64,000 nt of DNA, taken from the IMG/VR virus record IMGVR_UViG_3300050491_000011. One strand, given 5' to 3'. The translations under genes were made by a program, and so were the position numbers. Of this stretch, positions 1 through 64,000 are shown piece by piece (positions within the stretch are counted from its first letter, which is position 1; each line of letters begins with the position of its first letter). The notes under the pieces were generated by a model. That model saw only the letters and a list, made by a program, of their open reading frames with translations, had not been told where the DNA came from and made no database searches. Origin of the DNA: a virus. Its lineage: Duplodnaviria; Caudoviricetes.

Positions 1-686
1 TTACGCCATTCAACCGCGAAGTCTTCGAAGACAGCAACCGTCTGAACAACGTGACGGCTAGGCGGTTCGATACGAGAGTGTTTGTCCGTAAGATAGGCAG
101 CAGCCTTACCCACGTTAACATCCTCGACCGTAGCCTTAGCGTCAGCCTTGATTGAGGAGACCTTCTCCTTAACCTTCTCGAGATAGTTCTCGACAGACTT
201 GCCGCTGTCAGTCAGGTTCTCCCAGAAGGACACAAACGCATCAGCCACAGCTTTCATCGCCGTGTGCAGCCACGTCAGAATACGACGGAGGATACCTTCC
301 TTCTTCTCAGCCACTTCAGTGCTGTAGTTGCGGTTACCTGCTTCGAACGAAGGTACGATCATTGTCACGGGGATGTAGATATCTGCGTTAACGAGAATGG
401 CTTCAACCGACAGACGTAGAAGATCTGCGTCGCCTTCATCGAGTCCATCCGCGCCGCATGCAGCGATACTCTTGTCCACCAATTCAGTCAGGTTATCAGC
501 CACACCAGCAGCAGTGGAGATCTCATCGGAATGACCCTCCACTACAGCCGCAATATGAGACAGCTTCTCGATATTGCCGTCCGCATCACCCGAAGCCGCG
601 ATAATGGAATCCTCGAGGCTCAGGTGAATGATCGGACGTGGGGTCGACGCCGACTGTGCGAGTCTTTGAAGAATGCTAGCAGTCAT
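1..686 (-). CDS. phiKZ-like internal head protein paralog (partial, runs off window start)
   Basis: Hand translation from ATG at 686: MTASILQRLAQ...VTMIVPSFEAGNRNYSTEVAEKKEGILRRILTWL. Same motif block as the two upstream paralogs. Missing from ORF track because no stop lies in the window. Confidence 0.75.
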   Translation of the reverse strand, partial: MTASILQRLAQSASTPRPIIHLSLEDSIIAASGDADGNIEKLSHIAAVVEGHSDEISTAAGVADNLTELVDKSIAACGADGLDEGDADLLRLSVEAILVNADIYIPVTMIVPSFEAGNRNYSTEVAEKKEGILRRILTWLHTAMKAVADAFVSFWENLTDSGKSVENYLEKVKEKVSSIKADAKATVEDVNVGKAAAYLTDKHSRIEPPSRHVVQTVAVFEDFAVEWR

Positions 687-699
687 TGTCGGTCACCGG

Positions 700-2130
700 T
701 TACTTGGCGTGGTCGTAGGTATTGCCCTGGTTGTTGCCAGCAGCATTCGCACGATAGCGCTCAGGACGAACCACTTCAGGTTCATCATTCTTGGTATCGC
801 TACCACCAGCGCCACCTTTGATCTTGCTGGCCGACAGGTCGCAATAGCGCATGTTGGCTTTGAGCATCATCAGGAAGTCAGGGACGGCTTTGGTCCAGCC
901 CTGAGACATGCAGCGGCAACCGCCGAGGATACCGTTGACCCACTGGCGCAGCTCAGGATCGATCTTCGCACCGGCCATGGATTCAGCCATCTTCAGACGG
1001 CTCAACAGAGTGTTGCAGGTCTTGACGACCGCATCAGCGCTCTTGGTCCATGCCGATACATCTTTCTCGATGACCTTCATGATGTCGAGGGCTTTCAGAG
1101 CCAGCGTGCAACCGCTCAGCATTTCAGCGTGCTTCAGCACCTTACCGGTGTGAGCAGCCTTTTCCTTGATGACAGCGCGATGCAACTCAACCTTGGCGCC
1201 GTTGAGAGGCCACTTGCTATCTTCGCCCGGAGTCAGCTTGATGCTGCTGGTTTCGGAGATCTTGATGTCCTTCAGCTTGGACATGTCGTTCTTCATCGAA
1301 CGGGTCAGCTCAGCTGCCGCAAGGTTCAGGAACTCCATGATCGGGCCAACATCGTTCATGTTGCTTGGCGGCTTGATGTCGATCAGATCTTCGAACGCGC
1401 CATGCCAGGCCGAGGTGAAGTTCTTGAACAGACCCATGTTGGTCTGAACGATCGAAGCAGGTGGCTTAACCTGACCAGAGCCGTTGGAGCAGTACGCGCC
1501 AATGCTTGCACCGAGGTTGATGGTGCCTTCTTCGGTTTCGCCTTTGTTCTTGTTGATCTTCGCCAGTACGCCTTCGCCGTACTTGCCGATCGACTTGCTG
1601 TTGTTGAACAGGCGATGCCAGAACTTGGCAACCATGTCCATCAAGCTCTTGAACGCTTCAGCTACCCAGGCGAGGATACGGCCGATAACGCCCTTCTTCT
1701 TTTCTTCAGCTTCAGTCGAGTAGTCCGCACGGCTAGCGCAGGATTCGAAAGAAGGAACCACGACGCCGACTGGGATACCCAGACCGGAGACCTTCAGGAC
1801 AGCTTCCACCGACAGGGTCATCAGTGCAGCACCTTCTTCGGTGATGCCGCTGTCGCCGTAAGTTTCGATGGTCTGATCAACGATCGACTCGATGGAGCCT
1901 GCCGCAGCTTCAGCTTTATCGATGGAGGCGTTTTGCCCACTGATGTCTTCAGCGATCGCATTGATCTCGCCGACTTCGGCCATGATGTCTTGCGACAGCT
2001 GTTCGAGGTCATCGCCTTCGACCGGTGGTGCTGGTGGTTCCTCGAAAGGAAGGTTGGCGAGGTCCGGCGCAGCTGGAAGCTCGGACGATTCAACGCCATA
2101 GTTGGCAAGTTGCTGCAAGATAGATCGCAT
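700..2130 (-). CDS. phiKZ-like internal head protein (phiKZ_IP family-like)
   Basis: Start moved to MRSILQQL (AAGGA RBS). Acidic propeptide, then VPSFES...YSTEAEEKKKGVIGRILAW with S-x-E prohead protease sites. Confidence 0.75.
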   Translation of the reverse strand: MRSILQQLANYGVESSELPAAPDLANLPFEEPPAPPVEGDDLEQLSQDIMAEVGEINAIAEDISGQNASIDKAEAAAGSIESIVDQTIETYGDSGITEEGAALMTLSVEAVLKVSGLGIPVGVVVPSFESCASRADYSTEAEEKKKGVIGRILAWVAEAFKSLMDMVAKFWHRLFNNSKSIGKYGEGVLAKINKNKGETEEGTINLGASIGAYCSNGSGQVKPPASIVQTNMGLFKNFTSAWHGAFEDLIDIKPPSNMNDVGPIMEFLNLAAAELTRSMKNDMSKLKDIKISETSSIKLTPGEDSKWPLNGAKVELHRAVIKEKAAHTGKVLKHAEMLSGCTLALKALDIMKVIEKDVSAWTKSADAVVKTCNTLLSRLKMAESMAGAKIDPELRQWVNGILGGCRCMSQGWTKAVPDFLMMLKANMRYCDLSASKIKGGAGGSDTKNDEPEVVRPERYRANAAGNNQGNTYDHAK

Positions 2131-2167
2131 GGCTATGTCCTTGGTAATGTTGAACGTGGAACGATGA

Positions 2168-3529
2168 TTAAGCGGCTTTGGAGTACGCCGATGCACTGGC
2201 GCTGACGTAGCCATCGAGTGCTGACTTAACAGCCCAGATAGTTTTGATCAACTTAGGAGGAAGCAACCCAAGATCGTAGACGATGTCAACGGCCAATTTG
2301 TAGGCGTCGCACGCTTCTTTGATCGAGGTGGTATCTTCGTTGGCCGCTTTCTTCTTGGTGTACAGCGAGTTAAGCTGGGCACTCATGTCGTAAAGCTTGG
2401 TAGCCAGACCGTCGATTTCTTCAGCAGCATCCTGAAGAGGTTTGATGAAGTCACCAACATGGTCGGTCCACGCCGGAACTGCATCGGTGTAGTCTTCCAT
2501 ATCCTGAGCGCTGAGAGCTGGATATTCACCACCCTCGGCTTCTTTGTGAACGACCATAGCGCTGGTCAAGTTCATGGTGTTGCCTTTCTTCTCGCCAGTC
2601 AGGACGATGTCGATGTTCTGGCAGATGTTGAACTCGACTTCCTTGTTCTGCGAAAGGCCGACCGCATTAACCAGAGCAGTGAACACACGAGGGAGTTCGC
2701 TTTCCTTGGTAGGTTGTACGCCATTTACGATCTGACTTACCTTCCGAACGATCTCCAGAACGCGGGAAGCGGATTCCTTGCCGAAACCTTTGAGATTCTT
2801 GAGGGTCTCAGTAGGCTTCTTAGCCCGGCCGTCTTGTCCGATGATGAACTTCGGATCTTTGACAGTGACCTTAGTAGAACTGGAAGGCGCAGCAGGCTTC
2901 GGAGTTTCCTTTACCGGCTCTGGTTTCTTCTCAGGTTCTTTCTTCGATGCAGGAGAGACTGGTTTCTCAGCCGGCTTCTCAACAGGCTTCTCCGGTTCCT
3001 TTTCCTCTGTAGGTTCAGGTTCCGACTTACCGTTAACGGCGTCATCAACCTTCTTCTTCAGAGCTTCGTTCTTTGCCTGGTCGTTCTTCTTGAACAGACC
3101 GAGCTTTTGGAAGAAGGCTTTCAACATCCCCATCAGAGTAGTGAAGGTACGCTTGATCCATGCCCAGATCTTGCCGATGAACCCCTCACTCTTCTCCTCA
3201 GCTTCCGTGGAGTAGTTCTCCTCGTTACTGGATTCAAAGGACGGTGCAATCATCGTGACTGGAAGATCGAGATCCGACGCCATCAACACCGACTCCATGC
3301 AGACACGATAAAGCGCAGCACGCTCTACGTCCATGGATGGCTTATCTTTGAGGAAAGCATCGCGAATGTTCGTCACCGAAGCGAGTGCTGTACGAGCGCG
3401 AACAATCTGGTTTTGAAGCGCATCGATCTCACGGAACTCCGATTGGAGATCCACGCTTTCGAAGCTATAAGTAGCCTCTACTCGTTCGATGTTATTAGTA
3501 GCAAGTTGTTTCAAAATGCTCGCGGTCAT
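2168..3529 (-). CDS. phiKZ-like internal head protein paralog with Lys/Pro/Glu-rich linker
   Basis: MTASILKQL start; IAPSFES...NYSTEAEEKSEGFIGKIWAW block; KPEE/KPAE low-complexity segment. Confidence 0.75.
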   Translation of the reverse strand: MTASILKQLATNNIERVEATYSFESVDLQSEFREIDALQNQIVRARTALASVTNIRDAFLKDKPSMDVERAALYRVCMESVLMASDLDLPVTMIAPSFESSNEENYSTEAEEKSEGFIGKIWAWIKRTFTTLMGMLKAFFQKLGLFKKNDQAKNEALKKKVDDAVNGKSEPEPTEEKEPEKPVEKPAEKPVSPASKKEPEKKPEPVKETPKPAAPSSSTKVTVKDPKFIIGQDGRAKKPTETLKNLKGFGKESASRVLEIVRKVSQIVNGVQPTKESELPRVFTALVNAVGLSQNKEVEFNICQNIDIVLTGEKKGNTMNLTSAMVVHKEAEGGEYPALSAQDMEDYTDAVPAWTDHVGDFIKPLQDAAEEIDGLATKLYDMSAQLNSLYTKKKAANEDTTSIKEACDAYKLAVDIVYDLGLLPPKLIKTIWAVKSALDGYVSASASAYSKAA

Positions 3530-3622
3530 TTTACACACTCGACTAGAGTATTATGCAAAGATCGAGAAGACCTCGCTCGGCGGATTATTACTTACATAAG
3601 ATCTCCCTAAAGGAACGATTAA

Positions 3623-3970
3623 ATGCATATTGGATCGGTCCACGATGTTGAGTTTGAGACGACTCCACACGGCAATGTAATCCCTGTTCTGAAGATTCAT
3701 TCTGGAAGAACAAAGGTCGACTGGGTGTTACCGAATATCCATGTCCTTCAAGAAATGAAGTTGTGGATGGCTGACATCGTCTGCATGACTGAGAAAGCCG
3801 GTAAGACTAGCATTGAGGTTCTTCATGAGAATCGCCCTATAGATGCTAGTCCAGTAGAGTTACCACACGTCTGCCAATCGTGTGGAGAAGAACTCCACAT
3901 CTATCTAGAACGGCGACTGATCGTCAAGTGCGTTAATCAGTCTGGTTGTAAGGCTCAGAATGTAGGATGA
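3623..3970 (+). CDS. stand-alone OB-fold + zinc-finger fragment resembling NAD-dependent DNA ligase (LigA)
   Basis: GNVIPVL, LPNIHVLQEMKLWMADIV and ELPHVCQSCGEEL...KCVNQSGCKAQ parallel the LigA OB (G.ITPVA, TLHN...I.IGD.V) and Zn-finger (P..CP.CG..L...C.N..C.AQ) motifs. Confidence 0.55.
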   Translation: MHIGSVHDVEFETTPHGNVIPVLKIHSGRTKVDWVLPNIHVLQEMKLWMADIVCMTEKAGKTSIEVLHENRPIDASPVELPHVCQSCGEELHIYLERRLIVKCVNQSGCKAQNVG

Positions 3971-3974
3971 CGCT

Positions 3975-4427
3975 ATGCTACTGGATGTCAAAGGAGACAT
4001 GCTCAAGCGCGCTCCGAAAGGATCGCTAATAGGCATACCCGTTAACACCGTCGGCGTTGGTGGAAAGGGTCTGGCACGCTTAATGAAGATACGTTGGCCA
4101 GAAGCGTACAAGAAGTACTGCAAAGATTGTAGACGCGGCAGGATCGCATCAGGAGAGCTCTGTGTGTATGACGTAGGTGAGTATCGTCTCGCCATGCTGC
4201 CCACTAAGTACTACTGGGGTAATCCTTCCGATAAAGGCCTGATCACAATCACGGCTAAGAGACTCCTTGCCTACATGGAAGGGAACTTCGAGTCTGATTG
4301 CTACATCCCTCAGATCGGGTGTGGTGAAAGGACTGGAACGCTGGACTACGAAGTTGATGTTCGTCCTATCCTCGAGGAAGTGTTTGGGGAGTCTGACGAA
4401 ACCATTCACGTATTCGATTGGAGCTGA
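3975..4427 (+). CDS. macrodomain protein (DarG/TARG1-like ADP-ribosylglycohydrolase)
   Basis: KGDML, VNTVGVGGKGLA, LPTKYYW, IPQIGCGERTGTL match macrodomain motifs GD, VNxxGVMGKGIA, FPTKxHW, PxLGCGxGGL. Confidence 0.75.
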   Translation: MLLDVKGDMLKRAPKGSLIGIPVNTVGVGGKGLARLMKIRWPEAYKKYCKDCRRGRIASGELCVYDVGEYRLAMLPTKYYWGNPSDKGLITITAKRLLAYMEGNFESDCYIPQIGCGERTGTLDYEVDVRPILEEVFGESDETIHVFDWS

Positions 4428-4430
4428 CGA

Positions 4431-4685
4431 ATGTTCAAAGAACTAGATGCGAAGATACAGCAAGATCTGATCTCACTCGGTAAGGAAGTTTGGGCTGATC
4501 TCAATACAGATAAAGCCGTTCCTAAAGAAGTGTATATAGCGAGAGTTGATGAATTCCTCAGCCGTCTACATGCGCGCACTGCTCCAGAGTTCGAAGCAGT
4601 CATGAATCCAGACGGATCATTCACCGCCTACATCCCTAGGAGCAAACCCCTATGTCAACTGACAATAGTAGCAACACGCAAGTAA
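4431..4685 (+). CDS. hypothetical protein
   Basis: ORF tiled in operon; no motif recognised. Confidence 0.6.
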   Translation: MFKELDAKIQQDLISLGKEVWADLNTDKAVPKEVYIARVDEFLSRLHARTAPEFEAVMNPDGSFTAYIPRSKPLCQLTIVATRK

Positions 4686-4690
4686 AGACC

Positions 4691-5047
4691 ATGGCCTTTG
4701 AGAGCGCTCAGATTGAACGTATCGAAGCATGGCTGATTGAAGAAGGTTGGACGGTTAATCGTTTCGATTACTCCCTAACCCCTTCTTGCGCTGAAGTTAA
4801 CTACCGTGCCAAGACATTCCGTTCCAACATCAGCAGCGCCTACTACTGTGCTCAGGTGTTTGAACGGGTTGAGAACAACCTCAAGACAAAAGGAGTAACG
4901 ACCGTTGGAGGATACATGTACGTCTTCAGTGGCGGAGAAACGCACAGGCGGCACGATGGTGGCGATCTTTACCAACACAAAGCGCTATCTATCCACCCGG
5001 TGGAGTTACCGCGTTCGCAACCTAAGGCTATTGATGAGCTGATCTGA
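4691..5047 (+). CDS. hypothetical protein
   Basis: Start moved to MAFESAQ; followed by hairpin terminator. Confidence 0.6.
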   Translation: MAFESAQIERIEAWLIEEGWTVNRFDYSLTPSCAEVNYRAKTFRSNISSAYYCAQVFERVENNLKTKGVTTVGGYMYVFSGGETHRRHDGGDLYQHKALSIHPVELPRSQPKAIDELI

Positions 5048-5054
5048 CAGCAGA

Positions 5055-5084
5055 CATAAGGCCCGGCTCAGGCCGGGCTTTGTG
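5055..5084 (+). terminator. CATA-flanked GC hairpin (GCCCGGC-TCAG-GCCGGGC-TTTGTG)
   Basis: 7-bp GC stem directly after stop codon; member of a repeated family. Confidence 0.65.
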
Positions 5085-5110
5085 CTGTAATCGTAATCAA
5101 AGAATTTACA

Positions 5111-5123
5111 GTCACATATAGTC
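5111..5123 (+). promoter_or_regulatory. putative phage early promoter box (GTCACATATAGTC variant)
   Basis: Similar to copies at 18374 and 58642; AT-rich upstream; precedes a small-ORF cassette. Confidence 0.45.
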
Positions 5124-5155
5124 AACACGAATCTATACCTTAAAGGAGAAACACC

Positions 5156-5251
5156 ATGGCAAACTTTGCCCGCGCTGTAGCTGTAGGTGTCACTGTCGTA
5201 GTGGTATCGCAGATCATCCTGAAACAACTTAGCAAACGCGGCTACATTTAA
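5156..5251 (+). CDS. 31-aa single-TM small protein
   Basis: MANFARAVAVGVTVVVVSQIILKQLSKRGYI; strong AAGGAG RBS; below ORF-track cutoff. Confidence 0.6.
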   Translation: MANFARAVAVGVTVVVVSQIILKQLSKRGYI

Positions 5252-5263
5252 CTCACCCCTAAC

Positions 5264-5276
5264 GACCGAGGAGGTC
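5264..5276 (+). promoter_or_regulatory. SD-sequestering hairpin GACC-GAGGA-GGTC
   Basis: One of 7 covarying copies; ATG at 5283. Confidence 0.65.
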
Positions 5277-5282
5277 TGTAAC

Positions 5283-5411
5283 ATGAAACAAGTTAAACTG
5301 GTACTCGTTGGCATGATCCTGAGCATTGGCGTATCGACTGCATACTCGACCGGTATCTTCGACGAAGCTGGGCAATACAAGGCACAGCACGCAGCATTCG
5401 CAGCGCAGTAA
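5283..5411 (+). CDS. 42-aa small protein with signal-peptide-like N-terminus
   Basis: MKQVKLVLVGMILSIGVSTAYSTGIFDEAGQYKAQHAAFAAQ; GGAGG RBS. Confidence 0.6.
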   Translation: MKQVKLVLVGMILSIGVSTAYSTGIFDEAGQYKAQHAAFAAQ

Positions 5412-5438
5412 TTATTGCAATCTAAAAATATTCATGCA

Positions 5439-5446
5439 TACATTAC
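5439..5446 (+). promoter_or_regulatory. putative early promoter box TACATTAC
   Basis: Resembles the phiKZ early consensus TATATTAC; recurs in intergenic gaps. Confidence 0.55.
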
Positions 5447-5480
5447 TAACGTAGTCATGCGCTGACTTTTGATACCCACT

Positions 5481-5493
5481 GTCCGTGGAGGAC
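5481..5493 (+). promoter_or_regulatory. SD-sequestering hairpin GTCC-GTGGA-GGAC
   Basis: Covarying copy; ATG at 5499. Confidence 0.65.
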
Positions 5494-5498
5494 GCCCC

Positions 5499-5825
5499 AT
5501 GAATTTCCAAACCGTAGCAGACATCATCATCTGCCTACTCTTCATCTACTTCGCTACAGTACGTACCCGCGTAGTCTGGAAGCATTTGAAGGATAACGGC
5601 GCAGTAACAGTCACCCGCATCTACGGCTGCTGCTGCGTCACTATCGGTTGGAATGGGAAGATAGCCCGATACGTTAAAGTGACTCTGCCGATACTCGCAG
5701 TGCTGCTTTACGGATCGTGGTCTTTCCACTTGATCGGCACTCTTAGCTTCTTAGCTATTGAGCAAGCCATCGCACTCGTTGTAGCTTTATCGCTGTACCT
5801 TGCTGCGCGCTTTGTAACTCGTTGA
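5499..5825 (+). CDS. multi-pass membrane protein
   Basis: MNFQTVADIIICLLF...; three or four hydrophobic segments. Confidence 0.65.
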   Translation: MNFQTVADIIICLLFIYFATVRTRVVWKHLKDNGAVTVTRIYGCCCVTIGWNGKIARYVKVTLPILAVLLYGSWSFHLIGTLSFLAIEQAIALVVALSLYLAARFVTR

Positions 5826-5861
5826 ACCCAAACCCCTATCGTAATACCCTTTGTAATTAAC

Positions 5862-5874
5862 GTCCGTGGAGGAC
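5862..5874 (+). promoter_or_regulatory. SD-sequestering hairpin GTCC-GTGGA-GGAC
   Basis: Covarying copy; ATG at 5881. Confidence 0.65.
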
Positions 5875-5880
5875 AAACAA

Positions 5881-6231
5881 ATGCTCGATATCATCTTCAC
5901 TATCCCAGCTGTAATCATGTTCATGATCATCACCATGGTGGCCGGCTACATCATCGGTAAACTGAAACCAGAAGAACGCTGGGAAGAAGTTGCCATGGCT
6001 TTCTTCACTCTCGGTGACTGGGGCTTCAAGACCACCTTCGCTCGCCGCATGATGCTTCTGTTAAACATCGTAATCGCAGCCGTCTGGATCTACTACATCG
6101 ACACTCCAGTCTTCGTAGCTTTCTGCATGAGTATCATCATCGGTTCCTACATCGGCGCCTACATCTTGAACACCCGTTGCGACATCCCATACCCAGACCG
6201 TGACGCTCTGAAAATGATGTTCGTCAAGTAA
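5881..6231 (+). CDS. membrane protein (about 3 TM)
   Basis: MLDIIFTIPAVIMF...; hydrophobic segments. Confidence 0.65.
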   Translation: MLDIIFTIPAVIMFMIITMVAGYIIGKLKPEERWEEVAMAFFTLGDWGFKTTFARRMMLLLNIVIAAVWIYYIDTPVFVAFCMSIIIGSYIGAYILNTRCDIPYPDRDALKMMFVK

Positions 6232-6299
6232 ATGTAACGATATGTGAGGGTGGCCTAGCCACCCTCATTGTTAATCTTTTTTTTTGGTCGAGGTGTGGG

Positions 6300-7340
6300 A
6301 TGCCTAGTAATAGTAAGAAGCAATATGATCTCATGAAGATCGCTTCGTATAACAAAGAGTTTGCAGAGAAACGCCACATCGATCAGGATGCTGCTCGGGA
6401 ATGGCACAAGGCCGACAAGGAGATGGAGAAGAAGAATAAAGACTTCTACAAGAATCTCCCTGACCACGCCGAAGATTCGAAGAAGAAACCGAAGAAGAAG
6501 CGTACCAGCCAACGTCGTAAACGTGAGAAGGGCGAAGCTCACGAGAAGGCTAGCGATGCTTCGATGGAAGGCGTTGTATCGTCTATCTTGGATCTGTTCA
6601 AGTCCAGTAAGACTATCGACGACATTCCAGACAACGTCAGCGACGCTATGATCGAGAAGCTGTCTAACGATCCTAATGCATTGGCCGGTATGGAACTGCG
6701 TGAAGGTCCGATCGACGTGCGTGGCGCCAACACCCACTTCTATCTGAAGCATTGGTCGAACAACTGGCTGTCTGATGTCGAGACCCATGCCAAGCAGATC
6801 GAAGCCTTCTACAAGAAGTTCATCCCTGCGCGTGTAGCGTATGGCAATGCGCTTGAGAAGATCTATAAGCAATGCGAGAAGATGTCTCCTAAAGAAGCAC
6901 TGGAGTACGCCAAGCCTCGCGTTGACATGGAGAAGATCAAGCTCGGCCGTATTGAGCTGCCTGACTTCCGTAACCTGGCTGTCGATGTCCGTTACTCTGG
7001 TCATGGCGCTAAGCTGTCCCTCGGTAGCCCAGGCAAAGGTCCTGAAACCATGGGCGCTCTCAGCGAAGGCGCTATCCGTAAGATCGTTTCCATCCTGAGT
7101 ATCCTTGTCCGTAGCCACGACTACGAAGAAGACGACTACGGCTGGAACCTCGACGATACGGATGAAGCGAAGTTCTGGATGCATCACTTCCCTGATGACG
7201 ATCGTACTTGGGGTCAGATGCTTGGCCTGTTCCCATGCGCTGGTGACTGGTACGAGTTCTCGTACGATGACGTTCTGAACATGGTTGTCAACAAGATGTA
7301 CCTCGGCTTGAAAGGCTTGGTCGTTAAGTCCGTCAAGTAA
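6300..7340 (+). CDS. probable virion head protein with cleavable propeptide
   Basis: Basic N-terminal segment then ASDASME|GVVSSILDLFK, an S-M-E site typical of phiKZ head-protein processing. Confidence 0.5.
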   Translation: MPSNSKKQYDLMKIASYNKEFAEKRHIDQDAAREWHKADKEMEKKNKDFYKNLPDHAEDSKKKPKKKRTSQRRKREKGEAHEKASDASMEGVVSSILDLFKSSKTIDDIPDNVSDAMIEKLSNDPNALAGMELREGPIDVRGANTHFYLKHWSNNWLSDVETHAKQIEAFYKKFIPARVAYGNALEKIYKQCEKMSPKEALEYAKPRVDMEKIKLGRIELPDFRNLAVDVRYSGHGAKLSLGSPGKGPETMGALSEGAIRKIVSILSILVRSHDYEEDDYGWNLDDTDEAKFWMHHFPDDDRTWGQMLGLFPCAGDWYEFSYDDVLNMVVNKMYLGLKGLVVKSVK

Positions 7341-7369
7341 CATAAGCCCGGCTTCGGCCGGGCTCTATG
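7341..7369 (+). terminator. CATA-AGCCCGGC-TTCG-GCCGGGCT-CTATG hairpin
   Basis: 8-bp stem with UUCG loop right after the stop. Confidence 0.7.
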
Positions 7370-7390
7370 CCGTCAACTTATTTACAAGCA

Positions 7391-7398
7391 TACATTAC
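7391..7398 (+). promoter_or_regulatory. putative early promoter box TACATTAC
   Basis: Upstream of the AmrZ-like gene. Confidence 0.55.
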
Positions 7399-7439
7399 CG
7401 AATTGTCACTTAACCATTAATCTAGATCGGAGTTACAGT

Positions 7440-7832
7440 ATGAAACCATTGAAACAAGCAACCTACTCTTCGCGTTCGGCTGATAAGTTCGTAGTTCGTC
7501 TTCCAGACGGCATGCGCGAAACTATCGCTGAGGTTGCAAGGGGTCACCACCGCAGCATGAACTCGGAAATCATTGCACGACTCCAGAAGTCGTTGATGGA
7601 CGAAGGCATCGTACCTGTGGAAGAGGGTGAGTTGGAAGCATTGCCGCCTGAAGGTTGGATGCCGGGTACTGGTCAATTTGTTTATAAGATCGCTGGTGGT
7701 AAGAAGATCTACGGAACCATCAAGTCTATTTATATTAACGAGATGGGTGAGATGACAGCTAAGGTCACTAACGACCTGCTGGGTAACTTCACCGAATCGT
7801 TGAAGAAGCTACGTCCAGTCATCATGAAGTAA
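7440..7832 (+). CDS. amrZ: AmrZ/AlgZ-like Arc (ribbon-helix-helix) transcription regulator with a foreign C-terminal domain
   Basis: [48 protein letters not shown] is nearly identical to the Pseudomonas AmrZ N-terminal domain as I recall it. Confidence 0.85.
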
Positions 7833-7885
7833 TTCGTTACCGAGTGATCTCATGGTTTGTATTCCCCTATTAAGAGAATCGAACC

Positions 7886-8197
7886 ATGAGTCTTAAAGTC
7901 CGCGATTTCTTCACAACGAGTTGGATGTACCCGATCCCTGGCGTCAGCATCTGTTTCAAGGAACCCGAAGACCAGGTCGGTGAAGGTGAGTTGATTCCTA
8001 CCCACAAGGTTCATGTTTCTGTCAAGACGGCGGGAATGGCGGTCGACCTGGTAGGTAACGTTTACGTGGATTGGTCTGAAGAGCAATTCGCTCAGCGTGA
8101 CGACACTGCGTTCAAGGCTGTCGTTAAGCAGGTCATCACCAGCAAACTGGTTCCTTACGTTCAACTCACCGCTGATCCAGTCGTGGTGAAGATCTAA
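7886..8197 (+). CDS. hypothetical protein
   Basis: ORF with RBS, followed by hairpin at 8208-8236. Confidence 0.6.
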   Translation: MSLKVRDFFTTSWMYPIPGVSICFKEPEDQVGEGELIPTHKVHVSVKTAGMAVDLVGNVYVDWSEEQFAQRDDTAFKAVVKQVITSKLVPYVQLTADPVVVKI

Positions 8198-8264
8198 CAG
8201 CTGTAAACATGACGCCCCACTTCGGTGGGGCTTTGTGTCCTTTCTTTTTATTGAGGGTGGGGTT

Positions 8265-8720
8265 ATGTCAATCATCAATGTCCATGACGTCATGGAAACC
8301 AAAGACGGTGGAGTGATTCACCACGCAAGTTTTGTTATTGAATCGTCGGGTGGTCTTAATGAAGTCAGTATCCTCCCTGGGTTAACATTGACTCTCGATT
8401 CTCCGAACGATTCGCTTGATGGCGCTACTGTTTGCGGATGGGTCGTTGTCCAACTGAGTAAAGATTCTGTCTCTACGAAGATGGCGCGGGTCTACTTCAT
8501 GCTGACGTCCCATTTCTACACCTGTTCCGAAACACGTTCGTTACTGAACGGGCCGTTCCTCGGCAAACTCATCGCCAACTATATCCAGAAGACCTACGGC
8601 GTACAAGTCGGTCTTACTTACCTTACGGAAGACTGGAAGGTTGGTGGCCACATCTCAGCGCGCGGTGATTCCAATGGCCGTGGCGAATACCTTTACTACA
8701 TTAGCAATCGTTGCAAATAG
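8265..8720 (+). CDS. hypothetical protein
   Basis: Start moved to MSIINV (GAGGG RBS). Confidence 0.55.
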   Translation: MSIINVHDVMETKDGGVIHHASFVIESSGGLNEVSILPGLTLTLDSPNDSLDGATVCGWVVVQLSKDSVSTKMARVYFMLTSHFYTCSETRSLLNGPFLGKLIANYIQKTYGVQVGLTYLTEDWKVGGHISARGDSNGRGEYLYYISNRCK

Positions 8721-8729
8721 GAGCTGTAC

Positions 8730-10382
8730 ATGTCTTTGAATGAAGTAGATCGTATCCAACACAACCTCTATCAAACACTGATGGAATCCGGTTACCTTAA
8801 AGGCGACCGTACTGGCGTGGGCACTCTCATGCTGCCTGGCCTTGTAATGGACTACGACATCAGCGACAAGAAGATCCCGCTGCCGTCGACCAAAGAAGTC
8901 TTCAACAAGTCGTGGGGCTGGGAGAACCTGATGTTCATCTCGGGTTCCAGCAACCTGAAGCTTCTGAAAGACAACAACGTCTCAATCTGGGACAACTGGT
9001 TCATTCCGGGCACTGCCGTCTACGACGAACCGAAGCGTGTTGTGTATTCGCTCGATGAGCGTATTCAGGTGGCTGTTGATGCCGGTCATCGCGACATCAT
9101 CATCCAACACATCCTCGAGTACAAGAAGTTCAACGGCAGCATCGGCAGTTACGCGGTTGTTGTGCAGGATGCCGATGGCAATCTGGTCGAATACTTCAAC
9201 CGCCCTAAAGCGTATCTCGATGCACTGTGGACCTTCCTCGGTAATCTCGGTATTCCTGAGTACAACGAGAACGGTGGTGGTAAGCCTGTCGGTATCCAGA
9301 CTCGACTGAAGCGTGTTGCGAAGAACATGACCCTCTGCTGGCACGAGATCAACAAGATCGTCTTCAACTTCGGTGATGTAGTCGCCCTAGGTGATAAGCC
9401 GTACAAGGTCGTCGTCTTCCACAAAGGTAAGTTTGTTGACGTCGAGATCAGTTCGACTAAAGTCACCGCTATCAACAAGATCATGGACAACTTCGATATT
9501 CCGAAGTACCCACTTCTGGAAGCTGATATCGGTCAAGGCAGCTACGGCGTGCAATGGCGCCGTTGGCAGGATACTCAGATCGTCAGCAGCGATCAGATCG
9601 ACGAGTACGTCGCGCAAGGTTACGAGATCGCCGGTAACCTGACCTCTGATAGTGCGTGGGGTCGTGGGATGCCAGGACCTGTCAAGATGTATCACGTCAT
9701 GCACCGCGAGATCGACCAGTTGCAGAACTGCATCGACATGCTGCGCAAGAACCCTGACGATCGCCGTATGATCGTTAACGCATGGAACCCAGGTCGTACA
9801 TGGCAAGCTGCTTTACCTCCATGCCATCTGTACTTCCAGTTCATCAGCTATCCGAAGAAAGCTGGCCAGATCCTCGATGACCTCGAGAAAGCTGGCATGC
9901 TGCAAAGTCTACGCCAAGCAATCAGCGAAGACTACGGCACTCACGTAATCGAGACTGTTCAGTCCTTCGAGAAGAAGTACGAAGAAGATGAAGAGTTCTA
10001 CGGTTATGTGAAGCGTTTCTGCGAACACGCTGTAGTTGGCGTTAATCCACGCCTTATCTCGACGCTGATGGTAATGCGCAGCAACGACTACGCTTTGGGT
10101 ATGCCGTTCAACGTAGCGCAGTATGCGGCCTTGACGCACATGGTTGCACACGTCACCGGCCATGACACTGACCGTCTGATCATTGTAGGTGGTGATTGCC
10201 ACCTGTACGTGAATCAGCTGGAAGGTATCACCAAGCAGTTGGCTCGTGAGTCCAGCGAAGATAGTGATCCTCGGTTCATTATCAAACGCAAGATTGCCGA
10301 GATTGATGACTTCACTTTCGAGGACTTCAAGATCGAGGGCTACAAACCTCAGCCAAACATCCCAATGCCTGTTGCGGTGTAA
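8730..10382 (+). CDS. thyA: thymidylate synthase with large insertions
   Basis: DRTGVGT, IWDNW, YGVQWRRW, RRMIVNAWNP, ALPPCH, RSND..GMPFN, GDCHLY motifs; 550 aa versus about 265 for the usual enzyme. Confidence 0.93.
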   Translation: MSLNEVDRIQHNLYQTLMESGYLKGDRTGVGTLMLPGLVMDYDISDKKIPLPSTKEVFNKSWGWENLMFISGSSNLKLLKDNNVSIWDNWFIPGTAVYDEPKRVVYSLDERIQVAVDAGHRDIIIQHILEYKKFNGSIGSYAVVVQDADGNLVEYFNRPKAYLDALWTFLGNLGIPEYNENGGGKPVGIQTRLKRVAKNMTLCWHEINKIVFNFGDVVALGDKPYKVVVFHKGKFVDVEISSTKVTAINKIMDNFDIPKYPLLEADIGQGSYGVQWRRWQDTQIVSSDQIDEYVAQGYEIAGNLTSDSAWGRGMPGPVKMYHVMHREIDQLQNCIDMLRKNPDDRRMIVNAWNPGRTWQAALPPCHLYFQFISYPKKAGQILDDLEKAGMLQSLRQAISEDYGTHVIETVQSFEKKYEEDEEFYGYVKRFCEHAVVGVNPRLISTLMVMRSNDYALGMPFNVAQYAALTHMVAHVTGHDTDRLIIVGGDCHLYVNQLEGITKQLARESSEDSDPRFIIKRKIAEIDDFTFEDFKIEGYKPQPNIPMPVAV

Positions 10383-10387
10383 CGGCC

Positions 10388-10765
10388 ATGATCCATTATC
10401 GTGAGTATTGGCCAGCGTTTATAGATATCGCTAGAGCGCCCATTGAGGGAGATGTTGAAACTCTCGATGACGTACTGGACATTGCTTTCATCAGGGAACG
10501 TACGGTACGGGGTGAGGTCACCTGTAAGTACGCCTTGAGTCCACACGGCACTCATGGGCATTTGTTGCGCGAGTACAACAAGGATGAGTGGTGGGTATGC
10601 GCCACTCTCTCGTCTGATGTAGATCTCGTTCCAACTGACAAGATCCCGCTCTGGGTAGCTCCTCCCAAGGTAACTATCCCGATCGAACCACCTAAGGAAC
10701 TAGGACCTCCTGTTCCTCTGGATGATCTCTTCGCAAGCGGTGTCGTTAAACGGACCGTTCGTTGA
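10388..10765 (+). CDS. hypothetical protein
   Basis: Tiled ORF after thyA. Confidence 0.55.
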   Translation: MIHYREYWPAFIDIARAPIEGDVETLDDVLDIAFIRERTVRGEVTCKYALSPHGTHGHLLREYNKDEWWVCATLSSDVDLVPTDKIPLWVAPPKVTIPIEPPKELGPPVPLDDLFASGVVKRTVR

Positions 10766-10956
10766 GCGGTAAGGCGCCGCATCCAATCGATGACCCTGAG
10801 ATAAGGTTTAAAGCCAAACTCTTAGGGTTCACCGATGAAGCTCTCGAATCCATACGCGACTCACAACTGAAAGCCTGTCTAGCGTGCCAGTTAGTCGGGA
10901 AGAAGAAGTGTGTTCGCGTATGTCAAGCGATGCGGAATAGGAATGAACTCGAATGA
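10762..10956 (+). CDS. small Cys-containing hypothetical protein
   Basis: CLAC...C..VC; overlaps neighbours by 4 nt. Confidence 0.4.
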   Translation: MSGKAPHPIDDPEIRFKAKLLGFTDEALESIRDSQLKACLACQLVGKKKCVRVCQAMRNRNELE

Positions 10957-11792
10957 ACCAACAACCGTTTACCCTTGACGGAATGGCTTTCTATAAACTC
11001 TGGAGAGAGAAACGCGATCAAGGCGCTCCATCGTACACACTCGACTCTATCACTAACTTCGCCCAACCAGGTAAGGTTGAGTATAAGCTAGACTACGAGA
11101 ACCTAGAGAAACATAAAGCTGACTACAGCGCCTACCATGAAGCAGATGCTGAAATAACTGAACGTGCTGCTAGGTTCCGTGAAACAAACCCCAACGCAAC
11201 ATTCATCGAAGCACTCACCCATTTACTACCCGGAGTAAGATTCATGACCAAAGAAACATTTCAATCACCAAAACCAAAAGACATCATCGACCTGTCGGAC
11301 GAGTTCCGGATGACCCTGATCCCAAACTCGGATGAAATCCCGGTGGCTCACGTAGCCACCATCACCACCATCGAAGAACTGTGCGAAGATCGTACAGATG
11401 TCCTGAACGTCTTCCCAGTTCAGGCTGCCTTCACTATCGACAAACGCCTTGACGGCGAGTGGGTTCAGTTGCAAGAAGCTGACTTCACGGAAACCATGTA
11501 CGGCACCCTGAAACCGTTGATCGAAGCTGAGCATCGCCGTGGCTGTGAAGCTCACGGCACTGCGTTCGATCAGCGCATGACCCCTGAATACGTCCACGTC
11601 CCAATCATCGGCCACCGCAAACATGCGGCTGAACTGATGGCGAGTCTGTCCAACAACCGTGGCAATGTCGGCGGTCACCTCAGCGTGCAGCTCGATCCAA
11701 ACGATCCAGATCCACTGATGTCCAAGAAGGCTCAGATCTTCACTGACGCGCCAATTGAACAAACCGAATACCCGGCGAAGCCAGCCGAGTAA
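10953..11792 (+). CDS. hypothetical protein
   Basis: 279-aa ORF with phage-like codon usage; hairpin at 11804-11825. Confidence 0.65.
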   Translation: MNQQPFTLDGMAFYKLWREKRDQGAPSYTLDSITNFAQPGKVEYKLDYENLEKHKADYSAYHEADAEITERAARFRETNPNATFIEALTHLLPGVRFMTKETFQSPKPKDIIDLSDEFRMTLIPNSDEIPVAHVATITTIEELCEDRTDVLNVFPVQAAFTIDKRLDGEWVQLQEADFTETMYGTLKPLIEAEHRRGCEAHGTAFDQRMTPEYVHVPIIGHRKHAAELMASLSNNRGNVGGHLSVQLDPNDPDPLMSKKAQIFTDAPIEQTEYPAKPAE

Positions 11793-11878
11793 TCACATCG
11801 AGTGCGCCGGGGAATTCCCCGGCGTAACTATCAACCTTTTTTGCTTACCCTATAGAACCAATTTCTTATCGGAGCTTC

Positions 11879-12091
11879 ATGATGTTGCGAGCATTTCTCT
11901 TTGTTGTAATCGGCGCTGCTGCTGGAAGTGCCATTCAAGCCTCTATCCACAAACCTACTGTCCAACTTAATGACGCTGCCAAACGAATGGCTGACTGTGT
12001 TGAGAAGGACAGCGTCGGCGTTATCGGCCCTGCTGAACTGAACAACGTTTATAAGCTCTGCTGGAACCACGCCACAATAACCAAGCGATAA
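11879..12091 (+). CDS. small secreted/membrane protein
   Basis: Hydrophobic N-terminus, two Cys; GGAG RBS. Confidence 0.55.
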   Translation: MMLRAFLFVVIGAAAGSAIQASIHKPTVQLNDAAKRMADCVEKDSVGVIGPAELNNVYKLCWNHATITKR

Positions 12092-12100
12092 GGATAACCC

Positions 12101-12712
12101 ATGCGTTACGGACAAGAACCACAAGTAATCGGCGAATTCCCTATCGACTTGGTTAAGGCTAAGGTCGAGATGTGTTTCGTGCAATATCTCCCGATTTTCA
12201 TGCCGGGTATGGATCGCGTGTTCATCCCAAAGAACCTGAACTGGATTCGCCCACTGGTACGTCAGATTCCATGGGAAGAAGAGACGTCGTATGTCTACGT
12301 CTCAGTGAAACACCTGTTCGTTACTCCTGACAACATGGGTAACCGCCCAGGCTGGCATTCGGATGGCTTCGGCACAGATGACCTCAACTACATCTGGACT
12401 GACCACTTCCCAACCGAGTTCTCCATTCAGGACTTCGAGCTGAGCGAAGATCACCACCTGTCTCTGATCGAACTGGAGCAGCAAGTTAAGCCTGAGAGTA
12501 TCCGCACTTACGGCGAGAACAAGCTGGTGCGTCTGGATAAGTACAACATCCACCGCCCGCCGGTTCAGGACAAGTCTGGCTTCCGTACTTTCGTGAAGAT
12601 CTCGGTCTCCAAAGAACGATACAACCTGCAAGGTAATGCTCACAACGACCTGATCGATTATGATTGGGAGATGAAGCCTCGTGACGCTATCCGCAATCCT
12701 ACGTCGGCATGA
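12101..12712 (+). CDS. putative 2-oxoglutarate/Fe(II) dioxygenase-fold protein
   Basis: RPGWHSDG (HxD), distal HRPP and R-TFVKI strand pattern. Confidence 0.5.
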   Translation: MRYGQEPQVIGEFPIDLVKAKVEMCFVQYLPIFMPGMDRVFIPKNLNWIRPLVRQIPWEEETSYVYVSVKHLFVTPDNMGNRPGWHSDGFGTDDLNYIWTDHFPTEFSIQDFELSEDHHLSLIELEQQVKPESIRTYGENKLVRLDKYNIHRPPVQDKSGFRTFVKISVSKERYNLQGNAHNDLIDYDWEMKPRDAIRNPTSA

Positions 12713-12939
12713 GTAAGACAGCTCAACGCAACCGCCAACTTTACCAGTACGGTTATAAGGTCGGACTCGGTAAAGAGAAGTTCAACTGGACTAGACGTTC
12801 CCGTAACGATGGGTGGGAAGCATTCGACCGCGGTAAGGCTGCTGGTAAGGCTGAGAGGCTACGTCGGCAGTTACTCAATGCTAATCCATGGCTTGACTTC
12901 AAGCGGTGGTTTAAGCGCATCCTACGTAAACTGTTTTAA
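12709..12939 (+). CDS. basic hypothetical protein
   Basis: Tiled ORF; hairpin at 12943-12972. Confidence 0.55.
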   Translation: MSKTAQRNRQLYQYGYKVGLGKEKFNWTRRSRNDGWEAFDRGKAAGKAERLRRQLLNANPWLDFKRWFKRILRKLF

Positions 12940-12987
12940 CAGCATACAGCCGGGGTCAATCCCCGGCTTTGTGTCAGGAGAGTTCGC

Positions 12988-13098
12988 ATGAATAAGCTAC
13001 AGATCGTTCTGGCTGTTCCAGTCGGTATCGCAGTAGTGATGGGTATTGGTCACGCTGCAATCTGGGTACATGAAATGATCAGGGCGGGTTGGCTATGA
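12988..13098 (+). CDS. 36-aa single-TM small protein
   Basis: MNKLQIVLAVPVGIAVVMGIGHAAIWVHEMIRAGWL; AGGAG RBS; ATGA overlap with next gene. Confidence 0.6.
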   Translation: MNKLQIVLAVPVGIAVVMGIGHAAIWVHEMIRAGWL

Positions 13099-13370
13099 CC
13101 GCCGCTACAGAAGTCTGGACTAAACCAGAAGACCTCACTGACGCACAGAAGGCTATTAAAGTAGTCATGCGTTGGCGTTGTCTTGAGGTGCTTCCAGATG
13201 GATGCATGAAGACTGTCGATGAGATCACCGGCGTCCTGTCTAACTTCACTCCTGCGATCATTACACTGCAAGGGTTGGAGATTGGTGATTCCGTAGAAGT
13301 ACGGGAAGGTGCTACCCGTGACCTCGATGTGGTTATTCTTTACAAAAGCGGAGTGAAGTATGAGTCTTGA
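13095..13370 (+). CDS. hypothetical protein
   Basis: Tiled ORF. Confidence 0.55.
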   Translation: MTAATEVWTKPEDLTDAQKAIKVVMRWRCLEVLPDGCMKTVDEITGVLSNFTPAIITLQGLEIGDSVEVREGATRDLDVVILYKSGVKYES

Positions 13371-13629
13371 CCTAGCGATCTATGACGGCAACGGTCTGGA
13401 AGAAGCCTGTTTCATCAATTTCACGAACGATGGGTTCCGAGAATTAATTACTCTCGGTCTTGGGCAGGTTCCTCACTGCATCACTAACGACGGCAGTCGT
13501 GCCATAGACCTCCAGATCTTCCGCCCTAAGGTCGTGAGTATTCTGGAGCAGCGTAAGATCCAGCATCCACAAACCCGTGAAATGCTCCGGGCTATTGAGC
13601 AGTATCGTTATCTGGCTATTAACCCGTAG
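13360..13629 (+). CDS. hypothetical protein
   Basis: GGAG RBS; tiled ORF. Confidence 0.55.
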   Translation: MSLDLAIYDGNGLEEACFINFTNDGFRELITLGLGQVPHCITNDGSRAIDLQIFRPKVVSILEQRKIQHPQTREMLRAIEQYRYLAINP

Positions 13630-13639
13630 GAGGCTGTAA

Positions 13640-14437
13640 ATGCCGATCATAAAGAAACACGTAATTATCTTCGGCGATCTGGAAGAGTACATCAAGCACA
13701 TCAACCGGCCGATCGAAGAACATCTCGTACTCACGCCGTTGATTGATGCGGTGAAGAAGACTCACCCTCAGGTCGTTGAACGCTCGGCTGACCTCCTGGA
13801 TTTCTTCAACACTATCGAAGAACCTGTCAGCATTACTCTTCTTGAGTTCTTCAAGGATAAGGCTGAGCTGATCCGGTCGATGGAGACTCGTGACGACTCT
13901 ATCTTCGAAGACGATGAAGAGATGGAGAACCATTGGTTCGTCTACTCCATCGCTAAGCAGTTCTTCACCGTGGCTTATGACTCCAGCTCGCTGAACGACG
14001 TACTCCGCTTCAAGCAGAGTCGTTTCCCAGCTACATGGGAGAGTGCTACTGTACCATTGCTGTTGAAGGATGGCTCTGTCGAAGAGATGTCGGAAGGCTT
14101 CGCAAACATGCTGGACATGCGGGCGTTGAGTTACAACATGTACCGTGAGGTCGACAAGCTCGCTGATACTGACGGTCGTGTCGAACTGCCGTACAAGTCG
14201 ATCTTCGACATGCAGTGCATTAACGATGAGGCTCTCCACGCCGATCCAAACGTGAAGTTCACCATCATGGTCAATCCTAATTGGGTAGATCCGGTAAAGA
14301 AGCATCGTGAGGAGCAAGAGAAGGAAGAGCTCCAACCGGTAGCACTTAGCGTTGACCGCGTTGATCAATACCTCGATGAGCTCAGCGATGCCCTAAGAGG
14401 CATGGACCCAAAGACCACTACGGTCATTAAGTTCTAA
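13640..14437 (+). CDS. acidic hypothetical protein
   Basis: AGGAGG RBS; 265 aa. Confidence 0.65.
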   Translation: MPIIKKHVIIFGDLEEYIKHINRPIEEHLVLTPLIDAVKKTHPQVVERSADLLDFFNTIEEPVSITLLEFFKDKAELIRSMETRDDSIFEDDEEMENHWFVYSIAKQFFTVAYDSSSLNDVLRFKQSRFPATWESATVPLLLKDGSVEEMSEGFANMLDMRALSYNMYREVDKLADTDGRVELPYKSIFDMQCINDEALHADPNVKFTIMVNPNWVDPVKKHREEQEKEELQPVALSVDRVDQYLDELSDALRGMDPKTTTVIKF

Positions 14438-14455
14438 GTAAAAGAAACATAGGCA

Positions 14456-14463
14456 CACATTAC
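14456..14463 (+). promoter_or_regulatory. putative early promoter box CACATTAC
   Basis: Repeat motif in intergenic gap. Confidence 0.55.
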
Positions 14464-14506
14464 AAAAGAGACCAAGCACTTAACGCTGTTCATGGGGAAA
14501 TCCATC

Positions 14507-14932
14507 ATGAGTACATTGATTCCGGAGCGTTTCTACACGCACCGAACTCTGGGCAAGATGTCGCTGTTCATCATGACCAAGTACGACGGGAAGAACGCAG
14601 ACAAGATCGAAGCTATGCTTACGAACCTGTGCCCTCAGTACTCGGGTAATATCAAGAGCGGTTTCAATCTGCCTGATCGTCGCCTGTTCCTACACACCGG
14701 TGATTATCTGACATTCTCGTACGCGACTGGATTCCAGGTGTTCAGCGAGAAAGAAATCGAACGTAACTTCAATAAAGAACCGATCCTTACTCGGCGAGCG
14801 ACCTTCTGGTTGGCTGGGTTCGTAGTCGTGCTTGCTATCGTCGGAGCTGTTATCTGGCAGATGCACGACTACGGTATTGGTTGTCCAACTCCTGCCGACA
14901 CTGGTCAGCAGGTAGGGTCTATCTTCAAATGA
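14507..14932 (+). CDS. protein with C-terminal TM helix
   Basis: FWLAGFVVVLAIVGAVIW segment. Confidence 0.6.
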   Translation: MSTLIPERFYTHRTLGKMSLFIMTKYDGKNADKIEAMLTNLCPQYSGNIKSGFNLPDRRLFLHTGDYLTFSYATGFQVFSEKEIERNFNKEPILTRRATFWLAGFVVVLAIVGAVIWQMHDYGIGCPTPADTGQQVGSIFK

Positions 14933-15006
14933 TCGCAATCTTCTAAACACAGCGCTCATCGACGGAAACGTCGGTGGGCGTTCTTTACTGCCATACGGGA
15001 GGATTT

Positions 15007-15378
15007 ATGCCTTACGACATAGTCAGGAAAAACCTGACGAGGTTGGGCACGTTGACCGGGGGTAAGTTAGGCGCCATCGACGTTATACGTGAACTGAAAC
15101 AAGGTGGTCTGAGCATCTGGCTTTCTGAAGATGCGCTTAACTACACGCGTCACACGCTGCACGAGTACAAGTATGCTGAACAGGTAACTGATGAACGAAT
15201 CATTGTGTCTTGGTTGGATCTTCCCCCACACCAGATTGGTATTCGTAGTCACTTCTACCTGCAATCAGCTGCTGGCTTATTGATGTCCGCAATGAATGAT
15301 TGGCCCATGGGCTTTCGTGCTTTAATGATTCGCCGAGCTGAACAATCCCTACAACTTTACGACAACATCGACTATTAG
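15007..15378 (+). CDS. hypothetical protein
   Basis: GGGAGG RBS before MPYDIV. Confidence 0.55.
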   Translation: MPYDIVRKNLTRLGTLTGGKLGAIDVIRELKQGGLSIWLSEDALNYTRHTLHEYKYAEQVTDERIIVSWLDLPPHQIGIRSHFYLQSAAGLLMSAMNDWPMGFRALMIRRAEQSLQLYDNIDY

Positions 15379-15389
15379 GAAAACATCGC

Positions 15390-16460
15390 ATGCCACGCAC
15401 TACCCCTACCACTTCTAAATCTGAAGTTAAGAAACCAGCCGCAGCTAAAGCTACTGTAAAGCCAGCTGTTAAACCCGCCGTTAAGCCTGCTGGCGCTAAA
15501 CCTGGTCCTAAACCCGGCGCGAAGGCAGCAGCAGCTAAACCTGCCGTCAAAGAGCCTGTCCAGAAACCAACCCGCAACATCGGCGAAGTTGAAGTGGGTC
15601 TGAAGACCGAACTCGGCGCTCTACCGAAAGGTCTGACTGATGTCCTGCCGGAAGCCATGCTGGAAATCCTCGACAGCGTCAAGGGTGATGACAAGGTCGT
15701 CAACTTCGGTGTCGGCACTCTGCCGAATGACCTCGGCTTTGTCCGCGTTTACGCCGAAGACAAACTGGTGACGATTACCGATCCAGAACATCTGCCGCGC
15801 GGGTGGGTCACTCTGGAATCGAACAAGACCCTCGGGTCGAAAGTGTTCTACATTCACACGACAAAACTGCCAGGTCACCCGCAAGAAGGCGAATACACCA
15901 CAGCCCTGCGCAATGCGTACGACGTGGCAATCAGCGAAGCTCTGCGTGATGGTGGTTACAGCGATTACATCCCAGCCGCTGTTGCAACCATCGGTACTGT
16001 GGAAGAGTTCAATCCGATGCTGACTTCGATGGAACCTATGCATCGTCGCATGCGTCGTCTTGGCCCACCGCCACAGCAATATCTCGCTCGACCTATCGGC
16101 GAACACTACAATCGTAACACCATGTCGGTATTGACCCGCAATGGTGAGACCGACTACATGTTCGTTCTCGACAACCTGATGGAAGTCAACACTTCCCGCG
16201 CCGCAGTCAATCAGGCAATCGAACGAGGCCATCAACTGGTGATCGTAACCATCGGTGAACGCAGTTTCACTGCCGCTGTGACTTTGGAAAGCTATCCAAT
16301 CGCACTCAGCACGTTGAACCAGACCCTGCTGCTCGAGTACCTCAACGATGCAGTACGTGCATTGTTGGTAACAGCGTGGTTTGACAAGATGATTACCGAC
16401 GTGGTTGTCACCGAGTTCAATACCAAGTTCGCCTACGTCACAACCGCACCAACCGCTTAA
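15390..16460 (+). CDS. protein with histone-H1/AlgP-like Lys-Pro-Ala N-terminal tail
   Basis: KKPAAAKATVKPAVKPAVKPAGAKPGPKPGAKAAAAKPAVK then a globular domain. Confidence 0.6.
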   Translation: MPRTTPTTSKSEVKKPAAAKATVKPAVKPAVKPAGAKPGPKPGAKAAAAKPAVKEPVQKPTRNIGEVEVGLKTELGALPKGLTDVLPEAMLEILDSVKGDDKVVNFGVGTLPNDLGFVRVYAEDKLVTITDPEHLPRGWVTLESNKTLGSKVFYIHTTKLPGHPQEGEYTTALRNAYDVAISEALRDGGYSDYIPAAVATIGTVEEFNPMLTSMEPMHRRMRRLGPPPQQYLARPIGEHYNRNTMSVLTRNGETDYMFVLDNLMEVNTSRAAVNQAIERGHQLVIVTIGERSFTAAVTLESYPIALSTLNQTLLLEYLNDAVRALLVTAWFDKMITDVVVTEFNTKFAYVTTAPTA

Positions 16461-16552
16461 CCGGTATACCCCACGCCAGCAGTTAGGGCGTGGGGCTACA
16501 TCTACATTTTAATTTTTGTTTGCAGTAACTTTTATTAAGGGGAGTTTAATTA

Positions 16553-17359
16553 ATGGATACTCGAGTTCGCCACCGGCCTCAACTTGTCCACATCGTCAAG
16601 TACAAGAAGACTGGCCATTACTTCATCGTTATCAGCGCCACTCAAACACTCAACCTCGACTCCATCATTAAGCGTGTCCACGATGCTGAAGCGATGGGGC
16701 CTAAACGAAGCGTCATCAACTGGCCGTTGAAAGACTTCGCCGATACTCACGCACCTGTTGTTCCTGCTGACTTTGAAGTCACCACAATGAACGGGACGTT
16801 TGATACCAGTAAGGAAGCCGCTAAAGTCGCTACAGCGCTCGCGCAACTTGAACTCGGTACAAAGCTTCTGCTCAGCACTCAAGTCGTTGACAGGTCTGAA
16901 TGGGAAGCTTATGCGCCGGCTAAAGAACGGGTGATTCGTCGTCAGTTCGAAAGAGCCAACATCGATAACCTCTCAGCACCAACGGCTGCCCTTACATGGT
17001 TCGGTGAGTTCAAGCGCTCTAATGTAGAGACAGGTATCGTCGTCTGCAAGAAAGGCGTAGAAGGTAGTCTCGTGATGTGGGCGGCTAACAGCTCATTCAC
17101 GCTTCTGACGCCGGACGTTATCGAACAGTCGAATAAGTGCATTGCTGTCGAGAAGATCGTAATGATCTCCGTCTACCTCGATCTGGTATTCAAAGACACT
17201 CGCCGCTTCCATTCCGGTAACGTCATTAAGCCGATCAAGTTCGCTCACTTCGCACCTGATCTCGTTACAGCAATGTCTGAGCTTAAAGAGTATATCGCCG
17301 ATGTCCGGAGAAGTCATACCGGCGATAGCGAATACCCGTCGTACAAGCATTGGGGCTAA
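16553..17359 (+). CDS. hypothetical protein
   Basis: GGGAG RBS; 268 aa. Confidence 0.65.
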   Translation: MDTRVRHRPQLVHIVKYKKTGHYFIVISATQTLNLDSIIKRVHDAEAMGPKRSVINWPLKDFADTHAPVVPADFEVTTMNGTFDTSKEAAKVATALAQLELGTKLLLSTQVVDRSEWEAYAPAKERVIRRQFERANIDNLSAPTAALTWFGEFKRSNVETGIVVCKKGVEGSLVMWAANSSFTLLTPDVIEQSNKCIAVEKIVMISVYLDLVFKDTRRFHSGNVIKPIKFAHFAPDLVTAMSELKEYIADVRRSHTGDSEYPSYKHWG

Positions 17360-17364
17360 GTGTC

Positions 17365-17646
17365 ATGGTTAGCCTCTCGCTGCAACTGTTCCGCGCAAGA
17401 CATTATTTCAAGATGCATGGCTTCCACGCTACATCCGAAGGACTACACGCCAAGATCGCTAGCAATGGCGTAAGGCAACGTGAGGTCAGTTTGTATACGT
17501 CTGAGTTCAAGACGTTGGCCTCTGAGAACTTCCAGCTGCGCAACTACGCCGAGGCGCTGGATGGGTTGAAACAATACGGCGTTACAATCGAACCCTGCCC
17601 AGAGCGGGGACTAAAAGCAATAACTGCACAGGGGACAGTAGAATGA
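17365..17646 (+). CDS. hypothetical protein
   Basis: Tiled ORF. Confidence 0.45.
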   Translation: MVSLSLQLFRARHYFKMHGFHATSEGLHAKIASNGVRQREVSLYTSEFKTLASENFQLRNYAEALDGLKQYGVTIEPCPERGLKAITAQGTVE

Positions 17647-18089
17647 GTAAGGTAAGCTTCCTTCCGCAACAAGTTGCATCTGGAATGTCGGTTCCGGTAA
17701 ACATGATCTCGCTGAACAGCCCGAACGATTTCACTCGGTTCTCTGTTGAGCACAAGCGTCTTCTGACGCTGAGTTTCTACCCGAACGACTATCAGGACAT
17801 GGGTGATAAAGGCCCGACTGAAGCAACCGCCAAAGCGATCGTCGACTTCATCGATAGCTGTAATGGTGAAGACATCGTGGTTCATTGTGGTGAAGGTCGT
17901 ATCCGTTCTGCTGCGGTGGCGAAGTTCATCTACCGATACTTCGATTACGATATGGACTGGGATGCTCCAGGATCTATCGGCACCACCGTCAACATGTCCA
18001 AACACCTCTACCGACTACTCGGTCGTTACTACGAGCCGATCAAGAAGGAACGTGAGGCAGCAGAACTGGCTAAGGAAGCTTCTGAATGA
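17643..18089 (+). CDS. protein-tyrosine/dual-specificity phosphatase-like (CX5R) protein
   Basis: IVVHCGEGRIRSAAVA = HC-x5-RS P-loop; upstream F.D-like loop (FYPND). Confidence 0.75.
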   Translation: MSKVSFLPQQVASGMSVPVNMISLNSPNDFTRFSVEHKRLLTLSFYPNDYQDMGDKGPTEATAKAIVDFIDSCNGEDIVVHCGEGRIRSAAVAKFIYRYFDYDMDWDAPGSIGTTVNMSKHLYRLLGRYYEPIKKEREAAELAKEASE

Positions 18090-18310
18090 TCATGTACTGG
18101 GTAGTAGCTGCAATCACGGGCGTTCTCTGCGCGCTGATCTACTGGACTGTCCACTGGTACTCCCATCGGGGTAAGCTGGGTAACTGGCGTACCTACGTGG
18201 GGTTCAAGGGTTGGTTGCGCTGGGGGTGGAAAGCTCGTTGGAACATGGTCGTACTGTTACTCGCTGTAGCTGTGTTGCACTGGGTGACGATGCCGAAAGA
18301 TTTGATTTGA
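18086..18310 (+). CDS. Trp-rich two-TM membrane protein
   Basis: Two hydrophobic segments. Confidence 0.6.
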   Translation: MIMYWVVAAITGVLCALIYWTVHWYSHRGKLGNWRTYVGFKGWLRWGWKARWNMVVLLLAVAVLHWVTMPKDLI

Positions 18311-18313
18311 CGG

Positions 18314-18349
18314 CATAGCGGCAGGGGGTGATTCCCCTGCCTTTTTTTT
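18314..18349 (+). terminator. intrinsic terminator GGCAGGGG/CCCCTGCC + U-tract
   Basis: 8-bp stem, 8 T, CATA 5' flank. Confidence 0.8.
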
Positions 18350-18373
18350 GTTAGTGTAGTTAACTTTATTACA

Positions 18374-18387
18374 GTCATACATAGTCA
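18374..18387 (+). promoter_or_regulatory. putative early promoter box (GTCATACATAGTCA)
   Basis: Shared with 5111 and 58642 copies. Confidence 0.5.
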
Positions 18388-18411
18388 GCTTACATAAACT
18401 GTATCATCAAC

Positions 18412-18424
18412 GACCGTGGAGGTC
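18412..18424 (+). promoter_or_regulatory. SD-sequestering hairpin GACC-GTGGA-GGTC
   Basis: Covarying copy; ATG at 18429. Confidence 0.65.
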
Positions 18425-18428
18425 TGTA

Positions 18429-18809
18429 ATGAGTATTGAATCCGCATTCAAAATTGGCCTCGGTGTAATCGGCCTTGGCATCGCTGCCGTAGGTTGTTAT
18501 AAATCGTACCAATCGTATCAGGAACAGAAGGACAAGACTGACCGCTCTCTCAAGGACTCTGATGAAAAGATCAAAGCAGCTCAAGCCAGAACTGAGCGGG
18601 CACGTAAAGATGCTGAGGAAAGTATTCGCCGTACCGGTGAGTGGCGCAAAGCTGATCAAGCTCGTCACGAAGAAGTGATGGCTGGTTACCGTAAAGACCA
18701 AGAGGAGTTGGATCGCTACAACGCGTTCTACAGTGACCTGCTTACCGAACTGGAAGCTGGTCGCGTTACTCCAGACGAAATGATGAACCGCATTAAGAAC
18801 TTTAAATAA
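18429..18809 (+). CDS. N-terminally anchored coiled-coil protein
   Basis: GLGVIGLGIAAVGCYKSY anchor then charged helix. Confidence 0.65.
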   Translation: MSIESAFKIGLGVIGLGIAAVGCYKSYQSYQEQKDKTDRSLKDSDEKIKAAQARTERARKDAEESIRRTGEWRKADQARHEEVMAGYRKDQEELDRYNAFYSDLLTELEAGRVTPDEMMNRIKNFK

Positions 18810-18836
18810 TAGCAATCGGCCGGGGAGGCCTTTTAC

Positions 18837-19520
18837 GTGAAAAAGAACGAACTGAAGAAACTATATAACGATTACTTGGTGCGTGAGAATCTGCAAGCCC
18901 AAGATGCCGTTGTGGGTTTTGGTGGGGCTTTGGTAATGATGGGTCTTCGTAAGGAGACCAGTGATATCGATCTTGACGTGACTCCGTACTTCTACGAAGT
19001 CAATCGTCGTCGTGGATATCCAACTCACGAAGGGATGTTCGGGAAATGCATTGATGTTAATGCGTACATCTCGCTTCACGCTGGCGTTACGTTTAAGCCT
19101 GTGTGTATCGATGGGGTTTACTGCCATGCTCCTGAAGCCCTCTTGGCTCTCAAGCGCAGGCTGACAATATACGTGGGTCGGTCACCTGAGAAGTTCGCCC
19201 AAGACTTGGAGGATATCAAAGCCCTGGAGAAGCACATGGGAATTGGTCATCCTCAAATGGAGCGTCCTGTTCCGGGTAGTTCAGCTGATCTCCTGATGGG
19301 TATGCAACTTAACCATCTGGAAGAACTTTACTACGAGCGTCTTCTGCGCCACCATTGGAACTTCCGCTCCGGTATGAAGTACCAACAAGATCTGAAGACC
19401 GATCGACTGCTATCGGAAGATGCGGCTAAGTGGAAAGGTAATTACCTCGTCCTACTGAACCGCTTCCGTTACCGTCATCGTAAGGAACAAGCAAAGCTGC
19501 AACTGCAACAATCCGCTTGA
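18837..19520 (+). CDS. putative pol-beta-fold nucleotidyltransferase
   Basis: FGGALVMMGLRKETSDIDLDV (GG..L..G.R..T.DID) and K....R..K..QDLEDI..L. Confidence 0.6.
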   Translation: MKKNELKKLYNDYLVRENLQAQDAVVGFGGALVMMGLRKETSDIDLDVTPYFYEVNRRRGYPTHEGMFGKCIDVNAYISLHAGVTFKPVCIDGVYCHAPEALLALKRRLTIYVGRSPEKFAQDLEDIKALEKHMGIGHPQMERPVPGSSADLLMGMQLNHLEELYYERLLRHHWNFRSGMKYQQDLKTDRLLSEDAAKWKGNYLVLLNRFRYRHRKEQAKLQLQQSA

Positions 19521-19585
19521 GTGATCGGGGAGCTTCGGCTCCCCTTTGACTTACCTTTTCTTTTGCCTAAATAAGAAGCCAACGT

Positions 19586-20137
19586 ATGTCTAAGAAAGCA
19601 CGCATCGCCATGATTCTGGCCTCCACGATCAATGGTGAGATCGGTTACAAGAACACCATCCCGTGGAAGCTGAAAGGCGATCTCCCGCGCTTCAAGGATC
19701 TAACCACTGGTAACGTCCTGATCATGGGGCGCAGTAGCTACGAATCGCTTCCAGGTCCTCTGAAGGATCGGATCGTTATCGTCCTCACTCGTGATCCGGC
19801 ATTCGCATCTGAAGTCCATGATCCAGAGAACAAGGTCTACAGCGCCAGCAGCCTTCCTGAGGCTATCGAGAACGCACGTTCGTTTAAGACCCCGATCATC
19901 TTCCTCGCTGGTGGCGCTTCGATCTACGAAGAAGGCATGGGGCTTGCAGACTACGTTTACCTGACGTTGGTTCACAAGTCCGCGCCGAAGTACGACACCC
20001 GCGTTAAGAACATGCGCTTCCCTGAAGACGTCTGGACGCAGGTCGAGTTCAAGCACGTATTCGAACCAGATGCTGAGTTCCCTGAACTCCGCGTCCCATC
20101 ACACACCTACCACACCTTTGAACGTATCGAGAAATAA
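19586..20137 (+). CDS. folA: dihydrofolate reductase
   Basis: GEIGYKNTIPW.LKGDLPRFK.LT.G..LIMGR.SYESLP.PL.DR..IVLT; AGGASIY. Confidence 0.95.
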   Translation: MSKKARIAMILASTINGEIGYKNTIPWKLKGDLPRFKDLTTGNVLIMGRSSYESLPGPLKDRIVIVLTRDPAFASEVHDPENKVYSASSLPEAIENARSFKTPIIFLAGGASIYEEGMGLADYVYLTLVHKSAPKYDTRVKNMRFPEDVWTQVEFKHVFEPDAEFPELRVPSHTYHTFERIEK

Positions 20138-20146
20138 GGACATCCA

Positions 20147-20968
20147 ATGCTTAACATCCCTAGCTACCTGATTGACACCTGCTTTGCCTTTACCGGTAAA
20201 GGCTGGTATCCGCTCCACATGCTGGCCATGGAAACCAGTCCTAACCGTATCAACGTCATCGTTACGGTTGCTAACGTGAAGATGATGCCTCACAGCTTCC
20301 CGTTTGAGGTCATGACTTCTCAGGAGCTGAAGAAGCGCACTTTGTGGGAGCGCGTTAAACAGTTCTTCCTGAAGTTGGTCGGTAAGACGGATATCGAAAC
20401 CCGTCCTGTTGATCCGGCCAAGCCTGAGTTCACCGTTGAATTCATGCCGCTCGAAGATCTGCTCGATGATCTGGCCAACAGTAAGGCTCGCGCCGCTGAG
20501 ATCGCCAGCTACGCCGACGTGTCCAGCCAACTCTGGATGGGTAGTCCGTTTGAAGACGATCCTCGGTTTGCTCAGATGTACGAAGGTTTCCACAACCAAC
20601 TGATGGCTGCCGCTGCACTGGGCGTCAACTGGGTCGTGGTTGAAAGCGAGTACATCAATCAGGCGTTCTACCATCGGGACAACTTCCGTAAGCACGTCGA
20701 AGCTGTGGTGCGTTCCCGCTACGCCTTCTTCTGCAAGTCGGTCTGCTTTGACCTGACCCACGCTATCAGTTATCTGCCAGCGAATATTCAACCAACCGCC
20801 AGAGCGGTATTGGGGTATGAGCTTTACTCCCGCGCTGATGAAGCGAACCTGTTGGCGTACTGCAACCGCGTGACTGAGAATGGTCCTAAGGATCAGCATC
20901 TCTTCACCGAGGGCGTTACGAAGGTGTTCTGGGATATGTTGAATGAGTATCGGCTGCTCGTGAAGTAA
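20147..20968 (+). CDS. hypothetical protein
   Basis: AAGGA RBS; 273 aa. Confidence 0.65.
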   Translation: MLNIPSYLIDTCFAFTGKGWYPLHMLAMETSPNRINVIVTVANVKMMPHSFPFEVMTSQELKKRTLWERVKQFFLKLVGKTDIETRPVDPAKPEFTVEFMPLEDLLDDLANSKARAAEIASYADVSSQLWMGSPFEDDPRFAQMYEGFHNQLMAAAALGVNWVVVESEYINQAFYHRDNFRKHVEAVVRSRYAFFCKSVCFDLTHAISYLPANIQPTARAVLGYELYSRADEANLLAYCNRVTENGPKDQHLFTEGVTKVFWDMLNEYRLLVK

Positions 20969-20975
20969 CTGACGG

Positions 20976-21006
20976 CATACAGAGGCGGGGATTCCCGCCT
21001 CTTATG
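20976..21006 (+). terminator. CATAC-AGAGGCGGG-GATT-CCCGCCTCT-TATG hairpin
   Basis: 9-bp stem after stop. Confidence 0.65.
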
Positions 21007-21032
21007 TCATGCGCTATAAATAAATTCAGTAA

Positions 21033-21040
21033 CACATTAC
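21033..21040 (+). promoter_or_regulatory. putative early promoter box CACATTAC
   Basis: AT-rich upstream (TAAATAAATT). Confidence 0.6.
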
Positions 21041-21080
21041 ACACTTGAATCCACAACAACATTAGGAGTCCTCAGCAATA

Positions 21081-21188
21081 ATGGATAAGCTACAAAGCTT
21101 TGCAAAGGTTGCAGTTACCGTACTAGGCTTGGCCGTCGCATTAGTGATGGTTAAGGTTGTAATCGAAATAGCACGCCACGGCGTTTAA
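21081..21188 (+). CDS. 35-aa single-TM small protein
   Basis: MDKLQSFAKVAVTVLGLAVALVMVKVVIEIARHGV; AGGAG RBS. Confidence 0.6.
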   Translation: MDKLQSFAKVAVTVLGLAVALVMVKVVIEIARHGV

Positions 21189-21210
21189 TATTGCAGATAG
21201 GAGTTAACAC

Positions 21211-21759
21211 ATGCTAAGTAAATCCCTTTACAACGAGGCTTGGGAACGAGTCTGTCGTGAACAAGTTGATCTTGTTCCAGTAGCTTTCTGTAATTACAAG
21301 GTCGCCATTGACGATGCGATGGTCATCGCCAAAGCAACTACCCATGCCGACGGCAAGCAGTTCATTGGACGTCGCTTGGCTGGCGAGTGGGAAGAAGGCC
21401 GTTACATCCTGTTCCAAGGGAAGTACGGCACCATCGTGGTCTGCTGGAAGACTAACGATGACACTGGAGTCTGGTTGGTCAAGTCTCCGGAATACGAATT
21501 CACCGGATTCGCTGACTATATTCAGCACGTCCGGGACCTTGAAGCTATGATTGTCGAAGCAGTAGCATTCGGCTTCAAGCTTGAAGGGGTAACATTCTGG
21601 TACGACAGCACTTACCGCAAGATCACCAAACGGGAAACTCCGGGTAACTTCGATTCGCTGCGCGTTATGCAGCGGTTGATGGCAACGATTAAGCCCGGCC
21701 TCGATGTACTCAAACGTCTACACCAACCTTTCGCTGAATCAGTAGGAGAAGCTGCATGA
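21211..21759 (+). CDS. hypothetical protein
   Basis: AGGAG RBS. Confidence 0.65.
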   Translation: MLSKSLYNEAWERVCREQVDLVPVAFCNYKVAIDDAMVIAKATTHADGKQFIGRRLAGEWEEGRYILFQGKYGTIVVCWKTNDDTGVWLVKSPEYEFTGFADYIQHVRDLEAMIVEAVAFGFKLEGVTFWYDSTYRKITKRETPGNFDSLRVMQRLMATIKPGLDVLKRLHQPFAESVGEAA

Positions 21760-22127
21760 GCATTGCACAACAAAACCACGAAGCGCTGGCTACCCTGAAG
21801 AAGGCGATGGCTGAGAACCCAACCCCGGCGCATCAGTACAAGCCCGTCATCGAACGCGCTATCTACGAGACCACCAAGAACCGCATCAGCAGTAAGGTCT
21901 ACGTGGAGCGTGTGAAGAAGGATCAGGTTATCATCAAGCGTGATAAAGACGCTAAAGATAGCTCGACCATCTCTCGTGCCAAGTTCCAGGTTTTCTACCA
22001 TCTGGACTCGCTGCCAGAAGGTTGGGAACCATCCGCCGATATCTGTGCGGCGATGGAAGGCATCATGAAGTTCGCCACCACCTTGGCGGAAATCAAGAAG
22101 CGCGTTGCGGAGTCGTCCAATGCGTAG
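21756..22127 (+). CDS. hypothetical protein
   Basis: AGGAG RBS; ATGA overlap. Confidence 0.65.
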   Translation: MSIAQQNHEALATLKKAMAENPTPAHQYKPVIERAIYETTKNRISSKVYVERVKKDQVIIKRDKDAKDSSTISRAKFQVFYHLDSLPEGWEPSADICAAMEGIMKFATTLAEIKKRVAESSNA

Positions 22128-22629
22128 CCCGATCGTTGAAATGTACGCTGACAGCGATGACGAGATTGCCATGCCTTGGGAGATAGCTGTGTCTATGTTC
22201 CGTATGCATCTGGCTAGCCGGATGCTCCGACGCGGCATGAGTGTCCTTGAGATCACGACCAAGCTCAATGAATGCAAAGACACCACTCTCCTGACTGAGC
22301 TCATCAATGAGTTGTTCTCAGAAGAAGAGAATCCTCCTAAGTGCAGTCTCGTGATCGGCGATCGGCAGTATGATTCGACTATGTCGCTGAAAGCTGTCCA
22401 TGATGAAGGTGTCATCGTTGTTATGACTCGCGGCCCTCGCGGTCCTGCATTCAATCCAAGCGTACACACCCTTGACGAAGTCGCTACGGCGATCACCGAA
22501 GCTTATCCAGACTACAATGTCTGGACTGACAGCGTTAGTCGCATCTATGTGGATGAGGGTGACGATGATCCAAACCTGATGAGTCCGAGAGACGCTTATC
22601 AGAAGTACATCATCGACGCTGGTAAATGA
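22120..22629 (+). CDS. hypothetical protein
   Basis: GGAG RBS before MRSPIV. Confidence 0.6.
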   Translation: MRSPIVEMYADSDDEIAMPWEIAVSMFRMHLASRMLRRGMSVLEITTKLNECKDTTLLTELINELFSEEENPPKCSLVIGDRQYDSTMSLKAVHDEGVIVVMTRGPRGPAFNPSVHTLDEVATAITEAYPDYNVWTDSVSRIYVDEGDDDPNLMSPRDAYQKYIIDAGK

Positions 22630-22686
22630 ATTCCCAACAATTCCGTTGGGTTTAATAAAGCGCCACACGGCGTGTAAGGAAGTCAC

Positions 22687-23160
22687 ATGACTATAAACAC
22701 TACCGCAAAAACAACCACAGGTATCAACGACAACACACGTGTCCTGAATTACCTGATCACTGTAGCGCAAGAGCAACGCACTACGACTTACGAAGAACTC
22801 GCCCAGGCTTGCGATCTGCCATGTCACGGAAACGTGATGGCGATGCGGTTAGGCCTTATCTTGACCGATATCTTCGAGTGGTGCGCTGCTAATCACTGGC
22901 CTGTAATGACTTCGCTGGTTGTGCGTAAGTCTGGTCAGGATCACGGTATCCCTGGTAAAGGCTTCTGGGTGCTTGCCCAGCGCTTTGAAAACGATCCTGC
23001 AACGATGACATGGTCTCCGTCTCTAGGCGCGTTGGTGGACGCTCCTAAGTCGATCCGTATCGCGATTGCAGCTTCGTACCAGATCCGGTGCTACAGTTTG
23101 TTCGCAACACTGAAAGCCCGCAGCAACACTGACACAATGCTGGAAGCACACAACGCTTGA
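22687..23160 (+). CDS. putative winged-helix DNA-binding protein
   Basis: TTYEELAQ...LGLIL..IFEWC....P.MTSLVVRKSG...PGKGFW pattern. Confidence 0.45.
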   Translation: MTINTTAKTTTGINDNTRVLNYLITVAQEQRTTTYEELAQACDLPCHGNVMAMRLGLILTDIFEWCAANHWPVMTSLVVRKSGQDHGIPGKGFWVLAQRFENDPATMTWSPSLGALVDAPKSIRIAIAASYQIRCYSLFATLKARSNTDTMLEAHNA

Positions 23161-23227
23161 GTGTGAGGCAGGGGAGCTTCGGCTCCTCTGTCATTTACCT
23201 TTCTTCTTTTTTGTTGAGGTAGTTTTT

Positions 23228-23686
23228 ATGGAATTCCGTTTCAGGCCGGGTAGCTACAAGATTGAAGTCGTGGCTGTATCTCACGATAACCAACAGGTCT
23301 TCATGGATCTGGAAGGTGGTGAGACGTTTACCCTCGGTGGTACATGTTCGTTGCCACAAGTTGGTGACCACGTCATTGTGCGCGATACAGAGGCGGGGTT
23401 GGTAGTCACCATCGAGACTTCTGAAGATCCGGCGGTCAGAGTCAAGGATCTGATGGATACATGGCAGGAGATTGGTTACCATCGCTTACGCCGTCTGACC
23501 TACGAGCTGAAAGGCTTTAGTAGTTTGATGGATGATGAACAAGCCGCTATCTTCGCCGGGTTGCCTAATGCCATTGCTGTCGGGATGTTCATTGAAGAAT
23601 GCAAACATCGGAATGCTTACAGACATGAGCAGAAATACGTTCGAGCGATCCGTGAAGTTGCTAAGGCTCACCACCTGTTATCGTAA
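23228..23686 (+). CDS. hypothetical protein
   Basis: GAGGT RBS; last ORF before the RNA array. Confidence 0.6.
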   Translation: MEFRFRPGSYKIEVVAVSHDNQQVFMDLEGGETFTLGGTCSLPQVGDHVIVRDTEAGLVVTIETSEDPAVRVKDLMDTWQEIGYHRLRRLTYELKGFSSLMDDEQAAIFAGLPNAIAVGMFIEECKHRNAYRHEQKYVRAIREVAKAHHLLS

Positions 23687-23721
23687 CATCCGTAAAAAGT
23701 TACGGAAGTAGTAAATAAGAT

Positions 23722-23795
23722 GTTCGAACAGCGCCGCGCGTAGCCGCCTCTTCGTAGTGCCGCCGCCCTCTGGGCATTTCGCGGCCTGTTCGAAC
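23722..23795 (+). ncRNA. structured RNA of unknown class (16-bp closing helix)
   Basis: GTTCGAACAG/CTGTTCGAAC and GCCGCG/CGCGGC pair perfectly, enclosing 41 nt; 5 nt before tRNA-Asn. Confidence 0.5.
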
Positions 23796-23800
23796 TCTAT

Positions 23801-23877
23801 TCCGCGATAGCTCAGTTTGGTAGAGCAAACGGCTGTTAACCGTTGGGTCCCTGGTTCGAGTCCAGGTCGTGGAGCCA
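23801..23877 (+). tRNA. tRNA-Asn(GTT)
   Basis: Canonical cloverleaf; AACGG-CTGTTAA-CCGTT anticodon arm; G73; encoded CCA. Confidence 0.95.
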
Positions 23878-23892
23878 CTTTCTAGTTGTAAT

Positions 23893-23969
23893 GGTGAACT
23901 TAGCTCAGTTGGTAGAGCAGCGGCAGGCTTAGCTGTGTGTCCTAGGTTCGATTCCTGGAGTTCACCCCA
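23893..23969 (+). tRNA. non-canonical tRNA: His-type G-1:C73 acceptor, GCT triplet in an aberrant loop
   Basis: G-GTGAACT/AGTTCAC-C-CCA; normal D and T arms; anticodon loop AGGCTTA lacks U33; short variable loop, so not a Ser-type body. Confidence 0.7.
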
Positions 23970-24009
23970 ATTCCCCAGCATGGATGCATAGATCGAGGTT
24001 TATACATCC

Positions 24010-24684
24010 ATGTCCGTAGATATCAGTACCTATCTGATCGCTACACCGCTTCCAGTATCTGAAACTAATCCAGTCGCCTTAGAGCTGCTTGGATCTCTGG
24101 CATTGATTCAATGTCCTGAGGTTGTTTCTATGCTCGAGGACGGATCTGTTCAATTCACCGCACCTACTAAAGGTGCGTCTAGTAAGAGTACTCACCGTAC
24201 TCGAACTGAATGGAAGGAACCAGAGTACTGGGCGTTGTCTAGCGCAGCTAAACACTGGAGCCGGCAGACGATGACTGTTACTAAAGTCAACTCTGCTCAG
24301 AAGGTGGTGGTTGCACAGATTCATGTCAAGGATGCTACAACGCCTCCTTTGAAAGTGTTCTGGAACAAAGGTAAGTTGACGATGGGTTTCCGCGGTAGTT
24401 TCGCTGATCCTACAATCGTTAACTATACGCTTCACACTGACGTACCCTTGGGCGTTCCGTTCAAGATCAGTATCGGTGTGACAGCCAGCGGTTCAGTGTC
24501 TGTCAACGCGTCATGTCAAGGTGTTCCTTCTCTGAAGAACGCGTTGAAGTTGAGCAGCACTTGGTTTGACCGGGTCTTGCAGTTCCATGGTGGCGTCTAC
24601 AACCAAGTCGACTACACCGACCTTACCTCTGACGAGGATGGTTCGATCTGCATTATCAGTGAGTTGTCTACAACTCACGAATGA
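24010..24684 (+). CDS. polysaccharide lyase family 7 (alginate lyase-like)
   Basis: RTRTEW (RxE), AQIH (QIH) and FHGGVYNQ (YFKAGxYxQ variant) motifs in the right order; no signal peptide. Confidence 0.8.
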   Translation: MSVDISTYLIATPLPVSETNPVALELLGSLALIQCPEVVSMLEDGSVQFTAPTKGASSKSTHRTRTEWKEPEYWALSSAAKHWSRQTMTVTKVNSAQKVVVAQIHVKDATTPPLKVFWNKGKLTMGFRGSFADPTIVNYTLHTDVPLGVPFKISIGVTASGSVSVNASCQGVPSLKNALKLSSTWFDRVLQFHGGVYNQVDYTDLTSDEDGSICIISELSTTHE

Positions 24685-24690
24685 TTCAAT

Positions 24691-24866
24691 GACTTCTATA
24701 GCTCAGTTGGTAGAGCGCCGTTATCTCATGTGTCGCGGGTTCGAGTCCCGTCATCGCTCAATGCTGGTGTCTTTCGAGACAGATGGCAAGCGGTGTAGCT
24801 CAGATGGTAGAGCAATGAAAACATACATGACGGAGGCCAGAGGTTCAATCCCTTTTGGAAGTCCCA
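24691..24866 (+). ncRNA. nested double tRNA: His-type outer tRNA with a circularly permuted tRNA inside its anticodon loop
   Basis: 24691-98 pairs with 24856-63 (8 bp) then CCA; 24789-95 pairs with 24752-58; 24718-22 with 24829-33; 24815-18 with 24726-29. Two D arms, two T arms, UUCG linker. Confidence 0.75.
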
Positions 24867-24872
24867 ATCAAT

Positions 24873-24947
24873 GGTGCAAGCCTGCGCCCGACACGAGGAA
24901 CACGACGCTAGTCAACGTTCAGTACGTCGGCCGCAGGCGGCACCACC
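24873..24947 (+). ncRNA. rod-like structured RNA
   Basis: GGTGC/GCACC, GCCTGCG/CGCAGGC, CCGAC/GTCGG and an inner GAC-GCTA-GTC hairpin; ends in ACC. Confidence 0.5.
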
Positions 24948-24953
24948 CTTTAC

Positions 24954-25030
24954 GCAGCCATAGTTCAGTTGGTTAGAATGCTCGCCTGTCACGCGAGAGG
25001 TCGGGGGTTCGAGTCCCCCTGGTTGCGCCA
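24954..25030 (+). tRNA. tRNA-Asp(GTC)
   Basis: Canonical cloverleaf; CTCGC-CTGTCAC-GCGAG; G73; CCA. Confidence 0.95.
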
Positions 25031-25034
25031 TATT

Positions 25035-25290
25035 GGATAAGTTGCTTCGGAGAGATCACCGAAGCGGCCTATCTAGTCCTTCGAGATAAGTAGTAAAGCC
25101 CGGCACCCATGGGAATGGGATCAGCTCGCTATACTGCTGACGGATGTAGCTCGTGTCCTTCTTGATTGTTAAGTTACGATGTAATCCGCATCAATGTAGC
25201 GAACGAGTGTCGAATATGATCCTTGCAGCGGCTGCGCCTGAGTAAATGCTGTCTTAACTTGACGTTACGGCGTCAGGAGGATCGCCCAAG
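25035..25290 (+). ncRNA. about 255-nt multi-hairpin non-coding region of unknown class
   Basis: 16-bp hairpin 25035-74, CCCAT-GGGA-ATGGG GNRA hairpin, TCAGC/GCTGA, GATCCT/AGGATC, TGACG/CGTCA; no ORF of 60 aa or more in the track. Confidence 0.45.
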
Positions 25291-25293
25291 TTT

Positions 25294-25444
25294 GAGCTTA
25301 TCAGAACGAGTGGCGGAATTGGTATACGCGGGGATCGCATCCCCAGGTCAGTGAATTGACACTGGCTGCCTGTCTATCGGTGGGCTAACGCCATTGCGGG
25401 TTCGAATCCCGCCTCTGAAAGGATAGACCATAGCTGATAAGCTC
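25294..25444 (+). ncRNA. tRNA-Leu-derived RNA without an anticodon, closed by an 11-bp terminal helix
   Basis: GAGTGGCGGAATTGGTATACGC Leu-type D arm; GGGAT-CGC-ATCCC stub; variable-arm hairpin; GCGGG-TTCGAAT-CCCGC T arm; GAGCTTATCAG/CTGATAAGCTC ends; no CCA. Confidence 0.65.
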
Positions 25445-25455
25445 AACGTTTTAAT

Positions 25456-25581
25456 GATTCCTGTAGCTCAGTAGAAGAGCGCCCCCACAACGGTTCGATT
25501 CCGTACGTACCCGACTTCGGTCTGGGTATGACTTGGAAAACATGGGGGAGGTCGGTGGTTCAATTCCATCTGGGAATCCCA
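25456..25581 (+). ncRNA. tRNA-like RNA: His-type acceptor, anticodon loop replaced by T-loop + UUCG module
   Basis: G-ATTCCTG/TGGGAAT-C-CCA; CCCCCA/TGGGGG anticodon stem enclosing ACGG-TTCGATT-CCGT and TACCC-GAC-TTCG-GTC-T-GGGTA. Confidence 0.75.
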
Positions 25582-25589
25582 ATTTACAT

Positions 25590-34380: not shown

Positions 34381-35028
34381 ATGGCTGAAGTTACAAGTGC
34401 TCTGCCGCTACAGCTTGCCCGCATCGATCTAACCTGCGAGGGTGAAGAAGATCTCCAGTTCACTGCAAAGATCACCCTGGTCGAAGAAGGCTTTTCCACT
34501 CAGTCGATGGAAGACCTGATCCGCGACGTCTATCATGACGTTCACCCTAATCAGGGTGAAGCGGTAGTCAAAGTCAGCCATGTAAGTAGTGACTACATCG
34601 ACACACCTGCCAACCCGCAGATCCAAGTGCCGATCCATTTCCTGCGCAATACGGCGCTCGATTACGCAGTCGCCGAAGGATTGGAATGGTTATTCGACGA
34701 CGGTGAAGGTGTACGTGAGCTCATCTTCCGTGATGGGAATGTGTTTTCCTCCGGCCAGTGTACTCCATTCAGGCCGTCACGTTCCAATTCAATCTGTGCG
34801 TTCTTCATCGGCAAGCACGAGTTGAATGTCGAATGGGATTATCCTCAGGGCGTCGGCGCTGGCACGAAGCTACCTCGTGTCGGAGAGACAAGGTTGATGG
34901 GTTTCCCACACGGCATCGCTGGACAAACCCTTCCAGAAGCTGTGGCTCGCTACATGGTTCAATCGGTTACGCCTCGGCCGTACGTAGCCATCCCTTACTC
35001 TCTGATCCCAGAGCTTGCAAGTAAGTAA
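34381..35028 (+). CDS. phage protein with NinX/DUF2591-like C-terminal domain
   Basis: ALDYAVA...FRPS...GQTLPEAVAR pattern. Confidence 0.5.
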   Translation: MAEVTSALPLQLARIDLTCEGEEDLQFTAKITLVEEGFSTQSMEDLIRDVYHDVHPNQGEAVVKVSHVSSDYIDTPANPQIQVPIHFLRNTALDYAVAEGLEWLFDDGEGVRELIFRDGNVFSSGQCTPFRPSRSNSICAFFIGKHELNVEWDYPQGVGAGTKLPRVGETRLMGFPHGIAGQTLPEAVARYMVQSVTPRPYVAIPYSLIPELASK

Positions 35029-35089
35029 TAACCCAGGACAGCTATCATGTGGTAACTGTCCTGATTGATCTCAACATGGGAAAGTAAAT

Positions 35090-36247
35090 ATGTCTTTGGT
35101 AATTGCTGACGAAGGTCCATTCATCAAGGTTGACCACATCAACTTCAAGAACCGCATCGAGAAGATTCCCGGTGGCGTTTACAAGGTTGGCGTTGTTGAC
35201 GAAGAGCCGGTCCTGGTAAAGGATCGTGAGAAGTTCGATCTTCCGAAACGCATCTACGGTAAGCACGAAGTTTACAAGAACACTGTCGTTCGTAAGTTCC
35301 GTGAAACCAAAGGTACGCTCGGCGTACTGATGGACGGCCTGAAAGGTACTGGTAAGTCGTTGCTGGCTGAAGGTATCTGCAACAAGCTGATCGAAACCGA
35401 CATGCCAATCCTGCTGGTATCGGACTCCGTCTCGCCGTCGTTGCTCAAGCACTTCATCGAAGCCATGGGTCCTTGTGCGATCTACTTCGACGAGTTCGGC
35501 AAGTTCTACAAGGAAGAAGCTCGTGACAAGATGCTCACGCTCTTCTCCGACTCCAGCCTTAAGCAAGTCATGTTCATCGTGACATCGAACCACACCGGCG
35601 AACTGACGGACGCCATGGTTCACCGTCCTGGCCGCTTCTTCTACAAGTTCAACTACAAAGGCTTGGAAGAAGAAGAGATCCTCGAGATCATCGAAGACAA
35701 CAAGATCGAACCCGCGGTCTTGGCGTACATGCTCGACTACTGCAAGTATCACCAGTGCAGTTTCGATGTGGTGCGTGTCTTGATCGGGTGTGCATTCAAC
35801 ATGCCGACTGTCGAGAAGTACATCGAGGAACTGAAGATCCACAACGTTCCTAATCAGGTATACACGCAGTACCGTGTATCTGAAGTGATGTACAAGGCTG
35901 AGAAGTTCGAAGGCGACATCACTGTCTCCGAAGAGAACGGCATCCTGAAGATCTGCCTGCGTGACAAGCTTACCACCGACGTCATCGAAGAATGCACCTT
36001 CGAGTGGACCAAGGCTGATAAGGTTCCTCTGGGCAAGGGCAATACTGAGTTCCGCATCAAGCTGTCCGATACGCTGACCGTCAAGATCGATCGCACTGTA
36101 TCGAGCTGGAAGGCTAACGGCGTCGTGCTGGATCTGCCGATGAGCTTCGAGAAAGGTGCTGGTGCAGGGTTAAAGCGCCGCCGCCGTGGCTTCGGCGGTG
36201 ACGACGACTACCCGCGTGGTCACCCACTGCATGACGGTGACGACTGA
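35090..36247 (+). CDS. AAA+ ATPase
   Basis: GLKGTGKS Walker A, YFDEF Walker B, TSN sensor, RPGRF arginine finger. Confidence 0.88.
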   Translation: MSLVIADEGPFIKVDHINFKNRIEKIPGGVYKVGVVDEEPVLVKDREKFDLPKRIYGKHEVYKNTVVRKFRETKGTLGVLMDGLKGTGKSLLAEGICNKLIETDMPILLVSDSVSPSLLKHFIEAMGPCAIYFDEFGKFYKEEARDKMLTLFSDSSLKQVMFIVTSNHTGELTDAMVHRPGRFFYKFNYKGLEEEEILEIIEDNKIEPAVLAYMLDYCKYHQCSFDVVRVLIGCAFNMPTVEKYIEELKIHNVPNQVYTQYRVSEVMYKAEKFEGDITVSEENGILKICLRDKLTTDVIEECTFEWTKADKVPLGKGNTEFRIKLSDTLTVKIDRTVSSWKANGVVLDLPMSFEKGAGAGLKRRRRGFGGDDDYPRGHPLHDGDD

Positions 36248-36303
36248 TTGACTGCCGGGACTTCGGTCCCGGCTTTATGCCGCATTGCAATTAATTACAG
36301 TAA

Positions 36304-36311
36304 CACATTGT
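36304..36311 (+). promoter_or_regulatory. putative early promoter box CACATTGT
   Basis: Follows UUCG hairpin 36254-36279; AT-rich upstream. Confidence 0.5.
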
Positions 36312-36349
36312 AAACACGTAACATCCCATCCATCCTAGAGGGTCGTAAA

Positions 36350-36754
36350 ATGAGCGGCTCAGGAAATACCAGTATACTGGATAAGGCAGAACATGCAGTA
36401 GTCTATCTTTGCAAGTTGTTTACGTACGCCACTCACCCTCGACGTAGAGTAGTAGTTGTAGAGCAACCTCGGGCGAAACCTGAAGTACGCCCAACGCCAC
36501 CACCTGACGTGGAGCAATCTGAAAATGAACACAATGGTTCGGATAGTGGCACGCGCCATGAACGCCGAAGGGAGGACATACGACGCCGAAGGGAAAGAAA
36601 TATCCAAGAGCATCGTGCGCACATACGCGCACTTCGCGAAGAAAGGGAAGATCTTCTTAAATACGGCGTTGAGATTGACCGTCTTCTGCACGACCAAGAA
36701 ACAGAACTAAAACAGGAAGGTCACGATATTAACAATCTTGACCTTAAAGATTAA
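36350..36754 (+). CDS. hypothetical charged coiled-coil protein
   Basis: GAGGG RBS. Confidence 0.55.
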   Translation: MSGSGNTSILDKAEHAVVYLCKLFTYATHPRRRVVVVEQPRAKPEVRPTPPPDVEQSENEHNGSDSGTRHERRREDIRRRRERNIQEHRAHIRALREEREDLLKYGVEIDRLLHDQETELKQEGHDINNLDLKD

Positions 36755-36777
36755 CCGACGAAGTAAGGGGTAGTTAC

Positions 36778-37107
36778 ATGTCGATTGGAAGTGTCATCGC
36801 CAAGGTTGGAACAATCGCTGCCGTAGGAGCTGGTGGCTATTGGCTGTATAAGAAACTTCGTGCGGCTTCTGTCGAGATCTCAGCTGAAGAGCGTCTGCGT
36901 GAGCTCAACGCTGAACTTAACCAGAGTTGGAAGATTCTGAGCAGTTGCGCTAAAGCCGCCAAGAAAGAAACAGTTAAGGGCGACTGGTTGGCCGACTACG
37001 AAGTTCTTCGCGAACGCATGACTGGCCCACGGGATAACTATCAAGTAGTTGCCCAGCTCCTCAACGACATCAACCTGCTTGTAGAGCGTGTCGTTAGCCT
37101 GACGTAA
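36778..37107 (+). CDS. N-terminally anchored protein
   Basis: GTIAAVGAGGYWLYKK anchor. Confidence 0.6.
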   Translation: MSIGSVIAKVGTIAAVGAGGYWLYKKLRAASVEISAEERLRELNAELNQSWKILSSCAKAAKKETVKGDWLADYEVLRERMTGPRDNYQVVAQLLNDINLLVERVVSLT

Positions 37108-37166
37108 CCCGTAAGCAAACATAACGGCGGGGTTTCTCCCCGCCCACTTCTAAAGTAAGGATACAT

Positions 37167-37532
37167 ATGAAATACTTAGCAGCTATCGCAATCGCCCTCA
37201 TCGCATCCACCACCTACGCAGCAGAAAACCCATTCGCCAACGGTGATGAAACTTCCCAGCATGAAATCACCGGTAACAACTGCAAGATGCTGGAAGCGAT
37301 TGGTCGGTCTGCCGTTGATGCTAAATCCAAAGGGGTTACTGAATCAACGGTAATCGCCACTCTCATCAAACCTCACCACATGGAGTCTACTGCGTTCAGG
37401 GCGTTCTTCCCTGAGATCGTGACGATGGTCCACGAGATTTACGAAATGGATGGTGACGCCAACCCGATCTCCGATGTCCACTATGCGGACTGTGAGAAAA
37501 GCCTTGGTCGATTTCTTGTCTACTATAACTGA
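37167..37532 (+). CDS. secreted protein (signal peptide)
   Basis: MKYLAAIAIALIASTTYA|AEN; two Cys. Confidence 0.65.
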   Translation: MKYLAAIAIALIASTTYAAENPFANGDETSQHEITGNNCKMLEAIGRSAVDAKSKGVTESTVIATLIKPHHMESTAFRAFFPEIVTMVHEIYEMDGDANPISDVHYADCEKSLGRFLVYYN

Positions 37533-37541
37533 AGGAATACA

Positions 37542-37994
37542 GTGATGCTCAAAGGTCCTATCGTACAGAAAGAAGTACTTGCCGGTAGCACGGCATTGAA
37601 AGTCTGCTCCAGCGTTGCAAAGTCTGGCGCTTTGGCCCAGTCGATCTGCGCACTGGATAACTCCAAGATCGGGACGAAGTTCTCTTTCGTCTATGACAAG
37701 CCGTTCCAGAAAGGTCAGACCGGCATCATCATTGCCACAAGTCGTGGATGGATCGCTCTCTCAATGCAGGAAGAGATCCTCGGCATCTCCACTAACTGGT
37801 CCGGTACAGATCTCTTCTTGAATGAAGAGTTCATCGATCAGTTCAAAGATGTCATCATGGTCGGCCTCCCATCAATCACCATGGCTAAGCTCATGGACCT
37901 TTCCACCGAAGATGCCCCTAAGGCTATCCGGATCTGGAAGTCCATTGCAATGGCTGTTCACGAAGGCATCGTCGCCTTTACGGAAATCGAATGA
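37542..37994 (+). CDS. hypothetical protein
   Basis: AAGGA RBS. Confidence 0.6.
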   Translation: MMLKGPIVQKEVLAGSTALKVCSSVAKSGALAQSICALDNSKIGTKFSFVYDKPFQKGQTGIIIATSRGWIALSMQEEILGISTNWSGTDLFLNEEFIDQFKDVIMVGLPSITMAKLMDLSTEDAPKAIRIWKSIAMAVHEGIVAFTEIE

Positions 37995-38083
37995 TAGATA
38001 ACACACTACGGAGGGTAACACCTCCGTAGTCTTACTTCTTTTTTTTGGTTAAAAGATACTGGCAGTATAAATATTTTAGGCAA

Positions 38084-38091
38084 CACATTAC
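38084..38091 (+). promoter_or_regulatory. putative early promoter box CACATTAC
   Basis: AT-rich upstream. Confidence 0.6.
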
Positions 38092-38129
38092 CGACTCAGT
38101 AACACCACCCCTAAACCAAGGAGTCTGAA

Positions 38130-38435
38130 ATGACTAAGCCTGAAGTAACCAACGTTTACGAAATCAACAGCATCGAAGAACTGGCCGGCCTCATCACCAA
38201 GGTCGACACTGTCATCCAAGACAAGGGCGGCATTATCGAAACCACCATCACCATCGGTGGCGAAGAGTTCATGGCCCGTTCCGAGAACCACCAGAAGACC
38301 GGCGAGAGCGGCGAGATTCTGGCCCGCATTGCTGAGAACATGAAAGACGCGCTGACCGCTGCGCTCGACGCCATCGTCAAAGACGGCGAAGTGTACATCG
38401 AAGGCGTGCAGTTGATGTTCATTGGTGAAATGTAA
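38130..38435 (+). CDS. hypothetical protein
   Basis: AAGGAG RBS; strong codon bias. Confidence 0.65.
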   Translation: MTKPEVTNVYEINSIEELAGLITKVDTVIQDKGGIIETTITIGGEEFMARSENHQKTGESGEILARIAENMKDALTAALDAIVKDGEVYIEGVQLMFIGEM

Positions 38436-38546
38436 GTGGAGTGGCTAACTCCGGAACTTGTAACAGCGTTCAAACCAATCGCCTGGGCGTTCTGTTTAGC
38501 TATCGTCGGTTACGGCGTGGTTAAACACGGACACCACTGGTTCTAA
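38436..38546 (+). CDS. 36-aa single-TM small protein
   Basis: MEWLTPELVTAFKPIAWAFCLAIVGYGVVKHGHHWF; GTG directly after the previous stop. Confidence 0.45.
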   Translation: MEWLTPELVTAFKPIAWAFCLAIVGYGVVKHGHHWF

Positions 38547-38570
38547 ATAATAAACCCGTAACATCCATTA

Positions 38571-39473
38571 GTGAGTGCAACAATGAAAAAGATGATTCTC
38601 GCTGGTCTGGCCATGATGGCCGTTTCGTTCGGTGCAATGGCCGATGTTAAGCAACTGCACTTCTGCACTGGTGCCGAGGGTGGTTTCTACGACTCCTTCG
38701 GCCACCAGCTCGGTGGCGACATCAAGAAGCAATCCAAAGGCCTGGCCGCCGTCGAATACCTGACCACTGAAGGTTCGGTATCCTCGGCAAACATGCTGAA
38801 GTCCGGCGAATGCAACATCGCTCTGCTGCAAGCCGACGCGGTGATCTCCCGTCCAATGCCTTCTGACATCGCCCTGTCGGATGCTCACGCCGAAGCAATC
38901 TTCTGGTTGCACGGTAAGACTGGCGTCAAAGACTTCGACGACATGAGCGACGACGAGAACAAGAACTACGGTGTTGCCATCGTATCTGGTTCTGGCGCTG
39001 AAGTGACCCTGCGTAACTTCGGTAATGTTGACAAGAAGTTCAAGAACCTGAACATCATCACTTTTGATGACTGGTTCTCGGCAGCCAAGGCTACCGCTGA
39101 AGGCAAGATCCGCCGCGCTGGTAATGACATCATTATCGCTGGCATGATCTACGTCGGACGTATGGGTAACATCTCTTCTGAAATCACTGGTGACTTCAAG
39201 GACGATCTGACTATCGGCGAAATCGATGTCAGTTCTTTCGGCGACGTGAAGGATGGGAACAACAATCCACTCTACACCAAGTGCAGCGTTGAAAAGACCA
39301 ACGGCATCAAGACCGATACCTGGGGCGATCCTGTAACCTACTGCGTCCGTGCGCAAGTGGTTTACAACAACGAGATCTTCGCCGACATGGCTGCCAAAGA
39401 TGCGCGCGAACTGCGCAAGTCGATGGACAAAGCCATCGTGCAGAACATCCGTCAGCAACAAGCTGCCAAGTAA
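38571..39473 (+). CDS. TAXI-type (TRAP-associated) periplasmic solute-binding protein-like
   Basis: Signal peptide (AMA|D); CTGAEGGFY..FG; TEGSVSSANMLKSGE.NIALLQAD. Confidence 0.7.
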   Translation: MSATMKKMILAGLAMMAVSFGAMADVKQLHFCTGAEGGFYDSFGHQLGGDIKKQSKGLAAVEYLTTEGSVSSANMLKSGECNIALLQADAVISRPMPSDIALSDAHAEAIFWLHGKTGVKDFDDMSDDENKNYGVAIVSGSGAEVTLRNFGNVDKKFKNLNIITFDDWFSAAKATAEGKIRRAGNDIIIAGMIYVGRMGNISSEITGDFKDDLTIGEIDVSSFGDVKDGNNNPLYTKCSVEKTNGIKTDTWGDPVTYCVRAQVVYNNEIFADMAAKDARELRKSMDKAIVQNIRQQQAAK

Positions 39474-39523
39474 CACGCTAAGCGGCGGGGAGGGAAACCT
39501 CTCCGCTTGCTAATGAGGTCCTC

Positions 39524-39775
39524 ATGTCTGTAATGCTACTGTTGAATACGTATCGTCGATTAGTGAAGCCTACTAACGATGAGTTTCAAGAGATGCGACT
39601 CGCTGCTGTAAGGGCGATGGATTCTGGTGGTGAGGTCACCCTCGCACATGGTCTTACCGGTGTCAAACTTGAGATTACTTTCGGTCGCAAGAAAGCCAAA
39701 GCTGTCAAGCTAGACAATCCCGATAAACCAACGCCTAGACCTAGAAAGCCTAGGGTTGATAAGAAAGCCGATTAG
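39524..39775 (+). CDS. basic hypothetical protein
   Basis: GAGG RBS. Confidence 0.5.
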   Translation: MSVMLLLNTYRRLVKPTNDEFQEMRLAAVRAMDSGGEVTLAHGLTGVKLEITFGRKKAKAVKLDNPDKPTPRPRKPRVDKKAD

Positions 39776-39805
39776 TTTTTTTTCTGCATAGATCAGGAGT
39801 TGTAA

Positions 39806-41449
39806 ATGGAAACTGTAAACAAAGTTGCTGTGGATAAGTCCGGCACTTCTTTCTCTGAGCTGAACGCCGTTGTACAAGCAACTTTCAACAAGAACATGGA
39901 GCTTTACGGCCCTAAGTTGTTTGTCGTTGAAATCAACAACCCGGAAGAACACGACAAGCCTCTGTTCGTGAAATACCTCGAAGGTTTCCCGGCCGAAGAG
40001 AAGCAGCACCACAATTGCCGCTGCTGCCGTCAGTTCATCCACCGCTACGGCGATCTGGCTTTCGTTAACGACGAAGGTGATCTGGTATCGGCACTGTGGG
40101 ATGCTGATGCGGTGTCTGATGAGTTCAAGGCGTCCATCCGTCTGCTGCAACGCGCTGTGACTACCAGCAAGAAGATCCTGCACATGTTCACTGAAGTACC
40201 GGGCGAAACCCTGGGCCTCGGCGAAACCAACGGCTGGAAGCACTTCGTGATCACTCACCCTGATCTCGAGAAGGTCGACGAGAAGCTGATCGGCGAACTC
40301 CGTGGCATGTCCATCGAGAAGGCTGAGCAAATCACCAAGGCTATCGCAGACTACCCAGTCAGCGCTATCCGCACCGGCCTGCACCTGCTGGAAGGTGACT
40401 TCCTGAACATGGCGAAGAAGTATCGCCGTATCGCTGAATGGTTCCTGGCCTTCGCTACCATCATGGAGCCTATCAAGAACGAGAAGCGCCGTGAGAACCT
40501 GATCGCTCGTGAAGCGGCCCGTGTGTCCAAGACTCACAGCCACATCCCAGGCAACGTTCTCGGCCGTCTGCTGGACGACATCAAGGAAGAGAAGTACAGC
40601 ACCACCACCCTGATCCGCCGCTCCAACGAACTGACCAAACCTGAACTGTATCAGCGCACCGTCGCTGCGCCGTCTGAAGGTAACGTCAAGGTGGCTGTCA
40701 AGATCTTCACCGAGCTGGGTATGGACGAGTCCGACCTCGAACGCCGTTCAGCGCGCCTGGAAGAAATCGAAACCATCTGGAAGCCGAAAGCTGACACCGC
40801 ACCGGTTAGCGAAGAGCCGAAGAAGATGTTCGGCAGCATCGTTACCAAAGAAGCTGAAGCCAAGCCAGACGACAAGCTGATCACTTCCCCAGTGCAGCAC
40901 GTTACTCTGCGTACCTTCATGGAAGATGTACTCCGTGCAGGTAAAGCTCTGTCGATGCAGTTGTACGTCCCTACCAGCACGATGCTCGATGTCAACTTCA
41001 CCACTTCGGTGAAACCAGATGCCGGCCGTATCTTCTGGTTCGACGACCATGAAGAGAAGCGTAACCGTTGCTCGTGGTACACCAAGAACAAGCCAGTCGA
41101 TCCTCGTGAACTGAACCTGACTCCTGGCACCTGGGTCAACATCACCGCTCTGGCAGACATCCCGGCTACATGGGGTGGCAATCCACGCGGCGAGCAATAC
41201 TCCACCTGCGCTGCGATCCTGGAAGGCGCTCACATGAAACTGGACAGCACCATGTGCTTGTTCCCTGAGCTGCTGCATCCTGAGCTGTCTGAAGTTGGAC
41301 GTGTTATTGAAACGTACTCCAACAACAACAAGATGCGCGATCAAGAACTGGGTACTACCACTGGTACTCCGCTGGGTCCTAAGCCGCACTTGGTGCGGGT
41401 GAAGACTCTGACCGGTATCAGTCAGTATCAGATCACCGGCTACAAGTAA
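39806..41449 (+). CDS. large conserved-looking phage protein with HNCRCC metal-binding motif
   Basis: 547 aa; QHHNCRCCRQF; strong codon bias. Confidence 0.7.
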   Translation: METVNKVAVDKSGTSFSELNAVVQATFNKNMELYGPKLFVVEINNPEEHDKPLFVKYLEGFPAEEKQHHNCRCCRQFIHRYGDLAFVNDEGDLVSALWDADAVSDEFKASIRLLQRAVTTSKKILHMFTEVPGETLGLGETNGWKHFVITHPDLEKVDEKLIGELRGMSIEKAEQITKAIADYPVSAIRTGLHLLEGDFLNMAKKYRRIAEWFLAFATIMEPIKNEKRRENLIAREAARVSKTHSHIPGNVLGRLLDDIKEEKYSTTTLIRRSNELTKPELYQRTVAAPSEGNVKVAVKIFTELGMDESDLERRSARLEEIETIWKPKADTAPVSEEPKKMFGSIVTKEAEAKPDDKLITSPVQHVTLRTFMEDVLRAGKALSMQLYVPTSTMLDVNFTTSVKPDAGRIFWFDDHEEKRNRCSWYTKNKPVDPRELNLTPGTWVNITALADIPATWGGNPRGEQYSTCAAILEGAHMKLDSTMCLFPELLHPELSEVGRVIETYSNNNKMRDQELGTTTGTPLGPKPHLVRVKTLTGISQYQITGYK

Positions 41450-41459
41450 CACTGCGACA

Positions 41460-41490
41460 CATAGGGCGGGGAGTAATCCCCGCCTTTATG
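41460..41490 (+). terminator. CATA-GGGCGGGG/CCCCGCCT-TTATG hairpin
   Basis: Family member after stop. Confidence 0.65.
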
Positions 41491-41536
41491 CTGTACATTT
41501 ATATTCTACGCCCTCATTTATTAGAAGGACTTTATA

Positions 41537-42058
41537 ATGATTCAGATATTGCAAGTACGTTTGAAAGATGGCGAGACGTTCAACGATCTTCGTGAAGAGC
41601 CTCAGATGAAAGCTCTTAAGCTGTTGCTCGAATGTGAGTTCGGCTTTGGCTGCACAGTCACGGCGATCAGCGACGTCACCGTTTCCGTAACCACGGAGTT
41701 GATGGGTTGTGTTGACACTACGACTCTGACCGGCCCTAAAGAAGAGATGGCACTGGTCATTAAGGCTGCTGCCTACTACTCCCACATTAAGGACCAGATG
41801 TTCCTGCCGGAATACCGTAAGGATTTGGCTAAGCACGTTCTGGAAATGACTGACGGTAATCCTCGCATCATTGCACTTGGTGCTGGGCTATTTGTGGGCG
41901 TCTCGTTCTTACGCGGTACTTTGATTGCGCTGTTGTGTGAAGACGATGTTCAATACTTGCCTCGAATGCAGAAGCTCGATCAGCCTACATTGATGGCGAT
42001 GCTCGAGCTGAAGTTCGGTGACAAGATTCCGATGAATGAGATTCTTGAGCTGGTTTAA
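41537..42058 (+). CDS. hypothetical protein
   Basis: AAGGA RBS. Confidence 0.6.
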   Translation: MIQILQVRLKDGETFNDLREEPQMKALKLLLECEFGFGCTVTAISDVTVSVTTELMGCVDTTTLTGPKEEMALVIKAAAYYSHIKDQMFLPEYRKDLAKHVLEMTDGNPRIIALGAGLFVGVSFLRGTLIALLCEDDVQYLPRMQKLDQPTLMAMLELKFGDKIPMNEILELV

Positions 42059-42097
42059 ATGCAACGACTCCCCGATCCCACGAGGGGCGACTATAGC

Positions 42098-42403
42098 ATG
42101 ACTTGTCATTTCGCCATCATGGAGAATGTCAATCTGACTGTACCGTGGTATTTGTCGCTATCACTCGCCTATTACGAGTACGACGTTTCGCTGGTGTCAG
42201 ACCATCTCTACGACAGGGTGTGTCAGATGCTGGCCCTACATTGGAAAGATATCGAACACCGCCACAAGCACTTAATAGATGTAGGCGCTGTGATGGCTGG
42301 TACTGGTTTCTATTTAAAGGAATGTGACTTGCCTTTAATAGTAGTCTCATCGACCAAGGTAATGGTCAACCACTACATGAAAAAATTGGATAGCAGAAGC
42401 TAA
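42098..42403 (+). CDS. stand-alone NAD-ligase subdomain Ia (Nlig-Ia)-like protein
   Basis: AYYEYDVSLVSDHLYDRV matches the LigA Ia motif YY..D.P.ISD.EYD. Confidence 0.7.
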   Translation: MTCHFAIMENVNLTVPWYLSLSLAYYEYDVSLVSDHLYDRVCQMLALHWKDIEHRHKHLIDVGAVMAGTGFYLKECDLPLIVVSSTKVMVNHYMKKLDSRS

Positions 42404-42404
42404 A

Positions 42405-42548
42405 ATGAATATTCTCATAAAGCGCCTACTCCTGACACTCATCCTCTTCGTTGTCCTCGCAGGTATCGTTGAGATCAGCAAAGGCCCAACGGCGTCTACG
42501 CTTGGCGCAATCATCACAGAACAGGTGAATCAACTCACCAAGGACTAG
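42405..42548 (+). CDS. 47-aa single-TM small protein
   Basis: MNILIKRLLLTLILFVVLAGIVEISKG...; fills the gap exactly. Confidence 0.55.
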   Translation: MNILIKRLLLTLILFVVLAGIVEISKGPTASTLGAIITEQVNQLTKD

Positions 42549-42550
42549 TC

Positions 42551-42883
42551 ATGCGTCCGAACACCGGAACGTCCGACTACCTCAAGGGCATGAACGTCAC
42601 TACAGAAGTGTCCGACATCCATGGGGAGTCAGTAATGAGGACGTACGGTTTGGCGAAGCGTAACTTCCCTGAGCTTTGCGTCCCCAAATATTTCTCTGAT
42701 TCAATCTGCCATGCAACAATGACCCAAGTGGTTCGCGAATGGCGGAGTAAAGGAAAGGTCTTCTACGGCGATCATGATTACGTCTTAGGGCCTAACGCTA
42801 TCATCAATATCCACACCGAGGTAATCACACTCGATGGGGAAACTATAATCAAAGCAACACCACGACCAAGGAGTAAGTCATGA
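42551..42883 (+). CDS. hypothetical protein
   Basis: AAGGA RBS. Confidence 0.55.
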   Translation: MRPNTGTSDYLKGMNVTTEVSDIHGESVMRTYGLAKRNFPELCVPKYFSDSICHATMTQVVREWRSKGKVFYGDHDYVLGPNAIINIHTEVITLDGETIIKATPRPRSKS

Positions 42884-43095
42884 AGAAAGATAACCTGCTG
42901 GAAGCAATCGACATTGCTAAGAGGAACAGTACTATCGACCTCGGTCGTGGGATCTCCATCTTCAGCATGTTCCGTCATAGTGACGGGCGTATGGGGATGG
43001 GGTTACATCCCACTCGTAACGACATCAACCGTCACGGTAAACCCACCAAGAAAAAGAAAGGCAACGTTAAGCAGGACAAGAACGTCTACAAGTAA
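42880..43095 (+). CDS. basic hypothetical protein
   Basis: AAGGAG RBS. Confidence 0.55.
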   Translation: MKKDNLLEAIDIAKRNSTIDLGRGISIFSMFRHSDGRMGMGLHPTRNDINRHGKPTKKKKGNVKQDKNVYK

Positions 43096-43142
43096 CAATT
43101 TGTCGTACAGAACAGCTACTACTTTATTCTCAGGAGTTTCAC

Positions 43143-43724
43143 ATGAACCGCTTGCATAAACCGCAAACCAAAACCGATGCAGTTACACTCATCTCTCGTA
43201 ACCTGATGGATCTTGAGCCGGGTATCCCTAACTTCAGTGGTGATGGCTACGCCCAATCCGCCCTGCCTCACGGCTGGCACGCTCTGTTCAAATCGGCCGA
43301 GGGTACTGACCTACTCGACCACTTCTTCCTGGTCAACCAACTCACTGGCCAGCAGATTCAGATCAAGATGTTCCCTGAGCGTTCCGAATTCCGGACAATC
43401 ATCGAAGTGAATGATGAGCTGGACATGATGGACAACGCCGGGTACTTCTACCACCCGCGTCACGATTCGTCGATCACCATCTACTGGCAGTGCATCGATA
43501 AGGTTGGGATCAATCCTGACCACATCGACGTGCAGTACGTTCTCTACTGCTGTAAGGAAGGTTCGGCCTTCATCCGCATGGCTGATCTGCTGTCTCCGCT
43601 GCTCGACAAGAAGTGGCATGACGAGGGTATCAAGTTCGATGCTCCGCCGGTTGAATGGCGTCATCGCCAGTGGACTGACTACGAGCAAGGCTTTCATGAC
43701 CAAGCACCGAAAGGAGCTGAATAA
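43143..43724 (+). CDS. hypothetical protein
   Basis: AGGAG RBS. Confidence 0.65.
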   Translation: MNRLHKPQTKTDAVTLISRNLMDLEPGIPNFSGDGYAQSALPHGWHALFKSAEGTDLLDHFFLVNQLTGQQIQIKMFPERSEFRTIIEVNDELDMMDNAGYFYHPRHDSSITIYWQCIDKVGINPDHIDVQYVLYCCKEGSAFIRMADLLSPLLDKKWHDEGIKFDAPPVEWRHRQWTDYEQGFHDQAPKGAE

Positions 43725-44260
43725 TGACTGTCATGCACGGTGACTCTCCAGACCTCGACATGCAAGTAACCGTCCACAAAGATCGTGATGCTGGCGCTGA
43801 TGCTGCTGATCGTATCCGTACGGTCGGTGCTGCTATCGCCTACAACGCCAAGGTTGCTCTCAAGCGCCTGATCATTACCTGCATTGTTCTTACCATCGCT
43901 GCCCTTGCTGGCGTTATCTGGTACGGCTATGAAACCCGTGTCCTCGGCACTACCACTGATACCCGCACATGCGAGTTTGAAATCGGTAAGACCAAGATCA
44001 CAGCGGTCCGTAGCTACACCTACCCGTACCAAGAGTATTACGGATTCCACATCCGTGATAACAGCAAGATCTACGAGAAGACCGTAATGGCTCTCGACGG
44101 TACTCAGCTGATCGTCCTCGGCAATGATGCCGGTACTCTCTGGAGTTATTTCGTAGACTCCGGCGATCGTGGTCAGTTCATAATGAAGTCTTCCGATGAA
44201 TACACCTTCATCGTGGGCAAGCAGGCCGATAAGGTCAATTACAAATCCTTCTGCAAGTAG
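43724..44260 (+). CDS. single-TM protein with beta-rich external domain
   Basis: LIITCIVLTIAALAGVIWY TM segment. Confidence 0.65.
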   Translation: MTVMHGDSPDLDMQVTVHKDRDAGADAADRIRTVGAAIAYNAKVALKRLIITCIVLTIAALAGVIWYGYETRVLGTTTDTRTCEFEIGKTKITAVRSYTYPYQEYYGFHIRDNSKIYEKTVMALDGTQLIVLGNDAGTLWSYFVDSGDRGQFIMKSSDEYTFIVGKQADKVNYKSFCK

Positions 44261-44269
44261 GAGCCTGTA

Positions 44270-44692
44270 ATGGGTAGCTACATTTACGCAACTGTAATTC
44301 GTCAACTGGAAAGTGGCGATTACGATCACGACAACCACAATTGGGATACTGTCCTGACTAAACCAAACGGCGTCAAGCGTCGTTTGTTGCTTGGGGATAA
44401 CCGCTACTATACCTTCCCTGAGATCAAGCCCCGCAATGGCATTCACGAGTCGCTGAGCGCTGATGTACTCAGTGGCGGTGCAATGGGGTGGGATTACTGC
44501 CGTCATGTCTGGTATACGCCTCAAGAGCTTCTGGCGTTTGACTGGGATCAGGTTATTACAGAGTCCCCGAAAGACATCGAAGTCATCGGCAAGACGTATC
44601 GCCAATGCATTCCGGATGAGTGGTTTGAATACATTCAAGCTCGTGCAAACGAAACAGCCGTAGTGGCTATCCAGTTCGCTGTCGATAATTGA
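44270..44692 (+). CDS. hypothetical protein
   Basis: AGGAG RBS; MGSYIY start typical of phage small proteins. Confidence 0.6.
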   Translation: MGSYIYATVIRQLESGDYDHDNHNWDTVLTKPNGVKRRLLLGDNRYYTFPEIKPRNGIHESLSADVLSGGAMGWDYCRHVWYTPQELLAFDWDQVITESPKDIEVIGKTYRQCIPDEWFEYIQARANETAVVAIQFAVDN

Positions 44693-44699
44693 GGTCGCT

Positions 44700-44930
44700 G
44701 TGGAATACGGTAAAGCTTCCGTTGTAAAGTTTGTAGGTCAGCTGTTGATCGATCGCCGTATCAGTCTCGCACAGTACGACGCACTCCTCGCAGCAAAGCA
44801 CATTGATCACCCGACGGTATTCGCCATGATCCTCACAGTACGTGATCATGAAGAAGTCGTCGTAAAGGCTAATGTCGGTGACCCCCTGTTCGCCGTCCTC
44901 AATCCACCTCACCCTATTAAGGAGTCCTGA
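44700..44930 (+). CDS. hypothetical protein
   Basis: GAGG RBS, GTG start. Confidence 0.5.
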   Translation: MEYGKASVVKFVGQLLIDRRISLAQYDALLAAKHIDHPTVFAMILTVRDHEEVVVKANVGDPLFAVLNPPHPIKES

Positions 44931-45439
44931 TGGATCTCTTCGCAACTCTCTCTGGCATGATGACCACCAGTCTGAAAGCCCGCTTCAAAGAACTGGTCGA
45001 TACCAAGAAGATCGATCTCGCAAACTTCGCCAGTGAAGATAAGTACCACATCGCTGCGCGTCAGTGCATGGGTGCTTTGAGCAACTCCCTCACCAACGTC
45101 GACAAGTCCCACCTCACCTATCTGGACATCTCGGTGTTCAGCTTCCTGCTGTTCAGCCTCGAATCGGAAACACCGGCCGAAGTAATCGAAACAGGACTGG
45201 GTCTTACTCAGGGTGACGAATCCGTCGAAGCTGCTGCGCCCACACCTAATCCTTTGGGCGGTGGTCAGTCGGTCTGCGGTGCATGGGGTGCTACTCCAGT
45301 ATCCCTGACCGATGCTGATGCTCAGTTGCGTGAAGACGAGCGCCACATTCAGGAACAGCATAAAGGCCACCGTGTGGAAGACATCGGCATGTACACCGCC
45401 GAAGGCATCAAGCCGGTCAACCAATTCGATCAGGAGTAA
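44930..45439 (+). CDS. hypothetical protein
   Basis: AAGGAG RBS. Confidence 0.6.
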   Translation: MDLFATLSGMMTTSLKARFKELVDTKKIDLANFASEDKYHIAARQCMGALSNSLTNVDKSHLTYLDISVFSFLLFSLESETPAEVIETGLGLTQGDESVEAAAPTPNPLGGGQSVCGAWGATPVSLTDADAQLREDERHIQEQHKGHRVEDIGMYTAEGIKPVNQFDQE

Positions 45440-45442
45440 TCC

Positions 45443-45763
45443 ATGCAGGTAGTTCGCAACTATGTTCAAAAAGCAGTTCAGGTTGAGATCCTACAGTACG
45501 ACGGGAAGAACTACTCCGACCTGCTCGTATTCTGCAACCCGGACCCACTTACCGCTAATGCCGTTTACATGCCGGGCCTTAACCAGGTGCGTCTCAGTAT
45601 GCGTGTGCGGAAAGTGCCAAAGGTTCGGGCTGGCATTTCGATCCCCAATCCTGTCGAAGCACTTGTAAACATCGGCGACGTCATCGTCAAGTATCCAGAC
45701 GGTACTTTGAAGTTGATGTCGGTTGAAGAAATCCAGAACGAGTTCGATCAAGTAACGGAGTAA
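45443..45763 (+). CDS. hypothetical phage protein (GDVIVK motif)
   Basis: YVQKAVQVEILQYDG.N...IGDVIVKYPDG. Confidence 0.6.
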   Translation: MQVVRNYVQKAVQVEILQYDGKNYSDLLVFCNPDPLTANAVYMPGLNQVRLSMRVRKVPKVRAGISIPNPVEALVNIGDVIVKYPDGTLKLMSVEEIQNEFDQVTE

Positions 45764-45768
45764 TCGCC

Positions 45769-45864
45769 ATGCTTAGTTTCGTAGGTGGTATCGTTGTATT
45801 CGTCCTCTGCTGTCGTGGTGTCGTCGGTTTCGCCGAAGACTTCAAGAAAGCAAGTAAACCGTAA
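45769..45864 (+). CDS. 31-aa hydrophobic small protein
   Basis: MLSFVGGIVVFVLCCRGVVGFAEDFKKASKP; GGAG RBS; hairpin follows. Confidence 0.5.
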   Translation: MLSFVGGIVVFVLCCRGVVGFAEDFKKASKP

Positions 45865-45926
45865 ATAAACGATTGGGGGAGCTTCGGCTCCCCTAGTCCC
45901 ACTCTTTTTTTTTGAGTTAAAATGCC

Positions 45927-47020
<1,094 letters not shown>

Positions 47021-47080
47021 CAGCATACGGGCCGGGGTAATTCCCCGGCTTGTGTCCCTTACCTTAAATTTACACAGCCA

Positions 47081-47088
47081 CACATTAC
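47081..47088 (+). promoter_or_regulatory. putative early promoter box CACATTAC
   Basis: After hairpin 47024-47054; TAAATTT upstream. Confidence 0.6.
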
Positions 47089-47122
47089 GCTATTAGAGTA
47101 ACTATAACCTTAGGAGAAAACG

Positions 47123-47494
47123 ATGGAAGTGTTTTACGTTATCGCTGCGGCCTGCTGGTCAGGCATGGGGATCTTTCTTTATAACGCTGAGCTGAACCGT
47201 CCCGGCCGTAAGAAAGAGAAAGATGCGATCGGTAAACGGGATCTGTTCCTGTGCTGCTGCGTATGGCCATTCATCTTCATTCTGTCGATGTTGGGCTCGT
47301 TGTTCGGGTTCTTCTTCGACAACTGGATTCAGACACTACAATGGTCGGCGTTCATCGGTGCGATCCTCTTTATCTTTATCGCTAAGGCTTCACTGCCTGA
47401 GCATTTGGCACTGTCTATATTCTACGCGAGTATCGTCGCACTCTGCGCAGGCTATTCGATAGCCGCATTAGAGAAGAAGCAAAACGAGGGATAG
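47123..47494 (+). CDS. multi-pass membrane protein
   Basis: About 4 hydrophobic segments; AGGAG RBS. Confidence 0.65.
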   Translation: MEVFYVIAAACWSGMGIFLYNAELNRPGRKKEKDAIGKRDLFLCCCVWPFIFILSMLGSLFGFFFDNWIQTLQWSAFIGAILFIFIAKASLPEHLALSIFYASIVALCAGYSIAALEKKQNEG

Positions 47495-47497
47495 ATA

Positions 47498-48214
47498 ATG
47501 AAACTGGTTAAGCGTTTCGAAAGAAACGAAGTGGGTCGTGACATTGCAGTCGCTGACGTCCACGGCCATTTCAAGAAACTCCAGAAAGCATTAGACGCTA
47601 TCGGCTTTGATCCTAAAGTCGATCGTCTCTTCATCGCTGGGGATATGGTGGATCGTGGTCCAGACTGTTTGGATGCGTTGGATTGGTTAGAGAAGGCGAA
47701 CTGCGTACGCGGTAACCATGATAACTACATCATCCAATACATCAAAGGGGATTCAGGTAAATGGATCAACGAAGGCGGCGTATGGTTCGAACCGTTATCG
47801 GCCCAAGAGAAACGACGTTGGCTCTATTACTTCTACAGATTACCTCTGGCTATTGAAGTAAAGACCAGTCGTGGGACAGTTGGGATTATCCATGCGGATT
47901 GTGTAATGCCGCATTGGCCTGACTTGATGGCTGAGTTGGATGGTTACGATCAACTTGACTGTCATCGTAAGAAACTTATTCGTAACTGCTGCATGTGGTC
48001 AAGGGGTCGGTTTGAACTTAACGATACCACTTGGGTTACTGGCATCAGGGCGGTAGTGGTTGGGCATAACCCGACTAACTTGCCGAAGGTAATCGCAAAC
48101 GTACACCACATTGATACGACTGCTGGTTATCCGCAGGCTCGTTTCACTTTCATTGATTTGGAAACACTGCAAACATTCACGGCTCCGTTTGATTACGGAT
48201 GGATGATGCAGTAA
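47498..48214 (+). CDS. calcineurin-like metallophosphoesterase (lambda NinI/PphA type)
   Basis: DVHG, GDMVDRGP, RGNHD, HAD, GHNP motifs. Confidence 0.9.
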   Translation: MKLVKRFERNEVGRDIAVADVHGHFKKLQKALDAIGFDPKVDRLFIAGDMVDRGPDCLDALDWLEKANCVRGNHDNYIIQYIKGDSGKWINEGGVWFEPLSAQEKRRWLYYFYRLPLAIEVKTSRGTVGIIHADCVMPHWPDLMAELDGYDQLDCHRKKLIRNCCMWSRGRFELNDTTWVTGIRAVVVGHNPTNLPKVIANVHHIDTTAGYPQARFTFIDLETLQTFTAPFDYGWMMQ

Positions 48215-48226
48215 GGAGATTGTTTG

Positions 48227-48493
48227 ATGCGCACTAAGATTGCATGGCCTGAAACAGGACGTGAGATCGGTGGGCTGATGGGGTTCTCTGCTGAGTACGA
48301 GGAGTACGGCGCCGGCGCTTATAAGCGGTGGGTTGTACCTCTCGTAACAGCGGCCATCACTACACTCGAACATGAGATCGATGTCTTGAAGCAGCAGAAT
48401 GAAGCGCTTAAGCAAACGATCGCTGCAAGTAAACCTAAAGTTAAATACTGCCATGAAACAGGCAACTGGATCGTGGTTAAGGAAGCACTATGA
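48227..48493 (+). CDS. hypothetical protein
   Basis: AAGGAG RBS. Confidence 0.55.
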   Translation: MRTKIAWPETGREIGGLMGFSAEYEEYGAGAYKRWVVPLVTAAITTLEHEIDVLKQQNEALKQTIAASKPKVKYCHETGNWIVVKEAL

Positions 48494-48723
48494 CTTACGT
48501 GATTTATGGCTCGATGGTTTTGCTGGTCTACCTCGCCATCAGCGCCACGCTTTACTTCCACATGAGGAAGCTAAGGAAGACCCGCTTCATTCCACCACAA
48601 ACCGTTTACGAATGGAATCGCATGTCGGTCATCTGGCCCGGTCATTTAGCTTTCATTATTTTCGGTATCGTCTACGGCTTCTTTGCAGCCATCATTTCTT
48701 TCGTTATGGATAAGTTTCGATGA
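48490..48723 (+). CDS. two-TM membrane protein
   Basis: Hydrophobic segments; ATGA overlaps. Confidence 0.6.
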   Translation: MTYVIYGSMVLLVYLAISATLYFHMRKLRKTRFIPPQTVYEWNRMSVIWPGHLAFIIFGIVYGFFAAIISFVMDKFR

Positions 48724-49421
48724 CACCACGCACTAAACACATTCTCAGACAAACCGCGATCTGCCTCCCTGTAGCGCTCGCGGCTGGTTGGGGTATCGCC
48801 GGCACGATAATACCCCTCATGGGACCACACTTCTGGACTGGGGCTATGTACGTGATGATCACGGCCATCTGCTTCGATGTATTCCTCAAGATGGTCTATC
48901 CGAAGTTTGCATGGACTCGTGATTACGAACCGGCGGCTTCAGACCCTAACGACCCGAAGCGGATTAACTTCATCAATGTCGGCCCTAAGCCACGGACCAC
49001 ATATCCGAGCGAACAGGAACTGATGAAGTTCTGCGGTCCCGATGAGAACCTGCGTAAGATGTATATCGCAGAATGGCGTAAGATTAACATCAAGTTGTGG
49101 GATGATGGGATCAATGATCAGTGGTTGCATAAAACGCTGGCTGAACGTCAAGCTGATAATGAAGAGTTCCGCAAACTCTTCTTCGGTGATTGGGTTCCTA
49201 AACATCCAATCCATCGCTATGCGTACTCGCCGCGGCTGGAGGATCTGTTGGTTGAGATTGATAAACTTGGTTACGGTGACGAGGTGTTCAATGAACTTCA
49301 GAACCAACCTCACCTCGATCCATACCTGCTGACGAACATTCTCATTAACTTCATCACTATGGTTAAGGTCAACCCGAATGAGAAAGCGATATTTAAGCCC
49401 TTCCCGGAAACACACGCCTGA
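48720..49421 (+). CDS. membrane-anchored hypothetical protein
   Basis: Two N-terminal TM segments. Confidence 0.6.
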   Translation: MTPRTKHILRQTAICLPVALAAGWGIAGTIIPLMGPHFWTGAMYVMITAICFDVFLKMVYPKFAWTRDYEPAASDPNDPKRINFINVGPKPRTTYPSEQELMKFCGPDENLRKMYIAEWRKINIKLWDDGINDQWLHKTLAERQADNEEFRKLFFGDWVPKHPIHRYAYSPRLEDLLVEIDKLGYGDEVFNELQNQPHLDPYLLTNILINFITMVKVNPNEKAIFKPFPETHA

Positions 49422-49611
49422 AGAGAAGCGGCTTATTAATAAGCTATTTGCAGTAGAAAGATCGAAGAAGAGTGTCGACGTCCCTGTAGTCGAGTTCAAC
49501 GTTATCCCGTTCTCGTCTGAACCTCGTTTCGATCAGTTGTTGGAAAACCTCAGGCGTTCAATCGTGTTAACGATGGGTATGCCTCCACACTTAGTAAGGA
49601 GCTGGGGATGA
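49378..49611 (+). CDS. hypothetical protein (start uncertain)
   Basis: Fills the gap; overlaps the upstream gene by 44 nt. Confidence 0.35.
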   Translation: MRKRYLSPSRKHTPEEKRLINKLFAVERSKKSVDVPVVEFNVIPFSSEPRFDQLLENLRRSIVLTMGMPPHLVRSWG

Positions 49612-49871
49612 CTAAAGAAGGTGTACGTGAGATTGTCCATGAGGAACTCGAGGAACTGTTGACGCTGTACCCAACACTCCTCCCAATCTGCATTAAGCAG
49701 TTCGATGAGTTCCTTGAGAAAGCTCACATTCCAATCAAGAACCCCCGTGTGAAAGTCCGCACTCCGGATACCGAGTATTTCCCGCCGCCGTGGCACTGGG
49801 ATGTTGAGCTCGAAATCATGGGCGATATGTTTATCTTCGTTGCGCGTAGATTTGCGACACACGCTGAATAG
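49608..49871 (+). CDS. hypothetical protein
   Basis: AAGGAG RBS. Confidence 0.55.
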   Translation: MTKEGVREIVHEELEELLTLYPTLLPICIKQFDEFLEKAHIPIKNPRVKVRTPDTEYFPPPWHWDVELEIMGDMFIFVARRFATHAE

Positions 49872-49885
49872 TTAAGAGGTGAGTA

Positions 49886-50701
49886 ATGAAAGAGAAAGGC
49901 TTTAAATGGATCGTTGTATCTGATACAGCTGAACTGGCTGTATTCGGTAATATCCTTCACGTCGGTAACTGTCTGTCTCTCGACGATCTGTTTCAGAAGA
50001 TCAGTGTAGACATCGACAATGACGAAGACGCTGCTATCGAAGAGTACCGTCGTCGCCACCCCGGTGTTCTCGATGAAGAGATGCCAACGGATATGCGTGG
50101 CATGAAGAAGGCTAAGGCCCGCTCCGCTCTGGTGCAGGAGTTGGCCGCGTTGGGGGATGGTTCGGCTACTTACGTCAGCGTCATCAGCCCTAAGGATGCC
50201 GACACCATTCAGGCGAGCTTTAGAAGCCTCATCCTGCCGATCACGACCAAGCACAAGACTTTCCAGGAAGTAACCCGCCGCGTATGTAAAGCTCCTGAAG
50301 CTACGTGGTTCTTGGTGGCCGGTGCTGCATTCATCCACAACGGAACGGTTGATATCATCCGTCGTGGTCAGGATACGTGGGCACATCTCCCAATGTCGTT
50401 CCAGATGATGGAACCTAAGGAGCTGGATGAGACGCGAACCTACGTCTGTCAATCCAAAGGTCCGACTGGGTTCACGACATGGATCTCTCAGGACGTTGAC
50501 CAGATCGTGCTGGTAGTTGAGGAGGGTGAAGGGTCTACCGTTAAGTTGGTGTCCTACACTCCGACCAATGCGTTCTGCGCAGAAACAGCGAAGGGTGAAG
50601 TTCAGCGACTGTACGAAGACGCTACCATTGCCTTACACGACGGGTTCATCGACTTCCAGTTCGAAGCTTCGAAGTACGACCCAGTTCGGGAAATAGTGTA
50701 G
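49886..50701 (+). CDS. hypothetical protein
   Basis: GAGGTG RBS; 271 aa. Confidence 0.65.
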   Translation: MKEKGFKWIVVSDTAELAVFGNILHVGNCLSLDDLFQKISVDIDNDEDAAIEEYRRRHPGVLDEEMPTDMRGMKKAKARSALVQELAALGDGSATYVSVISPKDADTIQASFRSLILPITTKHKTFQEVTRRVCKAPEATWFLVAGAAFIHNGTVDIIRRGQDTWAHLPMSFQMMEPKELDETRTYVCQSKGPTGFTTWISQDVDQIVLVVEEGEGSTVKLVSYTPTNAFCAETAKGEVQRLYEDATIALHDGFIDFQFEASKYDPVREIV

Positions 50702-50763
50702 GTTCCGTAAATAGTTACTGGCATAGTGCTATCTTATGTGAACATTCGCACTAAGGACTTCGA

Positions 50764-51105
50764 TTGGACATTCGTGTTCGTATCGCGGTGGCTCTTTGCG
50801 CGGTTCTTGCTTCGGTAGACTCGACGGCTAAACCTCCCGAGATTCGGGTGGCGCAGCCGTCGTACTACACTTCCTCAGATGAACAACTTACCAAGATGCA
50901 AGTCTTCTTGCAGGCGAGGGAGTTGGAACTCGAGAAGCGCGAATTCGACCCGTTCTTAAGTACCACGTTCTTCTGGGGAACGAAAGGGCTGAGTGGGACG
51001 ATTATTGAACCTCGCACCTGCAACCCTGCCAGCGTATACTCAGTCACAGGGCGTTGGACCCTGGTTAGGCATGAGAGAGACTCCCTGACACCTTTCGGGA
51101 CTTGA
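50764..51105 (+). CDS. secreted hypothetical protein
   Basis: Signal-peptide-like N-terminus; AAGGA RBS, TTG start. Confidence 0.5.
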   Translation: MDIRVRIAVALCAVLASVDSTAKPPEIRVAQPSYYTSSDEQLTKMQVFLQARELELEKREFDPFLSTTFFWGTKGLSGTIIEPRTCNPASVYSVTGRWTLVRHERDSLTPFGT

Positions 51106-51373
51106 AAGATTTACCCACCCGACTGATAAGTGTAGATAGTCAAAAATCGATTCGGGATAACCGGTCAAAGAGGCTCCTGTGTGGAGCAAATGCCAACCCT
51201 GTCCTCCGATGCGCTCGGATCGCCAGATGGTAGATGTATCCGCCACCCCAAGAACTGAAGGCGCCGCCGTTCCAATGCCAGGGATACCTGGGTTTGAGTT
51301 CGGGGTGACCAATAGGTGAGGGGTGGCCATTTCTTTTCTTTATGCCGCAAACATTTATTAAGGTGCCATCATC

Positions 51374-51886
51374 ATGACTACACCACGTTTAGGTGATCCA
51401 ATCATCTCGACAGATAAAGACGGTAAGGAACGACGTTCGTATGTAACGGTAAACCCAGATCGTCGTACAGCTCCTCACCGCCGTATGAAGAAAGACATCG
51501 CTGAGCAAGCCAAACTCCGCGAGGAACGTGAAGCTGCGGAATGTCTAGCGGAACCAATCCCAATGTTTGATGGGACCGCAGCAGCGGCTGCTTACGACCT
51601 AGCCGCTGAACATCTCGGCATTAGCCTCATGGGTACGAACATCCGCGTTCTCGATATGCTGGAATCGTATCAGCTCCACGTTGAGCGTAGTCATGACGGC
51701 CTCCTCAAGATCCCGTACTCCAAGGATGTTGATGAACTCATCCAGAACGGTGCCTTCAAGCCGTACATCGGTAAGCTGTACAACCATCCTATCGACTATG
51801 TCGGTAATGTCGGCATCGCCTTAATGGAAGCCTTACCCAACTCCGGGTTTATGGGGTCCGCAACAATCACCTTCGTCGCAACATAA
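51374..51886 (+). CDS. hypothetical protein
   Basis: AAGG RBS. Confidence 0.6.
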   Translation: MTTPRLGDPIISTDKDGKERRSYVTVNPDRRTAPHRRMKKDIAEQAKLREEREAAECLAEPIPMFDGTAAAAAYDLAAEHLGISLMGTNIRVLDMLESYQLHVERSHDGLLKIPYSKDVDELIQNGAFKPYIGKLYNHPIDYVGNVGIALMEALPNSGFMGSATITFVAT

Positions 51887-51898
51887 GGAAACAACGGA

Positions 51899-52654
51899 AT
51901 GAATCTGGTAATCGAAGATGTAGTGTACAGTCACTTCAGACTGAAGCTTAATAAGTCGATCGACCTGGCTAAAATGTGGTCCTTCATTGTAAGTAATAAC
52001 CCAGGTCGTGAGAACACCTACCATAATACTCAACACATGAAACACATGGCAGCTATCGCCTGCTACCTGTTCGAGAACAGCGACGCGTACAAGGTGATGT
52101 CTCCGGCTGAACAGCACCTACAAACCAACCTGCTGTTGATTGCTTGCTGCTGGCATGATTACGGTCATAGTGCCGGTAAGACAACTGATGTCGAGAACAT
52201 CCGCGTGGCTAGCGATGCTTTCATGGAATGGTTCGAAACGAACTGGGTGTCGATGGTTCCTTACCTGATCGGAAAGAAAGTTACTGAAGGTAAGTCTGAA
52301 GACGAGCGTGAAGCAGCCAATCTGGCTATGATCGTACTCGACATCATTAAGGTCACTGAGTTCCCATTCGTTCATCGACCACACGGAACCCTTCAGATGT
52401 GTGCCCGTGATGCCGACCTTCTGTATACGTTCGATACCGATACCGGCAAGATCGTACACGGTCTGTACATGGAGCTGAAAAGCTCTGGCAAGTTCCCACA
52501 AGGCTTCTCGTTCATGAACTTCATGAATCGTCAGGCAGACTTCCTCGATAGTTGTGAACACTTCACACCGCTGGGTAAACAGATCCACGAAACCATGAAG
52601 GCCGATGTATTGGCCCGTCAGTTCGAGTGGGCTGAATCCCAAGGCTTCGCGTAA
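51899..52654 (+). CDS. HD-domain metal-dependent phosphohydrolase
   Basis: YHNTQH...WHDYGHS...RDAD = H...HD...D set. Confidence 0.8.
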   Translation: MNLVIEDVVYSHFRLKLNKSIDLAKMWSFIVSNNPGRENTYHNTQHMKHMAAIACYLFENSDAYKVMSPAEQHLQTNLLLIACCWHDYGHSAGKTTDVENIRVASDAFMEWFETNWVSMVPYLIGKKVTEGKSEDEREAANLAMIVLDIIKVTEFPFVHRPHGTLQMCARDADLLYTFDTDTGKIVHGLYMELKSSGKFPQGFSFMNFMNRQADFLDSCEHFTPLGKQIHETMKADVLARQFEWAESQGFA

Positions 52655-52715
52655 TAAGAAACCAACAATGGAGAGGGTATATCCCTCTCCCACTTATGCC
52701 CCTAGGAGTATCATC

Positions 52716-52991
52716 ATGTCCGTTAAACTTACCGAAGTATCTTTCTCTGTTTCTGTCGGCGCTGAAGGTCACGTTAACGTGACTCAAACCGTCATGACCC
52801 TCGTTCCTAGCCTGACGGCTGAACAGATCCACATCGACAAGCGTGTCTATGAAGACAATGACTCGATCGTCTACGATGATGACGAAGGCGACAAGAAGCC
52901 TAACGAGAATGGCGACATCATTCTCGAATACAAGAAGTACGGTAATGAGCAAGCCCACCCCATCCACATCACCGCAATCATCACTCACTGA
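52716..52991 (+). CDS. hypothetical protein
   Basis: AGGAG RBS before MSVKLTE. Confidence 0.6.
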   Translation: MSVKLTEVSFSVSVGAEGHVNVTQTVMTLVPSLTAEQIHIDKRVYEDNDSIVYDDDEGDKKPNENGDIILEYKKYGNEQAHPIHITAIITH

Positions 52992-53004
52992 TAAGGAAAT
53001 CGCC

Positions 53005-53397
53005 ATGCCTGAAGTTCAAGAATACCCAAAGACTCAAGTACTGGTAAATCAACGTCTGGTACTGCCGGATGCATTCACCAACCCTGACGTCCACCTGTAC
53101 CTGCCAACCGATGCCATCGGCAACATGACCTGCCCGCTCAAGGCCGTTCGTATCGAGTGCTGGAAGCGTTCCACCGGTGAGCAGAAGCGCAGTGTACTGG
53201 CAGACATCTTCAGCAGCAATCGCTCCGGCCTGGCGTTCAGTCTGTTGAAGCATCAGTCAGAGCTCGAATTCGGCATGCTGACCATGAGCGTGGCCTTCGG
53301 TAGCCTGAAGGTTCTGAACGACTGGCTGCACACGCTGGAGCGCTTCCCAGCAGGTGACCTGAACCGCTTTGACGCCTACTACACTCCAGGCAAGTAA
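53005..53397 (+). CDS. hypothetical protein
   Basis: AAGGA RBS before MPEVQEY. Confidence 0.6.
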   Translation: MPEVQEYPKTQVLVNQRLVLPDAFTNPDVHLYLPTDAIGNMTCPLKAVRIECWKRSTGEQKRSVLADIFSSNRSGLAFSLLKHQSELEFGMLTMSVAFGSLKVLNDWLHTLERFPAGDLNRFDAYYTPGK

Positions 53398-53438
53398 CTA
53401 ACACGGGGGACTGATACTCCCCCGACTTTATTAAGGAA

Positions 53439-54512
53439 ATGATCGTGTCGAATAAACGCCCTCTCGTTTTATTTTCTGGTGGTTTGGATTCAACCTTCAA
53501 CATGCTTCGCCACACACTCGAAGGTGAGTCAGTTGATTACGTTTATATTGACGGTGGTCAAGGTAAGAATAAGGTCAATTCAGAGGAAGCGACTATCGAC
53601 CGTATTCTTACTGCCTTGCATGAACATGCTCGACGTAAGGAAAAGAGTGTCCATCATCGGTTCAGCACGCATCCTCTGTCGAAGGTTAACTTCTGCAATA
53701 CTCCTAGCGCCGGATGGCGTCAACCTATTCCTTGGCTGGTATCGGCTCTAGAGGTCGTAGATCCGGAGAAGCACTCGGTAGTTGAAGTGTCCTACGTTCA
53801 GGGCGATGAGATCATCAGTCGTATTCCTGAGCTTAAAGCTGCGTGGGCTGCAATGTGGTCAGTCACCAAGATCGGCGAACTCGTCCCACTGGAGTTCCCA
53901 CTCAAGGACATCAGTAAGCAAGCCATCCTCTGTCAGATGCCCGAAGAGATTTACAAGCTGACGTGGGTGTGTGAATTACCGATCATGCAGACGTTCGCTT
54001 GGCCAAAGAGCTGCATCGAATACGGCCGTAGCCATAACGCTCGCTGCCGTGCGTGTGAAACTCGTCTCGTTGAGCTGTATCGTTTCGAACTCCGTAACGG
54101 TAAAACTCTCGAGCAGTATCACATCGAATGCGCTGAGAAGATTGCTCGTGAAGAGCAGGGAGAGAAAGACCGTCTGCGTCGTCGACAGGAACGTATCGCT
54201 GAAGACATGGCCGATGGTTACAAGTCCGCCCTACCTCAGGATGGCGCGGTAGAGACCTTCACTCAAGACTTCTCGTTACTCGAGAAGGAAACATCGCCTA
54301 CGTTCGATCGTTTACCTAATCGCGGTGACTGGAAAGAACCAACTGTTCTGGCGGTTACTAATGCCGACGGTGAGCCGGGTGGATTCTACGTTACTGATGC
54401 AACCACGATGGACCAATTGATGGCGTACGCACACACGTCTGACTTTGAACTGATCAATGCGTGTGAAGAAATAGCAGACGCAATCAAAGACGAGAAAGCA
54501 TCAGCGGCTTAA
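53439..54512 (+). CDS. QueC-like PP-loop ATPase with C-terminal extension
   Basis: VLFSGGLDST; PL...SK..I; TWVCE...C...CRAC zinc cluster. Confidence 0.7.
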   Translation: MIVSNKRPLVLFSGGLDSTFNMLRHTLEGESVDYVYIDGGQGKNKVNSEEATIDRILTALHEHARRKEKSVHHRFSTHPLSKVNFCNTPSAGWRQPIPWLVSALEVVDPEKHSVVEVSYVQGDEIISRIPELKAAWAAMWSVTKIGELVPLEFPLKDISKQAILCQMPEEIYKLTWVCELPIMQTFAWPKSCIEYGRSHNARCRACETRLVELYRFELRNGKTLEQYHIECAEKIAREEQGEKDRLRRRQERIAEDMADGYKSALPQDGAVETFTQDFSLLEKETSPTFDRLPNRGDWKEPTVLAVTNADGEPGGFYVTDATTMDQLMAYAHTSDFELINACEEIADAIKDEKASAA

Positions 54513-54609
54513 CGACATAATGGCCGGGGATCTTCCCCGGCCTGTGTTTGTATCTTGTTACATTTGGGACACTAAGTATGTCCACATATTCCCTTTTAGG
54601 TCGTTCATT

Positions 54610-55434
54610 ATGTCCGTATTTTCTGATGGCGAGCTGATGGCTCGCAGCATTAAACCCGTGTACTTCAAGATCTGCCCAGACGCAGCTCCAGTACCTGTAA
54701 TTCCCGGTGTCACTCACAACAGCGCCGAGATGCTCCAGTTGTTGAATCTCAAGGACATCTATCCCGAGATGGTCGTCGAAGCAACTGACGAGATGCTCGA
54801 GGAGATGAAATGGAAGCCTCTCATCACGCCGTTCGTAGCTGACTCTGTCAAGTACATGTCGACAACGGCACCAAAGGAAACAGCCAAGCCTCAGGGTAGC
54901 AACTACGAAATGCCAGGTGGCTACATCGCATGGGACCAACGTATCCCAAGCTACGGCGTTTCCAGCTACGGTTACGATATCCGTCTGGCTGAGAAAGACA
55001 TCAAGATCTTCAGTAACATCAATTCGCCGATCATTGATCCGATGGATGTGTCTGAAGATTGCTACGTGCAAGCTGAGATCCGCACCTGCCCGAAGACTGG
55101 TCTGCGCTACTACATGCAGCCGCCTAACAGTCTGGCACTTGCTCACACTGCTGAGATCTTCAACATCAGCCGTGACATGCTGGTCGGTTGCTTCGGTAAG
55201 TCCACCTACGCTCGTGTAGGTCTGGTTCCAATGATCACCATCCTCGAACCCGAGTGGTCTGGTCAATTGGTTCTGGAACTGGCTAACCAAACCAACTCCC
55301 CGGTCAAGGTCTACATCGACTGCGGTATTGCTCAGCTCGTGTTCTGGAAAGCCTCTGAAGTCTGCCGCGTAAGCTACGCAGATCGTGGTGGTAAGTACAT
55401 GCACCAGCGTGGCACTGTTGGCGCTATCATTTAA
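54610..55434 (+). CDS. dcd: dCTP deaminase
   Basis: SSYGYDIRL, GKSTYARVGL, EPEWSGQLVLE, GKYMHQRG; N-terminal insertion. Confidence 0.92.
   Translation: MSVFSDGELMARSIKPVYFKICPDAAPVPVIPGVTHNSAEMLQLLNLKDIYPEMVVEATDEMLEEMKWKPLITPFVADSVKYMSTTAPKETAKPQGSNYEMPGGYIAWDQRIPSYGVSSYGYDIRLAEKDIKIFSNINSPIIDPMDVSEDCYVQAEIRTCPKTGLRYYMQPPNSLALAHTAEIFNISRDMLVGCFGKSTYARVGLVPMITILEPEWSGQLVLELANQTNSPVKVYIDCGIAQLVFWKASEVCRVSYADRGGKYMHQRGTVGAII

Positions 55435-64000: not shown

Follow-up and report, generated by a model that had tools for sequence, protein, structure and literature searches.

Within a 64,000-nucleotide window from a giant soil phage, we found 3 tRNA-shaped RNA genes on the plus strand, here termed el1, el2, and el3, which carry the acceptor end of a bacterial tRNA-His and lack a His anticodon (Table 1). 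In our estimate, chances are even that they encode stable tRNA mimics without a decoding function, which have deliberately preserved this end; as judged from their sequences, they are probably matured by host enzymes in the manner of tRNA-His and are probable, or at least possible, targets of histidylation by host enzymes.

Table 1. Positions in the window of the 3 elements, their parts, and the adjacent canonical tRNA genes.
Feature	Position	Strand	Description
tRNA-Asn(GUU)	23801..23877	+	Canonical; U-1, G73, CCA; el1 comes next
el1	23893..23969	+	77-nt cloverleaf; normal D and T arms; without long variable arm
el2	24691..24866	+	176-nt nested double cloverleaf; MFE fold and RNAalifold consensus
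el2 outer acceptor with G-1:C73	24691-24698/24856-24863	+	
el2 outer D arm	24701-24716	+	
el2 outer anticodon-type stem	24718-24722/24829-24833	+	
el2 inner module	24723..24828	+	Circularly permuted tRNA-like unit replacing the anticodon loop
el2 inner 4-bp stem	24726-24729 with 24815-24818	+	3/4 pairs compensatory
el2 inner T arm	24735-24751	+	
el2 inner acceptor-like 6-bp stem	24752-24757/24790-24795	+	3/6 pairs compensatory
el2 inner variable cap	24758-24789	+	31 nt, 6 nt, or 11 nt depending on genome
el2 inner D arm	24798-24813	+	
el2 inner A-rich single strand	24819-24828	+	
el2 outer variable loop	24834-24838	+	
el2 outer T arm	24839-24855	+	
tRNA-Asp(GUC)	24954..25030	+	Canonical; C-1, G73, CCA
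el3	25456..25581	+	126-nt cloverleaf frame
el3 acceptor with G-1:C73	25456-25463/25571-25578	+	
el3 D arm	25466-25480	+	
el3 stem CCCCCA/UGGGGG	25482-25487/25543-25548	+	
el3 insert	25488-25542	+	55 nt; replaces the anticodon loop
el3 T arm	25554-25570	+	

Direct reading of the letters confirmed the original prediction of 3 RNAs with an 8-bp acceptor, G-1:C73, and an encoded CCA. In el1, these are G23893, GTGAACT (23894-23900), AGTTCAC (23959-23965), C23966, and CCA (23967-23969), i.e., the acceptor GUGAACU/AGUUCAC, which is preceded by U-2 and closed by G-1:C73. The corresponding letters are G24691, ACTTCTA (24692-24698), TGGAAGT (24856-24862), C24863, and CCA (24864-24866) for el2, with 1 U.G pair, and G25456, ATTCCTG (25457-25463), TGGGAAT (25571-25577), C25578, and CCA (25579-25581) for el3, with 2 G.U pairs. 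The predicted lack of a His anticodon holds as well: the el1 loop reads N-GGCUU-N, el2 and el3 are devoid of a 7-nt anticodon loop, and GUG, the anticodon needed for CAY, is absent from all 3, so that these RNAs cannot decode His codons.

The same elements were found in 5 related phage sequences, resulting in 17 copies over 6 genomes with a nucleotide divergence of roughly 13-20%. G-1, C73, CCA, and U-2 are invariant in 17/17 copies, and AAT-G or CAT-G stands ahead of each of them. Furthermore, no variants at these positions were listed in 4 soil and digester metagenome runs, by which the region was partly covered. Together with the compensatory changes in the stems (see below), the fixed end features indicate that these RNAs are conserved and structurally constrained. 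U-2, present in every copy, is a part of the signature beyond the G-1:C73 and CCA that had been pointed out originally. According to both MFE and comparison, el1, el2, and el3 adopt the frame of a tRNA, in which the elbow nucleotides are intact, and RNAalifold found the G-1:C73 pair unaided for el2 and el3. Among the canonical tRNA genes of related phages, such an end is rare. G at -1 occurs in 3/58 distinct genes from related phage loci, C73 in 1/58 (1/50 in a second count), a tRNA-His, and the pairing of G-1 with C73 is confined to tRNA-His. Avoidance of EF-Tu via the T-stem pairs 49:65, 50:64, and 51:63 was considered and rejected, as the elements are no outliers in comparison to 50 canonical phage tRNAs and A:U at 51:63 is frequent in either group.

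For el1, ARAGORN and Rfam score a tRNA (46 bits) with the loop AGGCTTA, labeled "Ser GCT." The anticodon stem GCGGC/GCUGU closes a 7-nt loop, AGGCUUA, with G33 and U37, whereas U33 and a purine at position 37 are near-universal in tRNAs. Both G33 and U37 are fixed across all el1 copies; the loop core GGCUU is fixed in 5 orthologues, in which positions 32 and 38 vary, and comparison of the orthologues revealed compensatory changes in the acceptor, anticodon, and T stems. The acceptor end is identical to the tRNA-His of relatives at 11-12/15 positions, while the body matches the second tRNA-Asn (tRNA-Asn2) of relatives at 46-48 of 58-59 positions, and el1 occupies the place that is syntenic to tRNA-Asn2. 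Thus, el1 looks like a His end that has been acquired or retained on a non-His body.

The pairing of el2 is intact throughout the 6 genomes (246/246 pair cells, with 9 pairs altered on both sides). Its inner module follows the order known from YrlA-type Y RNAs of bacteria and phages (RF02553; PMC4201824), namely T arm, acceptor-like stem, D arm, and closing stem, and the Rfam YrlA model matches it with 43.4 bits. However, this is below the gathering score of 69, and in contrast to YrlA, the module of el2 is surrounded by a complete tRNA frame that ends in CCA. M. smegmatis YrlA is cleaved by RNase P and acquires a CCA, and a Ro60 gene usually lies within 4 kb of the Y RNA gene (PMC4201824). 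Since Ro60 was found neither in the phage nor in its complete relative, and given the low score, we rejected el2 as a YrlA/Y RNA. The Ro-binding motif GNCGAAN0-1G is missing from el2, which has no CGAA. Adjacent tRNAs also give weak YrlA matches (22 bits), in line with a published warning about tandem tRNAs (PMC4201824).

In el3, 207/210 pair cells are paired over the 6 genomes, with 3 two-sided changes, and the orthologue of the complete relative scores 48 bits against the tRNA model. The insert holds a T-arm-like hairpin (ACGG-UUCGAUU-CCGU), a UUCG-capped 8-bp stem, and the single strand UGACUUGGAAAACA. Furthermore, UGUGAC in 3 el3 copies (L002, L003, and L086) equals positions 33-38 of the tRNA-His loop of relatives and is a possible relic of it. 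In their outer frames, el2 and el3 resemble paralogues, and the 3 cases therefore amount to at most 2 independent lineages. This qualifies the original argument that acceptors that differ while pairing is kept point to selection: it is supported by el1, with its His-type end on an Asn-like body, and weakened for the apparent paralogues el2 and el3.

Besides tRNA-Asn(GUU), tRNA-Asp(GUC) is the sole other decoding tRNA of the phage, and the array is highly plastic, with units gained or lost between relatives: the lyase gene is missing in L085, and a 419-bp block is missing in L084 and 1 metagenome contig. No public RNA run was listed as containing this DNA. When IMG/VR, JGI metagenomes, and GTDB genomes were scanned for exact patterns, only the 5 relatives emerged as further carriers, and no bacterial genome had the elements; cultured phages share with the carriers only ordinary tRNAs and the lyase gene. 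In the genome of the phage (G000), we found no HisRS, Thg1, TROVE (Ro60), RtcB, tRNA splicing endonuclease, Rnl2-type ligase, or CCA enzyme. Because this genome is about 75% complete, gene absence from it alone is weak evidence; HisRS, TROVE, and RtcB were likewise not found in the complete relative (G001), and TROVE had no match in 5 other relatives. A canonical tRNA-His is absent from the complete relative too, with no tRNA matches outside its array. Among the neighboring proteins, a PL7 alginate lyase was the only Pfam match, and PHROGs yielded no more than a weak RNAP-beta-like match and 1 family without an assigned function; neither search revealed a candidate partner protein.

As all end features of tRNA-His have been kept, maturation like that of tRNA-His is probable. 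On the basis of established knowledge, host RNase P would separate U-2 from G-1 by a cut like that in pre-tRNA-His and leave a 5'-monophosphate G-1 on an 8-bp stem. Indeed, G-1:C73 and U-2 have been reported to shift the RNase P cut such that G-1 is retained (PMC3245924). Mini- and microhelices accept histidine on the strength of G-1:C73 alone, and histidylation depends critically on the 5' monophosphate of G-1 (PMC9976931); these reports agree with the original designation of this pair as the key HisRS determinant. Since the specificity of HisRS derives mostly from the acceptor end and minihelices are charged, host HisRS should be able to histidylate the mimics, and a phage HisRS or Thg1 would not be needed. 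Charging would be less efficient than for tRNA-His, as the anticodon is a secondary determinant for E. coli HisRS (PMC9976931). We suggest, less firmly, that the tRNA frame might act as a natural "tRNA scaffold" that provides precise ends and nuclease resistance and perhaps also protects the aminoacylated 3' end. The anticodon-side modules, i.e., the second tRNA elbow of el2, the T-loop hairpins of el3, and the GGCUU loop of el1, might then engage a host or phage factor recognizing tRNA shape, e.g., as decoys. A His identity would be a natural choice for such RNAs, as it is among the few identities that survive the loss of the anticodon. A more far-reaching version, which we consider unlikely, is that these are histidine-charged RNAs that never enter decoding, in which the His end was selected as an anticodon-independent identity and the mimics act on the host. 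Charged mimics might then tie up HisRS, EF-Tu, or a tRNA-directed defense enzyme; alternatively, histidine might be donated in a non-ribosomal reaction. A bait for CCA-end toxins was a further possible role in the original prediction.

It is possible, though on balance rather doubtful, that the elements serve only as tRNA-shaped carriers, with histidylation absent or irrelevant and G-1:C73 retained because it aids folding or processing by RNase P, makes the 8-bp end extra stable, or prevents charging by other synthetases. Positions -1 and 73 are able to pair in all units of the array (C:G in tRNA-Asp and in the element at 25590-25724, U.G in tRNA-Asn), as they are in 26/50 canonical tRNAs of relatives, so the eighth pair may serve array processing in general. 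Moreover, insert-bearing tRNA look-alikes in relatives (L007, L016, and L022) carry A73 or G73, indicating that payload carriers need no His ends. Both el2 and el3 start with A1:U72, and the tRNA-His genes seen in related phages start with GUG or UUG. Their end may also simply be inherited, given the probable paralogy of el2 and el3 and the possible origin of el3 from a remodeled tRNA-His. However, the combination of G-1 with C73 is otherwise exclusive to tRNA-His and, together with U-2 and CCA, absolutely conserved, and by the published rules of identity, HisRS should accept an end of this kind as a substrate, "intended" or not (PMC9976931). A role as real decoders, with el1 as a His-accepting reader of Ser AGY codons that causes mistranslation and el2 and el3 as intron-bearing tRNA genes, is highly improbable. 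While ARAGORN assigns to el1 the conserved triplet GCU, the fixed G33 and U37 speak against decoding, and el2 and el3 lack an anticodon loop; the mistranslation device envisaged by the original prediction is thus unlikely. ARAGORN finds el2 and el3 only if "introns" of 99 nt and 48 nt, respectively, are allowed, and the anticodons it then assigns are unstable, namely Glu and Arg in this phage but Val in the orthologues from L002 and L003. A precedent exists in the tRNA-Tyr gene of L003, which has a large insert within its anticodon loop and no Rfam match to a group I intron at the gathering threshold. The inserts of el2 and el3, in turn, are themselves structured and covarying and gave no group I intron match in Rfam. 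The 7-nt anticodon loop is not conserved after removal of the inserts, and no splicing route was found, given the absence of splicing endonuclease, RtcB, and Rnl2-type ligase from the phage genome and of RtcB from the complete relative; we therefore rejected el2 and el3 as intron tRNA genes.

Another explanation for the letters at the 5' end is that each unit is preceded by its own late promoter of the phiKZ type (TATG, in which G is +1), such that transcription starts at G-1 and leaves a 5'-triphosphate. Late promoters of phiKZ are indeed TATG with a start at G (PMC4666361), xATG precedes el1, el2, el3, and 2 neighboring hairpins, and TATG is enriched upstream of the genes of this phage (3.15 vs 1.38 per kb). 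However, the elements have AATG or CATG and never TATG, single substitutions in TATG strongly lower transcription by the phiKZ nvRNAP (PMC4666361), AATG lacks enrichment upstream of genes, and U-2 is equally well explained as an RNase P determinant (PMC3245924), which renders this explanation very unlikely. Finally, the elements could be decaying tRNA pseudogenes that arose by recombination in a fast-changing tRNA array. The losses of the lyase gene and of the 419-bp block attest to this plasticity, but pairing is near-perfect, many changes are compensatory despite the divergence of the copies, and the ends and loop cores are invariant. Decay is already contradicted by this covariation and is hardly credible.

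Among known systems, bacterial tRNA-His shares with the elements U-2, G-1:C73, the 8-bp acceptor stem, the encoded CCA, and normal D and T arms, and the el1 acceptor is nearly identical to that of the tRNA-His genes of the related phages L009 and L076. In contrast to tRNA-His, the elements lack GUG, el1 has G33 and U37, and el2 and el3 have A1:U72 and no anticodon loop. The tRNA-like structures of plant RNA viruses that are charged with His (TLS-His) are likewise viral, mimic the tRNA-His acceptor, and have no decoding role; they are charged by host HisRS, with the N-1:N73 pair as the key to mimicry (PMC9976931, PMC8127992). However, TLS-His forms the 3' end of a genome, has a pseudoknotted acceptor, and operates in eukaryotic hosts, whereas the elements stand alone as genes of a DNA phage, encode G-1, and form true cloverleaf frames. 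The species 1 and 2 RNAs of phage T4 (rnaC and rnaD) are also stable RNAs of unknown function inside a tRNA cluster, and rnaC has a canonical T arm beside its 3' end as well as a long structured insert. Nevertheless, they have no sequence relation to the elements, the T4 record shows neither G-1:C73 nor an encoded CCA, and a second elbow is absent. The likeness to tmRNA lies in the tRNA-like acceptor/T domain, the anticodon-independent identity (Ala, G3:U70), and the replaced anticodon arm. We rejected the elements as tmRNAs, since ARAGORN found none, positions 3:70 are G:C, U:A, and U:A in el1, el2, and el3, respectively, and a tag reading frame and pseudoknots are lacking. Ponchon and Dardel reportedly engineered a "tRNA scaffold" in which the cell processes and stabilizes a payload RNA that has been inserted into the anticodon stem of a tRNA. 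While this scaffold is based on tRNA-Lys or tRNA-Met, the elements described here are natural, conserved, and provided with His-type ends.

The rules of tRNA identity are usually read as linking amino acids with anticodons. In the present case, a virus retains the full charging and processing signature of tRNA-His on 3 non-decoding RNAs, and one of the 3 contains a permuted tRNA body in addition to its own. Provided that they are histidylated, these RNAs would be to a DNA phage what the aminoacylated tRNA-like ends are to plant RNA viruses, and they would represent a naturally occurring form of the tRNA scaffold used in the laboratory. The elements thus offer an entry into what anticodon-less tRNA mimics do during phage infection, and they bear on why anticodon-independent synthetases (His, Leu, and Ala) may be those that are mimicked.

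Reading the sequence directly, we found every quoted string of the original prediction at its coordinates. The observation of G-1:C73 RNAs without a His anticodon was thereby confirmed and is extended here: in all three tRNA-shaped elements (el1, el2, and el3), G at -1 lies opposite the discriminator C73, followed by CCA, and the base at -2, which had not been considered previously, is U. G-1, C73, CCA, and U-2 are invariant in 17/17 copies from six genomes, and no variant at -1, 73, or CCA is listed in metagenome contigs, which cover the elements partially. Of 58 distinct canonical tRNA genes of related loci, three have G at -1 and one has C73; the two features coincide in a tRNA-His alone. 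All gene-encoded His identity and processing features are present and invariant in el1-el3, except for the anticodon. Canonical tRNA-His ends vary among relatives, with G-1:C73 next to a U1-C72 mismatch in locus L009 (233-310) and G-1 with A73 in locus L076 (582-659).

The array is part of a 188-kb virus contig from IMG/VR, with a completeness of about 75%, whose closest cultured kin, the jumbo Pseudomonas phage Psa21, is linked solely via the alginate lyase gene. Thymidylate synthase, ribonucleotide reductase, and a weak RNA polymerase beta-like fragment are encoded nearby (PHROGs), and the same DNA occurs in soil, rhizosphere, compost, and digester metagenomes. The lyase stop codon is located 7 nt upstream of el2; the array of locus L085 is near-identical but lacks this gene, which adjoins tRNA-Trp in other jumbo-phage relatives. 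ARAGORN and Rfam report three tRNAs in total over the array, including el1. In the complete relative genome G001, which contains locus L002, all tRNA-model matches are confined to its counterpart of this array, and canonical tRNA-His is absent among them.

Features of the RNA array and how they were identified
Feature	Coordinates	Strand	Description	Source
Array of tRNAs and elements	23.7-26.05 kb	+	2.3 kb, nearly ORF-free	
Hairpin	23722-23796		strong, conserved; directly upstream of tRNA-Asn; preceded by xATG	
tRNA-Asn (GUU)	23801-23877			ARAGORN, Rfam
el1	23893-23969	+	called as 'Ser GCU' tRNA, 23894-23969, 46 bits	ARAGORN, Rfam
PL7 alginate lyase gene	24010-24684		sole interruption of array; E 1e-41	Pfam PF08787
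el2	24691-24866	+		
el2, outer part			8-bp acceptor, D arm, 5-bp anticodon-type stem, T arm	
el2, insert at loop position			4-bp stem, T arm, 6-bp acceptor-like stem with cap, D arm	
Hairpin	24872-24946		strong, conserved; directly upstream of tRNA-Asp; preceded by xATG, followed by ACCC or GCCC	
tRNA-Asp (GUC)	24954-25030			ARAGORN, Rfam
419-bp block	25035-25453		contains hairpins	
Hairpin	25218-25290		strong, conserved; directly upstream of tRNA-Tyr in locus L002; preceded by xATG, followed by ACCC or GCCC	
tRNA-like structure	25294-25444		closed by 11-bp stem GAGCTTATCAG/CTGATAAGCTC; z-score -3.3	
el3	25456-25581	+		
el3, insert			55 nt: T-arm-like hairpin, UUCG-capped 8-bp stem, conserved single strand	
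Conserved non-coding element	25590-25724		87-95% identity to L002	
Conserved non-coding element	25734-26042		87-95% identity to L002; further T arm at 25941-25957	

El1 is a cloverleaf of ordinary length with the loop AGGCUUA. El2 and el3 appear in Rfam only as half-tRNAs (25 and 21 bits) and in ARAGORN only as tRNAs interrupted by 'introns' of 99 and 48 nt. The fold of el2 consists of one cloverleaf nested inside another, with a tRNA body in circularly permuted order as its insert; the outer frame of el3 is the same, with the stem CCCCCA/UGGGGG. The tRNA-elbow nucleotides (U8, A14, G18-G19, C48, and the T-loop) are kept in el1 and the outer frame of el2; the D loop of el3 reads AGUAGAA, without the GG pair, in window-type copies and AGUGGUA in L002-type copies. 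The inner module of el2 scored 43 bits with the Rfam YrlA model (threshold 69). It resembles YrlA in architecture but is not a member of this family, which is defined by a Ro-binding motif and a Ro60 partner (PMC4201824), since both are missing.

A protein-guided search with the lyase as query yielded 80 viral loci, two of which (L002 and L003) contain the elements, and an exact-pattern scan of metagenomes added the carriers L084, L085, and L086; six genomes were compared. For el2, 246/246 pair cells are paired, with changes on both sides in nine pairs, located in the outer anticodon-type and T stems and in two inner stems: the 4-bp stem (3 of 4 pairs) and the acceptor-like stem (3 of 6), whose cap measures 31, 6, or 11 nt. 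The corresponding numbers for el3 are 207/210 cells and three two-sided changes. In el1, every stem is retained and the central loop GGCUU is fixed, with positions 32 and 38 variable. RNAalifold reproduced these structures, including the -1:73 pair, from the alignments alone, and metagenome contigs hold a second el2 haplotype whose changes are also paired. Because pairing is kept across stem changes and haplotypes while the end features do not vary, we rejected a reading of the elements as pseudogenes.

The original prediction further argued for selection from three independent acceptor stems. This is weakened for el2 and el3, which are probably paralogues judging by their outer frames (shared A1:U72, G26 past the D arm, variable loop AGGUC, and T-loop UUCAAU; AGGCC replaces AGGUC in el2 of the window and of L084), and strengthened for el1. 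The latter occupies the exact site of the second tRNA-Asn in L009/L076, which its body matches at 46-48 of 58-59 positions (39-41/59 for tRNA-His), and its acceptor end matches the tRNA-His of these loci at 11-12/15. This combination of a His-type end, an Asn-type body, and a rewritten anticodon loop suggests that the end itself has been under selection. In L002, L003, and L086, el3 contains UGUGAC, the six bases found at 33-38 in the anticodon loop of the relatives' tRNA-His; as the counterpart of G36 is a covarying stem base, the motif can be no more than an ancestral relic.

Further RNA elements accompany el1-el3. In the hairpin preceding tRNA-Asp, a compensatory change turns GGTGC/GCACC into GATGC/GCATC; the fold z-score for 24867-24953 is -5.1. 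L084 and one soil contig lack the 419-bp block, with 25034 joined to 25454; the tRNA-like structure within this block combines a tRNA-Leu-like D arm and a canonical T arm with a stem of 3-5-nt loop at the anticodon place, and the corresponding site in L002 holds an intact tRNA-Tyr. The element following el3 is a non-His-type relative of el2/el3, as indicated by its canonical T arm, 3' end ACTCGGG-G-CCA, possible C-1:G73, and long structured insert. Other tRNA frames with structured anticodon-loop inserts occur in related jumbo phages at L007:5538-5649, L016:6311-6413, L022:5225-5354, and L002:3876-3963; those of L007 and L016 are both of the form CC-hairpin-ACCAU, show compensatory acceptor changes, and are not His-type (A73-CCA, C at -1). 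In L003, some 650 nt (roughly 3157-3806) are inserted in the anticodon loop of tRNA-Tyr(GUA) (3124-3852; intact in L002, 5227-5312), and Rfam detects no group I intron there at the gathering threshold. The 3' part of this insert reads as an ORF with a PD-(D/E)xK-like motif (YYPDFF...IEVKG) and ends in the 3' anticodon-stem strand of the tRNA.

Bacterial histidine identity rests chiefly on G-1 and C73, with the anticodon as a secondary contributor; HisRS accepts G-1:C73 13-bp minihelices and 8-bp microhelices, transfer of the pair to an alanine minihelix converts the latter, the 5' monophosphate critical for charging is held in position by the G-1 base, and C73 conflicts with the discriminator requirements listed for other bacterial identities (PMC9976931). 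Furthermore, G-1:C73 and uridine at -2 promote a shifted RNase P cut that retains G-1 (PMC3245924). Host RNase P would thus cut el1-el3 after U-2, leaving pG-1 on an 8-bp stem; with CCA already encoded, no addition would be required, and the end may be chargeable by HisRS. The RNAs would be unable to decode, as el1 lacks U33 and a purine at 37 and el2 and el3 lack an anticodon loop, and the tRNA frame would then carry the anticodon-side modules. No HisRS or Ro60 gene was found in the contig or in five to six relatives, including the complete 254-kb G001, and the contig contains no Thg1, tRNA splicing endonuclease, Rnl2-type ligase, or CCA enzyme; RtcB is present in two more distant relatives but was not found in the contig or G001. 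The elements must therefore depend on host enzymes.

We give about an even chance to el1-el3 being non-decoding mimics that are processed like tRNA-His and competent for HisRS. The main rival, a His-type end kept for processing and stability alone, is less likely; in its favour, -1 can pair with 73 in each array unit and the insert-bearing look-alikes of related phages have A73 or G73. The proposal that G-1 marks the start of a phiKZ-type late promoter is weak: such promoters read TATG, the G being the first transcribed base (PMC4666361), whereas the elements are preceded by AATG or CATG and upstream-of-gene enrichment was seen for TATG only. Words enriched upstream of ORFs in the contig are (C)TTTATGC(T) (about 7-8-fold), resembling this late motif, and (A/C)ACATTAC (about 8-18-fold), reminiscent of the phiKZ middle TTAC motif.

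The interpretation as His-type non-decoding mimics is plausible, and the constant features of the modules (the invariant pentanucleotide of el1 and the extra elbow or T-loop of el2 and el3) point to binding of a factor recognising tRNA shape; any particular downstream role would be far less probable. Our literature search returned no description of free-standing phage genes whose RNAs have tRNA-His ends but lack an anticodon. Among genomic analogies, the closest are T4 rnaC, with a canonical T arm close to its 3' end, and rnaD, two stable RNAs without an assigned role that are encoded in a phage tRNA cluster; in function, the tRNA-like structure by which plant RNA viruses accept histidine comes nearest. 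We regard el1-el3 as a variant on the theme of tRNA mimicry.

Follow-up and report, generated by a model that had tools for sequence, protein, structure and literature searches.

The tRNA cluster of phage T4 encodes two small stable RNAs that are not tRNAs, species 1 and 2 (rnaC and rnaD), which are processed together with the phage tRNAs and whose function is unknown. The 77-nt RNA described here is likewise co-located with phage tRNAs.

Irregular tRNAs with an extra G at position -1 (G-1) have been described by Mukai et al. (2017; PMC5389517). Here, two G-1 tRNAs bearing the Thr anticodon GGU, which stem from soil metatranscriptomes, were more readily charged than tRNA-His by the HisRS of E. 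coli, and no insertion of histidine was found in vivo. The 'tRNA1' (GGU) of that study resembles the 77-nt RNA in its G-1, its non-His anticodon and its position in a soil-microbe polycistron of irregular tRNA-like RNAs, and its behaviour, charging by HisRS with no insertion of histidine, is the behaviour that we infer for the 77-nt RNA. However, tRNA1 has GUG at positions 35-37, where it is perhaps read by HisRS, whereas the 77-nt RNA lacks GUG. Furthermore, some of the RNAs described by Mukai et al. have 8/4 folds, in contrast to the 7/5 fold plus G-1 found here. Acidobacteria were named as their source and toxin-antitoxin loci were linked to them, whereas the 77-nt RNA is found in a jumbo phage, and the two were compared by description and not by sequence.

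Mimics of the acceptor half are also known from plant RNA viruses. Their tRNA-like structures TLS-His, TLS-Val and TLS-Tyr can form an N-1:N73 pair and do not decode (PMC9976931, PMC8127992), and all of them are HisRS substrates (PMC9976931). In contrast to the 77-nt RNA, which is a free-standing canonical cloverleaf gene of a DNA phage, these structures are pseudoknot-built 3' ends of RNA genomes.

A mismatch between acceptor identity and anticodon, combined with a replaced U33, has also been described for Candida tRNA-Ser(CAG) and Streptomyces tRNA-ProX, which carry G33 and A33, respectively; in the Candida tRNA, decoding is curtailed yet present (PMC11415595). Both keep a purine at position 37 and have been shown to decode, whereas for the 77-nt RNA no signal of misincorporation was found. 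Furthermore, a dedicated synthetase, ProRSx, exists for tRNA-ProX, whereas no HisRS is encoded in the phage record or in a complete relative. In elongator tRNAs, U33 and a purine at position 37 are near-universal, and exceptions at position 33 are known from initiators, which have C33, and from a small number of natural mistranslators (PMC5041475, PMC11415595). The RNA described below would extend the irregular G-1 tRNAs and the non-decoding tRNA mimics already known.

Location and fold of the 77-nt RNA

The DNA analysed here, a stretch of 64,000 nt that is referred to as the window, is part of an IMG/VR virus record (G000) of 188 kb with a completeness of about 75%. Its source is an uncultured phiKZ/Psa21-like jumbo phage, a giant soil phage. 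ARAGORN calls three tRNAs in the window, namely Asn(GTT) at 23801-23877, 'Ser(GCT)' at 23894-23969 and Asp(GTC) at 24954-25030. An extra 5' G at 23893 extends the second of these to a tRNA-shaped gene of 77 nt with a His-type acceptor (23893-23969, plus strand), which runs from G-1 to A76 and is supported by ARAGORN, the Rfam tRNA model, covariation and homologues. Against Rfam tRNA (RF00005) it scores 46.2 bits (E 8.8e-8), with the 7-nt loop skipped in the alignment; the adjoining tRNA-Asn and tRNA-Asp reach 65-70 bits with the same model.

G-1 and the 5' acceptor strand GTGAACT (23893-23900, plus strand) pair with positions 23959-23966, resulting in an 8-bp acceptor stem that includes G-1:C73. 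The 3' acceptor strand AGTTCAC is followed by C73 (23966) and an encoded CCA (23967-23969), the same in all variants (23959-23969, plus strand). The D arm reads GCTC-AGTTGGTA-GAGC and is followed by A26, the anticodon stem GCGGC/GCTGT includes two G.U pairs, and the T arm is CTAGG-TTCGATT-CCTGG. The bases for the tertiary contacts are complete as judged from the sequence and the Rfam alignment (U8, A14, G18-G19, G15:C48 and the T-loop TTCGA), and R15:Y48, T54-T55-C56 and A58, canonical elements of the L-shape, are likewise present.

The initial annotation had described a tRNA of normal length with a perfect 77-nt cloverleaf, and this holds in the sense of zero mismatches: 22 of 22 cloverleaf pairs are standard, with three G.U pairs counted in, and G-1:C73 is an additional pair. 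Its other structural statements are borne out as well. The anticodon loop at 23925-23931 (plus strand) reads AGGCTTA, that is A32, G33 in place of U33, the triplet G34-C35-U36, U37 and A38. The long variable arm of serine tRNAs is absent, since the variable loop GTGTC has 5 nt only, and the acceptor is of the His type, with G-1 (23893) pairing C73 (23966) ahead of an encoded CCA.

A shifted hairpin that is favoured by ViennaRNA and pairs loop bases 33-38 with bases 43-48 was rejected. By inspection, it is complete only in one relative (L007), and one or two U-U mismatches interrupt it in the window as well as in another relative (L006), whereas for the cloverleaf 100% of cells are paired.

An array of tRNAs and His-ended tRNA-like RNAs

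The 77-nt RNA lies in a terminator-bounded array of about 2.3 kb that is dense in tRNAs and tRNA-like RNAs and ends at a hairpin with a T run resembling a terminator (25986-26004, plus strand; terminator search). Its constant upstream neighbour, separated by a spacer of 15-16 nt, is the canonical tRNA-Asn(GTT) called by ARAGORN (23801-23877, plus strand), which serves as an internal control for the evolution of a decoding tRNA in the array. Downstream, a PL7 alginate lyase gene (24010-24684, 224 aa; Pfam PF08787, 143 bits) starts 40 nt after the 77-nt RNA in the window; it is 68% identical to the copy in Pseudomonas phage Psa21. A nearby ORF fragment is similar to the phiKZ-type split RNA polymerase beta subunit. 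Except for these two, the flanking ORFs matched no Pfam and no informative PHROG family. The host is presumably a Pseudomonas, judging only from the relationship to Psa21 and from the alginate lyase.

Two larger tRNA-like RNAs in the array share the acceptor end of the 77-nt RNA. The first (24692-24866, plus strand), identified by an acceptor scan and by partial matches to Rfam tRNA and YrlA, has G-1:C73 and an encoded CCA and lacks a His anticodon. The second (25457-25581, plus strand), identified by the same scan, also has G-1:C73 and an encoded CCA and matches Rfam tRNA with 39 bits over 122 nt. In five of the five assemblies with a full array (the window, L006, L007, L105 and L107), both keep G-1:C73-CCA while their acceptor stems covary. 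Since the canonical tRNAs Asn and Asp of the array carry G73 and the non-canonical RNAs G-1:C73, this signature marks the non-canonical RNAs of the array. Thus, three array RNAs keep the His acceptor signature and none of them is able to read a His codon. The 77-nt RNA is best read as one of several His-ended tRNA look-alikes in a phage array, of which it is the simplest member (77 nt, canonical cloverleaf).

In both larger RNAs, a second module bearing a T arm replaces the anticodon loop. The match of the RNA at 24692-24866 to Rfam YrlA (Y RNA-like) amounts to 43 bits and is below threshold (gathering score 69).

Occurrence in related phages

The 77-nt RNA was found in six assemblies, the window as well as L006, L007, L097, L105 and L107, and always 15-16 nt 3' of the tRNA-Asn. 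L006 belongs to a complete genome of 253,921 bp with terminal repeats (G001) and L007 to a second phage genome record (G002); L097, L105 and L107 are metagenome contigs. The six copies fall into three sequence variants with the loops AGGCTTA, GGGCTTT and TGGCTTT.

A pattern search anchored on the loop retrieved the same clade only, both in IMG/VR and in the JGI/ENA metagenomes (L097, L105, L107), and over 185,579 species genomes it gave chance matches only, which lack a tRNA shape. With a covariance model of the 77-nt RNA, scores above 100 bits were obtained for G001 and G002 only among 22 related virus records, nearly all of jumbo-phage size, and the remainder were ordinary tRNAs at about 60 bits. 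BLAST against 50,697 phage records revealed no close homologue, and the top match was a Pokkenvirus UCU tRNA with 75.6% identity. Since the matches are confined to six assemblies, the 77-nt RNA is specific to one narrow phage clade.

Some apparent relatives were dismissed. A BLAST match in Xoo-sp13 turned out to be a plain tRNA-Phe. A loop-spanning 10-mer of L006 also occurs in the anticodon arm of the Psa21 tRNA-Ser(GCT); it lies in a shifted register, is absent from the related phage L026 and is imperfect in the window, and it was taken as a chance match. Pairing of the loop with a complement elsewhere in the array was also considered and rejected, since of the two AAGCC sites in the array neither is conserved in L105.

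Selection on the fold

Comparison of the three variants gave seven substitutions at paired sites, and in seven of seven the pairing is kept. Two of the changes are double compensatory ones, from A-U to G-C at 4:69 and from G.U to U-A at 27:43. In simulations with equal numbers of random substitutions, the probability that all pairs survive was about 5e-5 to 2e-3, depending on the transition bias. The pairing of the cloverleaf is maintained by selection. The covarying stems and the recurrence in five further assemblies therefore indicate that the 77-nt gene is more than a chance resemblance.

The loop gave a different picture. Its core GGCUU is constant in the three variants, with positions 32 and 38 varying, and such constancy has a chance probability of about 0.13, which is not significant. 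Three variants from one narrow clade form a shallow tree, and because of this no selection is claimed on the loop sequence; the invariance of G-1:C73 rests on the same shallow tree.

The strength of the constraint can be judged against the neighbours. Between the window and L007, identity is 81% for the 77-nt RNA, 86% for the tRNA-Asn and 64% for the third codon positions of the PL7 gene, and between the window and L006 the respective values are 89.7%, 100% and 85.8%. In the latter comparison the 77-nt RNA differs at 8 of 78 positions, whereas the tRNA-Asn is identical, so that a working tRNA is under tighter constraint than the 77-nt RNA.

The rate observed between the window and L006, which is near that of third codon positions (89.7% versus 85.8% identity), would fit a relic. 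According to this explanation, a former decoding tRNA has lost its anticodon and persists as a processing module, a cloverleaf that serves as punctuation for RNase P and 3' processing between the tRNA-Asn and the downstream RNA or mRNA, with the loop and the His-type end being functionless themselves. The location inside one terminator-bounded unit, with the tRNA-Asn 15-16 nt upstream and, in the window, the PL7 gene 40 nt downstream, agrees with such a role, as does the non-significant invariance of the loop core. However, the double compensatory change at 27:43 lies in the anticodon stem, which is dispensable for RNase P and the 3' processing enzymes. Moreover, G-1:C73-CCA stays constant in three non-canonical array RNAs while nearby stem pairs change, a constancy that punctuation alone would not call for. 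The RNA is also kept in L105 despite the absence of the PL7 gene there. Taken together, we regard a mere processing relic as unlikely, although it deserves consideration.

Origin of the His-type acceptor end

The acceptor end was compared with genuine phage tRNA-His(GTG) genes (L173, L013 and L080). Over the acceptor stem and the -1:73 pair, 12-14 of 16 positions match these genes, in comparison to only 1-5 of 16 when the adjacent tRNAs for Asn and Asp are compared. From position -1 to 26 the agreement extends to 22-26 of 28 positions. The 77-nt RNA thus shares with tRNA-His(GUG) the G-1:C73 pair, the encoded CCA and a nearly identical acceptor stem, D arm, position 26 and variable loop. On the contrary, its anticodon arm matches at 5-9 of 17 positions only, i.e., it is unrelated, and GUG, U33 and a purine at position 37 are all lacking. 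G-1:C73-CCA is invariant in all assemblies and variants, whereas GTG, the His anticodon, is absent from the loops of all three variants. The other occurrences of this 5' pattern in IMG/VR go together with a GTG anticodon. The 77-nt RNA is therefore read as the body of a tRNA-His in which the anticodon arm would have been replaced or rewritten.

In the related jumbo phages L013 and L080, a real tRNA-His is found beside the tRNAs for Asp, Asn and Tyr. In the complete relative G001 no canonical tRNA-His is present, and because of this the 77-nt RNA is not a spare tRNA-His. The tRNA-His(GTG) of L013, a related 315-kb phage (L013:233-310), has the G-1:C73 pair above a U1-C72 mismatch that tops its acceptor stem.

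The anticodon arm is closest to the UCU tRNA of Stenotrophomonas phages of the genus Pokkenvirus, with 11-12 of 17 positions matching. This 'tRNA-Arg' (TCT), at L121:602-678 in phage Piffle (MZ326857.1) and at L178:25-100 in phage Pokken (MN062186.1), itself has an encoded G-1 pairing C73, an encoded CCA and U20 at the place of A20, the determinant for ArgRS. Its anticodon loop CTTCTAA is canonical, and it is conserved between the two species, with covariation in the T stem. It is a candidate for a tRNA of hybrid His/Arg identity that could decode AGA.

Predicted charging

HisRS is among the few synthetases for which the anticodon arm hardly matters in the charging of an RNA. Micro- and minihelices with G-1:C73 are charged by HisRS, and transplanting this pair confers histidine acceptance (PMC9976931). 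In E. coli in vivo, however, the anticodon contributes to HisRS recognition (PMC9976931), and charging of the 77-nt RNA may therefore be poor. By analogy to these helices and to the G-1 tRNAs of Mukai et al., the 77-nt RNA is probably charged by the HisRS of the host.

Neither HisRS nor a TROVE/Ro protein is encoded in G000, which is about 75% complete, or in the complete genome G001. Thg1 and RtcB are absent from G000, the sole record searched for them and about 75% complete. Neither the flanking ORFs nor the genes searched for yielded a partner protein.

Charging with serine would be expected if the label given by ARAGORN were right and the RNA were an ordinary tRNA-Ser(GCU) that reads AGY codons. 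The main determinant of bacterial SerRS is the long variable arm (reviewed in PMC9976931). The real tRNA-Ser(GCT) genes of the relatives Psa21 (L021) and L026, which have this arm and measure 89-92 nt, lie just 5' of the same PL7 gene, and the triplet GCU is present in all three variants of the 77-nt RNA. However, the latter has no variable arm of more than 10 nt, C73 instead of G73, as well as G33 and U37, and its sequence is unrelated to that of the genuine serine tRNAs in the relatives. Since the long variable arm is lacking and the discriminator is C73, charging with serine is very unlikely, and an ordinary serine tRNA is the explanation to which we give hardly any credence. The label tRNA-Ser(GCU) assigned by tRNA finders would consequently render analyses of phage tRNA repertoires or codon usage that are built on it wrong.

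It is also conceivable that the anticodon arm is recognized by another synthetase or enzyme, for instance ArgRS, which reads C35 and U36 or G36, so that the RNA would be a relative of AGR/AGY-box tRNAs and not of tRNA-His. Here, C35 and U36 are present, and the arm is nearest (11-12 of 17) to the UCU 'tRNA-Arg' of the Stenotrophomonas phages Piffle and Paxi, which is the top match over the whole length as well. On the other hand, position 20 of the 77-nt RNA is U, in place of A20, a major determinant of bacterial ArgRS (PMC9976931), and C73 is found as the discriminator. In Pokkenvirus, too, the tRNA combines G-1:C73 with U20. Recognition of this kind is very improbable.

Decoding ability

The anticodon loop has the usual 7 nt; G33 and U37 are present in all three variants, so that U33 as well as a purine at position 37 are missing. 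G33 alone is no proof of inactivity, since mistranslating tRNAs with G33 or A33 exist.

In the conserved ORFs of the phage, AGC and AGU occur at about 22 per 1000 codons and make up roughly 37% of the Ser codons. When Psa21 (G015) and a further relative, G003, were aligned by tblastn, Ser was found opposite these AGY codons at the expected frequency. They stand opposite His in 1-3.5% of cases, compared to about 1% for TCN codons, with a Fisher P of 0.085 in the larger set. The ORFs in this test were called mechanically and some are perhaps in the wrong frame, to which an excess of Arg and Gly opposite AGY points. The test rules out a reassignment of AGY to His, whereas rare misreading would lie beyond its reach.

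The initial annotation had proposed two alternatives, a decoy that is inactive on the ribosome and has a nuclease-resistant loop, or a tRNA that inserts histidine at Ser codons. The second would take the form of a throttled miscoder, charged by HisRS and reading the Ser codons AGC and AGU at a low level, with G33 limiting the rate of a programmed Ser-to-His mistranslation during infection. The combination of a His-type acceptor identity with a conserved GCU at positions 34-36 suggests this. In addition, natural mistranslators with a mismatched identity carry bases other than U at position 33 (G33 in Candida tRNA-Ser(CAG), A33 in Streptomyces tRNA-ProX; PMC11415595), and in a second phage lineage, Pokkenvirus, G-1:C73 occurs in a tRNA whose anticodon is UCU and whose loop is canonical. 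Against it, U37 removes the purine stack and also any t6A or m1G at position 37, and neither G000 nor G001 encodes a dedicated HisRS. The AGY codons of the phage itself sit where its relatives have Ser and not His. With such heavy use of AGY in its own genes, efficient insertion of histidine would therefore hit the proteins of the phage itself. Furthermore, the nearest experimental analogue was charged and did not decode. We therefore consider Ser-to-His miscoding improbable. Should it nevertheless decode, the 77-nt RNA would be the first mistranslating tRNA encoded by a phage. In its most far-reaching form, this would be a programmed mistranslator that HisRS charges through G-1:C73 and that places histidine at AGC and AGU, held to a low rate by G33 and U37, thereby diversifying or damaging proteins during infection, and which together with the Pokkenvirus UCU tRNA would constitute a class of phage tRNAs putting histidine into the AGN box; for this we see quite a small chance.

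Of the first alternative, the inactivity on the ribosome is favoured, given the missing U33 and purine 37, the lack of an AGY-to-His signal and the precedent of the G-1 tRNAs (PMC5389517). The decoy part fares less well. Nucleases of the colicin E5 type cut the four GUN tRNAs, and the canonical tRNAs of the array (Asn and Asp, with Tyr in relatives) are three of these four. A decoy has to be recognized, and since the His anticodon is gone the idea is weak for anticodon nucleases. With the recognized anticodon absent, the RNA is neither a replacement for tRNA-His nor an obvious bait, and a decoy for anticodon nucleases is retained solely as a speculative sub-case.

Proposed role

The explanation that we favour, with moderate confidence and on the basis of sequence comparison, is that the 77-nt RNA is a non-decoding derivative of tRNA-His that would be matured like tRNA-His, probably charged by the HisRS of the host and acting off the ribosome. 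It would be cleaved from a polycistronic precursor, and RNase P would leave G-1 in place because G-1 pairs with C73. The host HisRS, which needs little beyond G-1:C73, would then histidylate it. Presumably unable to form a normal U-turn or to stack on the codon duplex, the product would be used little or not at all in the ribosomal A-site. Instead, its place of action could be away from the ribosome, where it would serve as the ligand or sink of a factor recognizing the acceptor/T-arm half of a tRNA. Candidate partners would be HisRS, EF-Tu, host enzymes directed at the CCA end or at the acceptor, or a phage protein, and the conserved loop may provide a second contact.

As a compact and easily transcribed substrate, the 77-nt RNA offers a way to ask whether phage tRNA look-alikes are aminoacylated, what binds to them and whether they are sinks for host factors directed at tRNAs.

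Variation within the array

Immediately 5' of the tRNA-Asn, an 85-nt element (23716-23800, plus strand) folds into a long branched hairpin with -39.2 kcal/mol and a z-score of -4.5. Among the window, L006 and L007 it is 95-99% identical, which exceeds the identity of the adjacent tRNAs and of the PL7 gene, and it has no match in Rfam. It may be a leader or the first RNA of the array.

The content of the array differs between the assemblies. The PL7 gene lies within it in the window, L006, L007 and L107 and is missing from L105, and therefore it was either inserted into the array or deleted from it. In L105, the 77-nt RNA is followed by a structured spacer of about 80 nt (L105:1544-1625) and then by the next tRNA-like RNA. 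An additional irregular tRNA-like gene is present between the 77-nt RNA and the PL7 gene in L006 (3876-3963) and L007 (1745-1835), the former being called by ARAGORN as an 88-nt 'tRNA-Leu(cag)' with the anticodon at position 28, and nothing is found at this place in the window. This indicates that the content of the array turns over quickly.

A normal tRNA-Tyr(GTA) is part of the arrays of L006 (5227-5312), L105 (2296-2379) and L107 and is absent from the window. At about the corresponding place, the window has a tRNA-like sequence (25296-25425, plus strand) with a D arm, a hairpin loop ATCGCAT, a long insert and a T arm with TTCGAAT, which is not called by ARAGORN.

In the canonical tRNAs of the array, too, the base 5' of position 1 can pair with the discriminator, as U-1.G73 in the tRNA-Asn (23800/23874 in the window) and as C-1:G73 in the tRNA-Asp (24953/25027). 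The same is found in L006, L007, L105 and L107, and an eighth acceptor pair is therefore possible in the precursor of every array RNA.

Follow-up and report, generated by a model that had tools for sequence, protein, structure and literature searches.

Phage tRNA-like RNAs with a tRNA-His-type acceptor end and no His anticodon

Layout of the RNA cluster and its genomic setting

The window analyzed here is a 64,000-nucleotide stretch of viral DNA (IMG/VR record IMGVR_UViG_3300050491_000011) and contains a cluster of RNA genes that lie on one strand (the plus strand, to which all features described below belong) and are bounded by two terminators. The first gene of the cluster is a canonical tRNA-Asn (GUU; positions 23801–23877), called by ARAGORN and scoring 64.8 bits in Rfam. 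Downstream lie three tRNA-like RNAs, referred to here as c1 (23893–23969), c2 (24691–24866), and c3 (25456–25581), together with a canonical tRNA-Asp (GUC; 24954–25030; ARAGORN, Rfam 69.5 bits), and the RNA-rich unit is closed by an intrinsic terminator at 25986–26004, in which a terminator scan found a stem of seven G-C pairs ahead of a T run. We also note a degenerate tRNA-like sequence at 25308–25415. An ORF for a PL7 alginate lyase (24010–24684; Pfam PF08787, E 1.4e-41) separates c1 from c2 in the window, and an 82-nt spacer takes its place in the phage sequence L296. The closest cellular relatives of this lyase are from Pseudomonas, and the source of the DNA is probably a large (“giant”) phage infecting Pseudomonas. 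A megablast search of the region against isolate phages returned no match, and the RNR has at best a 58% identical relative among isolate phages.

HisRS, a CCA-adding enzyme, Ro60/TROVE, and RtcB were all absent when searched for in the phage's own record, and TROVE was also absent from the records of five relatives, two of them complete. A search for a partner protein of c1–c3 found none; in the ESM Atlas, of the two flanking ORFs, that at 23228–23686 gave only sub-threshold, OB-fold-like leads, and that at 26043–26558 gave nothing named. A link to the queuosine pathway was rejected, because the PHROG label “QueC-like” rests on a Pfam QueC match of 21.1 bits, for which the cut-off is 22.

The acceptor end of c1–c3 and the origin of c1

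The original prediction held that all three RNAs combine an encoded CCA with the G-1:C73 pair of tRNA-His, that their acceptor sequences differ while pairing is kept, and that, having no His anticodon, they cannot read His codons. Each of these points was borne out; the prediction did not foresee the descent of c1, the nested modules of c2 and c3, or the wider class of insert-bearing RNAs described below. As read from the sequence, G-1, C73, and CCA are at 23893, 23966, and 23967–23969 in c1; at 24691, 24863, and 24864–24866 in c2; and at 25456, 25578, and 25579–25581 in c3. Besides the G-1:C73 pair, each RNA has a 7-bp acceptor, formed by 23894–23900 with 23959–23965 in c1 (GTGAACT/AGTTCAC), by 24692–24698 with 24856–24862 in c2 (ACTTCTA/TGGAAGT, one G-U pair), and by 25457–25463 with 25571–25577 in c3 (ATTCCTG/TGGGAAT, two G-U pairs). 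The GUG anticodon is absent from all three, and His codons are unreadable either by c1, the loop of which (AGGCUUA) has no U33, or by c2 and c3, which have no anticodon loop.

The background set comprised 286 distinct non-His viral tRNAs that have a paired acceptor and encode their CCA. C73 was present in 6/286 of these and G-1 likewise in 6/286, and the two coincided in 2/286 only, both of which are orthologues of c1; the combination was absent from the other 284. Among genuine tRNA-His (GTG), G-1 was present in 7/8 and the G-1:C73 pair in 5/8. Across six related phage genomes or contigs, A-U-G(-1), C73, and CCA were kept in 17/17 copies of c1, c2, and c3, while every other acceptor position had turned over between the three RNAs, and all stems were kept in the six clade members through compensated changes. 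These results confirm a genuine His-type acceptor end that is both specific and conserved, beyond what chance would produce. Further, c1, c2, and c3 are probably paralogues and, therefore, do not represent three independent events.

c1 was detected by ARAGORN and scored 46.2 bits with the Rfam tRNA model. Like bacterial and phage tRNA-His, c1–c3 have a cloverleaf with a 7-bp acceptor, a D arm, and a T arm, as well as the encoded G-1 with C73 and the encoded CCA; unlike tRNA-His, which presents GUG in a U33-containing loop of 7 nt, c1 has N-GGCUU-N, and c2 and c3 lack the loop. In c1, the anticodon stem (23920–23924 with 23932–23936) encloses the loop AGGCUUA (23925–23931), with G33 and U37. 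c1 aligns to the genuine tRNA-His of the related phages L076, L017, and L009, with acceptor and D-arm sequence common to both; its acceptor reads GTGAACT where theirs reads GTGAGCT, and GGCUU stands where they have AUGUGAC. This loop core is unchanged across five orthologues, the stems of which are compensated. In a complete relative genome (254 kb), the only canonical tRNAs are Asn, Asp, and Tyr; tRNA-His was not found there, and c1 occupies its slot. Judged from these alignments, c1 demonstrably descends from tRNA-His.

Nested tRNA-like modules in c2 and c3

When introns were allowed, ARAGORN reported c2 as a tRNA with a 99-nt insert. The outer body has a D arm (24701–24716), a T arm (24839–24855), and an anticodon stem (24718–24722 with 24829–24833), the strands of which are ~100 nt apart. 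The intervening sequence contains a permuted tRNA-like module of the YrlA type (24726–24818), consisting of an anticodon-like stem (24726–24729 with 24815–24818), a T arm (24735–24751), a capped acceptor-like helix (24752–24758 with 24789–24795), and a D arm (24798–24813). The nested fold was recovered by minimum free energy (MFE) folding. Further, 98.7% of cells in the c2 structure were paired compared with ~40% in slid controls, 14/38 pairs were compensatory, and 2/152 pair-cells were mismatched, one of which is T-1/C73 in L173. These results show that c2 is a complete tRNA body in which a circularly permuted tRNA-like module replaces the anticodon loop.

Rfam YrlA matches c2 at 24715–24839 (E 2.4e-7), although the 43.4 bits fall short of the gathering score (69). 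The T arm-hairpin-D arm layout of the insert recurs in ~35 classical YrlA RNAs from viral contigs, and its 20-nt T-arm sequence is identical to that of many phage YrlA RNAs. The insert is the module of a YrlA Y RNA (T arm, capped acceptor-like helix, and D arm) without the Ro60-binding stem. YrlA (RF02553; Chen et al. 2014, PMC4201824) is likewise closed by a stem, but this is the Ro60-binding helix, which is formed from the 5′ and 3′ ends and bears a GNCGAA-type motif (PMC4201824), whereas the closing stem in c2 is the anticodon stem inside a full tRNA. The Rfam E value and the module layout could be taken to mean that c2 is a classical Y RNA acting with a Ro60/Rsr protein, but we consider this scarcely credible: besides the sub-threshold score, the Ro-binding model positions are deleted when c2 is aligned, no GNCGAA-type motif is present, a TROVE gene is missing from the phage's own record and from two complete genomes of relatives, and in control genomes plain tRNA pairs are enough to trigger the YrlA model.

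c3 was likewise reported by ARAGORN, with introns allowed, as a tRNA with a 48-nt insert, and its structure was checked on alignment A4 (model R1). Its outer body has a D arm (25466–25480) and a T arm (25554–25570); the strands of the anticodon stem (25482–25486 with 25544–25548), which is common to the nested top half, are ~57 nt apart. The inner module (25490–25543) comprises a T arm (25490–25504), a UUCG-capped helix (25505–25530), and a GG-containing strand (25531–25543), and it is supported across distant phages, where c3-type modules show compensatory changes together with pairing of 98% in the inner T stem and 94% in the capped helix. On A4, no mismatch was seen in 33 pairs across 3 sequences (99 pair-cells). 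The 5-bp anticodon stem of c3 doubles as that of a minimal second tRNA top half, making the RNA a twin with two elbows. Among the alignments used, A5 comprised four sequences only, and A6, the covariation alignment, had been fitted to the structure model.

Of the three elements of the YrlA module, the inner module of c3 matches two, the T arm and the helix. It resembles the tRNA-like domain of tmRNA, which is processed like a tRNA, in being a top half with the D arm cut to a short, GG-containing strand. However, c3 has no mRNA-like frame, and the reduction affects its capped, inner module rather than the end that can be aminoacylated; an ARAGORN tmRNA search was negative, and the sole Rfam tmRNA match was a 10-bit fragment. 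In engineered tRNA scaffolds, a structured insert replaces the anticodon loop and tRNA enzymes mature the product; c2 and c3, in contrast, are natural and conserved, and their insert is itself tRNA-like. Extra small stable RNAs are also co-transcribed with phage tRNAs in the T4 tRNA cluster. Our literature searches turned up no account of tRNA-in-tRNA chimeras.

Because ARAGORN makes these calls with introns allowed (Glu-CUC for c2 and Arg-ACG for c3), c2 and c3 might be read as intron-containing tRNA genes, with c1 reading AGY codons, that yield spliced decoders, possibly inserting His at non-His codons; the window c2 can indeed give a canonical loop, AUCUCAU. We regard this as improbable. 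The implied anticodon varies among orthologues (ctc, tac, or cac in c2 and acg or aac in c3), c3 has no U33 in any splice register, and c1 has G33 and U37. A length of ~48–100 nt is less than a group I or II intron would require; no intron family was matched by the inserts at E up to 10, inspection found no bulge-helix-bulge motif, and the phage's own record does not encode RtcB. Finally, the insert structures are conserved by covariation and resemble parts of tRNAs. That c1–c3 are decaying pseudogenes or recombination scars of a shrinking tRNA array is, in our estimation, very improbable. Most tRNAs present in relatives have been lost from this clade, the cluster is rearranged between genomes, and the window holds the degenerate tRNA-like sequence mentioned above. 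However, nearly all stem substitutions are compensated (0/99 mismatched pair-cells in c3 and 2/152 in c2), nucleotides for tertiary interactions are intact, and conservation of the genes extends over six genomes, one of them complete. Further, RNA divergence is generally below the synonymous divergence of the adjacent gene (9–19% versus 38% for the window against L003), the exception being c2 against L002 (25% versus 19%). With compensated stems and no conserved anticodon, c1–c3 are therefore best taken as neither pseudogenes nor spliced decoders.

Putative histidylation and a proposed role outside decoding

HisRS charges anticodon-free mini- and microhelices with G-1:C73 and also tRNA-like structures of plant viruses that lack a proper anticodon, although in vivo the anticodon helps HisRS to select its tRNA (PMC9976931). 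Like these His-accepting tRNA-likes of plant RNA viruses and HisRS helices, c1–c3 are non-decoding and have an N-1:N73 pair (PMC9976931). The mini- and microhelices are, however, synthetic, and the plant-virus structures are the 3′ ends of RNA genomes with pseudoknotted acceptors, whereas c1–c3 are free-standing genes in the tRNA operon of a DNA phage, with a canonical acceptor, D arm, and T arm. Because anticodon-free helices with G-1:C73 are charged, it is plausible, by analogy, that host HisRS charges c1–c3 with His. The first acceptor pair of c2 and c3 is A1:U72, and this feature, together with the role of the anticodon in vivo, means that charging could be poor.

On balance, we favor, with moderate confidence, the view that c1–c3 are functional genes whose tRNA-like products do not decode and perhaps serve as decoys or tethers. 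The RNAs would be co-transcribed with tRNA-Asn and tRNA-Asp and released by RNase P, with the CCA supplied by the genome. Guided by the -1:73 pair and by the conserved U(-2) and G(-1), RNase P would be expected to cut where it does in tRNA-His, one nucleotide further upstream, so that G-1 stays on the product. The outer bodies are expected to fold as L-shaped tRNAs that display the bacterial HisRS determinants, and host HisRS should therefore bind, and probably charge, them; codon pairing would be impossible. c1–c3 thus probably engage tRNA-handling enzymes without decoding. More speculatively, c1–c3 may be stand-ins for tRNA that occupy or tether tRNA-binding factors rather than translation adaptors, and candidate factors may include HisRS, processing or modification enzymes, a tRNA-directed defense nuclease, and, via the YrlA-like module, PNPase.

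A less likely, though serious, reading is that G-1:C73 is baggage from tRNA-His or a device for processing or stability, that the RNAs are never histidylated, and that the inserts (the second elbow) carry the function; c1–c3 would then stem from a duplicated tRNA-His, and the 8-bp helix would have been retained to protect the end or to set the RNase P cleavage site. The clear tRNA-His descent of c1 agrees with this reading, as does the wider occurrence of the design. Insert-bearing tRNA-likes are also present in unrelated large phages, with several copies per genome; most are without G-1:C73, and some are without an encoded CCA. The syntenic c2 homologue of a more distant relative (L173) has T-1, C73, and CCT, nested tRNA-likes elsewhere mostly have A73 (as in L192, L194, and L197), and the -1:73 column is paired in 67% of class members versus a background of ~55%. 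His identity is therefore dispensable for the nested design and looks like a clade-specific feature overlaid on a more general design rather than its essence. Against the absence of histidylation, G-1 and C73 are invariant in 17/17 copies though all other acceptor positions have turned over, and G-1 is rare in phage tRNAs (6/286). Further, HisRS requires little beyond G-1:C73, so that escaping charging would itself need an antideterminant.

A comparison of the proteins neighboring nested tRNA-likes in unrelated phages found none in common, and only L173 was syntenic with the window. Scans of viral contigs for the exact cores of c1 and c3 matched only the L002 and L003 contigs; other matches were chance, falling in coding sequence or on the opposite strand of a tRNA-Gln. 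A scan for a tRNA-His-type 5′ half gave only bacterial-type tRNA-His at prophage ends.

We also consider a bolder form of our favored reading, which we think unlikely, in which c1–c3 represent a new class of phage “twin” tRNAs, with a chargeable body joined to a capped second elbow via the anticodon stem, that in this clade are histidylated by host HisRS and used outside decoding. If so, twin tRNAs could donate His to some non-ribosomal reaction, or they could serve as a two-handed decoy or tether, capturing a host tRNA enzyme or neutralizing a tRNA-directed host defense.

Phage tRNA arrays are mainly read as spares against host tRNA-cleaving defenses or as aids to codon usage. In c1–c3, all features needed for processing and synthetase recognition are kept and decoding is given up, which argues that phages also use the tRNA shape otherwise. 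The His-type end offers a simple, testable handle, and the c2 chimera, in separating the tRNA-like module of YrlA from Ro60, offers a route to the binding partners of that module. Finally, the wider family, with its several copies per genome in large phages that are unrelated, points to a common class of RNA that standard tRNA finders mislabel or miss.

The histidine-type end and its setting

The original prediction held that three tRNA-like RNAs, c1 (23893-23969), c2 (24691-24866) and c3 (25456-25581), carry the G-1:C73 pair of tRNA-His, an extra 5' G opposite the discriminator, without a His anticodon. Inspection of the sequence agreed with this: each RNA has a G 5' of a 7-bp acceptor stem, a pairable C at the discriminator position and an encoded CCA, and ARAGORN, with introns allowed for c2 and c3, found the GUG anticodon in none of them, describing c2 as a tRNA with a 99-nt insert and c3 as a tRNA with a 48-nt insert. 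For comparison, positions -1 and 73 were tallied in 286 distinct non-His viral tRNAs with an encoded CCA and a paired acceptor. C73 and G-1 each occurred in 6/286, and both together in only two, which are c1 orthologues; genuine tRNA-His in the tally had G-1 in 7/8 cases and G-1:C73 in 5/8. We conclude that the His-type end on c1-c3 is real and specific.

The window belongs to an IMG/VR virus record of 188 kb (estimated completeness, 75%), and c1-c3 lie within an RNA-rich stretch of its + strand, with intrinsic terminators on either side (23167-23192 and 25986-26004). Standard tRNA tools call tRNA-Asn (GUU; 23801-23877, +), tRNA-Asp (GUC; 24954-25030, +) and a "Ser-GCU" tRNA (23894-23969, +), which is c1. 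The sole ORF inside the RNA cluster (24010-24684) is a PL7 alginate lyase whose closest cellular relatives, with up to 65% identity, are nearly all from Pseudomonas. No close isolate phage was found; because of these lyase relatives, Pseudomonas is a reasonable inference for the host, in which case the gammaproteobacterial tRNA-His rule (G-1:C73) should apply. The lyase gene itself, of apparent Pseudomonas origin, looks like a later insertion of a depolymerase-type accessory gene into an RNA-only cluster, because in L296, a relative of the same clade, c2 directly follows c1 and an 82-nt spacer takes the position of the lyase. Further, we note that a 10-nt inverted repeat (GTTCGAACAG ... CTGTTCGAAC) flanks ~50 nt of GC-rich DNA immediately 5' of tRNA-Asn (23724-23796) and may act as a stem for processing or regulation where the RNA cluster begins.

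Constraint and architecture of c1, c2 and c3

Anchoring on the lyase and scanning metagenomes for the invariant core of c3, we located five more members of this clade, as genomes or contigs (L002, L003, L292, L296 and L298); the L002 genome is complete, at 254 kb, and has terminal repeats. A-U-G(-1), C73 and CCA are retained in 17/17 copies of c1, c2 and c3, and the acceptor and other stems carry compensated substitutions; the acceptors thus vary yet stay paired, as the original prediction had noted between the three RNAs. Synonymous-site divergence of the window lyase is 19% from L002 and 38% from L003. The corresponding divergence of c1 is 9% and 18%, that of c3 is ~13% from both, and that of c2 is 19% from L003 and 25% from L002, whose c2 hairpin was swapped. 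This pattern argues that c1-c3 are genes under constraint and not in decay, and the conservation and compensated stems contradict a reading of them as pseudogenes.

c1 aligns end to end with genuine tRNA-His (GUG) of the more distant relatives L076, L017 and L009, and the acceptors are nearly identical (GTGAACT in c1 versus GTGAGCT). The anticodon loop is N-GGCUU-N (G33, U37) in c1 versus AUGUGAC in these tRNA-His; the GGCUU core is constant in five c1 orthologues, with compensated variation in the anticodon stem and in the loop positions on either side of the core. In the complete L002 genome, all tRNA-model matches fall in the RNA cluster, where the canonical set is Asn, Asp and Tyr, and the same search found no tRNA-His; c1 therefore occupies the His slot of an otherwise GUN-anticodon set. 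The alignment indicates that c1 descends from tRNA-His, no longer carries the His anticodon and does not have the U33 required for a normal anticodon turn. We note that the only canonical tRNAs of the clade (Asn-GUU, Asp-GUC and Tyr-GUA) are three of the four GUN (queuosine-family) tRNAs, with His present only as c1; colicin E5-type nucleases cut the GUN set Asn/Asp/Tyr/His. We do not claim a link to the queuosine pathway, as the "QueC-like" ORF (53439-54512) scores below the Pfam QueC cut-off. L002 also has an additional tRNA-like gene between c1 and the lyase (L002:5876-5963; Rfam tRNA, 38.6 bits), with an anticodon loop expanded to ~20 nt, A73 and a CCCCA tail; the window does not have this gene, and the 3' end of its c1 aligns with both c1 and that element.

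The 5-bp anticodon stem of c2 (24718-24722/24829-24833) encloses ~106 nt arranged as a tRNA-like module in circularly permuted order: short anticodon-like stem, 5-nt variable stretch, T arm, loop-closed 7-bp acceptor-like helix, U-A and D arm. The Rfam model of YrlA, a Y RNA-like tRNA mimic, matched c2 at 24715-24839 (43.4 bits versus a gathering score of 69; E 2.4e-7), with its Ro60-binding part deleted in the alignment. Because this model also matched adjacent tRNAs in control genomes, the T-arm/D-arm layout was tested specifically. Scanning the viral collection for the c2 T-arm sequence followed by a D arm gave 71 matches, in ~40 of which a closed hairpin of 6-7 bp separates the two arms; these are mostly classical YrlA RNAs in a Ro-stem context, and only in the window clade does the module lie inside an outer tRNA. 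Across four aligned c2 sequences, one of them from L173, a syntenic relative at greater distance, 98.7% of pair cells were paired versus ~40% in slid controls, with compensatory changes at 14/38 pairs. The inner anticodon-like stem covaries when aligned by eye, MAFFT gaps breaking its columns (TCAT/ATGA, CCAT/ATGG, TCTTT/AAAGA and CCTTA/TAAGG), and the capped helix is replaced by unrelated sequences of the same shape (e.g. ATCCCC/GGGGAT with a 6-nt loop in L002). The c2 insert is, we conclude, a YrlA-type module without the Ro60 site. Ro60, RtcB, HisRS and CCA-adding genes were all absent from the phage's own record, and Ro60 also from those of five relatives; a classical Ro60-bound Y RNA is contradicted by the missing gene and the deleted Ro-binding part.

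The c3 insert consists of a 4-bp T arm that runs straight into a UUCG-capped helix, and then a 13-nt GG-containing strand, without a D arm. A single 5-bp helix (CCCCC/GGGGG) serves as anticodon stem of the outer tRNA and, on its opposite side, of the inner top half, and from this connectivity we infer that c3 is a pseudo-symmetric twin with two elbows. Splicing to decoders is contradicted by c3, where U33 is missing from the loop in every splice register, and by c2, whose implied anticodon is unconserved among orthologues (ctc, tac and cac). Overall, c1-c3 are conserved, structured, tRNA-shaped RNAs with a His-type end and without a usable anticodon.

A wider class, and proposed maturation and role

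Scans based on architecture, together with R1, a covariance model of c3, revealed comparable genes in contigs of unrelated large phages, frequently with several in one array: L192 (complete record, 324 kb) has four insert-bearing tRNA-likes, L173 has five, and L183 and L185 have two each, with further members in L194, L197, L198, L186, L016, L007 and L022. The insert is either (i) a T arm, capped helix and D arm, (ii) a T arm, capped helix and GG strand or (iii) a long hairpin followed by ACCAU (L007, L016 and L173:8132-8245). In an alignment fitted to the model (~12-15 distinct class sequences), pairing reaches 98% in the inner T stem (4/4 pairs with compensatory changes) and 94% in the capped helix (6/7 pairs). 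In the arrays L192:5532-6572 (-), L173:7524-9227 and L183:5344-5664 (-), canonical tRNAs alternate with several insert-bearing tRNA-likes of 110-160 nt.

We propose that c1-c3 would share a transcript with the canonical tRNAs and mature through RNase P cleavage and trimming of the 3' end. The RNase P cut would fall 5' of G-1, a choice promoted by the -1:73 pair and by U(-2), which is invariant; cleavage at this position is the established behaviour of bacterial RNase P on pre-tRNA-His. The host HisRS may then recognise the products: the anticodon, G-1 and C73 together make up bacterial His identity, mini- and microhelices bearing G-1:C73 are charged efficiently by HisRS, and the enzyme also accepts plant-virus tRNA-like structures that have an N-1:N73 pair (PMC9976931). 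The main competing explanation is that the RNAs are never charged and have inherited G-1:C73 as a feature serving processing or stability. It is favoured by the non-His ends of the wider class: T-1 goes with A73 in L192, L194, L197 and one element of L185, C-1 goes with T73 in the second L185 element, and T-1 goes with C73 or A73 in L173, where all elements end in CCT, not CCA. Among class relatives beyond the clade, G-1:C73 occurs only in L183, which also shares the upstream caatG, and -1:73 pairing across the class (67%) is near the phage-tRNA background (~55%). Against the inherited-feature reading, however, the rare G-1 is strictly invariant in every clade copy while the remaining acceptor turns over. 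We favour, speculatively, a role for c1-c3 as non-decoding decoys or tethers for tRNA-binding factors. The YrlA-like module of c2 suggests a second binding surface; in Deinococcus, Y RNA tethers Ro60 to PNPase (PMC4201824). We found neither tRNA-in-tRNA chimeras nor phage tRNA-likes with a His-type end and no anticodon described in the searchable literature; the parts (tRNA-His identity, the YrlA module and tRNA mimicry) are already known, and their combination and distribution appear new.

Other sequences in and around the cluster

Outside the cluster, a 550-aa ORF (8730-10382) has an unmatched N-terminal extension of ~270 residues and a C-terminal 280 residues that match thymidylate synthase families. 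The segment between tRNA-Asp and c3 (25031-25455) contains strong hairpins and is absent at that place in L002, where the gap is 17 nt. Within it, 25308-25415 resembles a type-II-like tRNA in degenerate form, interrupted by several hairpins and lacking CCA (Rfam tRNA, 20 bits), and 25216-25287 is 97% identical to L002:7148-7219, which is located after c3 in L002, indicating that the RNA cluster has been rearranged. Finally, the ~400 nt of non-coding DNA 3' of c3 (25585-25985), ahead of the terminator, is 93% identical to L002, well above the 75-81% of the flanking coding DNA. It folds unusually well (z -2.74; 0/100 shuffles as stable), holds the T-arm-like motifs GAGAGTTCAACTCTC and GAGGTTCGATCCCTC and probably represents one or more further structured RNAs.
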